Virus record (IMG/VR): IMGVR_UViG_3300019776_000961
Span: 64,001-128,000 of that record
Direction: 5' to 3' (one strand)
Length of the DNA stretch: 64,000 nt
From: a virus
The notes under the pieces were generated by a model, which searched no databases, was not told the DNA's origin, and saw only the letters and a list, made by a program, of their open reading frames with translations. Below are positions 1-64,000 of this stretch, piece by piece. How positions within the stretch are numbered: the first letter of the stretch is position 1; each line of letters starts with the position of its first letter. Both the position numbers and the translations under genes were made by a program.

Positions 1-1
1 G

Positions 2-862
2 CTCGAACCTTATATCTCTAATGCAGGACCTGTAATAAAGAGTCTGCAAGAGAAACAAGATGAGCTTGGTTATTTTATTGCGTGGTTGGGTACAAAGTTA
101 TATGTAGGAATGACTGACAGTGTTTCTATACTCGAACAAGCCACTCTCTTTACTACACAATATGACGCTGGCTTACAATTTGAGCATCATAAACCTGAAT
201 GGACTGATTCGATTAAAAGTGCTTCGACAAAGCTTGAGCTTTTAAAGAGTATTATCGGTGACCGTAGTGATAAGGAAATTATTACTATATGTAATTTGTT
301 CGTTGAAGCAACGCATGAAGCAATTGCCTTAGGCGATCAGTACGATCTAATTATAGAGACACTTAATAAAGTTGACATAGAAGCTGATCTTGAATACTAC
401 GATGACTACAGACTCTACCTTAGATATTGGCCGGAAGTATTTCCTGAAAATGCAAGTTTTCATAGTAGCTTGAGACCATTCTCGGTACTTGAGAATAAAG
501 TAATCAAGTGTTTGTTACAACTCGGTATTGAATTCGACTATGACAGCTTATATCGTAAAAATTACGACTACTATAATTCTTGCATAGATACATTACAAGA
601 ACAGTGCATAGAAATTTGTAAGGTAAAACGCTTACAACAAATAAAAGATGTTGCAGGTGTAAGAGCAGAACAAATAAGAAGCGAAATGGAAGCCTTTGTT
701 GTTAATCTTTCAGCGGAAGAAAAAACACAGCTTGATAACGTTCTACAGGAATTAGTGGATTTTGAAAAGTATTCACAAGCACTTAATGATTTAGTAAGAC
801 TCATTGACGTATTGTCATACTGGCCTGCAGCCTTGCATCCTGCGCCCTCGACAGTATTATAA
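2..862 (+). CDS. Hypothetical protein, 5'-truncated by the window edge
   Basis: The frame of ORF 86..862 is open from base 2 (LEPYISNAGPVIKSLQEKQDELGYFIAWLGTK...), so the true start lies upstream. Predicted helical; no family recognised. Confidence 0.7.
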   Translation, partial: LEPYISNAGPVIKSLQEKQDELGYFIAWLGTKLYVGMTDSVSILEQATLFTTQYDAGLQFEHHKPEWTDSIKSASTKLELLKSIIGDRSDKEIITICNLFVEATHEAIALGDQYDLIIETLNKVDIEADLEYYDDYRLYLRYWPEVFPENASFHSSLRPFSVLENKVIKCLLQLGIEFDYDSLYRKNYDYYNSCIDTLQEQCIEICKVKRLQQIKDVAGVRAEQIRSEMEAFVVNLSAEEKTQLDNVLQELVDFEKYSQALNDLVRLIDVLSYWPAALHPAPSTVL

Positions 863-869
863 GTGTAAT

Positions 870-1637
870 ATGTACGTACATTGCTTCTGGCATGGAGCAC
901 CTCTGTCTCTTCTTGAACGCTTAACTTTAAAAAGTTTTGCACGCAATGGATTCAAAGTTAAGTTATGGCTATATGACACTAATTGTATAGAAGTTGATAG
1001 TTATATTGAAGGTGCAGAAGTATGTGATGCAAACGAAATAATTCCGTTTGAGCGCATATTTAGCTATAACGGTAAAGGTGATTGTCGTAAAGGTAGCTTA
1101 GGTGGGTTTTCTGATCTTTTTCGCTATTATCTAATATATAAACAGGGTGGTATGTATGTGGATATGGATTCAACATGCTTGAGTAATTTTGATACGTCAG
1201 CTGAATATATTATCAAACCACATAATAGTTGTAAAACCGTAGCTAATTTATTAAAGGCACCAGCTGGATGTCAGTTTCTTAAAAAATGTATCGAACTCAC
1301 TGAACAAAACGTAACTGCTGATAATACAAGTTGGATACTACCGGTGAAAATTTTTAATGATACAGTTGAAGAATTTAATCTGCAAAATTATATAGCTCCT
1401 ATAAATTATTTTGGTAATGATGATCCTGGTATATTGACAAAAATAAAAACTGGTAATTATATAGAGGATAAAAATATATTGCCAAAGTATGTATTACATT
1501 GGTGCAGGGAGGCGTCGTTTGGGGTATGGAATTATAAGGAATTGTTTGACTGGTATAACCCAAAGCCTCTTTCTATATATTATAATCTTCTTACAAAGAA
1601 TGATCTTATTAGATCAAGATTAAGACATTATTTTTAA
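870..1637 (+). CDS. Glycosyltransferase, GT32 / DXD sugar-binding family (alpha-1,4-GT-like)
   Basis: Motifs HCFWHG...LSLLERLTLKSF...KVKLWLY and FSDLFRYYLIYKQGGMYVDMD (DxD). Start moved from 804 to the ATG at 870, just after the upstream stop. Confidence 0.85.
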   Translation: MYVHCFWHGAPLSLLERLTLKSFARNGFKVKLWLYDTNCIEVDSYIEGAEVCDANEIIPFERIFSYNGKGDCRKGSLGGFSDLFRYYLIYKQGGMYVDMDSTCLSNFDTSAEYIIKPHNSCKTVANLLKAPAGCQFLKKCIELTEQNVTADNTSWILPVKIFNDTVEEFNLQNYIAPINYFGNDDPGILTKIKTGNYIEDKNILPKYVLHWCREASFGVWNYKELFDWYNPKPLSIYYNLLTKNDLIRSRLRHYF

Positions 1638-2225
1638 TTGTGTACGCAAATCACCGTAAAATTCATACGGCAGATCATCGTTATTGTGATTGAGCTTTTT
1701 AAGCAATCTTAATCCCTTTACTGCAAGATCAGGATGCAGCAACATATTATATCCTTGTACAGTAAACGTTTGTTCGCACAAAGGTGTATCAATTCTTCGG
1801 CCATTATTGCGCGCAAGTTTGAACCACTCATATGCTTCGTAAGAATCGGTCAATATAGCACCGCCGCGACCTATCTTCAAATGCTTTTTGTAATGAAAGG
1901 ACAAGCACATATTTGTACCTGAGTTATACATACCACTTGTAAAGCGTTTGGCAGAATCAATAACGTTTGTAGGCTCGATTTTATATATTCCTTGCCAGTC
2001 GATATCCTTGTAACTGATAGTTATGCCAATATTCATTGCTGCCATAGCAACACCGACATACGTATTAGCAGGTAGAGTGATCTGCTTTACATTACTATAC
2101 TTTAAACTTAATAGAAGTGCACTCGTACAGCTATCTACACAAGCAACATACGGAGCACCGGTATATTCAGCGAGAGCCTTTTCAAATCGCTCGACTTTTT
2201 TATACTCTTTAAGTAGATTTATCAT
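1620..2225 (-). CDS. DegT/DnrJ/EryC1/StrS-family PLP-dependent sugar aminotransferase, short form
   Basis: VERFEKALAEYTGAPYVACVDSCTSALLLSL, IDSA and SFHYKKHL..GRGGAILTD (PLP lysine) motifs. Likely start MINLL at 2225, with AAGGA 7 nt upstream. Confidence 0.85.
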   Translation of the reverse strand: MINLLKEYKKVERFEKALAEYTGAPYVACVDSCTSALLLSLKYSNVKQITLPANTYVGVAMAAMNIGITISYKDIDWQGIYKIEPTNVIDSAKRFTSGMYNSGTNMCLSFHYKKHLKIGRGGAILTDSYEAYEWFKLARNNGRRIDTPLCEQTFTVQGYNMLLHPDLAVKGLRLLKKLNHNNDDLPYEFYGDLRTQLKIMS

Positions 2226-2260
2226 TGATATTTCCTTATAATACATATAACCTCTTTTTT

Positions 2261-2761
2261 ATGCAACTTATTCCTTTCGACTCTACAAATAATCTACATG
2301 TCGACATTACGTATGAAATTTTGCAGAAAAGATTTGATACCGATTATATTAATATTCAGGATTTCGTTTTGCCCACGCGTGAACAACATATCACTAATAT
2401 ATTAAGTGATAGATACAAGTATTACTACTTAATTGAGTATGATAATTACATTATCGGTATAATTTATATTATTAATCCGAATAACGAGCTTGGCTTCTTC
2501 TTACACGCGATAAATGCAACGACAGCATATCGCAAGAATAAGCACTATCTATATAAAGAGATTGAGAATGTACAACCTGGAGATTCAAAAATTAAAAAGG
2601 TAATATACTTTTATATCAAATCAGCATTTAATAAGTTACGTGAAATGCATCCGGAGTTGACTAAGCTCACATCTAAAGTAAATGTTAATAACGAAGTAAG
2701 TCGTGAAGGTACTGAATATATAGGGTTTAAGCCAAAACATATTTACTATGAGTTTGAATAA
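2261..2761 (+). CDS. GNAT-family N-acetyltransferase (RimJ/PseH-like)
   Basis: YYYLIEYDNYIIGIIYI...ELGFFL and the C-terminal KVNVNNEVS...IGF pattern. Divergent from the aminotransferase gene; start MQLIPF at 2261. Confidence 0.6.
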   Translation: MQLIPFDSTNNLHVDITYEILQKRFDTDYINIQDFVLPTREQHITNILSDRYKYYYLIEYDNYIIGIIYIINPNNELGFFLHAINATTAYRKNKHYLYKEIENVQPGDSKIKKVIYFYIKSAFNKLREMHPELTKLTSKVNVNNEVSREGTEYIGFKPKHIYYEFE

Positions 2762-3587
2762 TATACTACCTATCTGTTACCGGTGTGATAATAAATACAA
2801 GGACTTTCTGCTCACATCTATCCGCTCGGTACTCAAATATTATAAGGGTGATAGGCTAATTAAATTCTATATATGTACGAATGATGATTTGAATCTCGAT
2901 GAACTCGTGCTTCTTAAACATAGATACACGTTTGAATATGAGATAATTAGTGTTAACAGTGATTTTCTTAACAAACACAATATTACTGGTGACCATGCTG
3001 CAGCTCTTTTGAGAAAATTTATTGGGTTTAGCTCTAATACTCTTGCAACCGGTGAGCATAATAAGATCTATACTTTTAATCCCTTTAATAGAAGTAAATT
3101 CATTGTTGCTCTTTGGGTTTTGTTTATAATAACTACAGAACACGAGAAAGTACTATTTCTTGATACTGATACCCTTGTTGTAGATGATATTACAGAGCTT
3201 TTTGAAACTGATGTCAGTAATTACTGTCTTGCGAGTTGTAAAGATTGGATAGACACGAATATTTTTAATCCTTCGGTATCTGTTATTAATATTAAGCGAG
3301 CTAAACAATTATATCTTAAATTCTGTCTACAAATTTCGAAGAAACTGTTGACAAGCGTCTTTACATCACAGAAACCGTTTTGTGATGTCTTTCAGAATGA
3401 TATTATCAATAAGGTTGTTGGTAAAGAATGGTTAGTGCTCAGTCAAGCATGGAATATGCCTGTGACACACATTGATTACTACGATGTAGAACCAAAGATC
3501 TATCATTTCTGTGAATCATGGCGCGGTCTTACCAATGTATCATCTGCTTATACAAAGCTTGTAGCTAAATATCTCACAGAAGGTTAA
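2748..3587 (+). CDS. Glycosyltransferase family 8
   Basis: VLFLDTDTLVVDDITELF (DxD), FNPSVSVIN, QNDIINKV...WN and PKIYHF are the GT8 motif set. Confidence 0.85.
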   Translation: MSLNNILPICYRCDNKYKDFLLTSIRSVLKYYKGDRLIKFYICTNDDLNLDELVLLKHRYTFEYEIISVNSDFLNKHNITGDHAAALLRKFIGFSSNTLATGEHNKIYTFNPFNRSKFIVALWVLFIITTEHEKVLFLDTDTLVVDDITELFETDVSNYCLASCKDWIDTNIFNPSVSVINIKRAKQLYLKFCLQISKKLLTSVFTSQKPFCDVFQNDIINKVVGKEWLVLSQAWNMPVTHIDYYDVEPKIYHFCESWRGLTNVSSAYTKLVAKYLTEG

Positions 3588-4438
3588 AAACCCATATATT
3601 GCTTTCTTAATCCGTAGAAATTATCTATATCGTGCTCAAGTAATTTCTCTAGATCTTCCCTACGGTATGTATGTGCAGAGCAAAACGCTTGTATTTTGTT
3701 ATAGAAAGTAAATAATTCGCTAAGTTCAATATTAGCATTAAATTTATCGTTTAGATAATTAGTAGTACGCATCATACTAACAGGGTCAGACATAAATCCA
3801 ACAAAATCATTATTACCATTTATTATATTCGTTTGTCTGTAACAATTTTCATCGGTTTCTACTTTTTCATCTATTACAAATACTCCTTTTGCTTCTATAT
3901 ATGCATCAATATATTCTTTAAGATCAACAATATGATTATCTGCGTCGTTAGATGAAAGAAGGTTTAATTGTTTACCATAATATTGAACAACTTCTTTATA
4001 TAGTCGCGGTAGAGCAACACCGCAACCGAGAGCTTTCATAAAGAAATACATTTCATAAGCACGATCTACTGGGTGAATAATCGTACTAATAATAAAGTCA
4101 TCTTGTTGCTTATAAATGCGTTCAGTATTTAAAATTCCAAGTACCATATCTGTTTCACTACGAAACTGCTCATCGAACACAATGTAATTCTTACCATTTT
4201 CATGATGCATGAGTGTTTTATTTCTTAAAGCATCGTCAAAGGATTTATGAAACTCACATTTACTATTTAAAGACTGATATGTAGCAGAGAGTGCCATATA
4301 ATACCACTCATCAGGTGTTTCTTTATAATAAAAGTCTATCGTCTTACCACGAGGTCGGTATCTCTCCGGGTTACAATTAAAGAGTTTATTAAAAAAATAC
4401 GGATAAAACCTATTAGGCTGCGCAGCGTATATAACCAT
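3584..4438 (-). CDS. Sulfotransferase-like protein, paralogue 3 of a tandem triplet
   Basis: ISTIIHPVDRAYEMYFF resembles the 3'-PB motif (TxxRxPxxRxxSxY); FVGF and D...FY in the C-terminus. Clearly homologous to the two upstream genes. Confidence 0.5.
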   Translation of the reverse strand: MVIYAAQPNRFYPYFFNKLFNCNPERYRPRGKTIDFYYKETPDEWYYMALSATYQSLNSKCEFHKSFDDALRNKTLMHHENGKNYIVFDEQFRSETDMVLGILNTERIYKQQDDFIISTIIHPVDRAYEMYFFMKALGCGVALPRLYKEVVQYYGKQLNLLSSNDADNHIVDLKEYIDAYIEAKGVFVIDEKVETDENCYRQTNIINGNNDFVGFMSDPVSMMRTTNYLNDKFNANIELSELFTFYNKIQAFCSAHTYRREDLEKLLEHDIDNFYGLRKQYMGF

Positions 4439-4439
4439 A

Positions 4440-5288
4440 TTAAAATCCCATATATTGTTTTCTTAGACCATAAAAATGCTCTACATCATCAGCTAAGAGT
4501 TTTTCTAATTCAGAGCGACGGTAAGTATTAGCAGCACAGAATTGTTGTATCTTTTTATAGAAAACAAATAACTCATTATGATCAATCTTGGTGCCGAATT
4601 TATTATTTAAATAAACGGTGGTACGCAATATACTTACAGGATCTGACATAAACCCGACGAAGTCATTATTACCTCCGATTATATTTGTCTGCTTGTAGCT
4701 ATTTTCATCTATCTGTACATTGTCAATAATGGAAAACACTCCCTTTGTTTCAATATATGCATCGATAAAGGTCTCAAGTGTGGCTGAATTATCATCGTCT
4801 TCATGAAGGCTTAACTGCTTCACGTAAAACTGTATAATATTTTTATGCAACAATGGAAGTGCTACACCGCTCTTTAAAGCATTTATGAAAAAGCATAGTT
4901 CATATACACGATCAATAGGATGAATGATAGTGCTTATAATGAAATCGTCTTTTTGCTTATAGATGCGTTCGGTATTCATTATACCTAAAACCATATCAGT
5001 CTTGCTACGAAACTCTTCATCGAAGTAAATGTAGTTTTTACCGTTTTCATGGTACATTAGTTCCTTATCATTAATAACATCATTATACGACCGGTGATAC
5101 TGACACACACTCTCTAGGGTTTGATAAGAACCAGTAAAGAGTGACATTGAATACCATTTTTCTGGTGATTCTTTGTAGAAAAGATCTACAGTTTTACCAC
5201 AAGGTCGATACTTTGCTGGATTACAATCAAAGAATTTTTTGAAAAAATATGGGTAAAAACGATTTGGCTGCGCTGCGTATATAATCAT
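4440..5288 (-). CDS. Sulfotransferase-like protein, paralogue 2 of a tandem triplet
   Basis: Same N-terminus (MIIYAAQPNRFYPYFF), ISTIIHPIDRVYE motif and C-terminus (KQYMGF) as its neighbours. Confidence 0.5.
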   Translation of the reverse strand: MIIYAAQPNRFYPYFFKKFFDCNPAKYRPCGKTVDLFYKESPEKWYSMSLFTGSYQTLESVCQYHRSYNDVINDKELMYHENGKNYIYFDEEFRSKTDMVLGIMNTERIYKQKDDFIISTIIHPIDRVYELCFFINALKSGVALPLLHKNIIQFYVKQLSLHEDDDNSATLETFIDAYIETKGVFSIIDNVQIDENSYKQTNIIGGNNDFVGFMSDPVSILRTTVYLNNKFGTKIDHNELFVFYKKIQQFCAANTYRRSELEKLLADDVEHFYGLRKQYMGF

Positions 5289-5289
5289 A

Positions 5290-6162
5290 TTAAAAACCCA
5301 TAAATTGTTTCTTTAGACCGTTATAATGTTCAATATCATTTTCCAAGAGTTTTTCTAAATCTTTACGACGGTATGTATGTTTATCGCAAAACTCCTTTAT
5401 TTTTTTTGAAAACACTAATAGCTCATCAACTCGTACTCCTAAGTTAAACTTTTGATTAAAAAAGTTCACTGTACGTAGTATGCTTACAGGGTCGGTTATA
5501 AAGCCTATGAAATCATTATTACCACCTACAACATTTACTTGTCTATAATTGTTTTCATCAGTTGTGATTTTATCATAAAGCTCGAACACACCTTTATTCT
5601 CAATATAGGCATCAATATATTCTTCTATTGTTATGAGTTGATATACTGATCTAAGTGATACATCACGATTTTTTGTTGTGACACCTAGTTTCTTACCGTA
5701 AAATTTTAAATCCTCTCTTGACATTTGTGGAAGTGCCTTTCCACATGATATTGTTGTCATAAAATAATACATTTCATAAACTCTATCTACTGGATGTATG
5801 ATTGTACTGACAATAACGTCGTCTTGTTCTTTATAAATTCTCTCTGCATTCAATATACCAATAGTCATATTATGTTCACTACGATGTCTTTCATCGAAGT
5901 AAATATAATTCTTACCATTTTTATGGAGAAGACGTTCTTTATTGTTAAATGCATCAGTAAACGATTGATGAAATGTGCATTCACTTAGATTGACATCAAC
6001 AAGGGGTTCAATAAGCGGTATGTTGTACCACTCATCAAGCTCCTTTTTATATAAAAAGTGAAGCGATTTACCACAGGGACGATATTTGTCACGTATATCA
6101 TTATAAAACTTACCGAAAAAATAAGGATAAAAACGATTCGGCTGTGCAGCGTAGATTATCAT
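5290..6162 (-). CDS. Sulfotransferase-like protein, paralogue 1 of a tandem triplet
   Basis: True start is MIIYAAQPNRFYPYFF at 6162, matching the paralogues; the 353-aa ORF call is over-extended. Contains VSTIIHPVDRVYEMYYF and ends KQFMGF. Confidence 0.5.
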   Translation of the reverse strand: MIIYAAQPNRFYPYFFGKFYNDIRDKYRPCGKSLHFLYKKELDEWYNIPLIEPLVDVNLSECTFHQSFTDAFNNKERLLHKNGKNYIYFDERHRSEHNMTIGILNAERIYKEQDDVIVSTIIHPVDRVYEMYYFMTTISCGKALPQMSREDLKFYGKKLGVTTKNRDVSLRSVYQLITIEEYIDAYIENKGVFELYDKITTDENNYRQVNVVGGNNDFIGFITDPVSILRTVNFFNQKFNLGVRVDELLVFSKKIKEFCDKHTYRRKDLEKLLENDIEHYNGLKKQFMGF

Positions 6163-6215
6163 TTCACAATTAATTATCACTTGCTGTAAGGAAATAAAGA
6201 TGTAAATATTTTTGT

Positions 6216-6431
6216 ATGGAGAATTTTGATAAATTTGCGGATGACTTTTTTGATGGATCGAAACCATGTCCCGATGCAATACCATTCTGCACACAACTCC
6301 GTGCCAAGTATCAAGAGGAGATATCCAAGCTCGGCAATGGATGCGCTTCATGTCAAGTTTCGCAGATTAGAGTGAAATATATTACCGATCTATGGCAAAA
6401 TTATATTAAGTCGCTCGTTAATAAAGCATGA
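6216..6431 (+). CDS. Small cysteine-containing hypothetical protein
   Basis: 71 aa with PCP, C and CASC residues; TAAATA 7 nt upstream; ATGA overlap with the next gene. Confidence 0.7.
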   Translation: MENFDKFADDFFDGSKPCPDAIPFCTQLRAKYQEEISKLGNGCASCQVSQIRVKYITDLWQNYIKSLVNKA

Positions 6432-6760
6432 ACTATATCATATTATACACTCTTGGTCTCCTGTTTACATGTAATGCATGTTTAATTTGGTTTTATAGTC
6501 CCCTTAAAATTACACTCGGTCAATTTCTTTTTGATAAAGACCTGTATACAGTTGAGCAATTTGAAACACGCTTGCTTATTCGTAATGCCTTTTTAGGTAA
6601 ACTGTTGAGCTGCTATATATGCTTCTCGTTCTGGGTGTCACTCTTTATCGGTATAGTATTTGCACTCTTAAGTCTTGTACCCATTTGGTTTATAGCTGTT
6701 ACAGCAGGTACATATCCCTGTCTTTGTTATCTTTATAAAACTATTGTCGACAAATCTTAG
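6428..6760 (+). CDS. Membrane protein, DUF1360-like
   Basis: Three hydrophobic segments; LGKLLSCYICFSFWVSL resembles the LLxCxxCxxxW motif of DUF1360. Confidence 0.55.
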   Translation: MNYIILYTLGLLFTCNACLIWFYSPLKITLGQFLFDKDLYTVEQFETRLLIRNAFLGKLLSCYICFSFWVSLFIGIVFALLSLVPIWFIAVTAGTYPCLCYLYKTIVDKS

Positions 6761-7217
6761 CGAAAGAAGTATAGTATTTGCAGAACTTCGTTAGATATGT
6801 GCGCACAAATTGTCTAGCATCAATTTCAAGACGGTTTCTATAATATGCGTTTGTATTATTCAATACATCGTCTTCTGTGTAGTCTATTTCTCGTACCCCG
6901 ATTTTATAGATATTAGACTGCATCCAATGTCTGAATTCATGAAGGATATGATCAAATATTTCTCTGTGTTGTCTTGTTAGACTATCGCCTGAATAGTAGG
7001 GCTTGTCGCAGAGGTAGATTTTATTAGTTCTAAAGTGATACTCGCTACTTTCTGCCTCTCTTACTTGTATTACAATATTAATAACACGCACCTTTACTGA
7101 GGGGTGTACTTCTGAGATAAGTAGAGAAAGTGCAGAGCTCAAAGCTGTTAGATCGATCTTGTGATTGCGGAGCCACTTTTTCGACTTCCTTGTTGCTGTA
7201 AGATTATAGATATTCAT
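6741..7217 (-). CDS. Putative zinc metallopeptidase-like protein (HExxH)
   Basis: HILHEFRHWMQ followed by YYRNRLEIDAR (candidate third ligand Glu). Start reset to MNIYNL at 7217. Confidence 0.55.
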   Translation of the reverse strand: MNIYNLTATRKSKKWLRNHKIDLTALSSALSLLISEVHPSVKVRVINIVIQVREAESSEYHFRTNKIYLCDKPYYSGDSLTRQHREIFDHILHEFRHWMQSNIYKIGVREIDYTEDDVLNNTNAYYRNRLEIDARQFVRTYLTKFCKYYTSFAKICRQ

Positions 7218-7228
7218 ATAATTTGATA

Positions 7229-7256
7229 TTGCATTTGTAAATTGCGCATGTATTAT
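7229..7256 (+). promoter_or_regulatory. Sigma70-like early promoter
   Basis: TTGCAT-N16-TATTAT, then 6 nt, then ATG at 7263. Confidence 0.55.
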
Positions 7257-7262
7257 ATCTTT

Positions 7263-7472
7263 ATGTTTATCGAACATTATAACGCCTACATCATCAATAG
7301 CACTACGAAAAATGTAAAAAAGGTAAAGGTTAAGGCCGATACTGCCATTATTGCTCATAAGAAGGCTATGATGGATACAAACGCAATCTCCGAGGAGATT
7401 ACCAAGATCACGGACAGTCAGGGGGTAGCAGTTTATACCCTCAAGGATGGCTTTTTAGAGCCTGCAGCATAA
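7263..7472 (+). CDS. Hypothetical protein
   Basis: Start MFIEHY at 7263, directly downstream of a TTGCAT-N16-TATTAT box. Confidence 0.65.
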   Translation: MFIEHYNAYIINSTTKNVKKVKVKADTAIIAHKKAMMDTNAISEEITKITDSQGVAVYTLKDGFLEPAA

Positions 7473-7482
7473 TATAGTATAT

Positions 7483-7671
7483 ATGAACAAAGAAGACGAA
7501 CAGTTGTCAACTGATCTTACGGTGGCAGATCTTAAGGTTATTGTCGCTTTAATAGAAGCATGCTCCACGCGTGGTGTTTTTAAGGCGAATGAGCTTTCTA
7601 TTATCGGCAAAGTTTTTGATAAAATTGTTGCTATATTAAAGCCTCTAGAGAATGAAAATAAAGGGAATTAG
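7483..7671 (+). CDS. Small hypothetical phage protein
   Basis: 62 aa with an RGVFKANELSIIGKVFDKI pattern typical of small T4-like phage ORFs; lies in an operon. Confidence 0.7.
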   Translation: MNKEDEQLSTDLTVADLKVIVALIEACSTRGVFKANELSIIGKVFDKIVAILKPLENENKGN

Positions 7672-7837
7672 AAACTTAGAAATAGAAGATAGAGGTAACG
7701 GTAAATATAATATTATAGTTGACTACACAACAGAGTTTGAAGATATTGTAAAGACAGCTCTAGGAAAAAAGCGTGTAACAAAAAAAGATATATTGACATT
7801 TATAACCGACGCTATTAAACTTATTAAAAATGCATAA
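7652..7837 (+). CDS. Hypothetical protein
   Basis: 61-aa ORF overlapping both neighbours in a tightly packed operon. Confidence 0.6.
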   Translation: MKIKGIRNLEIEDRGNGKYNIIVDYTTEFEDIVKTALGKKRVTKKDILTFITDAIKLIKNA

Positions 7838-8063
7838 TATAAGCCTGACAAGAACGCATACCACAGGTAACGGGTCCCTGCATGTTGAACTCTCAATTAA
7901 TGGTAAAGATGTAGGACTACTGTATCTTACTCAACAGGAAGCAAGTATTTTAGTAAATACACTCAAACACGGTATACAAGATGGTGGAGCCCGTGTTGTA
8001 TGTGATTTGAGTGAAGAAGAGTATTTTGATTACAATACTGATATTTACGACGACGAACTTTAA
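7830..8063 (+). CDS. Hypothetical protein with acidic tail
   Basis: 77-aa ORF in the operon, ending EEEYFDYNTDIYDDEL. Confidence 0.6.
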   Translation: MHNISLTRTHTTGNGSLHVELSINGKDVGLLYLTQQEASILVNTLKHGIQDGGARVVCDLSEEEYFDYNTDIYDDEL

Positions 8064-8066
8064 TTA

Positions 8067-8756
8067 ATGATTACATTTGATCCAGTAAGACACCAATATA
8101 AGAACGATTTTACTGGTGAGCTATATACTTCAGTAACTACTCTTCTCGGTAAATACAAAAAGCCGTTTGATTCTGTTACTGCCGCTGAGCGTGTAGCAAA
8201 GCGTGAGGGCAAGACAGTAGAAACTGTACTTGCAGAATGGAAGACGCTTAATACTGCTAGTCAAGAATACGGTACCCTTATTCATAGTATTATAGAAGAC
8301 TATAATAAAGAGCAAAAAATTCGTAAAGGTTACGAGGATTTAATCACGTCATATAATGCCCTCGGTATCTTAGATGTTTGGAATGACACCTTGTATAGTG
8401 AGAAACTGTTACATCTACATTCTTACAAGCTAGCGGGTACTGCTGATATTATTCGCGATGAAGGTAAAGGTGGATTTAGCATCTTTGATATTAAGACAAA
8501 TAAGAAATTTAACTTCTTTAGTCAATACAATGAAAGATTGCTCTCACCTCTTGATCACCTTACAGCATGTGAATTTACTTCTTATAGTCTGCAACTTTCT
8601 CTATATGCTCTTATGTATCAAAATCTCACCGGTAGGCATTTGAATCAGTTGGGTATATTCTATTATGATCGTGAGTCTTTATCGTTTAAATACTATCCAG
8701 TTGTCTATATGAGAACTGACGTAATAAACTTACTGACTCACTATGCAAAGAGTTAA
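8067..8756 (+). CDS. PD-(D/E)XK exonuclease, RecB/Cas4-like
   Basis: SVTTLL, GTLIHSIIEDY, SEK...AGTADII...IFDIKT and YSLQLSLYA motifs. Confidence 0.85.
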   Translation: MITFDPVRHQYKNDFTGELYTSVTTLLGKYKKPFDSVTAAERVAKREGKTVETVLAEWKTLNTASQEYGTLIHSIIEDYNKEQKIRKGYEDLITSYNALGILDVWNDTLYSEKLLHLHSYKLAGTADIIRDEGKGGFSIFDIKTNKKFNFFSQYNERLLSPLDHLTACEFTSYSLQLSLYALMYQNLTGRHLNQLGIFYYDRESLSFKYYPVVYMRTDVINLLTHYAKS

Positions 8757-9189
8757 TTGGGACGAACATGCTTTAATTCTTGCTTTTGGTGCGACGCTAA
8801 GAAGCGAGGACCCGTACAAGAAAGTTGGTGCTTGTGCTTTGGATAAAAACAACCACGTCCTTGGTGTCGCATATAACGGACTTGCTACTGGTAAAATTGT
8901 ATCAGATTCGTTCTGGCTCGATCGCGATGCTAGGCGTCCGTATATGATTCATGCTGAGTCTAATTTATTAGCACGTGTAAAAGTTGGTGAAGCGCGTACT
9001 ATCGCTGTTACACTGCAACCTTGTCTTGCTTGCGCATCAGCTATTGTTGCTCACAGAATACCACGTGTAGTTTATTGTGAAACGTATTCAAAGGACTTAA
9101 AGGGATTAGATTTGTTATATTTCTATGGGGTTGAGGTAGTGCAAATTCCTAAAGATCAAATAATTAAACGTATACATGAAATTCATTGA
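8743..9189 (+). CDS. cd: dCMP deaminase
   Basis: RSEDPYKKVGAC, YNG, HAESN and QPCLAC zinc-deaminase motifs. Confidence 0.9.
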   Translation: MQRVNWDEHALILAFGATLRSEDPYKKVGACALDKNNHVLGVAYNGLATGKIVSDSFWLDRDARRPYMIHAESNLLARVKVGEARTIAVTLQPCLACASAIVAHRIPRVVYCETYSKDLKGLDLLYFYGVEVVQIPKDQIIKRIHEIH

Positions 9190-9655
9190 CATTATTTTAC
9201 AAAATAGTCAAGCTAAGGAAGCAAAATTATATGGGCCCTCGAAAAAAGCCTCAGAAAAACCAGAGACTGGTGTTGTAATACAAAATCCATCTGCATTTCA
9301 CGTTATTAAGGATTGTGCAACTCTTGCAAATAAATATCTTCCTCATTATATCTTTGGTTTGTATGCAAATCCCTTTGAAGTTCTAAAGGGTAAATTTACT
9401 AAGGCAGACGTAGAAGAATTTGTACAAAGCGCAAATTCTGATATTGTTCAATATCAACTTCTTGTTCTTATTCTCAAAAAAGCTCAGCAACTCGTAGGTG
9501 AGTCAAGTAATAGTACTGAACCAGTACCCTTTACTACTACAATATCATCTAACGATCCGTATGGTGAATATGAGTCATACTCTCAACCTGTTAATACAAC
9601 AAAATCTATGGATACAGTGACTATTATTTGTACTGCTTTCCAAGTTACTTCGTAA
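9176..9655 (+). CDS. Hypothetical protein
   Basis: 159-aa ORF overlapping the end of the deaminase gene; no family recognised. Confidence 0.65.
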   Translation: MKFIDIILQNSQAKEAKLYGPSKKASEKPETGVVIQNPSAFHVIKDCATLANKYLPHYIFGLYANPFEVLKGKFTKADVEEFVQSANSDIVQYQLLVLILKKAQQLVGESSNSTEPVPFTTTISSNDPYGEYESYSQPVNTTKSMDTVTIICTAFQVTS

Positions 9656-9661
9656 TAAATA
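9656..9661 (+). promoter_or_regulatory. T4-late-like promoter box
   Basis: TAAATA, then 6 nt, then ATG at 9668. Confidence 0.6.
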
Positions 9662-9667
9662 TTATAT

Positions 9668-10027
9668 ATGAAGCTTATTGCTCCTTTACTCAAAATACAA
9701 AACCAGCTGCGTATATATCACTGGCAGTCAGAAACATACGGACAACATAAAGCTTTTGGTAAAGCTTACGAGTCTTTAGATGACTTAATTGATTCTTTTG
9801 TAGAGGTGTATATGGGTAAAAACGGTAAGACTCATGCATCGGTTACGTATAATTTTGAACTCGGTAATTTAGATGAGAACTATCTTACTATTATTGATTC
9901 ATATATTAGCTTTCTCGTTGACCTCAATGATATTTTTGATACAGAACCTGATACTGATTTGCTCAATATACGCGATGAAATGCTCGCTGTTCTTAACAGA
10001 TTAAAATACCTTCTCACTTTACAGTAG
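9668..10027 (+). CDS. Ferritin/Dps-like four-helix protein (DUF5856-like)
   Basis: QNQLRIYHWQ...QHKAFGKAYESLDDLIDSFVEVYMG and LLNIRDEML...RLKYLLTL; late-type box upstream. Confidence 0.75.
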   Translation: MKLIAPLLKIQNQLRIYHWQSETYGQHKAFGKAYESLDDLIDSFVEVYMGKNGKTHASVTYNFELGNLDENYLTIIDSYISFLVDLNDIFDTEPDTDLLNIRDEMLAVLNRLKYLLTLQ

Positions 10028-10098
10028 TATGTTTAAATTTATTTTTAGATATATAGGTCGGTTATTACTTCGTAGTAGAGACAAATACACGTATTAAT

Positions 10099-11049
10099 AT
10101 GTTTGGGTCTCTTTTTTTATCGGAGAAATTTTTTTCTATCGCTAAATATATTAATGCAGGGTTTCTCAAAAAAACTCTCTCTGTATTTTCTAAAAAATTA
10201 AATAATAATTTTCCAAATATTTGGAGCAATACACCTCACTGTATTGATTATGATAGAACTATAGTTTCTACTAGTAATTGGTCATGTACAGACTCTGAAG
10301 AGGCTTATAAAACACACGGACATAAAATATATGACGAAAAAAGTATTGTTTATAAATTAAACAAACAAGAATTTAGGGTGTATGAAACACCGACTACTGA
10401 TCAGAAGATAGCCTGTTTCGGTTGTAGTCAAACATTTGGAAGTGCATTACCAGATGAACACACCTGGGTGTATAAATTAAATGAAAAACTTGGGTTCGAT
10501 CAATATACATGCTACAATTATGGTCTTCAGGGTGCATCAAACGATACTATTAGTCGGTTAGTTTATAGTTTATTACAGACAGAAAAGCCAAATGCTGTAG
10601 TGTGTTTTTTTCCTGATATTTTTAGAGTTGAGTATTTTAATATGGGTAAAAGAGATGGCGATGTTCATAATTTTTGGCCTCGGGTTATACACGTTAATAA
10701 AAATATTAGCAGCGCTGAATACAATGCCTATACAACAGTTACTAATGAGTATAATGCATTTTTTAATTTTATTAAAAATTTTAAATTAATTGAAGCCCTT
10801 TGTGAGTTACACGATATACCGTTTGTGTGGTATACATGGTCGCTTGCGGTAGTTGGATTAGATGGTTGTATTATTAAAAGATATTTAAATTCAGATAGCT
10901 TAATTAAACCAGATGGTAGTTTAGTTGATCTATTAAAAGATAATCCTGAGTGTTGGAAGGATCTTGCAAGAGATAATATACACTTCGGTCCAGTGTTTAA
11001 TAACCTACTTGCAGAAGAGTTTAAAACACTATTGCTTAAAAAATTGTAA
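10099..11049 (+). CDS. SGNH/GDSL hydrolase-like protein
   Basis: Block I IACFGCSQTFG, block II NYGLQGASND, and C-terminal DNIHFG (DxxH). Start position uncertain. Confidence 0.65.
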   Translation: MFGSLFLSEKFFSIAKYINAGFLKKTLSVFSKKLNNNFPNIWSNTPHCIDYDRTIVSTSNWSCTDSEEAYKTHGHKIYDEKSIVYKLNKQEFRVYETPTTDQKIACFGCSQTFGSALPDEHTWVYKLNEKLGFDQYTCYNYGLQGASNDTISRLVYSLLQTEKPNAVVCFFPDIFRVEYFNMGKRDGDVHNFWPRVIHVNKNISSAEYNAYTTVTNEYNAFFNFIKNFKLIEALCELHDIPFVWYTWSLAVVGLDGCIIKRYLNSDSLIKPDGSLVDLLKDNPECWKDLARDNIHFGPVFNNLLAEEFKTLLLKKL

Positions 11050-12472
11050 TACCTGTCTGTAAGTTAAACTCGTGCGCATCAGCAAATGTATTAACGAGCG
11101 GGTATCCTTTAATGTTGAGTGAGGTATTAAGTAGAAGTGGTATACCTGTTTCGCGATACCATTCTTCTAAAATAGGCCGAAGAACAGTATTACAGTCTTT
11201 ACTTACGGTTTGCACTCTAGAAGTCTTATCTCTGTGTGTAACACCGGGATACGCAAGATGTAATTTATTCTTAAACGTATAATTCATAAATCGTGATTCA
11301 TCAATACATGTATTAAAGACATTGTGAAAATGTTCTTCTAAAATTGCAGGTGCAAACGGTCTAAACTTCTCACGTCGCTTGATTAAATTAACATTCTCTC
11401 TTGTATTTTGTCCGCGTGGGTCTGCGAGTAACGATCTATTACCAAGAGCTCGCGGACCAAATTCAGCTTTTCCATTTGCTATACCCACAGCTTTACCTTT
11501 TTTCAGCGTATCTATAACTTGATCAATATTAACCCTGCGTTGAATATCATAACCTATATACGGATTGTATATATGCTTTTGTTTAAAATAAGCTAAACCA
11601 GCGCCGTAACTATTACCTGCATCGCCTGCATTAGGGAATACCCAAACATTATCAAAAAGACTTCTATAATGTGAGTTTGCAACACAATTCAATGCACAAC
11701 CTCCACTAAAACATGCATTTTTAATATCTGTGTATTGCATCTTAAAATAATTGCAAAGACCGAATGTGAGTTCTTCGTATATATCTTGTACGCTTGCTGC
11801 TAAATCAAATTTATTACTATAGTTAAATTTGACACCGGTGTGTAAATTCTCTTTCAACCGTATATCTGGATACTGTATGTCAAAAAAACGTTCATATATC
11901 TGTTTTTTATATGTTGGCTCACCATAAGCAGCCATGCCCATTAATATAAATTCTTCCTCGTTAGGTTTTAGACCGAGTAATTTCGTAAATGCACTGTAAA
12001 ACAAACCGAGGGAATGCGGGTATTGTTGGTTATATATCTTTGTTAATTCAACGCCTGATGATTTCCATACACTCATTGTATTAAATTCACCAATGCTATC
12101 AAAAACAAAAACAAGTGATTTGTCAAATGGTGCAGTATATGCAGCAGCTGCAGCATGAGAGTGATGATGATCAATATACTTGATGTCTACATCAATATCA
12201 AACTGCTTGAGATGTGTTCTCGGTAGCATATCCAATACTCTGACATCTCTTGTAAGAAGTTGACGTGCTTTTTTAATAAGTGGGCGATCTGACCATAGAA
12301 TTTGATCTGGTTTACCGTGTGTTAAAGCATATTCAATAAGCTCACTATTAAGGTGTGGGTCATTTTTAATACGACTAAATCTCTCACTGTGTGATGCGAA
12401 TATAGGTGCACCGTTCTTGAAGACTGTTAGAGATGCATCGTGGTTAAGAGCGTTAATACCCCAAGCTATCAT
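11036..12472 (-). CDS. O-carbamoyltransferase, NodU/CmcH/TobZ family
   Basis: GINALNHDAS, HHHSHAA, FSGGCALNCVAN, AGDAG, EFGPRALGNRSLLADPR, RPFAP and LNTSLN. Start MIAWG at 12472. Confidence 0.93.
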   Translation of the reverse strand: MIAWGINALNHDASLTVFKNGAPIFASHSERFSRIKNDPHLNSELIEYALTHGKPDQILWSDRPLIKKARQLLTRDVRVLDMLPRTHLKQFDIDVDIKYIDHHHSHAAAAAYTAPFDKSLVFVFDSIGEFNTMSVWKSSGVELTKIYNQQYPHSLGLFYSAFTKLLGLKPNEEEFILMGMAAYGEPTYKKQIYERFFDIQYPDIRLKENLHTGVKFNYSNKFDLAASVQDIYEELTFGLCNYFKMQYTDIKNACFSGGCALNCVANSHYRSLFDNVWVFPNAGDAGNSYGAGLAYFKQKHIYNPYIGYDIQRRVNIDQVIDTLKKGKAVGIANGKAEFGPRALGNRSLLADPRGQNTRENVNLIKRREKFRPFAPAILEEHFHNVFNTCIDESRFMNYTFKNKLHLAYPGVTHRDKTSRVQTVSKDCNTVLRPILEEWYRETGIPLLLNTSLNIKGYPLVNTFADAHEFNLQTGITIF

Positions 12473-12549
12473 AATAACGTAATTATTTAAACATTTTTTC
12501 AAATAATCATAGGAAAAAAGTTCCTTAAAGCTTAATTATTTAAACATAT

Positions 12550-12732
12550 ATGGTCAAGCTTATAAAAAAGATTGCAGGTGAATTTTTTGATTTCACGGGA
12601 AAGAGCAAGACCGAAGCAAATAGTGAGGCTGAGCCGGTATTAAAAACCCGCGCACAATTAATACAAGAGGGTAAGAGTGCTTACTTACCGAAGCGTGTGA
12701 AACATGGCCACCCTTTAAATATAAAGCTCTAG
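12550..12732 (+). CDS. Small basic hypothetical protein
   Basis: 60-aa ORF filling the gap between two minus-strand genes; stop overlaps the stop of the convergent gene. Confidence 0.55.
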   Translation: MVKLIKKIAGEFFDFTGKSKTEANSEAEPVLKTRAQLIQEGKSAYLPKRVKHGHPLNIKL

Positions 12733-13673
12733 CCGAGATCTTTTATACCCACTGCTAGAAACGCACCAGCTCCCGATGAGCCGTTAAGGTGTTGTAATGC
12801 TAATACTAGTACAGGGGGTGTTGCTCCACCCGATAGTGTAATAACACTTGCACCTTCGTCGTTTGCTGCGTTTTTGCCAGCAAAGACACCGGAATGTTTA
12901 ATAGTTGAAAGAGCTCCCTGTATAGTACTACTGGTTGGGCTTCCGGATAAGAAGCAATACTGTATGTCTGTGGTGAGGTCACCCCAATTAGTAGTAGCAG
13001 ATAATATTGGATTCAAATACCACCTATACCCGCATATATGAGCAGTATCAGTGTTAATTATTGAATATTCATCAATGATAATAGAACGTGTACTGTTGGG
13101 TTTTACTCTTAGTGCGAACATTGGTCTTTCTGCATTTGTGAAATCAAATCCGCCTGTACCGTAAACATCAAAACTATCAATACTGTAATATGTACCTGTC
13201 GGTTCTTTTATTGAAACTTCAAGTGACGTTATAGCTTGATTAAAGCTTTGATTAAACATATTTACAGCAGTTATTGTATCAAAAGTATTAAGATCGATAG
13301 CACTTAAAGCTATAAAACTCTGTGTCTCTTGCGCAAGCAAAGCCTGATTATTAGCTAATAAACTTGCAAGAGTAGCGTTTGTTGCTGTGAGTGGTGCAAG
13401 ATTAATAGCTACATTGCTGCCTGATATATTAACAACTTGACTAATATCACTAGGGTTAGTAATATGAGATAGTATAGCGTATTTAGGATATATATCCGTT
13501 GTTGTGAGTGGTGCAGCAAATGTATTTTCTGGAAATGCTTGTGATCTATCAGGGTATTCAACTCTAGTAACAGAAATAGCAGGAAAATCGCTACTTGTTA
13601 GCTGTAAAAATTTACCGTATTCAGCTGTTTGATAATTACTTACTACATTAGTTATGCCTTCATATATCGACAT
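12729..13673 (-). CDS. Probable virion structural protein
   Basis: Ser/Thr/Ala-rich with a beta-rich C-terminus; perfect TATAAATA 5 nt upstream; at the distal end of the baseplate cluster. Confidence 0.55.
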   Translation of the reverse strand: MSIYEGITNVVSNYQTAEYGKFLQLTSSDFPAISVTRVEYPDRSQAFPENTFAAPLTTTDIYPKYAILSHITNPSDISQVVNISGSNVAINLAPLTATNATLASLLANNQALLAQETQSFIALSAIDLNTFDTITAVNMFNQSFNQAITSLEVSIKEPTGTYYSIDSFDVYGTGGFDFTNAERPMFALRVKPNSTRSIIIDEYSIINTDTAHICGYRWYLNPILSATTNWGDLTTDIQYCFLSGSPTSSTIQGALSTIKHSGVFAGKNAANDEGASVITLSGGATPPVLVLALQHLNGSSGAGAFLAVGIKDLG

Positions 13674-13678
13674 ACGTA

Positions 13679-13686
13679 TATTTATA
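13679..13686 (-). promoter_or_regulatory. T4 late promoter consensus
   Basis: TATAAATA, then 5 nt, then ATG at 13673. Confidence 0.75.
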
Positions 13687-13715
13687 CAAATGCGCGTATA
13701 TTTCCAATAAAGTAA

Positions 13716-16700
13716 TTATGTACACACTGTGCCGAATGTATATACCTCGTTGTTAATATAACCTGCAGCTGAGCCTAATATAGTGTATGTTTCAAAATAC
13801 GGGCTTGTTCTCGGATTACTGAAATTGATATCGTATACGTCAGATCCTGGTTTATAAACTGTACTATCTATTACTGTTAAAACACCGTTTATGTATTTAA
13901 ACTGTATAGTAAAGATATAAAAACATTTAGCAAGATCTTTACCTGTATAGGTAATCTTGTATATACTGTCATTATTATTATAAGTTAATAATGGTTTATC
14001 TATCTCTACAATATTGAGTTCGATATTTCTACCTGATAATGAGAACATACTAATATCATTAAATGTAAGAGCTTCATCAGCAATTAAAGGATAAATCTGT
14101 TTGAGTCTAAGATTTTGTAGATTAAACGAGAATATTTTTGGATATATAATCTTATAATTAGATCCGCTATATTGATTGAATATCGTGGTTTTACAAACTA
14201 GTAATTCATTATTTGCTTCATCAAACCATACTGTTGAATTTTTTTCAAGTAACTGATAATCCCCGCGATAGATAAAATTAATACCTGCACCACCGCCAGC
14301 AACAGTATTGGTACCGTAATCAAATATTATCTGTTCAAAAACTGTATAATTAGTTGTCTCAAATTGCACAACATCATAATAAACATCGATATTAATTATA
14401 TTATTGTTTAATTCGTTACGTATATCGGTTGGGTATTTAGCAAATACTGCGCTAAGTGCTGCAGAGGCAGGCAACAAGGAAGAGCTGTTAGAATTACGAT
14501 AGTAAAGATCGCCGTTAATTGTATTTTTACTATCATAAATAGATACACGATCCGGAATTCCTGAAAGTGTGTTATCGACAATTGTCGATCTGCCGGGTAT
14601 ATGTATATCTGCAAAATTTGTTGGCTCTACATACAGACTTATATTTCCTACTGTTATAGTCTTGCAAGGCTCTTCGCCATTTACTGTAAACAAATAGCCA
14701 TCACAATCTGAAATTACAGAAGCAGGTGGTGTGAATGTAAAATTAGGAGGATTAGCAAATGTTGCGTTATAATACGGTGGATTGGTACCAGGACCGGAGC
14801 TACTCCCCGTGCCTGCATCTACAAGAATATTATAATAAAGAGTATTGTCTATTGGATTATAATTAGATGTATCGGAACCTACGTCTGGTAGCAATGTACC
14901 ATCCGGTAAGGTGAACGTCTGGCCATCATATGATATACAGTTATAGTCAGTAACAACGGTATCTGTGCAAAAGATCTCCGGTTGATAAGGATAAGAGAAT
15001 AAATTAGCAGCATCAGCTGTTAGTCTGAATGATGCGGTAACATTTGAAACTTCCTTACCGTTTCTAAAAATCGGTACAGGTACTTCATTAGTTACAGTCT
15101 TAAGAGTTACACCTGAATAATTTTTGTCGACGTTTACCTCACTATAGTCGAAATTATATCCTGATACTGGATCTTTAAAAGCATATCCGTCAATAATTTG
15201 ACAAAACGCTGATTTAATTGTATCACCTTGTTGTTGTGCAAAAGTGTATTGCGGGGTTATTTCCTTATAAAGACCGTATTCATTACCGTAAACGTCATTT
15301 TTGTATTGTACAAGAGTTTTATTAACAGAGAGCAATCTCTGAGCTCTTTCTTGAATAGGGAATAAACCGTGCTGTATAAGCGGGAATACGTCCTGGTTAT
15401 TCCAGGTAGTACGCTTCGGGTCAGTAAAGAAGTCTTGTGCATCTACATATCTTGAAATACCGAAATTAGAAATATTAAGAGTTTGTTCTCTTGATTGATA
15501 TGCTCGAAATGTTTGAAAATAAAGATCTGTTGCTACATCACCAAAAGCATAACCGTTACCGAAATTTATCTTATTAAAATAGTTATGTTCCTTAAAAGTG
15601 AACGGTGTCTTAAATGTTAAATTTGTATTGCTTGTTACATTACCGTATTTTGTTGGGTCAGGAAAATAATAAACAGTATTAGGAATAAGATTCTGTCTAT
15701 CTATTACAGGGAAGAAATTGAAATTAGTAAAATTAGAGATACCTATCTTTGATGGTTTGAAGAAAAGACCTATTTCTTTTTCTGTTTTAAGGTATTCCGT
15801 ACTCGGTACTGCTGCAACGGTAGGAAAGCGCTTATTTAAAAAGTTTGCAGGTTCGTTTGTTGCAGTGAATAGTAAACCTGAGATATATTGTGTACCTGTT
15901 GAGTCTGTCTGCACATAATAAAAGTCTGATCCAATATAACTTTGTATTTCTTGTAATTGTAGAGAGAGATTAAGCGCAGCAACAGCTGATGTTGCGATTA
16001 AATTTGTATAGTCACTATCTTTTAAGTATTGAAGATCGGTAATGCGTACTGCAGGGTTTATTAGAAGATCGGGACCGAGTTCCTTTAAGTAAAACGGATA
16101 TGAAAGTATAGCACGTAAGAGTGAAAAATTTACGTTACGTGCAAGATCCGGATCTACTGTATATTGATTAAGTGAAAAATATTCAGCTCGTGTATCATTA
16201 TAGCTACCATACTCGCTTGCAGATGCGGTGGGGTTAATATCATAGTATGATGGATATAGATCGTATATATCTTCAATTTCAAATGTGGTATTGTTCTTAA
16301 TTGAAGAAATTGATAGATTAAGAGTAGCAATATCTGTTGTTATGTCATTTGCATTAAGAGAATTTACAAAAAGGTTGTAGAGTGTTGTTTCTATACCGTA
16401 ATTTGATCCCTTGAGATTATATTGTACAACAGCGGTTTTTGCAGTTGATCGTAAATTGACAAAGTAAAGACATACGTCCTTTATTTTTTTAGCAAAAAAC
16501 GGTACTACAAGTGTTAAATCACGTTGATTATTATAATCGAGATTGGAAATGTATCTTTGTTCATCAACTGTTGAATAGTTAAGAATAATTTCATGTAATA
16601 AACTTACATAATATTGTTGTACAATTTTTTCGCTATTTTCCTGTGATGTATTTGTAGTTTGAAACCAGTTATTAAGATATGACTGATATCTAACGAGAAA

Positions 16701-16850
16701 CTCTTGAGTATTCGAATAAAACGAACTGTTATATTGAACCCATTCAGTAAATGTAAGTGGCGCGTATTTATCCACCGGATTAGCTGGTGGATTAAGAGCA
16801 GTTATCGAATTTGCCAGTCGTTCATCGACGTATCTAGATAGTTCTGACAT
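13716..16850 (-). CDS. Large baseplate-associated structural protein with a gp7/P2-gpI-like N-terminal segment
   Basis: 1044 aa; KGSNYGIETTLYNLF resembles the KGT motif of wedge/gpI proteins; late box upstream; lies downstream of gp6 in the baseplate cluster. Confidence 0.55.
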   Translation of the reverse strand: MSELSRYVDERLANSITALNPPANPVDKYAPLTFTEWVQYNSSFYSNTQEFLVRYQSYLNNWFQTTNTSQENSEKIVQQYYVSLLHEIILNYSTVDEQRYISNLDYNNQRDLTLVVPFFAKKIKDVCLYFVNLRSTAKTAVVQYNLKGSNYGIETTLYNLFVNSLNANDITTDIATLNLSISSIKNNTTFEIEDIYDLYPSYYDINPTASASEYGSYNDTRAEYFSLNQYTVDPDLARNVNFSLLRAILSYPFYLKELGPDLLINPAVRITDLQYLKDSDYTNLIATSAVAALNLSLQLQEIQSYIGSDFYYVQTDSTGTQYISGLLFTATNEPANFLNKRFPTVAAVPSTEYLKTEKEIGLFFKPSKIGISNFTNFNFFPVIDRQNLIPNTVYYFPDPTKYGNVTSNTNLTFKTPFTFKEHNYFNKINFGNGYAFGDVATDLYFQTFRAYQSREQTLNISNFGISRYVDAQDFFTDPKRTTWNNQDVFPLIQHGLFPIQERAQRLLSVNKTLVQYKNDVYGNEYGLYKEITPQYTFAQQQGDTIKSAFCQIIDGYAFKDPVSGYNFDYSEVNVDKNYSGVTLKTVTNEVPVPIFRNGKEVSNVTASFRLTADAANLFSYPYQPEIFCTDTVVTDYNCISYDGQTFTLPDGTLLPDVGSDTSNYNPIDNTLYYNILVDAGTGSSSGPGTNPPYYNATFANPPNFTFTPPASVISDCDGYLFTVNGEEPCKTITVGNISLYVEPTNFADIHIPGRSTIVDNTLSGIPDRVSIYDSKNTINGDLYYRNSNSSSLLPASAALSAVFAKYPTDIRNELNNNIINIDVYYDVVQFETTNYTVFEQIIFDYGTNTVAGGGAGINFIYRGDYQLLEKNSTVWFDEANNELLVCKTTIFNQYSGSNYKIIYPKIFSFNLQNLRLKQIYPLIADEALTFNDISMFSLSGRNIELNIVEIDKPLLTYNNNDSIYKITYTGKDLAKCFYIFTIQFKYINGVLTVIDSTVYKPGSDVYDINFSNPRTSPYFETYTILGSAAGYINNEVYTFGTVCT

Positions 16851-16855
16851 GAAAA

Positions 16856-16861
16856 TATTTA
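16856..16861 (-). promoter_or_regulatory. T4-late-like promoter box
   Basis: TAAATA, then 5 nt, then ATG at 16850. Confidence 0.65.
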
Positions 16862-19800
16862 ATTGTTATATGTGATGTCAGCAGCAGATGTGAACAGTCT
16901 TAACCCTTTTGTTAGCTCATAACTAATAATGTTCTGCATTATACCATTATCTATTGACCAAGTGCTATAAGCACTATTATAAGGAGATAATGTGGTAAGT
17001 GGGTTCTTCCAATCAATAATATTATTATAATACCATGCTGTTGTTGGTGGTATATATGTATAGAAATTATAATACGCGTCAATATCAACACCTGATACAG
17101 TAGATGGTGCTACTAATCCCCAGCCCCAATTATAATTATAGGAGGATAACGGAAGAGGTGTATAGAACGCTGTTACCCCCGGTATACCGGAGAAATTAAC
17201 AATAGAATAAATTCCTGAAAATAACTCATATGCAACAACCGGGACACCGGTGCTTATAATACCAGTTACAGTAGAGATTTGTTCGCCTAAATTAACACCA
17301 TAATTGCTTGTTGGTTGTGGCGGATACGTACCGTAATTTTTAAAATTTTCATTAAATGAATTTTTATCACCCCATAATCTCTTATGGCTTATAGATAACA
17401 TATCTACAACACGTTTAAATTGAGGAGGGAACGGGTAATTGTATTGCTCGTATTGAATAGAAAGTTCGTTACAGAGTGAAACAAGAGCATCAATATTACA
17501 TGTTTCGATATTCGCTCTATTATCAACAAAATTAGCTACTCTCTCGTATATTTCCTTTCCAAGTTCGTATGGCTGAGCCTTTATATCACCAACAATACTC
17601 TTTAAGAATTGATCAAAGAAAATTTGCTTATCGAGTAATACTTCTTGAAAGCGTAATGAGTTGTAGAAAGAATGTGCATCAAAATCTTCATTAATTTTCA
17701 TTACACCGTAATGGCCGCCAGAAGGGTATATATTAAATGTAGCAGATGAGCCAGTAATAGTTCTAATAATAGAAGTAACTTGCATGTATTTGTTAATCCA
17801 GCGTGTGCCAAACCAGTCACCATAGGCTTGAAATTGATTTAATTCAAAATCAGAAAGCGGATAGTTTGTGGTATTTGGTGGAAGCGCTAGTGGCAATTGG
17901 TTAACTATATATGGTTTATTAGAGTCGGGATCACCTAACGTATCAACAACATAAATTTGTTTATCGTAGTTATTGATTGCCCATAGATAGCCTGCTGTAT
18001 CACATGCAATACCATTTAAACTACAAATATAATCGGTTTGATTGTGACCAGAGCCTGCTATGAAATCGGTTTTATTATTGGTAAAATGATCGACTTTAGT
18101 TATTGTCTCCCTATCATGTGATATCCATGCATTTTGTGAACCATCAATAGTAATATTGTCAATCATTCTAAAACCACCTATTGGATAACCAGGGTAAATA
18201 TTACCATCTTTATCGAACTTATATAGATAATCATTTCTTCCTGCAAATGATGCTGATGATGCGTTGTGATTAAACGTAGTTACATATATATAACCGTTTC
18301 TATCGATACAAGTTTCAATAGGTGCAATAACCGGTGGAAAAGGTATTACTGTGAGTAATGTTCCATATGTATCATATTTTACAAGTATATTAGAGACAGG
18401 ATGTGAGTATGTAGCCCAGACGTTATTTGTTAAGTCAGTATCAACTGATGAAGGTAGGAATAAGCCTTCGCCTGCAAAACCACTTAAAGCTGGCGCAAAA
18501 CCATAGCTACTCAGAAAATAATGAACATTAGATGTAGGAGAATTAGCGATAGATATAACGTTTCCGTTTATACCATCTATCTTTATTAGGTAACCTGAAT
18601 CACATAATGCAACCCATATATTACTATCGCTATCAAGAGCGATATTGCTCGGCGATGCGCATTGAAGCTCAGGATCACGGTAGTCAACAATAGACACCGT
18701 ACCAACATTGTTAATTAATGTTTTAGCTGCTGATAGCGAGATAGAGGATAATGTTTGTCCATATACGTCAATTTTAAATACTGTGTCATTTATACTATCC
18801 GCAAACCACGTTTGAAAATCGTTACCTTTTCCAGCTCCTGATGGAGCAACACAAATAGCAAGTGTATTATTATTGCCAGATGAGTTAGTATATAAGCTAC
18901 TACTTGTTAATGTTTCTGTTAGTGTACCGTAACAACTACTAAAGATTTGTTCTTTAAATATTCTATAGAGATAACCGTATTGAGGTATAGAGACCCACCC
19001 TACAAGACTATCTTTAGGGAAATTTGCTTGCTCTACAACGGTGACAGAAGCAGTAAGCGTACAGAAATTTGTAGCTTGATTAGATATAAAATAACCTTTA
19101 TAAAACCCACCAACTGACTGCGGAATATCGCTTGAAAAATCGTCATAGAATTTAACATCAGTGAGTGTATTTACATTTCCATCATCATCAGTGTAAATAA
19201 TGCCCATATTGACATTAAGTGCTGTAACACTGCTTAATATTGACCCGGTTGTGGATGAAGAAAGTGGTGGATATGTCTTTGTTGTAAAATTTTGATCATC
19301 TTTAAACTTAATAACAAAAGGAATCTCTGTACACTGCCAACTGATTGATGGTATATCAAAAGCGGTAGAGGAGAGAGTACCTTCGCCATCAATACCTGTT
19401 GTTGTTATTGATAGGTACGCAGCAGGGTCCTGTCTTATTTTAATAATAGGCAATACAGAGGGTTGGAAATTCTGTACACCGTAAGGCGGGTAATCAATAT
19501 AGTTAAATATATGCCTTCTTTCTGAAAAAGAGTCTTCAAAGAGTGCATTATCAAAAGTTGCAAAAAGGAAAATAGGAGGTTCTCTCGATGTAAAGTTTTT
19601 AGCTCTATCATCTACATAATAGATTTGATTAGCTCCTGTAGTACCAACAAAGAAGCTGCCTGTATCTGCTTGATTACAGATTTGTAATTTATTATCTGCA
19701 ATGCGTGCGAAAATTTCGTCAATATTTGCAGAAATAGATTCTACTTGTACGTATTGAAGGTTACCGTTTATAAATTGCTTCTCATAAAAACGACTCAAAA

Positions 19801-20356
19801 GACGTAAGTGTGACCATTTGTCTTGATCTAGTTGTTGCTTATAAACATAATCACCTGCGGCACCAGAAGCGTAGAGATTTATAGTGATACCACCGCTAGC
19901 ACTCAGTGCACTATATGATTGCCAACTATTGCGTGAGAAGATAGTAAGAGGATCGCCTATTTTACTCGCTGGTACGTCATAGACAAACTTTCCATATGTA
20001 TCCCATTGTAAGGTATCTGCAATAAAATCATAAATTTTTATTTCAGGCGAATATGTACTGTCATATGCCTTACCTGTATCATCAAAAATTGTTAGTGTTA
20101 CATTATAACTACCAGGAAAAACATAATTATGTACAGCGGTAAGTTCAGAGGAAAACGTACCGTCACCGAAGTTCCATTTTATAAGCTTATTACTGATAGA
20201 ACCGGCAGAAGAAAGAATATCTGATGTAGTTAAATCAGGAACAAACGTTAGCGGTGTTTGCGGAAGTGTATAAGAAGAAAGAACACGGCTTCCTGTGTAA
20301 TCTAACACATTAAAATAGATATATGTTGTATTGAGTGTGTTAGCTTTAGTAGCCAT
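16859..20356 (-). CDS. Baseplate/tail protein: PKD domain, NHL/Vgb-like beta-propeller and gp7/gpI-like C-terminal region
   Basis: WNFGDGT...HNYVFPGSYNVTLTI (PKD); repeats such as PSNIALDSDSNIWVA, PSSVDTDLTNNVWAT, ITIDGSQNAWIS and IACDTAGYLWAI; follows gp6. Confidence 0.65.
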   Translation of the reverse strand: MATKANTLNTTYIYFNVLDYTGSRVLSSYTLPQTPLTFVPDLTTSDILSSAGSISNKLIKWNFGDGTFSSELTAVHNYVFPGSYNVTLTIFDDTGKAYDSTYSPEIKIYDFIADTLQWDTYGKFVYDVPASKIGDPLTIFSRNSWQSYSALSASGGITINLYASGAAGDYVYKQQLDQDKWSHLRLLSRFYEKQFINGNLQYVQVESISANIDEIFARIADNKLQICNQADTGSFFVGTTGANQIYYVDDRAKNFTSREPPIFLFATFDNALFEDSFSERRHIFNYIDYPPYGVQNFQPSVLPIIKIRQDPAAYLSITTTGIDGEGTLSSTAFDIPSISWQCTEIPFVIKFKDDQNFTTKTYPPLSSSTTGSILSSVTALNVNMGIIYTDDDGNVNTLTDVKFYDDFSSDIPQSVGGFYKGYFISNQATNFCTLTASVTVVEQANFPKDSLVGWVSIPQYGYLYRIFKEQIFSSCYGTLTETLTSSSLYTNSSGNNNTLAICVAPSGAGKGNDFQTWFADSINDTVFKIDVYGQTLSSISLSAAKTLINNVGTVSIVDYRDPELQCASPSNIALDSDSNIWVALCDSGYLIKIDGINGNVISIANSPTSNVHYFLSSYGFAPALSGFAGEGLFLPSSVDTDLTNNVWATYSHPVSNILVKYDTYGTLLTVIPFPPVIAPIETCIDRNGYIYVTTFNHNASSASFAGRNDYLYKFDKDGNIYPGYPIGGFRMIDNITIDGSQNAWISHDRETITKVDHFTNNKTDFIAGSGHNQTDYICSLNGIACDTAGYLWAINNYDKQIYVVDTLGDPDSNKPYIVNQLPLALPPNTTNYPLSDFELNQFQAYGDWFGTRWINKYMQVTSIIRTITGSSATFNIYPSGGHYGVMKINEDFDAHSFYNSLRFQEVLLDKQIFFDQFLKSIVGDIKAQPYELGKEIYERVANFVDNRANIETCNIDALVSLCNELSIQYEQYNYPFPPQFKRVVDMLSISHKRLWGDKNSFNENFKNYGTYPPQPTSNYGVNLGEQISTVTGIISTGVPVVAYELFSGIYSIVNFSGIPGVTAFYTPLPLSSYNYNWGWGLVAPSTVSGVDIDAYYNFYTYIPPTTAWYYNNIIDWKNPLTTLSPYNSAYSTWSIDNGIMQNIISYELTKGLRLFTSAADITYNN

Positions 20357-20366
20357 CTTTGTTTAA

Positions 20367-22214
20367 TTAATACGATTGCTGGGCAGTTACAACAATCTTG
20401 TTTACAAAAGCCGATGCTTCATTTAAATAAGGAAACTTAAAATAGGGAAGGTGAATATTCTGTGTAACAATTTGTATATCGTTATATGGATATACAGGAT
20501 TATAAAGCACAAAACTAACACCAGGTACGGTGTATGTATTACCGTCTAGACCAACAGTTGTAGTTGCAATATTAACGACACCAGGAATCGCGAGAATATT
20601 ATTTGTAATATCAGAAATATTAACAAGTAGACCAAGGTTATTATTTAAAGTAGAGAAGTAATCTGTAAAAACTGCAGCAACCTGTTGTGCAATACTATTT
20701 GGATTTACTTTTGATGTAATATCACGTGTAATATTAAGAGTTGTATTTGATGCAATTGATGGTGATAAGGTTTGATCAGGTATAGAAACGCCTAGATCAA
20801 ATGCAATATAAACCGGATCATTTATTATGATATCAGACGTTGTTAATTTGACTTGTGCAAGATCATTAATGATTAATTGTTTCTGAGCTGAATTGAGATA
20901 ATTAGCACGAGTTGAAAGAGAGTTAGTTAGTTCAAGCTTTGGTACTGCATACACATATACATTATTTGCATTACTTGAGCTTGAAAAATTAACCTGGTTC
21001 AATAAAACTCTTGATTCATAGTTTGGCTTAGTTATACCTAGATCAAAATAGTATTTTAAATGACCGTTAATATAATCATGATTATTAACAGTAGTAGCGG
21101 ATGCAAGAATATTACTATAATTTTTTAAAATATAATTAGTGAAATCGCTTGCTGTAATTAATCTAAACTGGCTCTTGAATGAATTCTGTGCATTAGCACG
21201 AATACTGTCAGCTGACTCTACATCAACAAATACAGTAGATGGGTTACTATTAGTAAAAGTTAGACTACCTGACTGTCTCTGTGTGAGTAGTCTTACATTA
21301 ACAGGGGTTGTATCAGGTTGTATTGCATTAAATTGTGGTGTCGTATAAAAGAATAGTTTATTACCGTCCAAAACACCTGGACCAATTTCACCTGCTTTAC
21401 CAGATGATTGCAAGTAGTATATAGCTACCTGATCACCAGGATTTAATTGTTTACCTGTAACATTATTACCAAATTTAAATTCATAGCGTAAGTTTTCATT
21501 TAAACGCTTTTCGTAGACTTTAGAATCTGCTCTTTCCAGGAAAACAGATGGTGTAGTGGAATACAGCTCCCACTTTGGATTCGATACAGTATTATCCTTT
21601 ACATAGATATCAATATTAAAGTGATCTATTGTTGGGTTACCACCTTGTAGATTAATGTTTGTGAGCGTTATTGTTTCAAACGGTTCACCTGTTGCAGTAT
21701 AGATAGGGTATTCACGATAGATGCCCTGAAATAAAAGATTATTATTAGAAAAATCGGTCAGTGTCTCATATTGACCATCGAGTGTTTTTACAAACGTTAC
21801 ATCAGTATTAAACGAATAGTACGTACCATTTACTGTAAAGTAGGTATATCGTGGTATTGTGTATGTACCAGATGGTAGTGTTGTATCAGCAGCCGCGTTA
21901 AATGAAAGAGTAGGTGTCTGGTAACCGACGGGAGAGTATCCTATTAAGTTAACAATTTTATTAATATTTTCATAAAGCTCAGCTGTAGTGAAAGTACTCT
22001 CCGAACCTGTACGGTTTAAATAGAATAAAAGAACATGATATGCATAACCAATAATATCGATAATAGAGGATAGGTTGCTACCCTCATAATTCTGATCAGT
22101 AAAAATATTATTAGCATTGAGACGAGCAATAATAAGATTTTTAAGACTCAAAGCATCGAATGCTGCGTAGCCGTCTATTGGTATATTGAAATCGTCAAAT
22201 TCTGTTGTTGCCAT
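20367..22214 (-). CDS. gp6: Baseplate wedge subunit, T4 gp6-like
   Basis: NYEGSNLSSIIDIIGYAYHVLLFYLN, YEFKFGNNVTGK and RLITASDF; directly downstream of gp25. Confidence 0.9.
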   Translation of the reverse strand: MATTEFDDFNIPIDGYAAFDALSLKNLIIARLNANNIFTDQNYEGSNLSSIIDIIGYAYHVLLFYLNRTGSESTFTTAELYENINKIVNLIGYSPVGYQTPTLSFNAAADTTLPSGTYTIPRYTYFTVNGTYYSFNTDVTFVKTLDGQYETLTDFSNNNLLFQGIYREYPIYTATGEPFETITLTNINLQGGNPTIDHFNIDIYVKDNTVSNPKWELYSTTPSVFLERADSKVYEKRLNENLRYEFKFGNNVTGKQLNPGDQVAIYYLQSSGKAGEIGPGVLDGNKLFFYTTPQFNAIQPDTTPVNVRLLTQRQSGSLTFTNSNPSTVFVDVESADSIRANAQNSFKSQFRLITASDFTNYILKNYSNILASATTVNNHDYINGHLKYYFDLGITKPNYESRVLLNQVNFSSSSNANNVYVYAVPKLELTNSLSTRANYLNSAQKQLIINDLAQVKLTTSDIIINDPVYIAFDLGVSIPDQTLSPSIASNTTLNITRDITSKVNPNSIAQQVAAVFTDYFSTLNNNLGLLVNISDITNNILAIPGVVNIATTTVGLDGNTYTVPGVSFVLYNPVYPYNDIQIVTQNIHLPYFKFPYLNEASAFVNKIVVTAQQSY

Positions 22215-22219
22215 ATATG

Positions 22220-22702
22220 TTAATTATTATTAAAGTAAAACCCTGAAGTACTTAATGTACCAACTAGTTGAAAGCTATTAGGGCCAATTTGTGGGACTGA
22301 AATAACAAGCGTAATACTAAATGTCTGGGTGTCAGTATATGCAATAACATTAATTTGTAGTATCTTGATACGTGGCTCCCACTTAGTAAGACCTGCTTGT
22401 ATTTCCTGTCCAATTAAAGTTGCGGTTACGGTATCACAAGGTCTAAAGAGATACTGCATAAGATTTAAACCAAAGGCCGGGTTTAATATCTTTTGCCCGG
22501 GTAGAGTTGTAAAAATATTGAAGATTGAATTCTTTATTGCAGCATAATCATAATCTCCAACTATATCCTTGACCTCTGGTCGCTTGAGAAGTTGATTATT
22601 ACGAGTATATGAGTACTTTAGATCAAGATGAAGATCCTTATATGTAAAGCCATCAGCGTTTTTTGGTGGTGCAGCCAACGATTGAATTGCAATACTTGCC
22701 AT
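22220..22702 (-). CDS. gp25: Baseplate wedge subunit, T4 gp25-like
   Basis: AIKNSIFNIFTTLPGQKILNPAFGLNLMQYLF and KWEPRIKI are GPW/gp25 signatures. Confidence 0.9.
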   Translation of the reverse strand: MASIAIQSLAAPPKNADGFTYKDLHLDLKYSYTRNNQLLKRPEVKDIVGDYDYAAIKNSIFNIFTTLPGQKILNPAFGLNLMQYLFRPCDTVTATLIGQEIQAGLTKWEPRIKILQINVIAYTDTQTFSITLVISVPQIGPNSFQLVGTLSTSGFYFNNN

Positions 22703-22707
22703 ATAAA

Positions 22708-22713
22708 TATTTA
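22708..22713 (-). promoter_or_regulatory. T4-late-like promoter box (gp25)
   Basis: TAAATA, then 5 nt, then ATG at 22702. Confidence 0.7.
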
Positions 22714-22759
22714 TGAGGTTTTTGATGTTTCAATCAACAGTTCTAACACCCTAAATTAA

Positions 22760-22765
22760 TAAATA
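22760..22765 (+). promoter_or_regulatory. T4-late-like promoter box
   Basis: TAAATA, then 6 nt, then ATG at 22772. Confidence 0.65.
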
Positions 22766-22771
22766 ATTACG

Positions 22772-23371
22772 ATGAATAAAAGGTTTTTAAAATTATACGA
22801 GAGTACATTAACAAGATACAATCATAGTGGTTTTCTTGCTGGCGATGTAGTTAAATTCGTAGATAACGCTCTTAATGATCCTTGCTTCAAGCAGGTACAA
22901 GATGAATACAAGAAACAAGTAGAAGATCTTATCAAGAGTGGTAAAAACCTTCGTGTTGTAAATGTTAAGTCAACAATACCTGCTGTAATGGGTGCAGGTA
23001 ATCCGGATGACAATGGTTTTTCCTTCTATGTTGAAGTTGGTGAAGATCAGGGTGGTGCACGCATTACCGGTACAGTAACAGTACCACAAAATCTTCTAGT
23101 TCGTGTTAACGACTACCCAAACCTCCCTAAGGTACCTGATCAGTTTAAGTATCAGGATAAGTCACATATCGATCCCAAGGAAGTAAAGGATGAAGCTGAA
23201 GAAACACCGTTCTATTCACCAGGTAGAACACGTACAGCAGACCTTGGCAATAAGAAAGATACTAAGTCAGAAACATCACTCGGTAATAAGAACGTAGTAA
23301 TCCCAAGTTCACCCGCTGTTGGACATAAAGACCCAGCGAATTACGTAGCAAATTACCTACCTAAGCACTAA
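22772..23371 (+). CDS. Late hypothetical protein
   Basis: 199 aa; TAAATA 6 nt upstream; N-terminus MNKRFLKLYES. Confidence 0.75.
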   Translation: MNKRFLKLYESTLTRYNHSGFLAGDVVKFVDNALNDPCFKQVQDEYKKQVEDLIKSGKNLRVVNVKSTIPAVMGAGNPDDNGFSFYVEVGEDQGGARITGTVTVPQNLLVRVNDYPNLPKVPDQFKYQDKSHIDPKEVKDEAEETPFYSPGRTRTADLGNKKDTKSETSLGNKNVVIPSSPAVGHKDPANYVANYLPKH

Positions 23372-24294
23372 ACCTTGCTTAGAAGAATTAAGCATGTATA
23401 GCAGTTGATCTCTTGATCGACTACAAAACTTGACCTATAGATATATTCTGCTATCGTTATTAAGCAGTATTTTTTATACTCTACATCCTGTTCTTCCTTG
23501 TCGATAAAGTTAAAAAGATTACGAAGCAATGAAACATAATCAGCATTAAAAAGATGCTCGTTTTCAATTAATGCCTTACGTAATGTAATAACATTCTTAT
23601 TCTTAATTTCTTTGTAAATAAGTTTCAGAGTATCGTCGTTTTTTACGTCAATTAGATTAAGTCCTCCTGTGGAGGAATACTTTTGAAGTTCATTGATACA
23701 TTTTCTAAGATCAGGGTAGTTGGCTTTAATAAGCTCTATGAACTTTACTTTCTGATCATTAGGTATATCTATACCTTCATGCTTTAATATCAAAGCACAA
23801 CGCTTTACTACTGCTTCAAGAGGTGGTGTTAAATCAAAGCTCTGACAGCGACTCTGTAGAGCAGGAATAACTCTATACTTGTAGTTTGCAGTCAGAATAA
23901 AGCGGGTAATCTTTGCGAATTCTTCCATTGTATTACGAAGTACGCGTTGTGCATCAATAGATAGACCGTCTGCTTCGTCGAGAATAATAACCTTAACTTT
24001 ACCGTCAATACTCTTTGTCTGCGCAAAGCTTGTTACCTTAGTGCGGATAGTATCAATACCGTTTTCATCAGATGCGTTAATATAAAGATACTGGCAACCA
24101 AGAAGATCATTAACAATAATCTTTGCAAGAGAAGTCTTACCGAGACCGGGTGTACCAATAAAGAGAAGATTAGGTATTTCTTCCTTTATCTTAAAAGTAG
24201 CGAAGAGCTCCTTATTAGTTTCCGTACCAATAAAGTCTTCAAGAGTCTTAGGTCGGTATTTTTCGACCCATAGTGAATTAAAATCGTTACTCAT
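23368..24294 (-). CDS. gp44: Clamp loader large subunit (gp44 / RFC-like AAA+)
   Basis: LWVEKYRP, GTPGLGKT (Walker A), INASDENGIDTIR, ILDEAD, AQRVLR and LQSRC. Start MSNDF at 24294. Confidence 0.95.
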   Translation of the reverse strand: MSNDFNSLWVEKYRPKTLEDFIGTETNKELFATFKIKEEIPNLLFIGTPGLGKTSLAKIIVNDLLGCQYLYINASDENGIDTIRTKVTSFAQTKSIDGKVKVIILDEADGLSIDAQRVLRNTMEEFAKITRFILTANYKYRVIPALQSRCQSFDLTPPLEAVVKRCALILKHEGIDIPNDQKVKFIELIKANYPDLRKCINELQKYSSTGGLNLIDVKNDDTLKLIYKEIKNKNVITLRKALIENEHLFNADYVSLLRNLFNFIDKEEQDVEYKKYCLITIAEYIYRSSFVVDQEINCYTCLILLSKV

Positions 24295-24295
24295 A

Positions 24296-24757
24296 TTATT
24301 TGCCTGAAGAACCGAAGCCTTTTTCTCCTCGATCTGATTCTTCAACCTTACCCCATTCAACAGGCATATGTATATTAAAGTAGATTACAAATTGTGCAAT
24401 ACGATCACCTGCTTTTACCTCGTAATCAACATCAGTATGATTGTATAGCTTGATACCTGCATCGCCACGATACCCGCTATCGATAATACCAGGGTGAGCT
24501 GAAATACCGTGCTTAAAGCCTAGACCGGATCTTGATTCTACCTTAACCCAATAACCTTCAGGTATATATGCGAACTTAAGCCCAACACTCACAACCTTAC
24601 TACCACGTGCAGGTACAACAGCATCCTCAACGCTATATACATCATAGCCTGTATCGGATTCATGATTCTTTGAAGGAAGCTTGGCTAGATCATGCGTCTT
24701 TTCAAATTTAAGAGTAGGCATATATTGCGGAGTTACGAAAGGCGTGTTTTGATACAT
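24296..24757 (-). CDS. dut: dUTPase (trimeric type)
   Basis: GYDV, RSGLG, GIIDSGYRG, RIAQ and RGEKGFGSSG (motifs I-V). Confidence 0.96.
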   Translation of the reverse strand: MYQNTPFVTPQYMPTLKFEKTHDLAKLPSKNHESDTGYDVYSVEDAVVPARGSKVVSVGLKFAYIPEGYWVKVESRSGLGFKHGISAHPGIIDSGYRGDAGIKLYNHTDVDYEVKAGDRIAQFVIYFNIHMPVEWGKVEESDRGEKGFGSSGK

Positions 24758-24764
24758 ATAACAT

Positions 24765-24792
24765 ATAATAAATAGACTTTATAAAAAATCAA
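24765..24792 (-). promoter_or_regulatory. Sigma70-like early promoter (dut-gp44)
   Basis: TTGATT-N16-TATTAT, then 7 nt, then ATG at 24757. Confidence 0.65.
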
Positions 24793-24814
24793 CCGGGATT
24801 AAATATTTTTTACA

Positions 24815-25282
24815 ATGGACGAAAATATAAATGATACGATAGGTGATATTATAGAGCAGCTGCAGAGCAATAATAAGCAAGTTGTTGAAGCACGTGTAGA
24901 ACGCGATCCTCTTAAAAAAGAGGAATTAGAAGACTTTGTTATTAAGAAGGGCGGTGAGCTAATACAAGACGCATTGGAGATGGTACAGACTATACGTAAT
25001 GACGTTGCTGCAGCACCAGATGATAAAAATATAGAAGCATTTGCCTCTTTAATATCAGCAACCGCTAATGCTATTGATACTTTAAATAGAAATCTAATTT
25101 CTGCTAAAAAGAACGAAACTACTGTTGCTGTAAAAAAGATGGATATTGACTCAAGAAAAGAACTACAAGCGGCAGAAAGTGAGACCAAGCTCGCACTCAC
25201 ACGTGAAGAAATTTTTAAGATGCTTATTAATAATGCTAAGCCAATAGAGGCAGAGATTGTAAGCAATAAACGTATTGAGTAG
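24815..25282 (+). CDS. Helical late protein, possible terminase small subunit (gp16-like)
   Basis: NIEAFASLISATANAIDTLNRNLISAKK...LTREEIFKML recalls the gp16 pattern EV...LI...A....KL...STxELxK; size 155 aa; late box upstream. Confidence 0.4.
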   Translation: MDENINDTIGDIIEQLQSNNKQVVEARVERDPLKKEELEDFVIKKGGELIQDALEMVQTIRNDVAAAPDDKNIEAFASLISATANAIDTLNRNLISAKKNETTVAVKKMDIDSRKELQAAESETKLALTREEIFKMLINNAKPIEAEIVSNKRIE

Positions 25283-25286
25283 ACTA

Positions 25287-28200
25287 TTATTTAAATAACT
25301 GTGGTACTCCTTTAATCGGTTTACCGTTTTTCTTCTGCTGATTAACAGCATTACAGGTAAGAATTTCATTCCAAATCTTAGCCCAATAAGCCTGAATTTC
25401 CATTTCAATTTGTTTAATAAGTGCTTTAATTAGCTTCTCAGGATTAAATTTATCAACAAGATCAGTGAAGAATTTCTTTATAGATCTCCATAACTTACTT
25501 GGTAGATCCTTAATATTAAACTTTGTCTTATAAAGCAACATAATTTCATTGATTAACGGCCAGGCAAATGTTGGTAATTGGAAGTCACATATTATCTGGT
25601 TAATCTGTTTTGCTATATCTTGTATAGTGTTTAATGAACTAATAGACAGACGGTCACCTGTTGAAGCAATTGATCCTGCTAACTTTGCAATATCACCGAG
25701 TGATCCTAGATTTACACTCGGTATTATACCAGATATATTGATATCAATATCATTAAGAGGATTAACGGCATTGAGAAGACTACCTGTACTCAATCCGCCT
25801 AATCCAAGATTACTTACAGCAGAGTTATAAATGCCTGTTGCACCATTAGCGGCACCTAAAATATTTATAGGTAGACGCGATGCTGCAATACTCACTAATG
25901 AACCAAGACCTGAAGTGAGTGTACTCGTTGTTAGAGCGTTCTGTGATGCTACTTGCTGGAGCTGTTGTAGTGCAACAGCAGCGAGTTTATTGTTAGCAAT
26001 GCTACCACCGCCTAGACTATTAATAATTCCAGTAAAATTGCTAGCTAGGAAATTACTATTATTAATATTTGGTAATAATTTACCTGCAGCTTGTAGTGTA
26101 AGTATAAATGCATTTAATGACTGACCTGGTGTACCACTTGTTAATCTTAATTTGCTTATTGAAGAATTAGCTACGAGATTAATCATAGCTTTGTTTAAGT
26201 CATAATTTGACTTGACAATTTTCTTTAACAAGTAATCAACATCAATAAAATTAGGCCTACCATTGATATCCTCAACACGAATTCTAAATGCAACTGGTTT
26301 AACAAGTTGTCTATTACTATATGGTTTAGCGGATGATGCAATAGGTGTAGGTGTAATGGGGGTAATAGGTTGAAGTGAACCTGCGAGTCCCGCAGCAACT
26401 AAGGCTGCACCTTGTGCTGTACCTCCTGTAGGTGCTGGTGGATTTAAACTAGCAACAGGATTAGTTATACCTTGTCCTATCGGTTGTAAGTTTGATGCTG
26501 TAGGTGTAAATGATTGTGAAGCTTGTGCAGTAGCCGTGGTTTGTGAAACAGTAGGTGCTACAGCTGTTGCTGTACCGTTCTGTATATTAGCAAGATTTTG
26601 GGCTGATTGACCTGTGACATTAACAGGTTGAAAATTTAATATAGTACCGCTACTATTTAGTGATTTAAAATAATTAGTCAGTGTAGGATCATTACCTGAA
26701 TAAAAATCAACAGCTCCAGCTGAACTCTGTCCCTTGATAAGAGCAGACTGACCTGTATCTGCTACGCGGAAATAGCCATTATTATTACCTATAGGGTTAC
26801 CTTGTGAGTCGGTAACATATATGATAGAACGAGGCGGGTAATTGTATGAACCATTACTCGGTACACCTATATCAAATCCTGGTACTAGCGAACCTACATA
26901 TGCACCTTGTGTAGTATTTGCGAGTGTTAATGGAGAATTATTACCCGCAGCAGTAAATTTAATACCATATAAATTAAAAAGCGAACCTGTATTGGCAGGA
27001 TTAGCATATGTATTAGAAATACTATCAAGTTGATCTTGTGTTAAATTATATTTTTGTAACCAATACGCTGTTGCATCCGCAGGTCTTTCTGTTGGCTTTG
27101 TATCAAGATATGTTGTAAAATCAGTATACACAGAGCCATATATGGAAACTGTGTGTTGTGAAGGACTGCCGACATTATTTGTATCTCCAGAATTAATAGT
27201 CGGTGCTGTAGGTGTAACACCTGCAGGGAGAGTTGGTATCACACCGGAAAAACCGCTGCGAGCAAGAGCTGTACTTGCTACACTGCCACCCTGCAGGGCA
27301 AGCGCACTATTTAAAGAATAGAGTTCATTGGTACTCTTATATAATTGATTGGCAATATTTGCATCCTGGAGTGCAGCAGTATTAACAGTATCAATTTGTT
27401 TCTGAATTGCATCAACATTAAGATTGCCTGCATTAATATCTGTACTACCTGGTGTCACAGTAAAGTCACGGTCGTAACCATTAATAGGTGCATAGATATC
27501 ACGTAAATTCATTGCACATTTATTACCAATATTACTAATAAAATTAACAAACTGTAACAGCTTACCGCCGTATGCAGATATAATACCACCGAGAGCTGCA
27601 GTACGTGCACCGACAGATACTTTTTTTGCAAAATCAACAAAAAATGCAATATCATTTACAAGATTTTGACCATGAGCTACTCTTGAACTAATTTTTAAAT
27701 TTTCTTGATATGTAGGGTTATAATAAGCAACACCCATTAAATTTCTTCTATAGATAGCTGTATTATGCTTACTAAGATTATAAATTAAATTACGGGCAGT
27801 TGGTCCAATTTTATTTTCCATATTAGCACTAAATGGAATCGGTACACCGTAGAATTGTTGCGCGACATCAAAAATAGGTTGCGTAGAATCTAGCTGGTGA
27901 TATTTGCTATTTGCCAATAAACCAATACTATCACTTACACAAGTAAAAAATGAATTAAGATTTGTCTTGTATTTACTAACTGCAGATTTAACAGATGGCT
28001 GTGATTGAATAGAGGTACTAGTATAACGCGATGCGGCAGAAGCACCGAGCGATGCAAAATCGGTTATCTCTGGAATCTGCATATGTTTTCTAACCCAGTA
28101 CCAAATTGAATCAACAGAAAAACCACCGCCTGGGGCACCAGTAAAGAATTTTTCTTCTACACCTCTGTAAAATTGTATTAAATCATTTAAAGGTGTTCCG

Positions 28201-28928
28201 CCCTTAAATGCATTTCGATATTGTATGGCGGCACTAACTTCATATGTTGTAACAGATGGAAGAACAGCAAAATATGATGTAGAATTTGGATCGGATAAGC
28301 GTGTAGTTTTATTAGTGATATTAATATCAGCTAAATCAGGAATCGATGTTACAACATTATAGTTAAAAGGTCGTGTTGTTTGTTCTTGTGCGTTTACAGC
28401 GCCGCTTACTATAGCGTTTTGTAATGTGGCAATATCACTCTGTGTGATATTAGGATTAATATTAGTATCGGTTAGCTGTTGTACAGCTCCTGCATCTGTC
28501 TGCGCAGTAGAATTAGGAACCGGTGCTACCGTTGGATCAGCTGCTCCTGTTGTATCACTATTGGGTACAGGGGGTGTTGGTAGAATAGGTGGAGGAACCG
28601 GTATAACCGCTGTATTATCAGCAGATTGCGGTGTATCGCTTTGATTAGGTAAGTCAGAAACCGGTGTATCGGCTGGAAATCCTGGTTCTGTTGGCAGACT
28701 ACCGGTTATGATTCCATTGCTCGTAGGAGGTGTTAATGTAAAACTATTATTAAAAGGTGCTACGGGAGTAGGAACTGGTTGTGTGCCTGTACCGTCTTTA
28801 TTTACATTCTCAAGATTTGTAACAGGGACACCTGCACCAAATACACTCACAACACCCTGACCGGTAGGATCAGGTGTATTTAACGGAGGATAAAACGGTG
28901 GAATTAAAGGTTGTTCTTTGTCAGCCAT
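25287..28928 (-). CDS. Large Pro/Thr/Ser-rich tail-associated protein with a 3D-like (Asp-Asp-Asp) peptidoglycan-hydrolase domain
   Basis: YPPRSIIYV...YFRVADTGQSALIKG...AVDFY at about 26700-26900; follows the gp27-like hub gene. Confidence 0.55.
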   Translation of the reverse strand: MADKEQPLIPPFYPPLNTPDPTGQGVVSVFGAGVPVTNLENVNKDGTGTQPVPTPVAPFNNSFTLTPPTSNGIITGSLPTEPGFPADTPVSDLPNQSDTPQSADNTAVIPVPPPILPTPPVPNSDTTGAADPTVAPVPNSTAQTDAGAVQQLTDTNINPNITQSDIATLQNAIVSGAVNAQEQTTRPFNYNVVTSIPDLADINITNKTTRLSDPNSTSYFAVLPSVTTYEVSAAIQYRNAFKGGTPLNDLIQFYRGVEEKFFTGAPGGGFSVDSIWYWVRKHMQIPEITDFASLGASAASRYTSTSIQSQPSVKSAVSKYKTNLNSFFTCVSDSIGLLANSKYHQLDSTQPIFDVAQQFYGVPIPFSANMENKIGPTARNLIYNLSKHNTAIYRRNLMGVAYYNPTYQENLKISSRVAHGQNLVNDIAFFVDFAKKVSVGARTAALGGIISAYGGKLLQFVNFISNIGNKCAMNLRDIYAPINGYDRDFTVTPGSTDINAGNLNVDAIQKQIDTVNTAALQDANIANQLYKSTNELYSLNSALALQGGSVASTALARSGFSGVIPTLPAGVTPTAPTINSGDTNNVGSPSQHTVSIYGSVYTDFTTYLDTKPTERPADATAYWLQKYNLTQDQLDSISNTYANPANTGSLFNLYGIKFTAAGNNSPLTLANTTQGAYVGSLVPGFDIGVPSNGSYNYPPRSIIYVTDSQGNPIGNNNGYFRVADTGQSALIKGQSSAGAVDFYSGNDPTLTNYFKSLNSSGTILNFQPVNVTGQSAQNLANIQNGTATAVAPTVSQTTATAQASQSFTPTASNLQPIGQGITNPVASLNPPAPTGGTAQGAALVAAGLAGSLQPITPITPTPIASSAKPYSNRQLVKPVAFRIRVEDINGRPNFIDVDYLLKKIVKSNYDLNKAMINLVANSSISKLRLTSGTPGQSLNAFILTLQAAGKLLPNINNSNFLASNFTGIINSLGGGSIANNKLAAVALQQLQQVASQNALTTSTLTSGLGSLVSIAASRLPINILGAANGATGIYNSAVSNLGLGGLSTGSLLNAVNPLNDIDINISGIIPSVNLGSLGDIAKLAGSIASTGDRLSISSLNTIQDIAKQINQIICDFQLPTFAWPLINEIMLLYKTKFNIKDLPSKLWRSIKKFFTDLVDKFNPEKLIKALIKQIEMEIQAYWAKIWNEILTCNAVNQQKKNGKPIKGVPQLFK

Positions 28929-28930
28929 AA

Positions 28931-30667
28931 TTATATATTTGTCTGTGTTTCAATATTTTCATTATCAAGTCCTACTTGATCCTTGAGAATTTGAAACTCT
29001 GTATATGTTTTCATTGCGATTAATTCATTTGAATATGAATTATTTTCAAAAATATGCTTTACACCTGTCAATAGATATATACCTAATGCTTTTGCATCGT
29101 AATTACTAAAAGGAGATGACCCATCCCTATCTACACCGATAAATCGACCAGCTTGACGGAAGGTAGAACCACGAAGTTTTATATTAATTACGTTATTTGC
29201 AAAAATGGAAGCATATAATGCTTTATTTCTACCCTGAGAAATTCTTTGCTCACTATCCTGTTCTATTACACTGAACCGGTGTTCAACGTTGGTATTTGAA
29301 GTTCTAAATGTACCAGGTGTTAGATTGGTCCATAAACTAGGCTTTATGGTATTCACATAGTTATTAAAATATGAAGCTACAATTTGTCTAATATTATTAT
29401 AATACAAGTCAACCTGAAATTGTTTGCTCTCATAATCATAGCTATGTACCATTTTAGTATTAAACTCTTTCTGCATAATACCGCCTACAGAAGGTTCGAG
29501 TGTAAAGTTATCTGCTGTACCTGTTTGTTGTAACTGAATTACATATTTGTTAGGTGTATATACGTTTTTATATTGAGGTACTGAAGAATCAGTATTAGCA
29601 TCAGAATAGTATCCACCGAGTTTGATTGTTTCTAGATAAAACTTACCCCCGGTTTCAAGTTTGGTATTACCGGTCTTATCATTCGGATCGGGTACACCAA
29701 TAAATGCATTACTAAAATATTTTGTAAGTGGTATGAATGTAAAGCATCTTGGAAATCTATTAATACGTAAAATTGCTTGATCGTATAGATTATCAACTGT
29801 GCTTACGTGTCTGCTTAGTAAGTAGTTAAGTGAATCCACGGCTTTATACTGTGCAGGTGTTGAAAAGAATATATTTGTTGCACCGATGTCCCAGTACCTA
29901 TCGTCTGGTATAATTTGTACTTTTGATGTATCGGTACCTATAATGCATGATGGTGAAGTTACATCTTCAAATGTTGCAGAGGGAAAATATGCAGGTATCT
30001 CGTAACCAGTGCCAGGAAAGGCAGCTCCTATAAATGCCTTAATAGCAGCTCCTGTTGGTATAGCGCGGTCAATATCAGAATATTCGTCTACTGTTTGTAC
30101 ACTATATCCGCCGACAGCTCCCGCTGATGTTATTGGTGTATTAAGACCTTGCAAGCCATTTTCTATAACATCTGATGTGCTCCAATATACATTTTTCTCT
30201 CTTAAATATTCGTAATATTTGTCCCAAAAATATAATTTTTTAAACTTAACGTCAGGTGTATCAGATACAATTTCCTCTACATTATAAATAGTAGCTTGAA
30301 GATAAATAGCTGAATGTCTTAATACGCTTGGGTCTTCAAGATTACCAATACCTGAACCGGTATCTTGACCTTTAGGGTAAATTAAGATAAAGATCTGATC
30401 TCTACTATCTCCTTGTAAGATATAGTTTAGTGACTTTATCTCTTGACCTGTTTCATTGATTGTAGGTGCTGCTTGACGCTCAATAGCATCATATCTATTA
30501 TCGACAACTATGAATCCCTTGTGAAAAAAGGAATCGAGTTGATCTTCGATAACAAGAGATTTAATTGCTGTGGGTGTAAGAATCTGTGACACACCAGCAG
30601 TTATTAATTCCACTTGAAAGTGAAATATATCATTATTAATCTGATGTTCTACTTGACTGGAACCCAT
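28931..30667 (-). CDS. Baseplate hub protein, gp27 / late-control-D-like
   Basis: C-terminal INIKLRGSTFRQAGRFIGV...LGIYLLTGVKHIF...YSNEL pattern; IKSLVIEDQLDSFFHKGFIVV near the N-terminus; downstream of gp53. Confidence 0.7.
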   Translation of the reverse strand: MGSSQVEHQINNDIFHFQVELITAGVSQILTPTAIKSLVIEDQLDSFFHKGFIVVDNRYDAIERQAAPTINETGQEIKSLNYILQGDSRDQIFILIYPKGQDTGSGIGNLEDPSVLRHSAIYLQATIYNVEEIVSDTPDVKFKKLYFWDKYYEYLREKNVYWSTSDVIENGLQGLNTPITSAGAVGGYSVQTVDEYSDIDRAIPTGAAIKAFIGAAFPGTGYEIPAYFPSATFEDVTSPSCIIGTDTSKVQIIPDDRYWDIGATNIFFSTPAQYKAVDSLNYLLSRHVSTVDNLYDQAILRINRFPRCFTFIPLTKYFSNAFIGVPDPNDKTGNTKLETGGKFYLETIKLGGYYSDANTDSSVPQYKNVYTPNKYVIQLQQTGTADNFTLEPSVGGIMQKEFNTKMVHSYDYESKQFQVDLYYNNIRQIVASYFNNYVNTIKPSLWTNLTPGTFRTSNTNVEHRFSVIEQDSEQRISQGRNKALYASIFANNVINIKLRGSTFRQAGRFIGVDRDGSSPFSNYDAKALGIYLLTGVKHIFENNSYSNELIAMKTYTEFQILKDQVGLDNENIETQTNI

Positions 30668-30671
30668 ATTT

Positions 30672-31037
30672 TTATGATGAAGCTTTGCCGATTTCCTGTA
30701 ACACCGCTGGTATATATTCAGGGCGTATGCATGTTAAATTAGTACTATTGGTAATACCTTTAATAGGATTATAAATTTTATTAGTAAGGGCGATTAACCA
30801 CCAGAGGTCGGTAGTACCGTAAGCGTTATAACTAATAATAGACCAAGGTTGATTCTTTGTAACACTCATAATGAATACCTTGTTAGGATCTATTGCACCG
30901 TTTATATAGAGTGATTGTAGAAGATTATAATAATACTGATTACCTTGTGTCTTATACATACGAAAGATATTTTCGTATCTATTAGGTGAGATATTAGATA
31001 ACTGATTAATTTGATTTCTATATGAACCTAGAATCAT
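30672..31037 (-). CDS. gp53: Baseplate wedge subunit, gp53-like (LysM-like)
   Basis: WSIISYNAYGTTDLWWLIALTNKIYNP. Confidence 0.85.
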   Translation of the reverse strand: MILGSYRNQINQLSNISPNRYENIFRMYKTQGNQYYYNLLQSLYINGAIDPNKVFIMSVTKNQPWSIISYNAYGTTDLWWLIALTNKIYNPIKGITNSTNLTCIRPEYIPAVLQEIGKASS

Positions 31038-31042
31038 ATAGA

Positions 31043-31048
31043 TATTTA
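31043..31048 (-). promoter_or_regulatory. T4-late-like promoter box (gp53)
   Basis: TAAATA, then 5 nt, then ATG at 31037. Confidence 0.7.
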
Positions 31049-31073
31049 ATGCCTAATAACGGTTTATAAACTG

Positions 31074-32393
31074 TTACCCACCTGGTGTATAGTTAAATGT
31101 AGGTTCAGGGCTTGTCGCTATTTGAGCAACTGTTGGACCAGTAACGTTACTTACAGCTGTATTTAATGCTGGTGATGCACCGCCAGCGTTAGCAGCGGTT
31201 ATATTTGGAGCTGCTTTTGCAGTTATAATATTACCCTGATCAATAAGCTGATACATAAAGTTTTTTGTATTACCAAGCATACTCTTTAATGTAATAGTGA
31301 CCATATATGCGTCAGGCACGATAGTATTGAACGTTCTTTTACCGTTAAATGCATTGACTTGTGCTGCACCACCTGTAGTGCTTATAATCTGATCGCTGTA
31401 GGGTACTGTAATAGGAAGTGTACGTCTTGCACCTTGAAATTTAACATCTATAGATGAGATATAACAGAAAGGAAAGAATTTAACACCAGGAATAGTTACC
31501 TCATATATAACAGGTTGATCAATTGTTGTACCTGAAGTACGACCGGGTCTATTATTGTAGAGTAATAGAAACACTAACTGCCAATTATTAATAACATCAG
31601 CATAGTCGATACTACCTGTATTTATTAGAGGAAAAGAAAACGTTATATCTTCACCATCTGTTGGGTAGTTATAAAATTTAGCTCGTTCTATATACGTTAT
31701 TTGTGGTTTACCGCTTATAAAATCACGAACCGCTCCGGTAAATTCACTTGCCTCTGTTCCGAGATTAACTGCTGTCTGCAGTAGACCTTGACCGGGGCCT
31801 ATACTACCTTCCTGTGAAAATTGATTTGTTTGTGTACTGAACGAATCATCAAAATATGGAAACAAAAATTGCCATGGTGTTGGTTTAGTAATGTATAAAT
31901 TGCGGTACGGCTGAAGCCATTGACTCTGTGCTAGGGTTGGGTTATTATCACTTCCTGGAAGAGAATTTCCGAGTGTGTTTATAGCCTGATCAAGCATCGT
32001 ACCGACATCTTTAATTAGACTACTATTCAATAGACTCTGTAATGCAGGAGCAGATATCTTATCTTTAATAGCTTTGCCTGTTGAATCAATTGTACCTGGT
32101 AACAAACCAAGTGTGTATTTTAGTTGACTTACAAGAGCGTTAACCTGTAATTGTTTTTCAGATAATTGAATTGTTGGTACTTCAATGCGTGAACTCTTTG
32201 GTGAATATGTCCAATAAAAATTATTCACTACATCTACAAAATTAGATGATGAAGATATTCCTGCTGCTTGGCCGGCTGCAGTAGATGCAGTAGTACTAGC
32301 TTTATCTTGTGTTGGTACTAAAGTTGGTAGTTGTATAGGTGCACCGGGATCAGGCGCAGCAGCAGCTTGTAAACTTTGAATACCCCAAATCAT
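31074..32393 (-). CDS. Baseplate tube-cap / tail-tube-like protein (gp48-like)
   Basis: ITFSFPLINT...PVIYEVTIPGVKFFPFCYISSIDVKF, a tube-fold pattern; lies between the tape-measure-like gene and gp53. Confidence 0.55.
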   Translation of the reverse strand: MIWGIQSLQAAAAPDPGAPIQLPTLVPTQDKASTTASTAAGQAAGISSSSNFVDVVNNFYWTYSPKSSRIEVPTIQLSEKQLQVNALVSQLKYTLGLLPGTIDSTGKAIKDKISAPALQSLLNSSLIKDVGTMLDQAINTLGNSLPGSDNNPTLAQSQWLQPYRNLYITKPTPWQFLFPYFDDSFSTQTNQFSQEGSIGPGQGLLQTAVNLGTEASEFTGAVRDFISGKPQITYIERAKFYNYPTDGEDITFSFPLINTGSIDYADVINNWQLVFLLLYNNRPGRTSGTTIDQPVIYEVTIPGVKFFPFCYISSIDVKFQGARRTLPITVPYSDQIISTTGGAAQVNAFNGKRTFNTIVPDAYMVTITLKSMLGNTKNFMYQLIDQGNIITAKAAPNITAANAGGASPALNTAVSNVTGPTVAQIATSPEPTFNYTPGG

Positions 32394-32398
32394 ATGTA

Positions 32399-32404
32399 TA
32401 TTTA
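32399..32404 (-). promoter_or_regulatory. T4-late-like promoter box
   Basis: TAAATA, then 5 nt, then ATG at 32393. Confidence 0.7.
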
Positions 32405-34612
32405 GTTAAGCTTCCAGCGGCCGCCTCGTAGTCCGCCTTGTGTATTTGCACCAAAAATAGTAGTAGGATTGCTTATACTATTAAATGTATTATTAGTATT
32501 TTTTAGAGAAAAATCTTTTTGTGAAGTTGCTTCAGTAAAATCCTTAATATTATCTAAATGATCGTTTGCTTGCTTTTGATTAGTTACAAGCTGAGCGAGC
32601 TTATCATTCATCTGCTGCAGCTGTGTTGTCATACTATCAAGCGTTTTAGAGGCAGGTGAATTTTCAAGTAAGCTAGGTGGTGTAGCAAGATCAACAGGAG
32701 CTGGAGCTATTAATTTAGCAGAGCTTGATAGGCTAATTTTTGTATTATCTGTATCTTTTAATTGTTCACTAATTTCATCCTTCCGCGTCTTGAGTCCCTC
32801 AATTTCTTGTTTTAAGCGTTCACGTTCTGCTGCTAAATCATCATACAACTCGCCCAAAATATGATCAAATGACGCATTGGTACGTGAACCCTTAAGTGTA
32901 CTCTCCGGGGCATTGCCAAATTGCTTACTAAGACCTGCTATCTTTTCATTTATTTTGTCAATTTTACTCTGTGCAATACCTATATCAATATCTTGTTTTT
33001 CTACTCTTAATTCCTTTCGACGTTTATCGAGTTTTACTTGTTCAGCTGGACTTGTAGCAGCCTGACGTGCTTTAAGAATACGGTCTTGCTCTTCTGTATT
33101 AGTATTTGTCTGACTATATCTTTTGTTAATAACGGCTGTGGTTGCAGCACCTGCAATAGCGCGTTGCTTTTCCATTAACGTCATATTATCAGTGATATGC
33201 AGATCTTTAAACGCATCGGTTACATTTAATACAGTTCTTAACATTCCACTAAAGCCTGGACTAATTTTATCAAGCTTATTAAGACCAGCAGACTGCTTAC
33301 CATAATCACTACTAAAGATATCACCGATACAGCTTATTAAGTCAACTGCCTGACCAATTATCTCACCTATACGAGCAAAAAATGATGTAACCTTTTCAAT
33401 AATGTTTTTAATTGCTACTTTTGCAATATCACCAAGATTAACTTTCTCACCTGGTGCGAGATTCTTTGCAGCTTCCTGAGCAAAAGATGATTCAAAAATA
33501 TTACCTGTAAGTGCTGTAAGTGTGTCAGATATTGGACTGAAGATTGGAAAATATTTAGATAAGATCTCAAATCCTTTTATCATGCCGTCTCTGTCACCGG
33601 CTGATACAAGCCCAAACACTTCTGTAATATGTTTGAATGTATCACTAATACCTGAAAAGGAATCGGTCACCATTTGTTTTATATTACTCCATACAGACTG
33701 AAAAGAAATATTTTTAAAGGTAGAAGTTAATCCACCAGGTGCAAGTATTTTCTGCTTTGCACCTTTACCTCCTAATATTTCTGCGATAAATTCTGAACCC
33801 GGTATTGCAAAAGCAAGATGCTTAAACCCTTCTTTCCAGTGTCCGCTTGTAAATGCCTTAAATGCATCATACACATCAAAGAACCTTCCAATAAATGGTA
33901 ACCCTCTAAGCCATTCACTAATCGTTTTATCTTGTGGTTTAATTTTGCTTACCAAACCTAAAAGTGTGTTTTTGATACCACCTTTTTTAATACTTTCAAA
34001 AAGATTGCGTACACCGGGTAGCTTCATAGCACCATATGTAAGTGCTGTTATACCACCAAATAATAATAAGAATGGGGTAAGAAATTTAAATATACCACCT
34101 TGACTCTGTTTATCAGATTTTTGACTTTGTACTTCCTTAAGAAGTGATCCAATCTTATTATCAGTACTTGTTATTCTTTGTAGCATTAGCTTTTGCTGCT
34201 TAAGCTGTAGCTGTTGTGCCATCAAAGGTGCAGGATCTCTTAGCTCTTTCTTACTTACGGCATCTGATCCTGTCTTAGTAAGAAAAGTGTCCTGTAAAGC
34301 TCTAAATCCACTAGTTACATTTTTTGAGAGTAATGTTGTCGCTCTTGCTTGTTCCTTTTGACTATTGTTGAGCTGTTCGGTTGACTCTGCAACTCTTTCA
34401 GCGGATTTTGTATTAGTTGATGCATCAGATGCAAATTGATCAGAAATTACCTTTAAACGATCTTTTATCGTTTTAAGATAGGTATCGGATAACGTGTTAA
34501 GCCTATCGCCGATAACGCGTTCTAATTCAGCTATAGCACTTATTTGCTTATCTTGCTTGCTAGCAAGATCGCCGAACACACCATTTAACTGATCATAGGT
34601 AATGCCGTCCAT
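32402..34612 (-). CDS. Tape-measure-like protein (gp29-like)
   Basis: 736 aa of coiled-coil plus Gly/hydrophobic repeats (GLPFIGRFFDVYDAF..., AIPGSEFIAEILGG); located in the tail module. Confidence 0.6.
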   Translation of the reverse strand: MDGITYDQLNGVFGDLASKQDKQISAIAELERVIGDRLNTLSDTYLKTIKDRLKVISDQFASDASTNTKSAERVAESTEQLNNSQKEQARATTLLSKNVTSGFRALQDTFLTKTGSDAVSKKELRDPAPLMAQQLQLKQQKLMLQRITSTDNKIGSLLKEVQSQKSDKQSQGGIFKFLTPFLLLFGGITALTYGAMKLPGVRNLFESIKKGGIKNTLLGLVSKIKPQDKTISEWLRGLPFIGRFFDVYDAFKAFTSGHWKEGFKHLAFAIPGSEFIAEILGGKGAKQKILAPGGLTSTFKNISFQSVWSNIKQMVTDSFSGISDTFKHITEVFGLVSAGDRDGMIKGFEILSKYFPIFSPISDTLTALTGNIFESSFAQEAAKNLAPGEKVNLGDIAKVAIKNIIEKVTSFFARIGEIIGQAVDLISCIGDIFSSDYGKQSAGLNKLDKISPGFSGMLRTVLNVTDAFKDLHITDNMTLMEKQRAIAGAATTAVINKRYSQTNTNTEEQDRILKARQAATSPAEQVKLDKRRKELRVEKQDIDIGIAQSKIDKINEKIAGLSKQFGNAPESTLKGSRTNASFDHILGELYDDLAAERERLKQEIEGLKTRKDEISEQLKDTDNTKISLSSSAKLIAPAPVDLATPPSLLENSPASKTLDSMTTQLQQMNDKLAQLVTNQKQANDHLDNIKDFTEATSQKDFSLKNTNNTFNSISNPTTIFGANTQGGLRGGRWKLN

Positions 34613-34618
34613 TCAAAA

Positions 34619-34624
34619 TATTTA
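34619..34624 (-). promoter_or_regulatory. T4-late-like promoter box
   Basis: TAAATA, then 6 nt, then ATG at 34612. Confidence 0.65.
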
Positions 34625-34635
34625 TTCAAAATATT

Positions 34636-35394
34636 TTAAACTGTAAAAAAGCTTCCGTCTATATCAATATTAATATCTTCAATCGCTGTGAATCTAGCTT
34701 CAAATTCTCGATGTGTTTTAATGAATTCGAGAATCTTATTAATTAAAGTAGATGGTAATTTTTCTACAATAGCGATTCTATCTGATGCTTTCGTCTGAAA
34801 GAAATTAATTGTAGTATTATTTTCACCGTTAGTAATTTCTATATTACTAATGAACTTAGTAAGTTCATATACAAATAATTCACTAATAACTGTTTTAAAA
34901 TCATCTGTACTTGTACCAGTCTTGTTAAGAGCGAATGTATTTAGCTCATTGTCAGCTATAAGCGTCGGGGCAGTAACTGTTACTCTTATATTATTATCTT
35001 CATAGACTGCATTGAGAGGCTGTAATGCTGTGTCTATTGAAGGGATGTCGTTAAGTTTGTTTGTTAAATCGTATGTCTTATCATTAACCTTGTATTGACT
35101 ATCAAGACTACGGGCTCGAAAAGCTAAGGCAATAGCTGACCGGTCAAAAGTATAGAGTAATTCTGTACTGACGGTATCGAGAATATTTTCCTTTATTACG
35201 CTAAAGAAGAATGTATTAAAAGAAAGCTTAGTAAGACTTTCGTCGATAGACGACTTAAGAAGTCCTTTTTGTTGCTTTAAATTTAAAGGTTTGAATTTGA
35301 CTGTACGCTTTAAGGATGGCACAAATACGTCAAAACCATTCTCTGTATTGAGTGTATCTAATTGCTTTAGTACATCGCTGATATTACTGCTCAT
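34636..35394 (-). CDS. Baseplate hub assembly protein, gp26-like
   Basis: VFVPSLKRTVKFKPLNLKQQKGLL and LYTFDRSAIALAFRARS match the gp26 N-terminus. Confidence 0.75.
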   Translation of the reverse strand: MSSNISDVLKQLDTLNTENGFDVFVPSLKRTVKFKPLNLKQQKGLLKSSIDESLTKLSFNTFFFSVIKENILDTVSTELLYTFDRSAIALAFRARSLDSQYKVNDKTYDLTNKLNDIPSIDTALQPLNAVYEDNNIRVTVTAPTLIADNELNTFALNKTGTSTDDFKTVISELFVYELTKFISNIEITNGENNTTINFFQTKASDRIAIVEKLPSTLINKILEFIKTHREFEARFTAIEDINIDIDGSFFTV

Positions 35395-35420
35395 ATTATT
35401 ATATATACACTATATATCGG

Positions 35421-36308
35421 TTAGCCAGTTCTTGGTGCAAGTGGATTAGGATTTCTTGCTGATTGTTTTTCTGCTTTTTCTTTTGCTGCTTGCTCCTCTT
35501 TGTATAGATTAATATAGATCGTCAATTCGGCTAATGTAGAGTTGGATATCAATTCATACGGTATTTTAAGCTTAGATGAAAGGTAGTACTCTAATTCATA
35601 CATTGAATTCAAATCGCGCTTAAAACATAGCTTAAGAAACTCAAGTACAGAATTGCTAAACAAATCGGTATTTATTTTAATATTTTTATTGTCGTCAGTA
35701 GATGAGAATGTAACCGATAGAAGTGTTAGCTCACTTATCTTATCATTTATTTTATTAATATGTTCATTAGCATCTTTAAAAACTGCTGCAGGTAGTAGTT
35801 CTATTAACTCATTTTTCTTATCTGTAACATCAACGTCTTTAATACGAATTTTTCGTATTGTGGATATAATAGCGTCTTCTCTGTTAGTAAAGAAAAATTC
35901 ATCAGGTATTCCGTATGTAATCTTAATGTCATTAAGGTAAGTCACTGTTATACTGTTAAGCTCTGTAAATAAACTCAGCTTATCAATTTTATCAATTACA
36001 TCAAGTATATTAAAAGATAAATTAATTGAATTCTCTGTCTCTGGATGCTTTACAACTAGTTCGAGAAATGGCGATACACAGACTGCTCGTATGGTTAATA
36101 ATATTATTAGTTTGTCTAAAAACGTAATATCACTAATACTATTTTTACAACAACTAGTTATTATTTCATTAAATGCAGTGATTATATACTCATCATTGTT
36201 ATTGAGTATAAGTTTAGCAAGCTGCTTGTAACTACTAAAAGGTACTTCAGTTAACCTAACGGTCTTATTTAAACTCGGCAAAAAAGCGGAGTATAAAAAT
36301 TTCTGCAT
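35421..36308 (-). CDS. gp26-like protein with a gp51-like C-terminal segment
   Basis: LPSLNKTVRL...TFLDKLIILLTIRAVCVS (gp26-like) plus LNSMYELEYYL...IPYELISNSTLAELTIYINLY (gp51-like). Confidence 0.6.
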   Translation of the reverse strand: MQKFLYSAFLPSLNKTVRLTEVPFSSYKQLAKLILNNNDEYIITAFNEIITSCCKNSISDITFLDKLIILLTIRAVCVSPFLELVVKHPETENSINLSFNILDVIDKIDKLSLFTELNSITVTYLNDIKITYGIPDEFFFTNREDAIISTIRKIRIKDVDVTDKKNELIELLPAAVFKDANEHINKINDKISELTLLSVTFSSTDDNKNIKINTDLFSNSVLEFLKLCFKRDLNSMYELEYYLSSKLKIPYELISNSTLAELTIYINLYKEEQAAKEKAEKQSARNPNPLAPRTG

Positions 36309-36322
36309 GTATATAATTATGC

Positions 36323-37231
36323 TTAACCCCCGACAGGGCTATATGGAGGACCAAAGGTACCGACACCAGAAGTAATATTAGGGAACCCGCTCTTGACGTA
36401 ATTTGATATAATTGCTCCAATAGGTAGATACAAGTTGTCAGCAACAGTATAATTAGAGTAAGTCCAACGAGTAGGTATTGTGGCAAGATGCTCTTCTGTA
36501 TACTCAAGTGTTTGTTCACCTACGTTAAAAGGAGCACAATTAAAGAATTGCCATACTTTTCTAGGTATCATTGAAGTGTTTTGCAATGATCTTGTATATT
36601 GAAGAATAGAAATATTAGTTTTAATATTTTTTGGATCTTTTACAGCTATTAAATTTGTAGCGGAATCACCAGGTCTCGATGCAAGACCATAGTGTGCTGT
36701 AAGAATTGACCACGGTCTAATGACAGAATCAACAAACGATGTATTTGTTTCTCTAAATGTTATTGCGAGTGTTGGTGGTTCAGTAGATCTACCATTGGCA
36801 ACAACACCAGGTAGAAAGCCTCTATTGTTAGCAACAGTGACAGAACCAATATCTAATTGTTCAGATGGAATCGTGACTTCGTGTGCAAATAAGCAACCTA
36901 TTACACTTTGAAATGGATAAGATCCAAGAGCTGCAACGGCTGATGAAATATCAAATCCGTGCTTACTTCCGTCGGTGCGCTCAAGAGATTGAAGAATATT
37001 TGAATTAAGAGCGGACGGAAAGCGTTGAATGACGATTATCCATTGAGTCGTCATGGGGATCGTGGTTAACCACGAATCCATTTGTGTTAAAAAATACTCC
37101 TGTGTGCTTACGAGAGGCTTACCGGGGATATTGAATCCGATAAGCTGTGTTATCTGAGGAGCAAACGGCGGGTTTGTACCGTTTAATAACCCGCCGATGT
37201 TTGTTAGTGCCTCTGTAAATGGATCATTCAC
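36323..37231 (-). CDS. Tail-tube-like baseplate protein (gp54-like)
   Basis: GTG start; AHEVTIPSEQL, LAITFRETN...VIRPW and RKVWQFFNCAPFNVG are a gp19-family fold pattern; next to the tube gene. Confidence 0.6.
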   Translation of the reverse strand: MNDPFTEALTNIGGLLNGTNPPFAPQITQLIGFNIPGKPLVSTQEYFLTQMDSWLTTIPMTTQWIIVIQRFPSALNSNILQSLERTDGSKHGFDISSAVAALGSYPFQSVIGCLFAHEVTIPSEQLDIGSVTVANNRGFLPGVVANGRSTEPPTLAITFRETNTSFVDSVIRPWSILTAHYGLASRPGDSATNLIAVKDPKNIKTNISILQYTRSLQNTSMIPRKVWQFFNCAPFNVGEQTLEYTEEHLATIPTRWTYSNYTVADNLYLPIGAIISNYVKSGFPNITSGVGTFGPPYSPVGG

Positions 37232-37254
37232 CTAATTATTTAATTAAGTGAATG
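37225..37254 (-). promoter_or_regulatory. 13-bp RNA hairpin occluding the GTG start of the gp54-like gene
   Basis: CAUUCAC-U-UAAUU[AAAU]AAUUA-G-GUGAAUG; the U-G wobble works only on the transcribed strand. Confidence 0.6.
37237..37242 (-). promoter_or_regulatory. T4-late-like promoter box inside a hairpin
   Basis: TAAATA, then 5 nt, then GTG at 37231. Confidence 0.65.
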
Positions 37255-37258
37255 TTAT

Positions 37259-37825
37259 TTAAGCGCTTCTTGTAAAGTAGTGGTAAGAAACGGTAGCAGT
37301 AAACTCTACTGTCTCACCTGTACCGCCTGCAATGTTGTATGTTAATGCACCAACGTTACGTGGTGATACACCGACAAGATTGTATTGTGCTATAGCATTC
37401 ATCTGGTTATCAAGCTGTACGAGACTAATAACTGATGTAGGACCGGGTGTAAAATAATAACCTGTACTATTCTGGTCGTTAAATACGTAACGTGACCAGT
37501 CTTCAAACTTCTGTCTAATCTGCGACTTAGCATCGCAATAGAATGTTAACGTATAAGCATTACTATTTGGATATACAGCATTACCTGGGACATTGAAATT
37601 AAGACCCATATATGGTACAGGTACGTTTGTAATTTCACGCTCTGGTAGTGCAGCACTCTTTACATAAACGAGATCTGATGTCTCACTAAATGTAAGAGGC
37701 TGACCGGCAGCATTGGTTACACCCGGAGTACTAATTGAAAGTACTCGGAAGTTGTAATCACGTGCGAAATCGCGCGCTTGTGCTGCTGTGTAGAAGTCTT
37801 GAATTAATTGATTTACGGATGCCAT
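37259..37825 (-). CDS. gp19: Tail tube protein, gp19-like
   Basis: VKSAALPEREITNVPVPYMG...PG...YTLTFYCD...IRQKFEDW and VEFTATVSYHYF; downstream of the sheath gene. Confidence 0.9.
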   Translation of the reverse strand: MASVNQLIQDFYTAAQARDFARDYNFRVLSISTPGVTNAAGQPLTFSETSDLVYVKSAALPEREITNVPVPYMGLNFNVPGNAVYPNSNAYTLTFYCDAKSQIRQKFEDWSRYVFNDQNSTGYYFTPGPTSVISLVQLDNQMNAIAQYNLVGVSPRNVGALTYNIAGGTGETVEFTATVSYHYFTRSA

Positions 37826-37830
37826 AAAAT

Positions 37831-37836
37831 TATTTA
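37831..37836 (-). promoter_or_regulatory. T4-late-like promoter box (tail tube)
   Basis: TAAATA, then 5 nt, then ATG at 37825. Confidence 0.7.
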
Positions 37837-37840
37837 GTCG

Positions 37841-40357
37841 TTATGCTACAAGTTCAGTGAAGTTCTGATTTGTTCTAGTTGCGTAGAAGTTCACCAAGAT
37901 GAACTCTGCAGATCTTACTGGCTTGAGGTAGATATCAACTACAAGTGAGTTATCATCAATTACAGCAGGTGTATTATTACGTTCATCACAAATGATGAGG
38001 TAGTCATATAGACCCTGTGTATTCTTAGCGACATCAAAGATCGGTGTAAGAACGTTGATGATGTTTGTTCTTGTGAAGAGTGTGTTTGGCTCGAATACGT
38101 AGTAACGTACTGTCTGCTTAACTTGTGTCTCAAGTGTGAGGAACAAGCGACGTACATTAATACGATCGAATGCACTTGGAAGCTTCTGTGCTGTCTTCTG
38201 ACCGAAGATTACGAAACCTTCGTTCGGGAAATATGCAACAGGGTTGAGTGAGATCGAATAGAGTTGATCGCGTTCCTTTTGATTTGCATAGTAACCGAGA
38301 TCTGTTACGTTGTTTATGACACCGCGTGTGAATCCTGCTGGTGCGTACCAAGGGTAGAAGTTTGAATCTGTATTACCCATTGCTGCAGCCGCAAAGCCAG
38401 AGAACGGAACCCAGACCTGACTATTTGATACTGAGTCATAAACCTGTGCAATATTTGCATATGCGCAAGCATAACTTGTATTGATAGTTGAGAATTGATT
38501 ACGTAGCGGCCAGTAGATGTTCTGTGAGAAACTCTTGTTTGGATCGGCTAGTGTTTTGAGATTGTTACCCTCTACGAAGATATTGGTAATAGGATCTGCA
38601 ATAAAGAGGTGATCTCTACGTGTTGCACTTGCAAATGTAACAAACGGCTGAACTGCAGCAAGATAGTTTGCTACCATTGCAGGTTGTGATCCGATTTGCT
38701 GTGCTGTAAGAGCGTATAGCTGACTGTCGAAAGGTACAGTATCATCAAAATAACCTGATGTTGCAGGATTTAAGGAATTGACGAAAATTGTACCTAGACC
38801 AGCTTCTGTTACAATCGAAAGCGGATAGATATCCGAATTTGAAATGTAGTTAAGCATGTTTGTAACCTTGCCGGGCACGTCGCCAATTACCTTTGTTGAG
38901 AGATTTGTCTGTGCATATACACCAAGCGGCATTAACTTACTTGTAGTACCAAGTGAATTCATTAGACCTGCTACAACACCTGATGGTGCACCGATACGTG
39001 TTTCATACGAACCAGCGACATATTGGAAGTTACCGAAGTCAGCAGAAAGCGATACGTTATATGCAGTAACCGTGGCTATTGCTGTTTTATTAAGAACGGT
39101 GTTAAGACTGATACCGTTAGGATATAAAGCTGAAAGTGTATTTGAGTTAGTAAATACACCAGCAGAAACTGCAGATGTACATGTACCTGTTGTAATACTG
39201 TCAGACTCACCGGTTATTGGAAGATCTTTATCAGAACTTAAGAAACGTACTGTCTTTGTAGGATTACCGGAAAGATCAAGCCATGAAGTACCAACATTAC
39301 GGTTTGAAATATATGGGTTAACGAGTGAGACAATATTTTGTGAAGTATTATCTACATTTTCTAAGAAGAAGCTTACTGGCTGACCACCTGTTGTAACACT
39401 CTGCTGTCTGTAATAGTCAAGTGATGCAACATAACTTTCCTGAAGAACATAATCAAGTGCAATTGTATCAGGTGAGAAGACAGATTGACGTAGCTTAAAG
39501 AGACCTAATGAAATTGTATCATTCCACTTTGGTGTAGATGTTGTGAATGTCGGAATATTTTCGAGTACCTCAGAAACACTGCCAGCTGGTGATGTTGGTG
39601 TTGCAGATAACGGGAAGTTGAGGCGTGCATTCGGTATAGAGATGTATGATGTGCCGTTTGTTGTTGAACCACCAGCATATTGAGCTGTTGCAGTACTGTT
39701 GACTGTGAATACAGCGTTTATATCGTTATAATTGATAGCAGGGTTATGGTTGGTATTATCGATAACACCGAGATACAGACCTTCAAAACGTTGATTAATG
39801 GTGGACTGTGAATTGTTGAGAACGATGAGACCAGCTTGACCGAGCTGTGAAACATCGGTAAATGTTGTAATACCCTGTGTATCGGTCTGCCATGTAAAGG
39901 CATTGCCCGATTGAATAGCGAGGTACTGATTTTGTGAAAGTGTAATATGGGTTGGCTGACCAAAGAAAATTGTACTTGCAGATAGTGCAGTAGCAGAGAG
40001 ACTTGTTGATGTTAGGCCGTTAGTATAAGAAACAACAGGATAAACAAGGGCACTGTACTGATTTGATGTACCAATACCAAGAGCACTGCCATAAGCTAAT
40101 CTAAAAACTTGAATATTTGAATTCGATGTAAAGGCTGCCTTTACAGTATAGTAAAAATATCTTTCTGCAGCATTAGTTGGCTGACCGAAAATTTGTTCAA
40201 ATTCAGAAAGACTACTTACCTGTATAGGTTCAGCAACGGGACCCTTAGGAGCGAAGCCTGGAATAAAAATTGTTGTAGGAGGTGCACCAACTGCTCTTAA
40301 TGAAAGATCAACCTCGTTGATCTGTACACCTGGACTCTGAATTGTACGATTTGCCAT
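37841..40357 (-). CDS. gp18: Tail sheath protein, gp18-like (838 aa)
   Basis: SPGVQINEVDLS, WYAPAGFTRG, ERDQLYSISLNPV, FGQKT, SAFDRINVRRLF, FEPN and IYLKPVRSAEFILVNF. Confidence 0.97.
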   Translation of the reverse strand: MANRTIQSPGVQINEVDLSLRAVGAPPTTIFIPGFAPKGPVAEPIQVSSLSEFEQIFGQPTNAAERYFYYTVKAAFTSNSNIQVFRLAYGSALGIGTSNQYSALVYPVVSYTNGLTSTSLSATALSASTIFFGQPTHITLSQNQYLAIQSGNAFTWQTDTQGITTFTDVSQLGQAGLIVLNNSQSTINQRFEGLYLGVIDNTNHNPAINYNDINAVFTVNSTATAQYAGGSTTNGTSYISIPNARLNFPLSATPTSPAGSVSEVLENIPTFTTSTPKWNDTISLGLFKLRQSVFSPDTIALDYVLQESYVASLDYYRQQSVTTGGQPVSFFLENVDNTSQNIVSLVNPYISNRNVGTSWLDLSGNPTKTVRFLSSDKDLPITGESDSITTGTCTSAVSAGVFTNSNTLSALYPNGISLNTVLNKTAIATVTAYNVSLSADFGNFQYVAGSYETRIGAPSGVVAGLMNSLGTTSKLMPLGVYAQTNLSTKVIGDVPGKVTNMLNYISNSDIYPLSIVTEAGLGTIFVNSLNPATSGYFDDTVPFDSQLYALTAQQIGSQPAMVANYLAAVQPFVTFASATRRDHLFIADPITNIFVEGNNLKTLADPNKSFSQNIYWPLRNQFSTINTSYACAYANIAQVYDSVSNSQVWVPFSGFAAAAMGNTDSNFYPWYAPAGFTRGVINNVTDLGYYANQKERDQLYSISLNPVAYFPNEGFVIFGQKTAQKLPSAFDRINVRRLFLTLETQVKQTVRYYVFEPNTLFTRTNIINVLTPIFDVAKNTQGLYDYLIICDERNNTPAVIDDNSLVVDIYLKPVRSAEFILVNFYATRTNQNFTELVA

Positions 40358-40363
40358 ATAAAG

Positions 40364-40371
40364 TATTTATA
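40364..40371 (-). promoter_or_regulatory. T4 late promoter consensus (tail sheath)
   Basis: TATAAATA, then 6 nt, then ATG at 40357. Confidence 0.8.
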
Positions 40372-40396
40372 TTTTTTTGATTGAACTTTTTAAAGT

Positions 40397-40996
40397 TTAG
40401 AAACTTTCTATATCAGAAGTCACAAGAGACACTAATAATTGCGAGTAGCTATATGTAAAAGATGATTCTATCTCAGTACCGTCCCTGTAACTGTACTCTA
40501 TGCCACCGAGAGACGTAGGAAATGCGTCAGTGTACTTAAATTCTACTACTCTCTTATTGTATTCATCGAGTGCAAAAATAGAAATATTAGTTCTATATTC
40601 GAAGTTTGATGACTTACCTGATGTTATATTATTGGCGTCATAAACACCTGTTTTATCATGATTAAGCAGATTAAGCCAGCTGTAAATAGTCCAATAATTA
40701 TTGAATCTATTATCAACAGTAAAACTTACAGTATTAGGTGCAAAGACGTTACGGGTATGGCTTGAAGCAGCAAGAGTCTGACCAGAATATCTTATATCAA
40801 CAGGAGGTATTTCAATAGACGGCACTATTGCACCGAAAACAGAAAACTTAATACTATCAGGTATGACGGTATTATTGTTACGGTTGAAATTTGATTCATG
40901 GTTTTTGAAACATTTCGGTAGATCAAAAGCCATGAGAAATTTATCTTTTCTCGACTTATTGAATGGACTCTGTGTATAGACTGCAGCGTTTGACAT
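40397..40996 (-). CDS. Tail completion / sheath stabiliser, gp3-like
   Basis: VPSIEIP...VSFTVDNRFNNYWTIYSWL...FKYTDAFPTSLGGIEYS; TAATG overlap with the terL C-half stop. Confidence 0.7.
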   Translation of the reverse strand: MSNAAVYTQSPFNKSRKDKFLMAFDLPKCFKNHESNFNRNNNTVIPDSIKFSVFGAIVPSIEIPPVDIRYSGQTLAASSHTRNVFAPNTVSFTVDNRFNNYWTIYSWLNLLNHDKTGVYDANNITSGKSSNFEYRTNISIFALDEYNKRVVEFKYTDAFPTSLGGIEYSYRDGTEIESSFTYSYSQLLVSLVTSDIESF

Positions 40997-42549
40997 TAGT
41001 ATTGGGAGTTGTTAAAGAATTGCCACCCTTGTGATTCAAGATCCTTAACTTCAGAAAACTCATTTGAGTCATCAGCTGGAAATAAAATCGGCAAGGGCAT
41101 TGATGCATCTCCATTCGATCTTTCGTTAGAGTAAATCGAAGTTGGATTTACAAAATATTTAATGCCATAATCGAGTGGTCTTAACTTTAATGGCTTTTTA
41201 TTATCATCATACTGTTCAATTTCAAAGTATTTTTCAACTATTTCATCATCAAGAATCATAAGAGCCCATATAAGACTCATGACTCTATCATCCCAGTTAC
41301 TTGCACCAGGTCTTGCAGCCCAAGTACCGTTTGGGTATCTAACAAAGTTTTTGAGTTCGTTTAATGTATTTAAATTACGTATCTTCAAGCATTTTAACTC
41401 ATTAACCCAGTATCTCATGTTAGTTACACCTTTATATTTGGTGTTTGTGTGTGCAATAACACCTGGTTTATTAAAGGCTAATTTACCTGCTTTTGCACCA
41501 TAAGAAACAATATTTTCATATTGATGTGTTTGCTTAAGTTGGTCGACAACTTGTGCACCACAGTTATTACGCTCAATTAATGCAAGTGGATTACCCCAGT
41601 GTTGAAGAATCTCGTAAAGTTTTGTAGTGAAATTAATAGGACTAATATTTCTATTATGATACTCAGCTACTTGTTTTATGCTTCTTAAATCGGTTATATC
41701 AAGAATCTGTACTACAGAAGCAGCCTCACCGACACCTTCACTTATATCAACTCCTGCTACATATATTTTTTCTTGATTTGGTTCTTCCCATAAGAGATAG
41801 TGTCCTTCATCAAAAACAAATGTAGGTTCAGCACACTCGGTCTTTAGTTCATCAAAAAGATGTTCATTTACGGCACTTTCACCTGTCTCAAGAAACACGT
41901 TTCCAAACTCTTGATCAAACGCATCCCTACTTCCGAGCTCTCTTATAGTATTCTTCTTCCATTTTTCATCTCTACCAGGGACCTCCCACCAGTCGACCTT
42001 TTCAGCATGCCATCCATTATGTTTCTCCGGATCAGGCTCAAGTGCACCAGTATAAAGTTCGTGAAAGAGGTTTCCGGTGCCGTTAGGTGTTGATGCGACA
42101 AAGATTTTTGATTTTTTAGATGATGAAATAATAGGGTAAACAGATTTCCAGAAATCTTGTACCATATGATTATCAATAAATGCCAACTCATCAAGAATAA
42201 GGCATTGATGACTCAATATATCATTTGCAAAATATCTATGATTATCCTTGACCTCTAGCAGTTCATAGACAGGTTCATTGTTTGTATATACATCAACAGT
42301 GTTAACTTTAATACCTGAAAACAAAACATCACCTTTTTTTATATCCTTTGCGTATACCCACTCGTACGTATTGTTTTTTATAATTTTATGTTTAGAGGTA
42401 CATACTAATTCCTTACCATTCGATAGAGTGAATTTAATTTTATTCTCATTTGTACCTACGATAATACCCTTAAAGTCCTTAAATCCCTCATCAGTCAATA
42501 CTTCGAAGGTATTATTTTTAAAAATTTTATAATTTGTAATATCAGCCAT
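40996..42549 (-). CDS. terL: Terminase large subunit, C-terminal half (Walker B plus RNase H-like nuclease) fused behind a C-intein
   Basis: After intein residues 1-115: CLILDELAFID (Walker B), VASTPNG, FDQEF, YVAGVDISEG and DDRVMS. Confidence 0.93.
   Translation of the reverse strand: MADITNYKIFKNNTFEVLTDEGFKDFKGIIVGTNENKIKFTLSNGKELVCTSKHKIIKNNTYEWVYAKDIKKGDVLFSGIKVNTVDVYTNNEPVYELLEVKDNHRYFANDILSHQCLILDELAFIDNHMVQDFWKSVYPIISSSKKSKIFVASTPNGTGNLFHELYTGALEPDPEKHNGWHAEKVDWWEVPGRDEKWKKNTIRELGSRDAFDQEFGNVFLETGESAVNEHLFDELKTECAEPTFVFDEGHYLLWEEPNQEKIYVAGVDISEGVGEAASVVQILDITDLRSIKQVAEYHNRNISPINFTTKLYEILQHWGNPLALIERNNCGAQVVDQLKQTHQYENIVSYGAKAGKLAFNKPGVIAHTNTKYKGVTNMRYWVNELKCLKIRNLNTLNELKNFVRYPNGTWAARPGASNWDDRVMSLIWALMILDDEIVEKYFEIEQYDDNKKPLKLRPLDYGIKYFVNPTSIYSNERSNGDASMPLPILFPADDSNEFSEVKDLESQGWQFFNNSQY
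42205..42549 (-). mobile_element. C-terminal fragment of a split intein (115 aa) ending His-Gln, with Cys at +1
   Basis: VLTDEGFKDF, block B CTSKH, AKDIKKGD, block F PVYELLEV and block G YFANDILSHQ|C. Codon CAA at 42205-42207 read on the minus strand. Confidence 0.9.
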
Positions 42550-43264
42550 TTTGTTTCTTTATTGCTCTTGTACCTGTGCCGCGGAACCAACCGAGCGGTA
42601 TACATGTACTAGAATTCACACGCTTTATTTCTTTAGTTACTGGATTATGTATATAGATACATCCTATCCCGCTGCGCAGTTTTTTAACTTCATGTGAAGC
42701 ATTAAGCGCTGCATCTGACATCTTTTTTCTTGCATGTTCTGAACGCTTCATCCCTGTGTGGGTAGTAGCGGTTTTACGGATCTTATTCGGATTTTTGTTT
42801 TGTGGATTTACTCTTGAACGTCCACGAAGTGATTCAGATATTTTTTTAGCTCTTTCTTCTGTATATACTTCTTTAAGCATTTTTTGCTTCCATTCGATAT
42901 TCTGCCATTGTTTCTTCTTAAAGGATGAAAAATCTTTACGATGTTGATCCGACCATTCACATCTACCGTACCCACCTTCACGTAAATTATATGTATCTGG
43001 TCTATTAATATACTCTTTAGTTACCAGACGACGCTCTTCTTCAAGAGCTTCAATATAGGTATTAAATTGAGAAAGTATTTCTTTTTTAAACGCGTCTCTA
43101 CCATATTTTTGTATAGCGTGTTTAATAATCTTACCTGAGCCCATGTAACCATCATCCAAATTATCTGTTCTATGTACACCTATATATTCCATTCTAGTTA
43201 CCATATTTGTTAATCGGTAAATATAATTATATGTTCTGTTTATATTAGGATTATTAGGGCCCAT
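42542..43264 (-). mobile_element. Free-standing GIY-YIG homing endonuclease (Seg-like) with NUMOD3-type repeats
   Basis: YIYRLTN...EYIGVH...DDGYMGSG...AIQKYG...FKKEIL and HTGMKRSEHARKKMS. Start MGPNN at 43264; inserted between the terL halves. Confidence 0.92.
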
Positions 43265-43269
43265 ATTAA

Positions 43270-43275
43270 TACTTA
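43270..43275 (-). promoter_or_regulatory. Variant late promoter box for the homing endonuclease
   Basis: TAAGTA, then 5 nt, then ATG at 43264. Confidence 0.55.
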
Positions 43276-43312
43276 TGTATAACAATTAATTCTGGAGGAA
43301 TTTGCATTACTT

Positions 43313-43972
43313 TTATTCATCTACAATTTCTAAAAACATTTCACCGTTATCTTTGAGTATCTCTGTAAGATCGTGCATACTAATTTGAAATTCTAATAAT
43401 GTTTTTTTGTCTCTCAGTGTCACCGTTGTGTTACCACCCACGCAATTACAACTATCACCACGACCAGCATCACTACTTGTAGTGCTAATACCTATACTTG
43501 AACCATTGGCAAGTGACATTGATGTCTTGCCGTATTCTAAAACACCAGGCTTAAGGTAGTTTGGTAGCTTCTCATAAGCCATACGCACACGCTTAAAAAT
43601 ATTAATAGCGGTTTGCTCTTTGTTAGCGACAATTAATATACGCTGATCTTCTTGAAAGCATGCGACCCAAAGTGCATATATCGTCATTAATGTTGTTTTA
43701 CCAATCTGACGTGAAGCTAATAAACATACGAATCTATTGTCTCTTAAGCTTCTTAAAATCTTTTTCTGGAAAGAATGTAATCTAATTTTTATCTTACCTT
43801 CATCAAGGTTTGTAATGAAGAAGAAGTTTTCAGCAAAGTATAAAATGTTTTTTGTACATTTTTTAATGTCTTCAACCCACTCCGGGTTATCAATATAATT
43901 GAATGTCGCGTCCTGTGTAGGGAGTGACTCATTACCCAGATAATAACCTGTTTTCTGCTTTTTAGTAGGCAT
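43313..43972 (-). CDS. terL: Terminase large subunit, N-terminal half (ATPase) fused to an N-intein
   Basis: ILYFAENF, LHSFQ, ASRQIGKTT (Walker A), ANKEQTA and GRGDSCN, then the intein. Confidence 0.93.
   Translation of the reverse strand: MPTKKQKTGYYLGNESLPTQDATFNYIDNPEWVEDIKKCTKNILYFAENFFFITNLDEGKIKIRLHSFQKKILRSLRDNRFVCLLASRQIGKTTLMTIYALWVACFQEDQRILIVANKEQTAINIFKRVRMAYEKLPNYLKPGVLEYGKTSMSLANGSSIGISTTSSDAGRGDSCNCVGGNTTVTLRDKKTLLEFQISMHDLTEILKDNGEMFLEIVDE
43316..43444 (-). mobile_element. Short N-terminal fragment of a split intein (43 aa)
   Basis: Block A CVGGNTTVTL starts at residue 177 (TGC at 43442-43444), followed by ISMHDL; stop after 43 residues. Confidence 0.88.
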
Positions 43973-43991
43973 TTATAATAAATACTTATGC

Positions 43992-44816
43992 ATGAACTTA
44001 ACACGTACAATGAATGAACTCGGTGATTTATATCTCGAGAAGATGACAATTCCTAATGATACCTTTGAAGTACAGACAGAGAAAAAGGTAAAGCTAGCAA
44101 AAGGCGACAAGAAAGCTTTTGTTGGTAAGAAGTCAGGTCCTGAAGATGCTGATGGCTTTAAAAAAGACATCATTGATCCGAAAACAGCAAAAGCTGACAA
44201 TTATTATGAGCCTAAGAAATTCTCACAAAATAATGAAAAAACAGAAACACAGAAGATAAATACTTTTATGAACAAATCTATTTTTGACAGACTTTACGAA
44301 GAGGTAATGCTCGAAAACGACATGCATCTTCCCAATCAAGACGATTCAACAGACGCTGAAGCTCTCGGTCTTCCAGGTGAAGCCGGTGGTGCAGAGGTTG
44401 ATGGAGAAGAGGTAACAATTACACTTTCACGTGATCTCGCAGAAAAGCTTCATGAAGTTCTCATGGGTGTTCTCGAAGCACACGACGATTCAGCAGCAGC
44501 TGATGAAGACCTCGATGTTGAGGGTACAGAAGATGAAGAGTGTGATGAAGATAATCAGACTTTCGGAGAGGCTACAGATATCGAGCCACTTTCAGATGAG
44601 CACGGTAAGAAGCTCATCGCTAAGGGCAGCCAGAAGGTCCCTGGTACAGTAACATCAGAAGTAGATAGCAAAGAAGGTAAGGGCGATACACAGGGTATCG
44701 TTAACGACGGTAAGCCACAGCCTCTTAAGAAGGTAGTAGGTGGCGGTGTTCCATCAAACAAGGTTGCAGGTAATGCAAGTAAGGTTGGTAAGACACTCTT
44801 CGGTGCAGCTAAGTAA
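43992..44816 (+). CDS. Acidic, low-complexity late protein
   Basis: 274 aa with an Asp/Glu-rich centre; TAAATA 7 nt upstream; strong terminator downstream. Confidence 0.8.
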   Translation: MNLTRTMNELGDLYLEKMTIPNDTFEVQTEKKVKLAKGDKKAFVGKKSGPEDADGFKKDIIDPKTAKADNYYEPKKFSQNNEKTETQKINTFMNKSIFDRLYEEVMLENDMHLPNQDDSTDAEALGLPGEAGGAEVDGEEVTITLSRDLAEKLHEVLMGVLEAHDDSAAADEDLDVEGTEDEECDEDNQTFGEATDIEPLSDEHGKKLIAKGSQKVPGTVTSEVDSKEGKGDTQGIVNDGKPQPLKKVVGGGVPSNKVAGNASKVGKTLFGAAK

Positions 44817-44839
44817 GTTCAAAAAATAGATTATAGATT

Positions 44840-44869
44840 AAGGGCCTTCGCAAGAAGGCCCTTTTTTTT
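44840..44869 (+). terminator. Rho-independent terminator
   Basis: AGGGCCTTC-GCAA-GAAGGCCCT (9-bp stem, GNRA loop) followed by a T-run. Confidence 0.93.
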
Positions 44870-44872
44870 GCT

Positions 44873-44878
44873 TAAATA
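44873..44878 (+). promoter_or_regulatory. T4-late-like promoter box
   Basis: TAAATA, then 5 nt, then GTG at 44884; immediately after a terminator. Confidence 0.7.
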
Positions 44879-44883
44879 ATATT

Positions 44884-45222
44884 GTGAATAGCTTTAAAAG
44901 TCATTTTAATCTTAACAATAACAAAGGTGATATAGTCAAAAAGCGTAGACACATGGGATTAGTTCCCGATGTTTCAACACATACAAAAACAGGTGGTAAA
45001 ACAGTACCTGAAATGTGGAAAGCTAAGCACTCTAATCAAAAAGTAAAATCATTACTCAATAATGGTAGCGGTCACTTCACGCTTAATGATGCAGAATTAA
45101 AGCAAATAGAAAAAGAGTTCCCTCCTGTTAAATATGATCCACATCATCCTAAGAAGCTCGGTAATACTGGCATTACGCTTTATTATGATGAAACATCACA
45201 AGCGCCAGCTATAAAGATATAA
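44884..45222 (+). CDS. Late hypothetical protein
   Basis: GTG start 5 nt after TAAATA; 112 aa; immediately upstream of gp14. Confidence 0.7.
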   Translation: MNSFKSHFNLNNNKGDIVKKRRHMGLVPDVSTHTKTGGKTVPEMWKAKHSNQKVKSLLNNGSGHFTLNDAELKQIEKEFPPVKYDPHHPKKLGNTGITLYYDETSQAPAIKI

Positions 45223-45223
45223 T

Positions 45224-45952
45224 ATGGATGTAAAGGATTTCTACACAGGTGGTGGTACTACAGGTATTTACCCGCAGACATTTCAAGATAATGAATGCTT
45301 TAGAATAACAGATAAAGCAAATAACGGCGCCGAGCGCTTGCTTCAATCTAATTACTGGAGAGAGCAAATAAACCTATATGGTCAAAAAGCTAACTATTAT
45401 GTTAATAACACGACATTATCTGGCTCGGATATGCTCTATGGTGAGCATCCAACTCAACGATTTTCACCTCCACAAGCTATAACAGTGGCTCTTAATCTTA
45501 ATGAAAATGCTTTAATGCTTAGTAAATATGGCTTGTTATCAGAAGATGAGGTTACAGCTTTTGTACATATAAGTGCATTTTATGAAACATTTGGACCCGG
45601 TGCAGAGCCAAAATCAGGTGATGTATTTCAATTATCTGAATACGGTAATGATAGACCGGGTGATAGAAACGGTAAAATGTTTGAGATAACAGAACGTCTG
45701 GACGAAGATGCAGCGACTATTAATGTATTAGCTGGTCACTATGTATGGTTAATTAAGGCTAAGCGTTTTGAATACTCCTTTGAGCCAGGTATTCCACAAG
45801 AAGCGGGTAATAATCAAGTTTTTGACGATACACAAAATACAACGGTATCAGGTGCTAATAAACCGTACACAAATAGCGTTGATATAGATTCAAAACAGAT
45901 CTTTGATTATAGTCTTACTGACTATTCAAATGTCTACGGTGGGTACTATTAA
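45224..45952 (+). CDS. gp14: Neck / head-closure protein, T4 gp14-like
   Basis: EQINLYGQKANYY, DMLYGE, SKYGLLSEDEV, EPKSGDV, FEITE and WLIKAKRFEYS. Confidence 0.85.
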   Translation: MDVKDFYTGGGTTGIYPQTFQDNECFRITDKANNGAERLLQSNYWREQINLYGQKANYYVNNTTLSGSDMLYGEHPTQRFSPPQAITVALNLNENALMLSKYGLLSEDEVTAFVHISAFYETFGPGAEPKSGDVFQLSEYGNDRPGDRNGKMFEITERLDEDAATINVLAGHYVWLIKAKRFEYSFEPGIPQEAGNNQVFDDTQNTTVSGANKPYTNSVDIDSKQIFDYSLTDYSNVYGGYY

Positions 45953-46263
45953 TCAGCTCGATTCTTATAAATCGACTCATAATCGGGTAGTTGTTCTTTA
46001 CGGAACTTTGCTATAACAGCATCCGCATCTCTTGTAGATGGAAACTTTATCTGATGTTGTGTCATGTCTGATCTATTGAAGTGGTATACAAACACATCAT
46101 CTTCCTTTGTTATACGTTGAAGCTGATAAATGTGCCCAGCTTCAAATAACAACTCATATGGGGAACGCGATTGACGTGGTGTTGAAGAGCTTATTACCCT
46201 CTGCTGACCAGGTTGTATACCACGATGGTCTACCGTAAAGCTGGTTCCAATAATGTAATGCAT
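45949..46263 (-). CDS. Hypothetical protein
   Basis: 104-aa ORF in a packed minus-strand run. Confidence 0.65.
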   Translation of the reverse strand: MHYIIGTSFTVDHRGIQPGQQRVISSSTPRQSRSPYELLFEAGHIYQLQRITKEDDVFVYHFNRSDMTQHQIKFPSTRDADAVIAKFRKEQLPDYESIYKNRAD

Positions 46264-46523
46264 TTCTTTTGTGGTATGATGTTAAACTCAGCGTATTCTG
46301 TATTGTTTTCAAGATCATTAAGATCTGCCTTCATTGTTTCAAACCTCTCGTCGATATATTTTTGAAATGCTAATGACTTGATCCAATCGATTTCCTTATT
46401 TTGTAGACGGTGACCGAATTGATTCATCTTATTGCTTACGTGCTCAATTGCTTCTAGCAAACAAAGCCAGCGTGTATATTCGTCACTCGTCATGTCAGTG
46501 ACTTTCTTACCATTCGCGAGCAT
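46230..46523 (-). CDS. Hypothetical protein
   Basis: Helical ORF; likely start MLANG at 46523 (alternative at 46493). Confidence 0.6.
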   Translation of the reverse strand: MLANGKKVTDMTSDEYTRWLCLLEAIEHVSNKMNQFGHRLQNKEIDWIKSLAFQKYIDERFETMKADLNDLENNTEYAEFNIIPQKKCITLLEPALR

Positions 46524-46965
46524 TGTTAATTTTCTTGATTGTTTCAATTGCATATCCGAGTATTATGTATGAAATCTCCTCAACGTCAATAACTTTTTTA
46601 TGTTTGTTTAATGCAGACAATAGTTCGACCTGTGAGTCGTAAAGGTTAATAATTGACTTAAAATAAACTGCGTAAAGATTAATAATTTCTTTTTTATAAT
46701 TGTCGTCAATATCTGATTTTTTTATTGACCTTGCAACTACTTCTGAAAGTTGATTGAAGAGGCCTTTAAGAAAGGTTGCTTCAGATGCAACAGGCTTTAG
46801 ACACATTAATCCTTCATCGAACTGTCTAACAGCTTCAAAAGGTAATCTTTGTTTTATAAAATAGATGATACTATCTATATCAGGTTTTACAGGCTTCGAC
46901 AGATTTATCAAACTATCCGCCTGTCCGTCTGTTGTTAACTGTTTAATACTATCAGGTAGATTCAT
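46507..46965 (-). CDS. Hypothetical protein
   Basis: 152-aa helical ORF overlapping its neighbours. Confidence 0.65.
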   Translation of the reverse strand: MNLPDSIKQLTTDGQADSLINLSKPVKPDIDSIIYFIKQRLPFEAVRQFDEGLMCLKPVASEATFLKGLFNQLSEVVARSIKKSDIDDNYKKEIINLYAVYFKSIINLYDSQVELLSALNKHKKVIDVEEISYIILGYAIETIKKINNAREW

Positions 46966-47386
46966 TGATTTTTGATTTAATTAATTCGTCAATACCACTA
47001 AGACTTGTATCGGCAATAGGTTCTGTTACTAACACGGTTTCTGTTTGAACGTATACCCTTACCTGTTTTGAGCATGCATTGCATTTATAAACTGTAGGTT
47101 CGTTCAAGCGTAACGGTACAATTTCCTTTGTCTTTTGCGCGCATGGACATGTGACTTCAGCTACCTGATAAGAAAGCTCTTTTATTTTTTCATTTTCAAG
47201 CTTCTTAGCTTTTAGTATAGTATATGTTTCGAGTGAGTATACAAATACGTTATAGATACCATATTGTATAATAATACCAGCTATAGCACCGAGTATATAA
47301 TTAACTCCAAGAGTATGAAGTATTACAGCTATAACACCTGTTACTATAAACAGTAAGCTTAGCTGCACAAATAATTTGTTAAGCAT
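46952..47386 (-). CDS. Membrane-anchored protein with a putative zinc ribbon
   Basis: Two N-terminal hydrophobic segments, then CPC...CNAC. Confidence 0.6.
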   Translation of the reverse strand: MLNKLFVQLSLLFIVTGVIAVILHTLGVNYILGAIAGIIIQYGIYNVFVYSLETYTILKAKKLENEKIKELSYQVAEVTCPCAQKTKEIVPLRLNEPTVYKCNACSKQVRVYVQTETVLVTEPIADTSLSGIDELIKSKINEST

Positions 47387-47409
47387 TATACTATTTTAAT
47401 GTCAAGATA

Positions 47410-47796
47410 CTATCTTTCAACTCTTTTCTGTAAATCAACAAACATTTCGTTTATCTCTTGTGATGCACGTAAAAGAGCATTTATAACTGTTGTTACCTCG
47501 GCCTTTGTCTCAGGGTGTTCTTGAACAGTAGGATTTTTAAGAGCTGCTCTAAAGAGACCTAATGTATTAGAAAGTGAAATTGAAACTTCACCTAGAGCTG
47601 TTACAGCATTAGGAATAGGATATGGTAGAACAGGTTCTGCTTTTGCACCGTTAGGTGATTGTTCTGAATGTTCTTCATTCTTCTTAACAATATCTTTTAA
47701 GCTTACTTTCTGTGTGGCAAACTCACGAGCTGCCTGCCCTGATACCCACTTATTATAATAAGATGTGGCATCTTCAAATAAGATACGCTTTTTCAC
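47410..47796 (-). CDS. Late hypothetical protein
   Basis: GTG start 5 nt after TAAATA; N-terminus MKKRILFED. Confidence 0.7.
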   Translation of the reverse strand: MKKRILFEDATSYYNKWVSGQAAREFATQKVSLKDIVKKNEEHSEQSPNGAKAEPVLPYPIPNAVTALGEVSISLSNTLGLFRAALKNPTVQEHPETKAEVTTVINALLRASQEINEMFVDLQKRVER

Positions 47797-47801
47797 TAAA
47801 T

Positions 47802-47823
47802 TATTTAATTAAAGCAATAAATA
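47802..47823. promoter_or_regulatory. Back-to-back divergent late promoter boxes
   Basis: Minus-strand TAAATA (47802-47807), 5 nt, GTG at 47796; plus-strand TAAATA (47818-47823), 5 nt, ATG at 47829. Confidence 0.7.
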
Positions 47824-47828
47824 ATTAC

Positions 47829-48236
47829 ATGAATTTGTTTAGCAAAAAGTTTAAGTATGTGCTCGAAGCTGATGATACCGAGCAGCAGCAGCCAGCGCCA
47901 GAAACAGATCGCGATGCAATGGCTCAACAGCTTGATACAGCAAAGCCAGAAGATTTCGATGTACAGCAACAGTCAGAAAGACAGAAGCAAGTTGATCATA
48001 ATAAGCTCGCTCAAATACAGCAACTAAACGAATGGATTAAGCAAATTGATGCGTTTATTGAATTTTTAAATGGTACAACACAAGACTCTGTGCAGACAAA
48101 ATTACACGTAGCTCCCTGTGATACGCTTTTCGTTGATATTGCAAGAAGTGAGAAAAAGAAAATCTCAAGACTTGCAGCAGAACTCAGTTCCTTGAGTGAG
48201 TCCTTTAAGGGTTATCTAATTTCTGCTAACGACTAA
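47829..48236 (+). CDS. Late hypothetical protein
   Basis: True start MNLFSKKFKYVLEA at 47829, 5 nt after TAAATA; the 47712 start is over-extended. Confidence 0.7.
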   Translation: MNLFSKKFKYVLEADDTEQQQPAPETDRDAMAQQLDTAKPEDFDVQQQSERQKQVDHNKLAQIQQLNEWIKQIDAFIEFLNGTTQDSVQTKLHVAPCDTLFVDIARSEKKKISRLAAELSSLSESFKGYLISAND

Positions 48237-49266
48237 TACCCGATAGCATTAATTTAGCTTTTAGGCCTGTATAACTATTCTTTATAAAGAATTCAGGTTC
48301 TATAAAATCTCTACCTACTGCTAAACACAAATCGTTTATATCTTTAAACTTTTTACCAACCTTTTCAGGCCATATAAACACTGTTTCGCCTGTCTCTATT
48401 AGCTTGATAGTCTTCTCTCTACTAGCCTTATCTAGCCACTGACTGTCTAGAACCCATATCTTTTCATACAATCTAAACGTCGCTAATTGTTCTTCCTGTA
48501 AAGTTGTAAAGTTCTTATTACTGCGTTCTTGTATACCTGCTACCGCTGTACCATTTTGTACAAAGAAAGCATCAATAGGGCCTTCAAAAATAAAAATATA
48601 ATCAAGGTCAGGTGTTATTTTATTAAGGTTAAATAGAGCTCGCTCTCCGTTTACTTTACCGAGATACTTTGGATATAGTTTTGTATCTCTTTCATAGATA
48701 GCTCTTGATTGATAGAATACGATATCACCGTGTTCATTATAAAAGGGTATAATAATGCGGTTTTTATGTATTTTATCAGTAAGTGATAACCAAAGAGTAT
48801 CTGGTTTATTAATTGCATGATTCATTCGTCTTCTACTGATTAAAGATAATGCATCCTGAACCACTGTATTATCTTTATAATAGCTAACCTGATTTTCATC
48901 AAAAAGATTAATACAATCAAGAGGTAAGCTGTGAGGATTAACAGTAACAGCAGGTATGTTTTGCTGCTGCTCCTGCATAAGATCAAGAGGTAGTATATCA
49001 TACTGGCTTACCTCTTTATATATTTCAGCAGGTGTTTGACCTGATACTTGCTTAATCCAATTAAATGGAGAACTAAACCACCCACAATTATGACAGCAAA
49101 TCACACCGTCACTTACAATAAAATAACAACGCTTCTTTTTACCCCATGACCTGCCTTCACGGCAAATTGGACAACTCGCCTCATATACGTTGGATAGCTT
49201 TTTAAATTTAGGAAACCCTGCGTACTGATAGAATTTTTGTACAATATAATCTTGCGGGAGTATCAC
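48226..49266 (-). CDS. gp61: DNA primase, T4 gp61-like
   Basis: Zinc finger CPIC...CHNCG; RIIIPFYN, QSRA and TOPRIM IFEGPIDA. Confidence 0.93.
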   Translation of the reverse strand: MILPQDYIVQKFYQYAGFPKFKKLSNVYEASCPICREGRSWGKKKRCYFIVSDGVICCHNCGWFSSPFNWIKQVSGQTPAEIYKEVSQYDILPLDLMQEQQQNIPAVTVNPHSLPLDCINLFDENQVSYYKDNTVVQDALSLISRRRMNHAINKPDTLWLSLTDKIHKNRIIIPFYNEHGDIVFYQSRAIYERDTKLYPKYLGKVNGERALFNLNKITPDLDYIFIFEGPIDAFFVQNGTAVAGIQERSNKNFTTLQEEQLATFRLYEKIWVLDSQWLDKASREKTIKLIETGETVFIWPEKVGKKFKDINDLCLAVGRDFIEPEFFIKNSYTGLKAKLMLSGISR

Positions 49267-49303
49267 TACTATAGTGTAGTATACTAGTTAGAGGAAAACA
49301 AGA

Positions 49304-49489
49304 TTATTTCTCTGGCTGTCTGAGATCTCTAACTGATACTACACCCTTTCTTATAAACGCACCAGAGGCAGGATCCGTATAATGAGCTTCTGTAATCTCC
49401 TTACCATCTCTAATATACTTTGAGATAGTGGGACGCACAGGCTGACCACTAATAGGCGATTGAATAATTTTTGGCTGAATAAAGTCCAT
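49304..49489 (-). CDS. Hypothetical protein
   Basis: Start MDFIQP at 49489; beta-rich (SPISGQPV...HYTDPASG). Confidence 0.6.
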   Translation of the reverse strand: MDFIQPKIIQSPISGQPVRPTISKYIRDGKEITEAHYTDPASGAFIRKGVVSVRDLRQPEK

Positions 49490-49503
49490 GTTATTACTTA
49501 TGA

Positions 49504-49791
49504 CTATGTTGATGGATTTGCTATGCTTTTTGCATGTTGCTTTAAACACACTGCATATACGTCTTTTGGTATCTTTTGTACAACTTCAACAATATGTTCT
49601 TTAAGAGCAAAATTAAATTTATCTTTTGGAATAATTCGATTTTGCATATCAGGCAGAGTAAGGAAACATAAATCATTTCCGTCGTTCTTTGCTAATACAA
49701 GTAACTCCCCTAGATACTTACCACCAGTTACAGCATAAACATACCGAGGCTTAGGATGTCTATTTGTAATCTTAGTTATTATATCCGCCAT
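49504..49791 (-). CDS. Hypothetical protein
   Basis: Likely start MADII at 49791; YVYAVTGGKYLGELLV. Confidence 0.6.
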   Translation of the reverse strand: MADIITKITNRHPKPRYVYAVTGGKYLGELLVLAKNDGNDLCFLTLPDMQNRIIPKDKFNFALKEHIVEVVQKIPKDVYAVCLKQHAKSIANPST

Positions 49792-50122
49792 TTTCGTCAT
49801 CATCTTTTGCAATCGAATTTTGAAAAAACTTATTGACCAATGTGGCGAGAGAATCGGCTTGTTGCTGATTATGTGCGCAAATATACTGTACAGGTTGCCC
49901 TTCAAACGTATAGCCGAGAAGAATAAAGCTATTAAGAAATTCCTCTACAACACCAATTAATGCCTCATAGTTGTTACGTGTGCTATTTTTCTCGTTAAGC
50001 TTTTCTTTTAGATAAGCAACGAGAGCACTCTGTATCATTTCTTTTGTAGAAGAATCAGAATTAGGTACAAATGATTCATCTGTCTTATTCTGTTCATTCG
50101 GAATTTTCTTGTCCTTCATCAT
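49772..50122 (-). CDS. Hypothetical protein
   Basis: 116 aa; TAAATA lies 3 and 6 nt before two tandem ATG codons. Confidence 0.65.
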   Translation of the reverse strand: MMKDKKIPNEQNKTDESFVPNSDSSTKEMIQSALVAYLKEKLNEKNSTRNNYEALIGVVEEFLNSFILLGYTFEGQPVQYICAHNQQQADSLATLVNKFFQNSIAKDDDENGGYNN

Positions 50123-50483
50123 GATTATTTAATCTTTTTGACATATAGCGGTTACGCCCATGGTAATTGCTATCATTACTAACACCATGAGTAATTAGAT
50201 AATCAATAATAACCTCAATACTAGAAGTACTAATGCAAAGATTTTTCTGCATATTGTAACCGCCGTCATTTAATTCAAAAACTACGTCCCCGAGAGCTTC
50301 CTTATTATTGTAACAAGTTATCATAACAGAACGTTCACTAGGATTAACCATAACAGTCCAACGACGTGAGTCTGCCTTGCCATAGACAGAGAATAGCTTT
50401 ATTACGATAAAGCCATTATCACGCAAGCGCTTTATAAAATAACTTGGTGTTTTAAGTTTATTACGGCTAATTTGTGTTTTCAT
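50094..50483 (-). CDS. Hypothetical protein
   Basis: 129 aa, directly downstream of the clamp gene. Confidence 0.65.
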   Translation of the reverse strand: MKTQISRNKLKTPSYFIKRLRDNGFIVIKLFSVYGKADSRRWTVMVNPSERSVMITCYNNKEALGDVVFELNDGGYNMQKNLCISTSSIEVIIDYLITHGVSNDSNYHGRNRYMSKRLNNHDEGQENSE

Positions 50484-50488
50484 ATAAA

Positions 50489-51220
50489 TTAATTTGCAAG
50501 AGCTGAAAGAATAAACCGCACATCAGCTTTACCGAGCTGCATATTTAAAATGATTACCCCCATCGAAGAAACTAGCTTTCCTTTTACGGTATTAAATTTC
50601 ATAGAAGAAATTATTCTAAATATTTCAAAGTTCAAGGGTATTGCATTGGTAAACTTATTACCGGTATAGGTTTCTGTTAACTTTAACCCATAAGAGTCAG
50701 TATTAGCTCTCGCTCTATCTGTCAACTCACCAAATAAACAATCATCTTTTATAGTGAGATAAATCTTATTTGCATCCGTAGCAATAGTACTACCTTTGAT
50801 AAGAGCAATTACTGCATTATGTGTGAAGCTAAATTCGCCATCAAATGTTAACTTATCAAGCTTAGCTAGGTTCAGCTTAGGTACAGAGATAATATTATCA
50901 TCGTAAAGATGGTATTTAAATCTTATTGTCTTTGATTCGTAGCTAATATTATTAGAAGATATATTAAGATCAAATGCTTTTTCCTCTATGCATTGAAGAA
51001 CTCTACATAATTTCTTTACATCAGGTATATTAAGCTTTGTCTCAGTATTGATTGCTTCATCAGTATAAACAGCTTCAACAATAACCGTGTTATCATTTGT
51101 AGCAATTAACGTTCTAATAGAACCTTTCTTTATTTCTAATACTACACTATCAACAACCTTACTTATAGGTGTTAAAAAGTTATTAAGTATATCATCCTTA
51201 TCTGTAATAGTTAAAGTCAT
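50489..51220 (-). CDS. gp45: Sliding clamp, T4 gp45-like
   Basis: About 243 aa with an alternating alpha/beta pattern (LNIPDVKKL...IRFKYHLYDDNIISVP, IFRII...KLVSSMG); in the replication module. Confidence 0.75.
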   Translation of the reverse strand: MTLTITDKDDILNNFLTPISKVVDSVVLEIKKGSIRTLIATNDNTVIVEAVYTDEAINTETKLNIPDVKKLCRVLQCIEEKAFDLNISSNNISYESKTIRFKYHLYDDNIISVPKLNLAKLDKLTFDGEFSFTHNAVIALIKGSTIATDANKIYLTIKDDCLFGELTDRARANTDSYGLKLTETYTGNKFTNAIPLNFEIFRIISSMKFNTVKGKLVSSMGVIILNMQLGKADVRFILSALAN

Positions 51221-51227
51221 CACAATA

Positions 51228-51255
51228 ATGATATACTCATTACTCGCTTAAACAA
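51228..51255 (-). promoter_or_regulatory. Sigma70-like early promoter (clamp)
   Basis: TTGTTT-N16-TATCAT, then 7 nt, then ATG at 51220. Confidence 0.5.
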
Positions 51256-51263
51256 GCGGTAAA

Positions 51264-51764
51264 TCAATCCTTTTTTTTAGTATGATTCAAAAATGAATCA
51301 ATCTTTTCCTCAAAGCGCTTAATGTCACTTTGAAGATCAGCGATTACAAGAAGTCTGTCTTCAATGCGCTTTAATGCATCAAATACTTCAACTGTATATG
51401 GACTCGAATTAAAATTAAATTCAAGTTGATCTTTATCAAGAGCTGGTTCAACCTGTACAGGTGCTTGCTGCTGTACTATAACAGGCTCGAGTAAAGGTAA
51501 AGCAGGTTGTGGTACAGGAATAGGTTGCAGCACATGTTGAACATGTGTCTCCTGTACAGTAGGTGCAGGCGTTACGTTATTAGGTAACGCCTGAGCAACT
51601 GACTTTAAAACGTTCTCAGGCCTGATAGTCATACCATTAAGAGTTTGATTTCTAGATACAAGATTACTCTCAAGCATCTTTAAATCACCTGTTAGGTGCT
51701 GACCCATGAATTGAAGCACAGCGAACTGTGCTTCTTCAGGTGTAGGCTCTCTAAACGTATCCAT
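51264..51764 (-). CDS. Hypothetical protein with a Pro/Gln-rich linker
   Basis: 166 aa between ssb and the clamp gene; C-terminal coiled coil. Confidence 0.7.
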   Translation of the reverse strand: MDTFREPTPEEAQFAVLQFMGQHLTGDLKMLESNLVSRNQTLNGMTIRPENVLKSVAQALPNNVTPAPTVQETHVQHVLQPIPVPQPALPLLEPVIVQQQAPVQVEPALDKDQLEFNFNSSPYTVEVFDALKRIEDRLLVIADLQSDIKRFEEKIDSFLNHTKKKD

Positions 51765-51766
51765 GT

Positions 51767-52636
51767 TTATTCGTCAAGACCAGCGAGCAAGTCTTCAATA
51801 GACTCATCAACCGTTGATTTAGGAGCAGGTTCTGCAGCCTTCTCCTGACGAGGTGCAGGGGCAGGAACTGCACTCTTTACTGCTGCGAGTACCGGATCTG
51901 CTGTCTCTGTCTCCTCTACATCCTTCTTGCAATGGTAGTGAGTATCGAGGATTTCTTTGATCTCATCGTAAGACTTACATGTTACATATGATTCGAGATC
52001 AAATGCACTATCAAGAACCTTATCATAATCATCCTCATCAAGGCCTTCAATCTCCTTAGGAAGAGCAAACTTAGATGAAACATAGGTTGGATAATCACCC
52101 TGCTTCTCAACCTTAATACGGAAGTTACAACCCTTAGGAGATAGATCAAAGATACGTGGGCCGAAATCTACTGACTCTTCACCTGTAATCGCATCGACGA
52201 TAATCTTGTGTAGCTGCTTACCATAACGTAGAATCTTTACGGTACCATTATTCTCAGGATTAACAGGATCATTGACTACGTAAACATTGGCAAGCCAATT
52301 CTCACGACGGATAAGAGCTGAGGCTTTTGCCTTCTCTTCTTCAGTTCCATTACGTCTGACACGATAGCTCTCCTCTGCAATAGGGTCGCGCTGATTCCAA
52401 GTAGCGGGGCTTACAACAGTGGTAAGCTGTCCGTTTGCATGACTATTCCAGGTATAGGAATAATAATGGAAAAACGTCTTATCGGGGTTCTTCTTAAAAG
52501 GAAGAAGACGTACGGTGTAGGTATTACCAGCAGCTGTACGGAGGTAGTCCTTAAATTTAGAAGACTGCGCCTCGTTCTGCTTGGTGAGTGCGGATTTGAT
52601 ACTTTCGAACATATTAGATGTGAATGCGGTTGTCAT
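51767..52636 (-). CDS. gp32: Single-stranded DNA-binding protein, T4 gp32-like
   Basis: TVRLLP, WLANVYVVNDP.NPENNG.VKI..YGKQL, FDL...GCNFRIK...YPTY..SKF and an acidic tail ending IEDLLAGLDE. Confidence 0.92.
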   Translation of the reverse strand: MTTAFTSNMFESIKSALTKQNEAQSSKFKDYLRTAAGNTYTVRLLPFKKNPDKTFFHYYSYTWNSHANGQLTTVVSPATWNQRDPIAEESYRVRRNGTEEEKAKASALIRRENWLANVYVVNDPVNPENNGTVKILRYGKQLHKIIVDAITGEESVDFGPRIFDLSPKGCNFRIKVEKQGDYPTYVSSKFALPKEIEGLDEDDYDKVLDSAFDLESYVTCKSYDEIKEILDTHYHCKKDVEETETADPVLAAVKSAVPAPAPRQEKAAEPAPKSTVDESIEDLLAGLDE

Positions 52637-52664
52637 AATTAGTTATTTGTGATGTTATATTTTG

Positions 52665-53345
52665 CTAGGGTTGAATGCAAGTGTTTTGTTGTAATTTAGT
52701 TTGTATTTTTTGTAGACCTTGCGATACCAGTAAGGATGCTTTCTTAGAGGCAAATAGTTTTGTTCTCAAAGAATCTATCTGATTGTAGAGGTCATCTCCT
52801 ATTATAAAACGAATTGTTTCTAAATCAAGCTGAAAAGCTTCTTTTCCAAAAGATCTAAATCCGAAAAGAGTGTATATGTTGATATTATGCTCCTTAAGAT
52901 GAAGAAGGAAGGAAGGTGTGATACCTGTCATGTGTTCTAAATACTTGTCAAGGGTCAAATTATTCTCGCGACAAAACGAAAGTATAAACTGTAATGATGA
53001 CTGTATGTTTAGCAGCTGTTCATTACTATCAGGGTCGAGAGTAAGCAGCTTTTTTTGATATAATGTATAGGCTTTAACCGCTTTAAGAGAATTATAATAG
53101 CTGAGATCAAAATAATTTTCATCTGCATATAATGAATACGGTGCAATGAGGAATTCCTCAGGTTTTATGTGTTTAAACCGAGAAAAGAACAAAGACAGTT
53201 TTTTTAGCTGTAATAACTTTTCCGCATCTAAATTATTAAAATCCTTCCTATACTTGAAAGGTTGATTCAAGCGCTGACGAGATGTTCGTAAATGAATATT
53301 GTACAGATTCTTCTCAAAATCAGTCAATTCCTCAATATCTGGCAT
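52665..53345 (-). CDS. Possible helicase loader, gp59-like
   Basis: 226-aa helical protein between gp41 and gp32; PSFLLHLKEHNINIYTL aligns by eye with the gp59 C-terminal domain. Confidence 0.45.
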   Translation of the reverse strand: MPDIEELTDFEKNLYNIHLRTSRQRLNQPFKYRKDFNNLDAEKLLQLKKLSLFFSRFKHIKPEEFLIAPYSLYADENYFDLSYYNSLKAVKAYTLYQKKLLTLDPDSNEQLLNIQSSLQFILSFCRENNLTLDKYLEHMTGITPSFLLHLKEHNINIYTLFGFRSFGKEAFQLDLETIRFIIGDDLYNQIDSLRTKLFASKKASLLVSQGLQKIQTKLQQNTCIQP

Positions 53346-53347
53346 TT

Positions 53348-53635
53348 TTAAATTATAATCTTCTTTTTTGAATTATTCAAGAACTTCATTACATATTTGC
53401 TCTTATAAAGGCTCGGATCATATTTTAAAAATGTCTGCACTACTGTGAAATCACTAGGAATATCACAGTATATTTTAAAAAACGAACGTAATTCTTTATT
53501 TTGTAGTAGAAGTAAAAAAATGTTGGCGATGTTGAGCTTTTTAGCACTCGTAAGGGTTGCAAAGGAGCAAAACGAAAGAAACAAATGGTTTAATTCATAC
53601 TCTTGAAGTGTATGATCTCTGTCTTCTATGTTCAT
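53348..53635 (-). CDS. Hypothetical protein
   Basis: 95 aa downstream of the helicase; own promoter and a start-codon hairpin. Confidence 0.65.
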   Translation of the reverse strand: MNIEDRDHTLQEYELNHLFLSFCSFATLTSAKKLNIANIFLLLLQNKELRSFFKIYCDIPSDFTVVQTFLKYDPSLYKSKYVMKFLNNSKKKIII

Positions 53636-53651
53636 TAGTCTTACGACTAAT
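53634..53651 (-). promoter_or_regulatory. GNRA-capped hairpin covering the AU of a start codon
   Basis: AUUAGUC[GUAA]GACUAAU-G. Confidence 0.5.
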
Positions 53652-53675
53652 TAATGCTAAATATAAAGAAGTCAA
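53648..53675 (-). promoter_or_regulatory. Sigma70-like promoter overlapping a start-codon hairpin
   Basis: TTGACT-N16-TAATTA, then 12 nt, then ATG at 53635. Confidence 0.45.
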
Positions 53676-53680
53676 CACCT

Positions 53681-55003
53681 TTACTGTGAGAGAGTTGAGA
53701 GCAGATTGGCAGACGATGAGCTTGCAGCTGTATCGTTGATATGCTCATCTTCAGTGATGGAAAGCGTAGAATAGTCGATTCTCATAAGACAATTACCAAA
53801 CGCAGCACCGAAGCGATTCTTCATTGCACCCATGCGAATAATTCCGAGCTCCCTATCTGTATCCTCTTGCCATATGCTCATAATGACGTCAGCAGTCTGT
53901 GCAAGACCGATGGATTCTGAGATAGTATTCATGCCTGGCTCAGAAACCGAGTAGCCTGATCGGTTGAGCTGTGTTGCTGTAATAACCGGGCAACTAAACT
54001 CGTAACTCAATGCTCGTAGCTGCTCTGTCGCGTGCTTGACTCTTTCGTAACTATTGGTGCCAATCGGTGAATTAAGCAGATTTACATAGTCTACCACAAT
54101 TGCATCGAATTTATGTCCGGCATTTTTTAATTTCTTAATATAAGATTTTAAGAAGAGAGGTGTTATAGTTGAGGGAGGAAATTCCTTAATCAGAATTTGT
54201 GCATTAGGGTTATCAGAATGGTATTCCTCAAGCTGATTCTTAAGAGTCAGTACTTCTGACTTGAGCTTACTGAGAGGAATTTTTGTAATGCTTGAACTCA
54301 GACGCTGAGCGTAAATTAACTCAGGCATTTCAAGAGACACAAGAAGCACACTCTTACCCTGATTAGCGATATTTGTGGCAATATTTCCTAAAAATATACT
54401 TTTTCCAATGTTTGTTTCGCCAGTAAAAATATACATTGCTCGACCACTCTCAAGAAAGCCTCCACCAATTTTTTCATCCAGCCAACTCCATCCTGTGGAG
54501 ATGTGCCTGTGTTCAGAATTAATACTTTCTACCAGTGGATCAACATCTTCGAACAGATTTAAGCCTGTTTCAGTAGTGAGTGAGATATTACATGCAGACT
54601 CAAACTTCTCTAGTACAACAGATGTGTTGACAGTGTTTTTGTTAATGTCATCTACAACTTCCATCATTGTATGGAAGATAGCTTTTTCCTTCAAAAACGT
54701 CTCGGTATTTGCAAAAAGCTCGTCATTATTGAATTTTTTATCTAAATCGGTAAAACTCTTAACAACAGTAGTAAAGGAGGCTTTAAGCTCTGCAGAGGTG
54801 AGGTGTGACTTTACCTCAGTAAGGGTTGGCACTGTACCACGTGCCTCAAAAAACTCCTTTATAATAAGAAAAACTGCTTTGATATCCTTATTTTTGAAGT
54901 ATATAGGCTTTATGTAATCAACGATTGACGATAGGTATGATTCATCGGTAATCGCTTTATACGCGATAATATTTTCAAAAAAATCTAAATCGAGCTTGGA
55001 CAT
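53681..55003 (-). CDS. gp41: Replicative DNA helicase, gp41/DnaB-like
   Basis: GETNIGKS (Walker A), SLEM, VVDYVNLL, TATQLNRSG, SESIG and KNRFG. Confidence 0.95.
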   Translation of the reverse strand: MSKLDLDFFENIIAYKAITDESYLSSIVDYIKPIYFKNKDIKAVFLIIKEFFEARGTVPTLTEVKSHLTSAELKASFTTVVKSFTDLDKKFNNDELFANTETFLKEKAIFHTMMEVVDDINKNTVNTSVVLEKFESACNISLTTETGLNLFEDVDPLVESINSEHRHISTGWSWLDEKIGGGFLESGRAMYIFTGETNIGKSIFLGNIATNIANQGKSVLLVSLEMPELIYAQRLSSSITKIPLSKLKSEVLTLKNQLEEYHSDNPNAQILIKEFPPSTITPLFLKSYIKKLKNAGHKFDAIVVDYVNLLNSPIGTNSYERVKHATEQLRALSYEFSCPVITATQLNRSGYSVSEPGMNTISESIGLAQTADVIMSIWQEDTDRELGIIRMGAMKNRFGAAFGNCLMRIDYSTLSITEDEHINDTAASSSSANLLSTLSQ

Positions 55004-55013
55004 TTATTAACCG

Positions 55014-55041
55014 AGTATACTAGCAAAAATTCTTATTTCAA
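55014..55041 (-). promoter_or_regulatory. Sigma70-like early promoter (helicase)
   Basis: TTGAAA-N16-TATACT, then 10 nt, then ATG at 55003. Confidence 0.6.
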
Positions 55042-55718
55042 TAGGTTTTATACTCATTTAGAAAAATACTCTGACTTTCGAGAAATGATGTATCATCAAA
55101 TGATTTTAACCCTGGAGATCTATGATTAATATGAATGTTTGCAACGCCAAGCTTAAGCTTAAGTTTGTTAGCATCCAGGCAACTTGCAATATCATAGTGG
55201 TGGAATTTGTAATTTTCGTTAAATTTCCATCCCGTCCGTCTCACGCTTTCCATTTTTACAGAAAGTAAAACACCATCGAGAATCGCTACACGAGCAGGCG
55301 CATAACCGAAATTTGTTATTGCAGTCAAGGTGTCATTTAAGTAGTGACCTGCTGCACCTCTTAGGTTTGGACCAAAACCTCCACACATAATATGCCAAAG
55401 TGCAGGAGCTTTAATGATAGGATTCAATCCACCTGCTACTCCGACAATGTCATATGTATTATGCGCTTCAATAAGCTTGGGTATAAATAGACCATCATCA
55501 ATAGAAACATCATCATGCACAAAAACCATAATGTCAGATTCAGTATTCTCGCTCATAGCCTTATTATAGCATGTTGAAAGACCGTCCTTGTTTGATGTAA
55601 AGACGCGAACGTAATCGGGTATTACCTTTACGTACTCTTTAATAGTGTTTAAGCTCTTAACGAGTAATGTATTTTCGGCTGTTTCTTCCTGTGAACAAGA
55701 GATGATTGCAATTTTCAT
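55038..55718 (-). CDS. Glycosyltransferase, GT-A / GT2-like
   Basis: YNKAM...IMVFVHDDV (DxD-like), LDGVLL and FHHYDIASCL; ATGA-coupled to the upstream amidotransferase gene. Confidence 0.75.
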   Translation of the reverse strand: MKIAIISCSQEETAENTLLVKSLNTIKEYVKVIPDYVRVFTSNKDGLSTCYNKAMSENTESDIMVFVHDDVSIDDGLFIPKLIEAHNTYDIVGVAGGLNPIIKAPALWHIMCGGFGPNLRGAAGHYLNDTLTAITNFGYAPARVAILDGVLLSVKMESVRRTGWKFNENYKFHHYDIASCLDANKLKLKLGVANIHINHRSPGLKSFDDTSFLESQSIFLNEYKTY

Positions 55719-56410
55719 AGTGTAAAGAACGGAGAGTTAACAGCGAAATATCCGACTGTTGTTAGACCTTCGCTTGTAATTAGATAAAGGGAGCCCTCTT
55801 CAAGAGGGGTAAATTTCTTGTATTGAAGAGATGAAAAATTGTTAGTAAGAAAATCAGCATAAAGCGTGCTGCCTGATCTAGCAAGATAGATATGACCAGT
55901 TGGCTTGTGAAATATCCAAAGACCAAATGTACCTTTTAATTTAGAAAGAGCCCCTGTTATAACATCAATTTCTTCATTACCTTCATTTGATAATTGATTC
56001 AAAAGTGCTGGTATAACTGAACTATCAACTTCATTAAATGACTGCTTATTGGGTAGACTTTTCTGTATTTCTAAGTAATTTGTCAATACACCGTTATGTG
56101 CTACAATCCAATCACCATATGAAAATGGATGTGATGTAGAGGGGTCAAACTCGCGTACACTACTCGTCGGGGCTTGAGTATGTCCGAGAAAGAATTTAAT
56201 ATCATCTATACCAATCTCACACTCATCACTGGTAAAAGATTCGTTTTTGTTTAAAACAATTTCACCCGACGATCTTATTGTTATTAAATTTTTAGCTACC
56301 TTAGGATCGCATACATAAAGTGAACCGTAAGCAAAATTTCCTCTTTGCTTACATTCATCATATAGCTTCTTATACGTACCAAATTCACTGGACCCAAATA
56401 TTGCGCACAT
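55715..56410 (-). CDS. Class II (Ntn) glutamine amidotransferase-like protein, stand-alone
   Basis: N-terminal MC(AIFG) nucleophile, RG, GHT.APT, HPF, HNG and VDS. Confidence 0.85.
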   Translation of the reverse strand: MCAIFGSSEFGTYKKLYDECKQRGNFAYGSLYVCDPKVAKNLITIRSSGEIVLNKNESFTSDECEIGIDDIKFFLGHTQAPTSSVREFDPSTSHPFSYGDWIVAHNGVLTNYLEIQKSLPNKQSFNEVDSSVIPALLNQLSNEGNEEIDVITGALSKLKGTFGLWIFHKPTGHIYLARSGSTLYADFLTNNFSSLQYKKFTPLEEGSLYLITSEGLTTVGYFAVNSPFFTL

Positions 56411-56464
56411 TTTATTATACTCTCCTCTGATATATTATACTAAGAGAATAAATAATTCAAGCAT

Positions 56465-57385
56465 ATGAATCGTGATATCCACCTTATTTTTGAAGCATAC
56501 CGCCAGAAGCGCATAGATGAAATGGCTCTTCGTGTAAAAGGCGAGGGAGACCCAGTACAGGCATTAGTAGCTGCCATCAAGCAAGGTCTAGAAGAGAGAG
56601 GTAAGAACAACGATACATATCTCTTTAAAGGACTCACAGGTGAGGCATTAGACAAGCGCATAAGTGAGCTCGTTGTACCTATCATTAATGATCTATTCCC
56701 AAATGGGACATATGAAGGTAAAGGTATAGAAAAAGATTTAGTAAAACTTGAGCGTGATATCATGGAAAAACTTGCTGCAAGTAATCCAAGAGCAAAATCA
56801 CAATATACAGCAAGAATTCTTAGAAGTTTTATTGCAGCGGTTGTAGATGAAGTGGAGAGCAATGTAGAGAGCGGTGAAACAATTGAAGCAGCTGCAGATG
56901 ATATCGCTGATGCGGTATCTGATGCTACAGATAAATCAGAAGAAGTAGCGCAAACAGCTCCTTCAGGTGAAGCAGCGCCAGCGAGTGATGCAGGTGCAGC
57001 TACAAGTGGTGATAAGCTTACAGTAAGAATAGAGCAGTTGCTAGCTAACGGTGTTGACGATAGTGGTATTTTAACAAAGTATCTCGTTGATGACGTTGTT
57101 CAAGAAATTCGTGACAGTGGAGGTCTTGGTCTCAAGGAAGGTGAAGATAAGAGAAAAGTGGAAATTGTTCTCAAGGATCTTGTTAATAAGCAAATTTTTG
57201 AAAAGAAGGGTGATTACGTAAAGCTCGGTAAAAACTTTGAAAAGTTTGAAGCTGGTGGTAGTGATTCCTCCACTCTTTCAGATGAAGATGTAATAAGGCA
57301 TTATACTGGTCTCGGTACAGCAAACAAGACAAGCAGACAGGCCTGGGGCGGTGAAGGTAGTGCGATGAGTAGCTACTTCGGTTAA
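56465..57385 (+). CDS. Late hypothetical protein with an Ala/Asp linker and possible C-terminal winged helix
   Basis: 306 aa; TAAATA upstream; VEIVLKDLVNKQIFEKKGDYVKLG is wHTH-like; opposite strand to the flanking replication genes. Confidence 0.75.
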   Translation: MNRDIHLIFEAYRQKRIDEMALRVKGEGDPVQALVAAIKQGLEERGKNNDTYLFKGLTGEALDKRISELVVPIINDLFPNGTYEGKGIEKDLVKLERDIMEKLAASNPRAKSQYTARILRSFIAAVVDEVESNVESGETIEAAADDIADAVSDATDKSEEVAQTAPSGEAAPASDAGAATSGDKLTVRIEQLLANGVDDSGILTKYLVDDVVQEIRDSGGLGLKEGEDKRKVEIVLKDLVNKQIFEKKGDYVKLGKNFEKFEAGGSDSSTLSDEDVIRHYTGLGTANKTSRQAWGGEGSAMSSYFG

Positions 57386-58101
57386 ACCTTACCAAGTAAG
57401 TGATCCCAGGGAATCGCTCTTGAATATTTGACAGGATCCTCTATACCTGCATCGATAAATCCTTTTAGTCTCAATGCACAAGCAGTGCATTCGCCACATG
57501 CTTCCTCTTTTCCTTCGTAGCATGTCCACGTCCTACTGAAGTCAACACCAAGAGATTGACCAAGTTCAATAATCTCTTTCTTTGATTTATCAATGAGAGG
57601 TGCTTCAACTGTAATCTTATTGCGACGGTTCAGAGATGTAACTTTGTTAATTACATCCATAAACTCCGGTGAACCGTCCCAGAACCCAGCTACGCTATCT
57701 GCTTGTGCAGCTCCATGATACACAGTATTAGCGCCAACACTTTCAGCAAATGAACATGCAATACTAAGTAGCATCATATTCCTAAACGGAACATAATTAA
57801 CTGTTTGTGGGTCACCCATTACATCTTTTGCCTTCGCAACATCGATATTTCTATCAAGAAGAGCTGAATTCTTTATAAGACTAAAGAATGGTAACTGCAT
57901 GGTTGTATTAAAACAAACATTTTGCTCATCTTCTTTTTCTCTTATAGAGTTAATTTGATATTCAGCACATTCAAGTTCTTTAATATGTCTTTGACCGTAA
58001 TCAAAAGATAATGCATACACATCCTTAAACTTCGATGCTGCAAGGTGAAGCAGAACGGTAGAGTCCATTCCACCTGAGATCGGTACAACTACTTTACTCA
58101 T
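57382..58101 (-). CDS. queC: 7-cyano-7-deazaguanine synthase QueC
   Basis: SGGMDS, FDYGQRH, YVPFRN and TWTCY...CGECTACALR zinc motif. Confidence 0.95.
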   Translation of the reverse strand: MSKVVVPISGGMDSTVLLHLAASKFKDVYALSFDYGQRHIKELECAEYQINSIREKEDEQNVCFNTTMQLPFFSLIKNSALLDRNIDVAKAKDVMGDPQTVNYVPFRNMMLLSIACSFAESVGANTVYHGAAQADSVAGFWDGSPEFMDVINKVTSLNRRNKITVEAPLIDKSKKEIIELGQSLGVDFSRTWTCYEGKEEACGECTACALRLKGFIDAGIEDPVKYSRAIPWDHLLGKV

Positions 58102-59230
58102 TTGTAGTTAATTCTTCAAGCTCATCCTGCTCAGTAACCTGTTGATTACTCGCGTATTTGTAATCATTTTCAAGATGCTTATCGATCTCTGGTATCAGGA
58201 AATCTTCAAAGAATGAAAGATCTTTTACGAAGTTCTTTGCATAACCGAGCTTATCACCTTTCTTATATTTGCCGCTATCAATACCTACTACATAGGTGGA
58301 TCCGGTTTGTTCGATAATACCGCGTGCAGTTGCCATTTGTAGAAGACCGCTGTATTTGTTTAGGCCTGACTTAAATGATAGATACATCTCTGCTTCGAGG
58401 AAAGGTGGTACAAAGCGATTCTTAACAGTAAGAGCTCTAATAGTAGTACCAGAGTATTTGTTAGCCTCAGCAAGCTTAGATGTATCTACAGCACCTGCAT
58501 CACCCTCGCCTTCCTTTTCATTCCTCTTTGCAAGCTGAACGAGAATACTTGCCATATAAACAGGTCCTGATCCACCTGATTGTGTCTTAACAAGAGATGG
58601 GAACATTGCTCCTGGATCTGCGTATGTGTGATTGGTGAATATAATAGTAACACCAGCCTTACCTGCCTTATATGTAAGAGTACGCAGCATCGACTTAAGA
58701 GACTTAGCTCTTAATCCCATATCAGCTGCAGACTTATCTTTTGCAATATCATCGATTTCCTTCTGTGAAGAAAGGTTACCAAGACTATCAATACTAATAA
58801 TGAACTTACCGTTTTGTTTCGACTCTATTACACTATCAAGAAATGCGGATATTTGATTACGACATTGATCTACAGTATAGACAGGTACATACTTTGTCTT
58901 GCTTGCATCGAGACCAACGCCTTTTGTTGAGCTCTCATCAATAGCGAACTCTGTATCAAAGATAACTGGATACACACCTTGCTTTTGAGCATTAGCAAGA
59001 ATCTTATTAACAATAAACGTCTTACCTGTCATAGACTCTCCTGAGAATCCTACAATACGCCCTTTAGGAATCCCACCCTTACGGCAGCTGCCGCCGAGAA
59101 TTGCATTAAGTGCATAACAACCTGTATCGTACCAGGTATCAACATTAGATAGAGCGTTTTCATCTAGCATTGATGCTTCGCTATTCATTGCATCAAGCTT
59201 CTTAAAAATATTATCAATTTCTTTACTCAT
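58094..59230 (-). CDS. uvsX: RecA-like recombinase UvsX
   Basis: DTGCYALNAIL, GESMTGKT, FDTE, IDSLGNL, MGLRAK, NHTY and KNRF. Confidence 0.93.
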   Translation of the reverse strand: MSKEIDNIFKKLDAMNSEASMLDENALSNVDTWYDTGCYALNAILGGSCRKGGIPKGRIVGFSGESMTGKTFIVNKILANAQKQGVYPVIFDTEFAIDESSTKGVGLDASKTKYVPVYTVDQCRNQISAFLDSVIESKQNGKFIISIDSLGNLSSQKEIDDIAKDKSAADMGLRAKSLKSMLRTLTYKAGKAGVTIIFTNHTYADPGAMFPSLVKTQSGGSGPVYMASILVQLAKRNEKEGEGDAGAVDTSKLAEANKYSGTTIRALTVKNRFVPPFLEAEMYLSFKSGLNKYSGLLQMATARGIIEQTGSTYVVGIDSGKYKKGDKLGYAKNFVKDLSFFEDFLIPEIDKHLENDYKYASNQQVTEQDELEELTTNE

Positions 59231-59238
59231 ATATAAAG

Positions 59239-59266
59239 AGTATACTACCTAGATTTTAATTATCAA
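59239..59266 (-). promoter_or_regulatory. Sigma70-like early promoter (uvsX-queC)
   Basis: TTGATA-N16-TATACT, then 8 nt, then ATG at 59230. Confidence 0.65.
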
Positions 59267-59267
59267 T

Positions 59268-59298
59268 AAAAAAAAGCGGTGAATATATTCACCGCTTT
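59268..59298 (-). terminator. Rho-independent terminator (perfect 26-bp palindrome plus T-run on the minus strand)
   Basis: AAAGCGGTGAA-TATA-TTCACCGCTTT at 59273-59298, with an A-run at 59268-59275. Confidence 0.8.
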
Positions 59299-59329
59299 AA
59301 AAAACGCAGATGTTTTTGTAATTTTTTTT

Positions 59330-59704
59330 CTACTCGTCAAAAAGCTTGACAACCTTTTGATCGTTAGCTGCAGCTGCTGGCTGAATTACAGAAGGCTCAG
59401 CAAAGAGCTTTGAGTACTGATCAACGAGTCGTTGATCGTTTTCAATATTAAGACCGACGACAACTGAGGCATAATGGAACTTCCACTTCGTACCCTCTGT
59501 CTTATTCTTCTCGCTAACAAAGTCACGGAAGTAAAGAGGTATAGTCTGAACGTTAAGCTGACCCTGCTGGGTAGGCTGTACGTGAATGATTGCTGGATTC
59601 TTAACGACAAAAGAAGCACCATTGTCTACGTCCTCAACGAACTCGGCAAGAAGGGTGCGACCAATGTGATCAACGAATGTAATGATGTTAGGTGTATCGC
59701 TCAT
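59330..59704 (-). CDS. Hypothetical protein, possible Sm/SH3-like beta barrel
   Basis: IITFVDHIGRTLLAEF...VVKNPAIIHV; between the polymerase gene and uvsX. Confidence 0.6.
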   Translation of the reverse strand: MSDTPNIITFVDHIGRTLLAEFVEDVDNGASFVVKNPAIIHVQPTQQGQLNVQTIPLYFRDFVSEKNKTEGTKWKFHYASVVVGLNIENDQRLVDQYSKLFAEPSVIQPAAAANDQKVVKLFDE

Positions 59705-59713
59705 ATTTCTTAT

Positions 59714-59741
59714 ATATTACTATTATTTTTATAAAAATCAA
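59714..59741 (-). promoter_or_regulatory. Sigma70-like early promoter
   Basis: TTGATT-N16-TAATAT, then 9 nt, then ATG at 59704. Confidence 0.5.
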
Positions 59742-59742
59742 C

Positions 59743-62379
59743 TTATATACCAAGTAAATCAAATAAATCTGTTTGTAATTGCTGACTAGGTGCTTTAATA
59801 CGCCATCCGACAGTATCATAGAGCCTTTCTACTGCAGAAAGAACAATCTTATCAAAGATAAGTTCATAATCAGGTTCAAATATCTCAGCGAACTCTTTAG
59901 GGTATTCGTACTTGTAAGCAATTTCTGATATACCGTATTTGTTCGGTTTACGTACAGCAAAAGATTTTAACTTATCACCTGAACCGAGCTTTTCATATTT
60001 GCGCTCAATATTAAATTTATCGACAAGTAGATTGTAAAAATAAGCAGCCTTTACATGATGTGGCATTCTTTTAACTGTCTGAAAGCCATTGCAATGGCGT
60101 GCGTATTTTTCATAATCAGTAATACCTGATACTGATGCAATATCGTCGACAGATAGTGATTTGAATTCTTCATATGTCTTCATGAAGGCCTTATCCGTCT
60201 CCTCTTTAGACTTTGTCAGTAGCATCGTTTCAACAATATTTTTTACATGCACCTTAATTGTAGCAGGCATTGTTGTGCGTACTACTTCCACACCTGTATA
60301 CTTAAACTTACTACATGGTATACCTTCATCATCTAATACATGCAGGATATAGCGTTTCTTCTTTAAAAAGACACCCACATCAGCGATCTTCTCTCGCTTA
60401 AAGTTTAACCTGCAGTCATTAGAGCCGAGCGATCGTGTACCCCACTCCTGAATATTCTTATTGAGATATTGTTCTATCTCCTTTACTGCATCATAATATT
60501 CAGACGTAATCTTACCATCCTTTCCAACCATCTTAATACCAAGCTTGTTAACAAGATGCTTTACTGAGATGTATGAGCTATCGGTGTCGTTATAGATAAC
60601 AGGGTTGTCCTTCTGAATATCATCATCTGTTAATTGTGCCTTATCCTTGATGTAATCAATAAGCAATTTGTTGGATTGTTTGATAGCAGCCTGACCAGTT
60701 AAAGTAATAGACTCAGCAAGCTCATCGTCACCGAGAGGGCTATGCTTGTTACCAAAGTATCCATAAATTGTATTAATTAGAATCTTAATTGTATGCTGTG
60801 TGATATTAAGATAGTCGATTTGATCTTCTAAATCTTTATACTCAGCTGTACCCTTAGTAAGGGTAAGAATCTTTCTTTTCGCTTTGGATAGTTGTGTTTT
60901 TACTTCAACACGCTTTTTATAAAAGTGATCAACAGCTTCAGGAATGATACCTCTTTCTTTCTGTGAAAAAAGAACATATGCTCTCGAAACTGCTACATTT
61001 TCTTGCTTAATAAATGATGCAAACTTCTCTTTCGTGAGAGTGTATTCTGATCCATTTACATGCCTGATAGTAAGCTTACCGTCATCTGTATATTCAATCT
61101 CTCTCCTATCATTATTATTCTCATCTTTCCATTTACTGTGAACAATAGTACCGATTTTTGTCTCAGGAGAAAGATTGAGAGTAATCATCACGTTTGGGTA
61201 CAGACTATTAGCATCGAACGATACAATATGTTCCTGGAATCCAGGCTGCGGGTCACCAACGTATGCACCTGCATTCTGCTCTCCGCCTTCTATTACATCT
61301 TTCTTAAATGTAGGTATTCGTTGCCCTCTTCCACGAGCTCTAATAGCAGCAAGACCGGTAATAACACTTAGTGATCCTAGTGCTCCCTCAAACGTTGTGA
61401 GACCAGCATATGCAATAAAACGAAGCAATTGTATATATTTTAACTTTCGCTCCATCTTAACAAGAAGGTTAACGTCCTGAATGTTATATTCAATAAACAG
61501 ATCCCAGTTATCATCAGACAGTGTTGCGAGGTCTGTATCACCGTAATCAATCTTTGTTTCTTCAAGCTCAATCTCACCGATATAGCCTAATTTATATGAC
61601 TCACGCAATACAGGACAAAAACGTCTGTAGATTTGCATATAGTCAACACACGATACACCTTCAATATGCCATCGTGTTTGCTCACGACCGAACTTACCCA
61701 TAAACTTACGAGAACGGATTCTACCTATAGGTGATAGCCTTTTTGCTGCATCTTCACCGAGTATGCGTGTAATTCGATTAATGATATACGGCATATCGAA
61801 GAACTCACTATTCCATCCAGATAGAATATCAGGGTAATCATTGCAAAAATAATCGAGAAATTTATTAAGCAAGTCTTTTTCTGTTTTACATGCAATATAT
61901 GTTACATTGTCAAAGCTTTTCTTGCATTGCTTTGATCCCCAGGTTATAAATTTTTCAGTTAATGTATCATAAATTGTGATAACGTTAATAGGATGATTAG
62001 CTGTTTCAATATCAGGGAATGCGTCTGGGCTATATGTCTCAATATCGAGAAAATAAACCTTAAGAGGATATTTAGAAAAATCAGGCGTCTCGTTATTCTG
62101 ACCAAATTGATCAATAAGGAACTGTTGTTGAACACTTAAATTTTCAAAGACACGTACTATATCGTTATCTTTTAGATACTGTGATCTTTCTGCCTGATGG
62201 TTAAATTTTTTCTTACGAAGCTTTGTATTGAAGATACTCATACAGTCTTCGTTATGTGTTGTTTCTACATAAATGTACGGCTCAAAAGATGTATCGTATG
62301 ATACACGATTACCATTCTCGTCCCAGGAGAATAGACGCATGGATTGCTCACGCGGTAAATATGCTACGTTTCTATACAC
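59743..62379 (-). CDS. gp43: DNA polymerase family B, T4 gp43-like
   Basis: Exo I DIET, Exo II GWNSEFFD, Exo III YNIQDV, SFDANSLYP, KILINTIYG and YNDTDS; GTG start; uninterrupted. Confidence 0.97.
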   Translation of the reverse strand: MYRNVAYLPREQSMRLFSWDENGNRVSYDTSFEPYIYVETTHNEDCMSIFNTKLRKKKFNHQAERSQYLKDNDIVRVFENLSVQQQFLIDQFGQNNETPDFSKYPLKVYFLDIETYSPDAFPDIETANHPINVITIYDTLTEKFITWGSKQCKKSFDNVTYIACKTEKDLLNKFLDYFCNDYPDILSGWNSEFFDMPYIINRITRILGEDAAKRLSPIGRIRSRKFMGKFGREQTRWHIEGVSCVDYMQIYRRFCPVLRESYKLGYIGEIELEETKIDYGDTDLATLSDDNWDLFIEYNIQDVNLLVKMERKLKYIQLLRFIAYAGLTTFEGALGSLSVITGLAAIRARGRGQRIPTFKKDVIEGGEQNAGAYVGDPQPGFQEHIVSFDANSLYPNVMITLNLSPETKIGTIVHSKWKDENNNDRREIEYTDDGKLTIRHVNGSEYTLTKEKFASFIKQENVAVSRAYVLFSQKERGIIPEAVDHFYKKRVEVKTQLSKAKRKILTLTKGTAEYKDLEDQIDYLNITQHTIKILINTIYGYFGNKHSPLGDDELAESITLTGQAAIKQSNKLLIDYIKDKAQLTDDDIQKDNPVIYNDTDSSYISVKHLVNKLGIKMVGKDGKITSEYYDAVKEIEQYLNKNIQEWGTRSLGSNDCRLNFKREKIADVGVFLKKKRYILHVLDDEGIPCSKFKYTGVEVVRTTMPATIKVHVKNIVETMLLTKSKEETDKAFMKTYEEFKSLSVDDIASVSGITDYEKYARHCNGFQTVKRMPHHVKAAYFYNLLVDKFNIERKYEKLGSGDKLKSFAVRKPNKYGISEIAYKYEYPKEFAEIFEPDYELIFDKIVLSAVERLYDTVGWRIKAPSQQLQTDLFDLLGI

Positions 62380-62385
62380 ACTACA

Positions 62386-62413
62386 AGTATAAAAACTGCT
62401 CGATAGAAATCAA
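62386..62413 (-). promoter_or_regulatory. Sigma70-like early promoter (DNA polymerase)
   Basis: TTGATT-N16-TATACT, then 6 nt, then GTG at 62379. Confidence 0.65.
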
Positions 62414-63633
62414 GCTATGATACCGTTAATAGGGTTAAGAAGCTTACGCTGTGGATCACCGTGCGGTAAAGTATAGAGTTCTACATACTTGTCGATATTG
62501 TTATCGTTCTCAAGCCAGCGTAACTCTGCTGTCTTTCGTGCTTTTGTCGAAAGATTCATATAACGGCCCTTCTTTGAAAGAATGTCGTCAAGTTGATCAA
62601 TCATCTCATCGCCTGTATTGAACTTAAATGGTGCATCTTCATATGTACAAAGGTCCTGACATACAATCGGTATACCATAACAATTTGCTTCAACTAGCTT
62701 TAGATCACTCTTAGCTTTGTTAAATGTATTATTCTGCAACGGTGCTACCATAGCATTGACTCTCAATGTATGAATCTTCTCTGGGTATGTATATAATCTC
62801 TCCCAAGGGTGGAACTCAGCTTCACCAGAAGTAATCATGTGCTGTAAAGGTAGAGGATAGGCACCGAGGAATACCCATTGATATTTGTGCTTTGTAGCTT
62901 CAATTACACGGCACACATGCGCAAAATCATCGTTTTGACCGACGCGATTATCTACATCGAAGTGAGCACCTGACCCTGCGTAGAGAATTCTCGGCTTCTT
63001 TTTGCTTATATCATAATTTTCAGAAATACGCTTTTCATTATAATAATTACCCATCCAGAATTTCGGTGGGTAGTTTGGTATGACAGTAATGTTTTTATTA
63101 CCTGTCTTACTCATATAATAATCTTTCATGAAATCACATGTAACAGTAATCTCGTCGCACATTTCCATAATTGCCTGTGCATGCTGACGAATCTCAGGAT
63201 CTGTAAACGCAGGCTTAAATTTATTATAATCAGGAATATCTTCACTAAAGACCAAATCATCAATTTCATAGATTAGTCGGAAACCGAATTCTCTACTCAA
63301 CTGTTTTAGAAATTCTACAAACTTACGTTGATGTATAGTAGCTTGACGTTGAATGCGTACAGCTTTTGTACCCCTAAAATAATTAGGATCAAAACTCATA
63401 ACAGTACTTCCATGTACGACTAGTTTTTGGTGAGCATTCATAATATGCTCAGGCCAAATCATTCTCCAAAAACCACACCCACTATAATCAGCATAATAAT
63501 TTATTACACGTGTAAGACCGAGCTCGGGTGGAGCAGGGAGAGTAGTAGGCTGAAGGGTTGTAGAAGCGATATTATTGCTAAAAGGAGCAGCAAACGGCGA
63601 TACAAACGGTGAAACAAAAGGAGATACGATCAT
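62410..63633 (-). CDS. Glycosyltransferase, GT-B (GT4-like)
   Basis: SGCGFWRMIWP, IYEIDDLV, ITVTCDFMKDYY, VIPN and FNKAKSDLKLVE..CYGIPIV. Confidence 0.75.
   Translation of the reverse strand: MIVSPFVSPFVSPFAAPFSNNIASTTLQPTTLPAPPELGLTRVINYYADYSGCGFWRMIWPEHIMNAHQKLVVHGSTVMSFDPNYFRGTKAVRIQRQATIHQRKFVEFLKQLSREFGFRLIYEIDDLVFSEDIPDYNKFKPAFTDPEIRQHAQAIMEMCDEITVTCDFMKDYYMSKTGNKNITVIPNYPPKFWMGNYYNEKRISENYDISKKKPRILYAGSGAHFDVDNRVGQNDDFAHVCRVIEATKHKYQWVFLGAYPLPLQHMITSGEAEFHPWERLYTYPEKIHTLRVNAMVAPLQNNTFNKAKSDLKLVEANCYGIPIVCQDLCTYEDAPFKFNTGDEMIDQLDDILSKKGRYMNLSTKARKTAELRWLENDNNIDKYVELYTLPHGDPQRKLLNPINGIIA
63583..63627 (-). repeat. 12-nt tandem repeat encoding (VSPF)x3-AAPF
   Basis: GTATCTCCTTTT / GTTTCACCGTTT / GTATCGCCGTTT / GCTGCTCCTTTT; differences among the three VSPF units are synonymous. 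Confidence 0.8.
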
Positions 63634-63646
63634 ATACTCTTACAAT

Positions 63647-64000
63647 TTAAGCTGCGTATTCCTTAAAATCTACACGTTTAGTTATACCATTATTCTTTTC
63701 TAGAAAAATAATCTCACCGGTTGCAGCTTTAGTACTTTCCTTACGGTGACTGATTACCATGATACATTCCTTATATTTCTCTACACGTTCTTTCAAGAGC
63801 GCTATAACTAACTCTACACCTCTCTCATCGAGACTTGAATCAAATAGTTCATCGTAAATACTAAAATTAAAACATACATCACCTTGTAGACGTCTCATAT
63901 CCATGAAAGTAAAGAGACACGCAAGATCAATATTCTTTCTTTCTGCACCACTAAAATTAAAATATGAGCAAGGCTTGCCTTTTGTATCAACGATTTCCTC
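63647..64000 (-). CDS. gp46: Recombination endonuclease ATPase subunit gp46 (SbcC/Rad50-like), C-terminal part, cut by the window edge
   Basis: Frame open from 64000: YFNFSGAERKNIDLA (ABC signature), SIYDELFDSSLD (Walker B / D-loop) and ISHR (H-loop). Confidence 0.9.
   Translation of the reverse strand, partial: EEIVDTKGKPCSYFNFSGAERKNIDLACLFTFMDMRRLQGDVCFNFSIYDELFDSSLDERGVELVIALLKERVEKYKECIMVISHRKESTKAATGEIIFLEKNNGITKRVDFKEYAA

Follow-up and report, generated by a model that had tools for sequence, protein, structure and literature searches.

The terL gene of an uncultured T4-like phage is present as two ORFs on the minus strand with an endonuclease gene between them (Table 1; the window, that is, the whole stretch of DNA analysed, is 64,000 nucleotides long). 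The initial annotation had read the two ORFs as terL halves fused to a 43-aa IntN and a 115-aa IntC, and the ORF calls and translations agree with that reading. Cys177 of the N ORF, which is Cys1 of IntN, directly follows ...GDSCN, and in the C ORF the IntC end ...SHQ is followed by CLILDE. From block A, IntN continues through a beta hairpin and a short helix to an acidic tail (net charge -5). Three in-frame TAA codons follow the N ORF and the C ORF lies in a different frame, so that neither read-through nor a sequencing frameshift of a single gene accounts for the arrangement.

Table 1. Features of the terL locus, with positions in the window
Feature	Position	Strand	Description
N ORF	43972..43313	-	219 aa = TerL-N (176 aa) + IntN (43 aa)
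TerL N-extein	43445..43972	-	176 aa; Walker A SRQIGKT; C-terminal end ...GRGDSCN
IntN	43313..43444	-	43 aa + TAA stop; Cys1, block A CVGGNTTV
Homing endonuclease gene (HEG) ORF	43285..42542	-	likely ATG at 43264, giving 240 aa
Seg-like GIY-YIG HEG, free-standing	42542..43264	-	240 aa from ATG 43264
C ORF	42549..40996	-	517 aa = IntC (115 aa) + TerL-C (402 aa)
IntC	42205..42549	-	115 aa; block B T51-x-x-H54; block F Glu96 + His104; block G end His114-Gln115
TerL C-extein	40996..42204	-	402 aa + stop; Cys+1 opens the Walker B strand CLILDE

The gap between the IntN stop and the HEG start is just 48 nt, and the stop of the HEG and the start codon of IntC overlap (AATGGCTGA); in the window and four related loci the HEG stop lies -8 to +2 nt from the IntC start. 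Neither a promoter nor a ribosome-binding signal could be identified for the HEG. The T4-type late promoter TATAAATA does not occur in the terL region, the nearest being at 40364-40371, before the sheath gene, and scans for sigma-70 promoters and terminators gave results at or below chance. A regulatory hairpin before the HEG, as found in some fractured genes, was likewise rejected, the fold there being no stabler than that of shuffled sequence (z = +1.7).

The gene between the halves had been taken for a GIY-YIG gene at the outset, and the profile matches bear this out. Its product matches Pfam SegE_GIY-YIG at 31.7 bits (cut-off 25), a match limited to residues 40-87, and phrog_314, a homing endonuclease family, at E 1e-38 over residues 11-211. 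YIY...YIG can be made out in the 240-aa product at residues 13-27, and the gene is ~69% identical in nucleotides to T4 segB/segD over 200 nt. Orthologues of 46-89% identity lie between intein halves in 10 related loci, on the same strand. A sequence search for a solved structure returned none for this product, and the 193-kb genome holds neither a second copy of the HEG nor a second intein.

In Pfam and PHROGs the outer ORFs match Terminase_6N, Terminase_6C and terminase large subunit, and the N-extein also matches phrog_5989. Removal of the intein gives ...GDSCN-CLILDE... and a TerL of 176 + 402 = 578 aa. This product, the GRGDSCN-CLILDE junction and the restored Walker B motif had all been predicted, and the intein-less proteins bear out the junction: ~20 orthologues read AGRGDSCN and then CLILDE with no gap, and CLILDE aligns to the Walker B strand MIYIDE in structures of T4 gp17. 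Up to the splice point, the N-extein is 93% identical to and collinear with residues 1-177 of the intein-less orthologue P0010. The C-extein, which also carries the remainder of the ATPase and the RNaseH-like nuclease domain, is 76-82% identical to intein-less orthologues and aligns to residues 251-548 of T4 gp17 (3ezk, E 2e-18). Precise excision of the intein restores a host protein that is collinear with both the orthologues and T4 gp17. This is the only terL match in the 193-kb record, and no close relative was found among GenBank phages, all of which are below 60% identity.

The inserted element is a class 1 HINT-domain intein related to the atypically split AceL-TerL/Cat inteins (PDB 6DSL). 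IntC matches CatC (6dsl_B) with an E of 3.6e-8 over 109 residues and the gp41-1 intein with an E of 3.5e-7; the stretch of the C ORF that matches Pfam Intein_splicing scores 27.5, below the cut-off of 35.8. The split is atypical, with two ORFs, a break before block B, an IntN of 43 aa and an IntC of 115 aa, and the AceL-TerL type cited by the initial annotation is matched both in proportions (IntN below ~50 aa, IntC above ~100 aa) and in sequence homology to a characterised member, CatC. In a contiguous 162-aa homologue (within P0114/L013) that is 58% identical to the window's intein, the IntN tail runs directly into Met-Ala-Asp, the beginning of IntC. The HINT fold was assessed by proxy, on an AF2 model of this contiguous homologue. 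The model has a pLDDT of 90.6, and the break point falls past the helix in its sole floppy loop, a region of low confidence. Its top Foldseek matches are mini-inteins without exception (Cat at 30% identity, TM 0.77). Related inteins occupy at least three sites in terL.

Cys1 is present in every related IntN compared, in six related loci and the contiguous homologue, and block B TxxH, the terminal Gln and Cys+1 are found in 16 of 16 close IntC relatives; the block B Thr and His are kept in 122 of the best 150 relatives. The clade departs from the norm at three sites that aid the last cleavage step. The canonical C-terminal His-Asn is absent and the window's intein ends in His-Gln, followed by Cys+1. 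Across the clade, Gln replaces the terminal Asn, Glu replaces Asp at block F position 4, and in relatives the penultimate His gives way to K, R, N, E, M or S. A terminal Gln occurs in 29 of the best 150 clusters, among split and contiguous phage TerL inteins. Inteins ending in Gln can splice, the Gln being presumed to cyclise in place of Asn (PMC4031507), and as a documented functional variant the terminal Gln does not exclude membership of class 1. The native Gln makes splicing slow in two archaeal Pol II inteins (PMC4031507), and here the two substitutions, terminal Gln and block F Glu, may slow splicing or alter its mechanism.

Among the best 150 relatives, the residue at block F position 4 and the terminal residue pair as E/Q in 19, D/N in 109, D/Q in 10 and E/N in 3. 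Co-variation of Gln and Glu, for which these raw counts look strong, was considered and set aside: the tree holds just three supported independent contrasts, so that a sign test for the pairing cannot reach significance, and the pairing may be no more than a lineage signature. That the Gln/Glu swap and the relaxed penultimate His are co-adapted, and give a naturally split short-IntN intein a mechanistically distinct last step through glutarimide formation, is a tentative proposal that we regard as rather unlikely to be correct. If true, it would make the intein orthogonal to the AceL/GOS/Cat tools, possibly with other kinetics or regulation.

The three-gene arrangement recurs on at least eight independent metagenomic viral contigs and is thus neither a product of chance nor an assembly artefact. 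Between the window and the related locus L002, nucleotide identity is 86% in the HEG, 92% in IntC and 72% in the C-extein, and it falls within ~100 nt of the splice site. Between two further loci, L009 and L010, identity is 0.92-1.0 exactly from the start of IntN to the end of IntC and 0.7-0.8 outside, with a dS of 0.03 in IntC and 1.05 in the extein. The flanks are much older than the cassette, and there are short tracts resembling co-conversion. No intein is present in the 40 nearest relatives of the extein, the cassette being sporadic among near-identical terL genes, and at one locus (L008) the split persists although the HEG is missing and just 27 nt lie between the halves. The dN/dS between the window and L002 is 0.088 in IntC and 0.07 in the 3' part of the HEG, values of strong purifying selection. 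On these sequence comparisons, IntN-HEG-IntC behaves as one mobile cassette that is horizontally transferred as a unit.

Fractured phage genes with split inteins and free-standing endonucleases, to which the initial annotation had appealed as precedent, are indeed on record, and the set that Dassa et al. reported in 2009, the first description of this arrangement, includes a terminase with this unusual break (PMC2677866). Like the window, the GOS-TerL locus (Lake Gatun, GOS) divides the gp17-like terminase of a myovirus between two genes of the same strand (PMC2677866). The halves flank a free-standing HEG, and the intein is broken near its N-terminus, which leaves the C part with all motifs but the first (PMC2677866, PMC11766414). 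That C part was reported as 122 aa and is 115 aa in a later characterised construct (PMC2677866, PMC11766414). Compared by description, GOS-TerL has Ser1/Cys+1 and an IntN of 37 aa, whereas the window has Cys1 and 43 aa. AceL-TerL and Cat, its consensus derivative (PDB 6DSL), are like the window's intein class 1 TerL inteins with an atypical split, a Cys1/Cys+1 pair, a homologous IntC (E 3.6e-8) and a break past the first hairpin and helix. Their IntN of 25-30 aa and IntC of 104 aa are, however, shorter than the 43 and 115 aa found here, and the window's His-Gln end and its Glu at position 4 of block F correspond to His-Asn and Asp in them.

The gp41-1, gp41-8, NrdJ-1 and IMPDH-1 loci have the same order of a gene half with IntN, a free-standing endonuclease gene, and IntC with the other half (PMC2677866), but they are broken at the usual endonuclease-insertion point (IntN 88-105 aa, IntC 33-54 aa), so that the proportions in the window are the reverse of those in canonically split inteins. 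The endonuclease genes of canonically split fractured genes are GIY-YIG or Vsr-like (PMC2677866). A Gln end is shared with the inteins of Chilo iridescent virus RNR and of Pyrococcus abyssi and Methanoculleus Pol II (PMC4031507); these are contiguous and in other hosts, whereas here Gln marks a whole phage TerL clade. TerL inteins with a short IntN had been called rare, which holds for characterised examples but not for metagenomes: with ~1000 clusters (50% identity) of related TerL inteins there, and about half of the best 150 split alike, the family is not rare in nature.

Taken as a whole, we put at about 0.8 the probability that terL is fractured, that its halves are rejoined by split-intein trans-splicing and that homing by the HEG spreads the cassette. 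A mini-intein would sit at the start of the TerL Walker B strand, and a free-standing Seg-like GIY-YIG HEG would have broken it in the loop just past the first hairpin and helix. The three genes, transcribed in one direction, would give TerL-N-IntN and IntC-TerL-C as separate proteins, the translation start of the latter probably being tightly coupled to the HEG stop. The HINT fold is predicted to be completed when the 43-aa IntN docks into IntC, which at 115 aa is itself almost a whole domain. Cys1 would then form a thioester, Cys+1 would take over the N-extein, and cyclisation of the terminal Gln instead of the usual Asn would release the intein, leaving a TerL of 578 aa whose ATPase centre is intact. 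The most likely target of the endonuclease is the intein-less terL of co-infecting relatives, and alleles so cut would receive a copy of the whole IntN-HEG-IntC cassette. The conserved nucleophiles and the strong purifying selection on IntC favour real trans-splicing.

The two halves of TerL could instead work as a non-covalent heterodimer, held together by the intein pieces or by an interface of their own. Split enzymes that function without splicing have a precedent in NrdA of phage Aeh1 (PMC3045599; cited in PMC2677866), where, as in the window, an essential phage gene (nrdA) is halved by a free-standing HEG (mobE) within one operon; the Aeh1 halves assemble non-covalently and have no intein, whereas the window has a split intein. 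The non-canonical residues at three final-cleavage positions in the clade would also suit such a complex. Yet across the clade Cys1, TxxH, terminal Gln and Cys+1 never change while adjacent positions vary freely, a pattern of catalysis rather than of mere docking. The break, moreover, lies directly before the Walker B strand, within the core sheet of the ATPase, where a parked 158-residue intein would probably obstruct the active site, and the related AceL-TerL, GOS-TerL and Cat inteins splice in vitro (PMC11766414). We consider a heterodimer improbable.

Far less probable is that the HEG resides in a group I intron, with RNA splicing yielding a contiguous intein-terL mRNA and protein splicing occurring in cis. 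In T4-like phages GIY-YIG genes often reside in introns, and a contiguous version of the intein does exist in the relative P0114. Against this, Rfam returned no intron or credible RNA family (E up to 1) across 40900-44100, the 48-nt gap and the HEG/IntC overlap leave no space for an intron core, the 5' region lacks a stable fold (z = +1.7, as above), and L008 is still split though its 27-nt gap contains no HEG. We give least credence of all to the view that this terL is dead or decaying, or results from misassembly, and that another terminase packages the DNA. The contig is an estimated 88% complete, which makes a second terL formally possible, but the 193-kb record has this terL match alone, neither extein is truncated and their identity to intact orthologues is 76-93%, dN/dS is low, and many independent contigs show the same arrangement.

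Trans-splicing of a fractured TerL, our preferred reading, opens no new category, since both the arrangement and the intein family had been described; the window is a clear fresh example. For protein engineering, where short-IntN split inteins are useful in semisynthesis, its intein combines a Cys1/Cys+1 pair with a native Gln end and has numerous natural variants that could be mined. The related loci provide unusually sharp evidence for the movement of IntN, HEG and IntC as a single unit, and the relatives show all stages of the gene-breaking model: empty site, contiguous mini-intein, split with HEG and split without HEG. For the phage itself, an essential packaging motor most likely depends on protein trans-splicing.

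The window covers bases 64001-128000 of a 193-kb viral contig from IMG/VR (completeness ~88%, GC ~35%) on which T4-like structural genes are present. Its terL region consists of three consecutive ORFs, in which the two parts of the large terminase flank a homing endonuclease gene (HEG) and the start of ORF 3 holds an intein-splicing stretch recognized by Pfam/PHROGs. Three in-frame TAA codons directly follow ORF 1 and the frame of ORF 3 differs from that of ORF 1, so the split in terL is real and not a matter of read-through. The catalytic-domain DNA of the HEG is ~69% identical to T4 segB/segD, and its likely start is matched by an equivalent Met in relatives. The HEG stop overlaps the ATG of ORF 3 (AATGGCTGA), and the distance from HEG stop to the start of IntC, the C part of the intein, is −8 to +2 nt in HEG-carrying loci, a spacing that fits translational coupling. 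In the genes directly downstream of terL, where Phage_TTP_2 is found in the L013 orthologue of the tail-tube-like gene, the tube-then-sheath order is the reverse of T4 gp18-gp19.

Coordinates of the split terL locus and of features in related loci and phages
Feature	Coordinates	Strand	Description
ORF 1	43972..43313	minus	219 aa; N-terminal part of T4-type large terminase (Pfam, PHROGs)
ORF 2	43285..42542	minus	Seg-like GIY-YIG HEG (Pfam, PHROGs); likely ATG 43264, giving 240 aa
ORF 3	42549..40996	minus	517 aa; C-terminal part of T4-type large terminase (Pfam, PHROGs)
Tube-like and sheath-like genes	37841-40996	minus	199-aa tail-tube-like gene, then 838-aa sheath-like gene
TATAAATA	40364-40371		precedes the sheath-like gene
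P0114	L013:2983-5598		terL with two inteins
L008 intein halves	L008:3312-5524		two ORFs in different frames
Longer HEG orthologue	L009:3168-3995		example from L009
CP30A 'terminase' CDS	L017:2504-3832 = 74590-75918	plus	443 aa
CP30A TerL N half	L018:1492-2208 = about 49486-50202	minus

The N-extein, the 176-aa TerL part preceding the intein, is 93% identical to and collinear with residues 1-177 of the intein-less orthologue P0010, and the similarity ends exactly at the Cys that opens IntN. In ~20 intein-less orthologues AGRGDSCN runs directly into CLILDE, to which the Walker B strand MIYIDE of T4 gp17 structures is aligned. The 43-aa IntN, 115-aa IntC, ligation product and 578-aa total of the initial annotation all proved correct on recheck, and the fractured terL with a split intein and a GIY-YIG gene in the gap is confirmed by the ORFs, Pfam/PHROGs, frames and intein-less junction. 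Its interpretation, that packaging would depend on protein trans-splicing, is supported, with splicing itself predicted from sequence.

IntC contains block B (T51-x-x-H54), block F and block G, and matches both the gp41-1 intein and CatC, from the consensus atypical split intein Cat (PDB 6DSL, E 3.6e-8). An unbroken, 162-aa form of the intein is found in P0114, a TerL on the related locus L013, where the IntN tail is continuous with the Met-Ala-Asp that opens IntC in the split form. The AlphaFold model of this contiguous intein (pLDDT 90.6) has a single low-confidence stretch, the loop at which the window's intein is broken, and its top Foldseek matches in the PDB are all mini-inteins, Cat among them at 30% identity. 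The break is preceded by the first beta hairpin with a short helix and followed by block B; the split is thus of the atypical type of AceL-TerL, GOS-TerL and Cat, and not at the canonical endonuclease-insertion point. The P0114 version ends Lys-Asn, and the Walker A lysine of the same protein is the site of a further mini-intein of 147 aa, which starts with Ala (ALALDT...) and ends ...CN before Thr; a ~1-kb insertion at the Walker A site is also seen in P0019, another related TerL, and in loci L005/L006.

The window's intein ends in His-Gln, not His-Asn, and has Glu instead of Asp at block F position 4. All related loci, like 16/16 close relatives of IntC, have the terminal Gln, and the penultimate residue varies among close relatives (H, K, R, N, E, M or S). 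Exhaustive phmmer gave 1014 cluster representatives of the wider family; in the best 150 of these, the C-terminal junction is Gln-Cys in 29 and Asn-Cys in 112, and the block F/terminal pairs are Glu with Gln (19), Asp with Asn (109) or mixed (13). On the tree, independent contrasts were too few to show any Gln/Glu co-evolution. Inteins with terminal Gln are already known: Gln slows splicing of two archaeal Pol II inteins and is optimal in an iridovirus RNR intein (PMC4031507).

Both IntC and the HEG are under strong purifying selection: against L002, the nearest intein relative, dN/dS is 0.088 in IntC and, over the part of the HEG that is available, 0.07. An artefact or pseudogene is excluded, as the arrangement recurs on independent contigs and dN/dS is low. 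Within the intein clade no variation is seen at Cys1, TxxH, the terminal Gln or Cys+1, whereas adjacent positions do vary, which favours catalysis, and probably splicing, over mere docking. Joining of the TerL halves as a non-covalent heterodimer is less probable, fitting poorly with this conservation of the nucleophiles and with a break that falls within the core sheet of the ATPase. Carriage of the HEG in a group I intron is not supported, since the terL region has no Rfam match, insufficient space for an intron core and no stable fold.

DNA identity between the window and L002 is 86% in the HEG, 92% in IntC and 72% in the C-extein, falling within ~100 nt of the splice site, and dS is 0.38 in IntC versus 1.6 in the extein. 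Between L009 and L010, N-extein identity of 0.7-0.8 gives way to 0.92-1.0 right from the opening codon of IntN, a level held across the HEG to the IntC end, after which identity decays over ~120 nt (dS 0.03 in IntC, 1.05 in the extein). No intein was found in the 40 terL genes most similar to the exteins of the window (76-82% aa identity); the nearest intein, with 93% aa identity, resides in an extein only 74% identical. These contrasts indicate that IntN, HEG and IntC are transferred together, as a unit, among terL genes that have diverged, and such transfer, with short co-conversion-like flanks, is what homing would predict. HEG products of L004, L009 and L010 are 50-65 aa longer through tandem duplication of a C-terminal module (...IP-x-GW-x-x-G-x-G...), presumably a DNA-binding repeat.

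Relatives display an empty site (many orthologues), a contiguous mini-intein (P0114), a split intein with HEG (the window and at least eight loci with both sides visible) and a split intein without HEG (L008, with a gap of only 27 nt). These correspond to the steps of the gene-breaking model put forward by Dassa et al. (PMC2677866). L008 resembles a locus from which the HEG has been lost, now equipped with a purine-rich ribosome-binding region of its own.

In the ATPase domain of TerL, related inteins are inserted at no fewer than three sites: one precedes Walker B, as in the window, a second follows the Walker B Asp-Glu, and a third lies farther along at a Gln-Glu-Tyr motif. About half of the best 150 of the 1014 representatives start at the protein N-terminus and are therefore split, so the rarity ascribed to short-IntN TerL inteins holds among characterised examples only and not in metagenomes. 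GenBank contains no cultured phage close to the window phage. In Campylobacter phage CP30A (JX569801.1), a cultured Fletchervirus, the annotated 'terminase' opens with a ~100-aa IntC ending ...SHN, then CAFIDKW, and in the N half of TerL a final ...FIDE leads into an IntN of 31 aa; the halves lie ~24.5 kb apart on opposite strands with no endonuclease gene between them. The arrangement suggests a TerL intein of the atypically split type that sits at the post-Walker-B site and has dispersed halves, and the same match recurs in many related Campylobacter phage records.

Among the 26-27 fractured-gene loci of Dassa et al. 2009, with intervening GIY-YIG or Vsr-like endonuclease genes, one is a myovirus gp17-like terminase with an intein 'fractured at an unusual point' and a C part of 122 residues (PMC2677866). 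This locus is the origin of GOS-TerL (IntN 37 aa, IntC 115 aa, Ser1/Cys+1), and AceL-TerL (25/104) and Cat are later atypical split inteins (PMC11766414). What sets the window's intein apart is its Cys1, an IntN of 43 aa and the Gln/Glu pair, but given these precedents its arrangement is already known in kind and the window is one more example: a well-illustrated case of sound biology, in which TerL would be restored by splicing.
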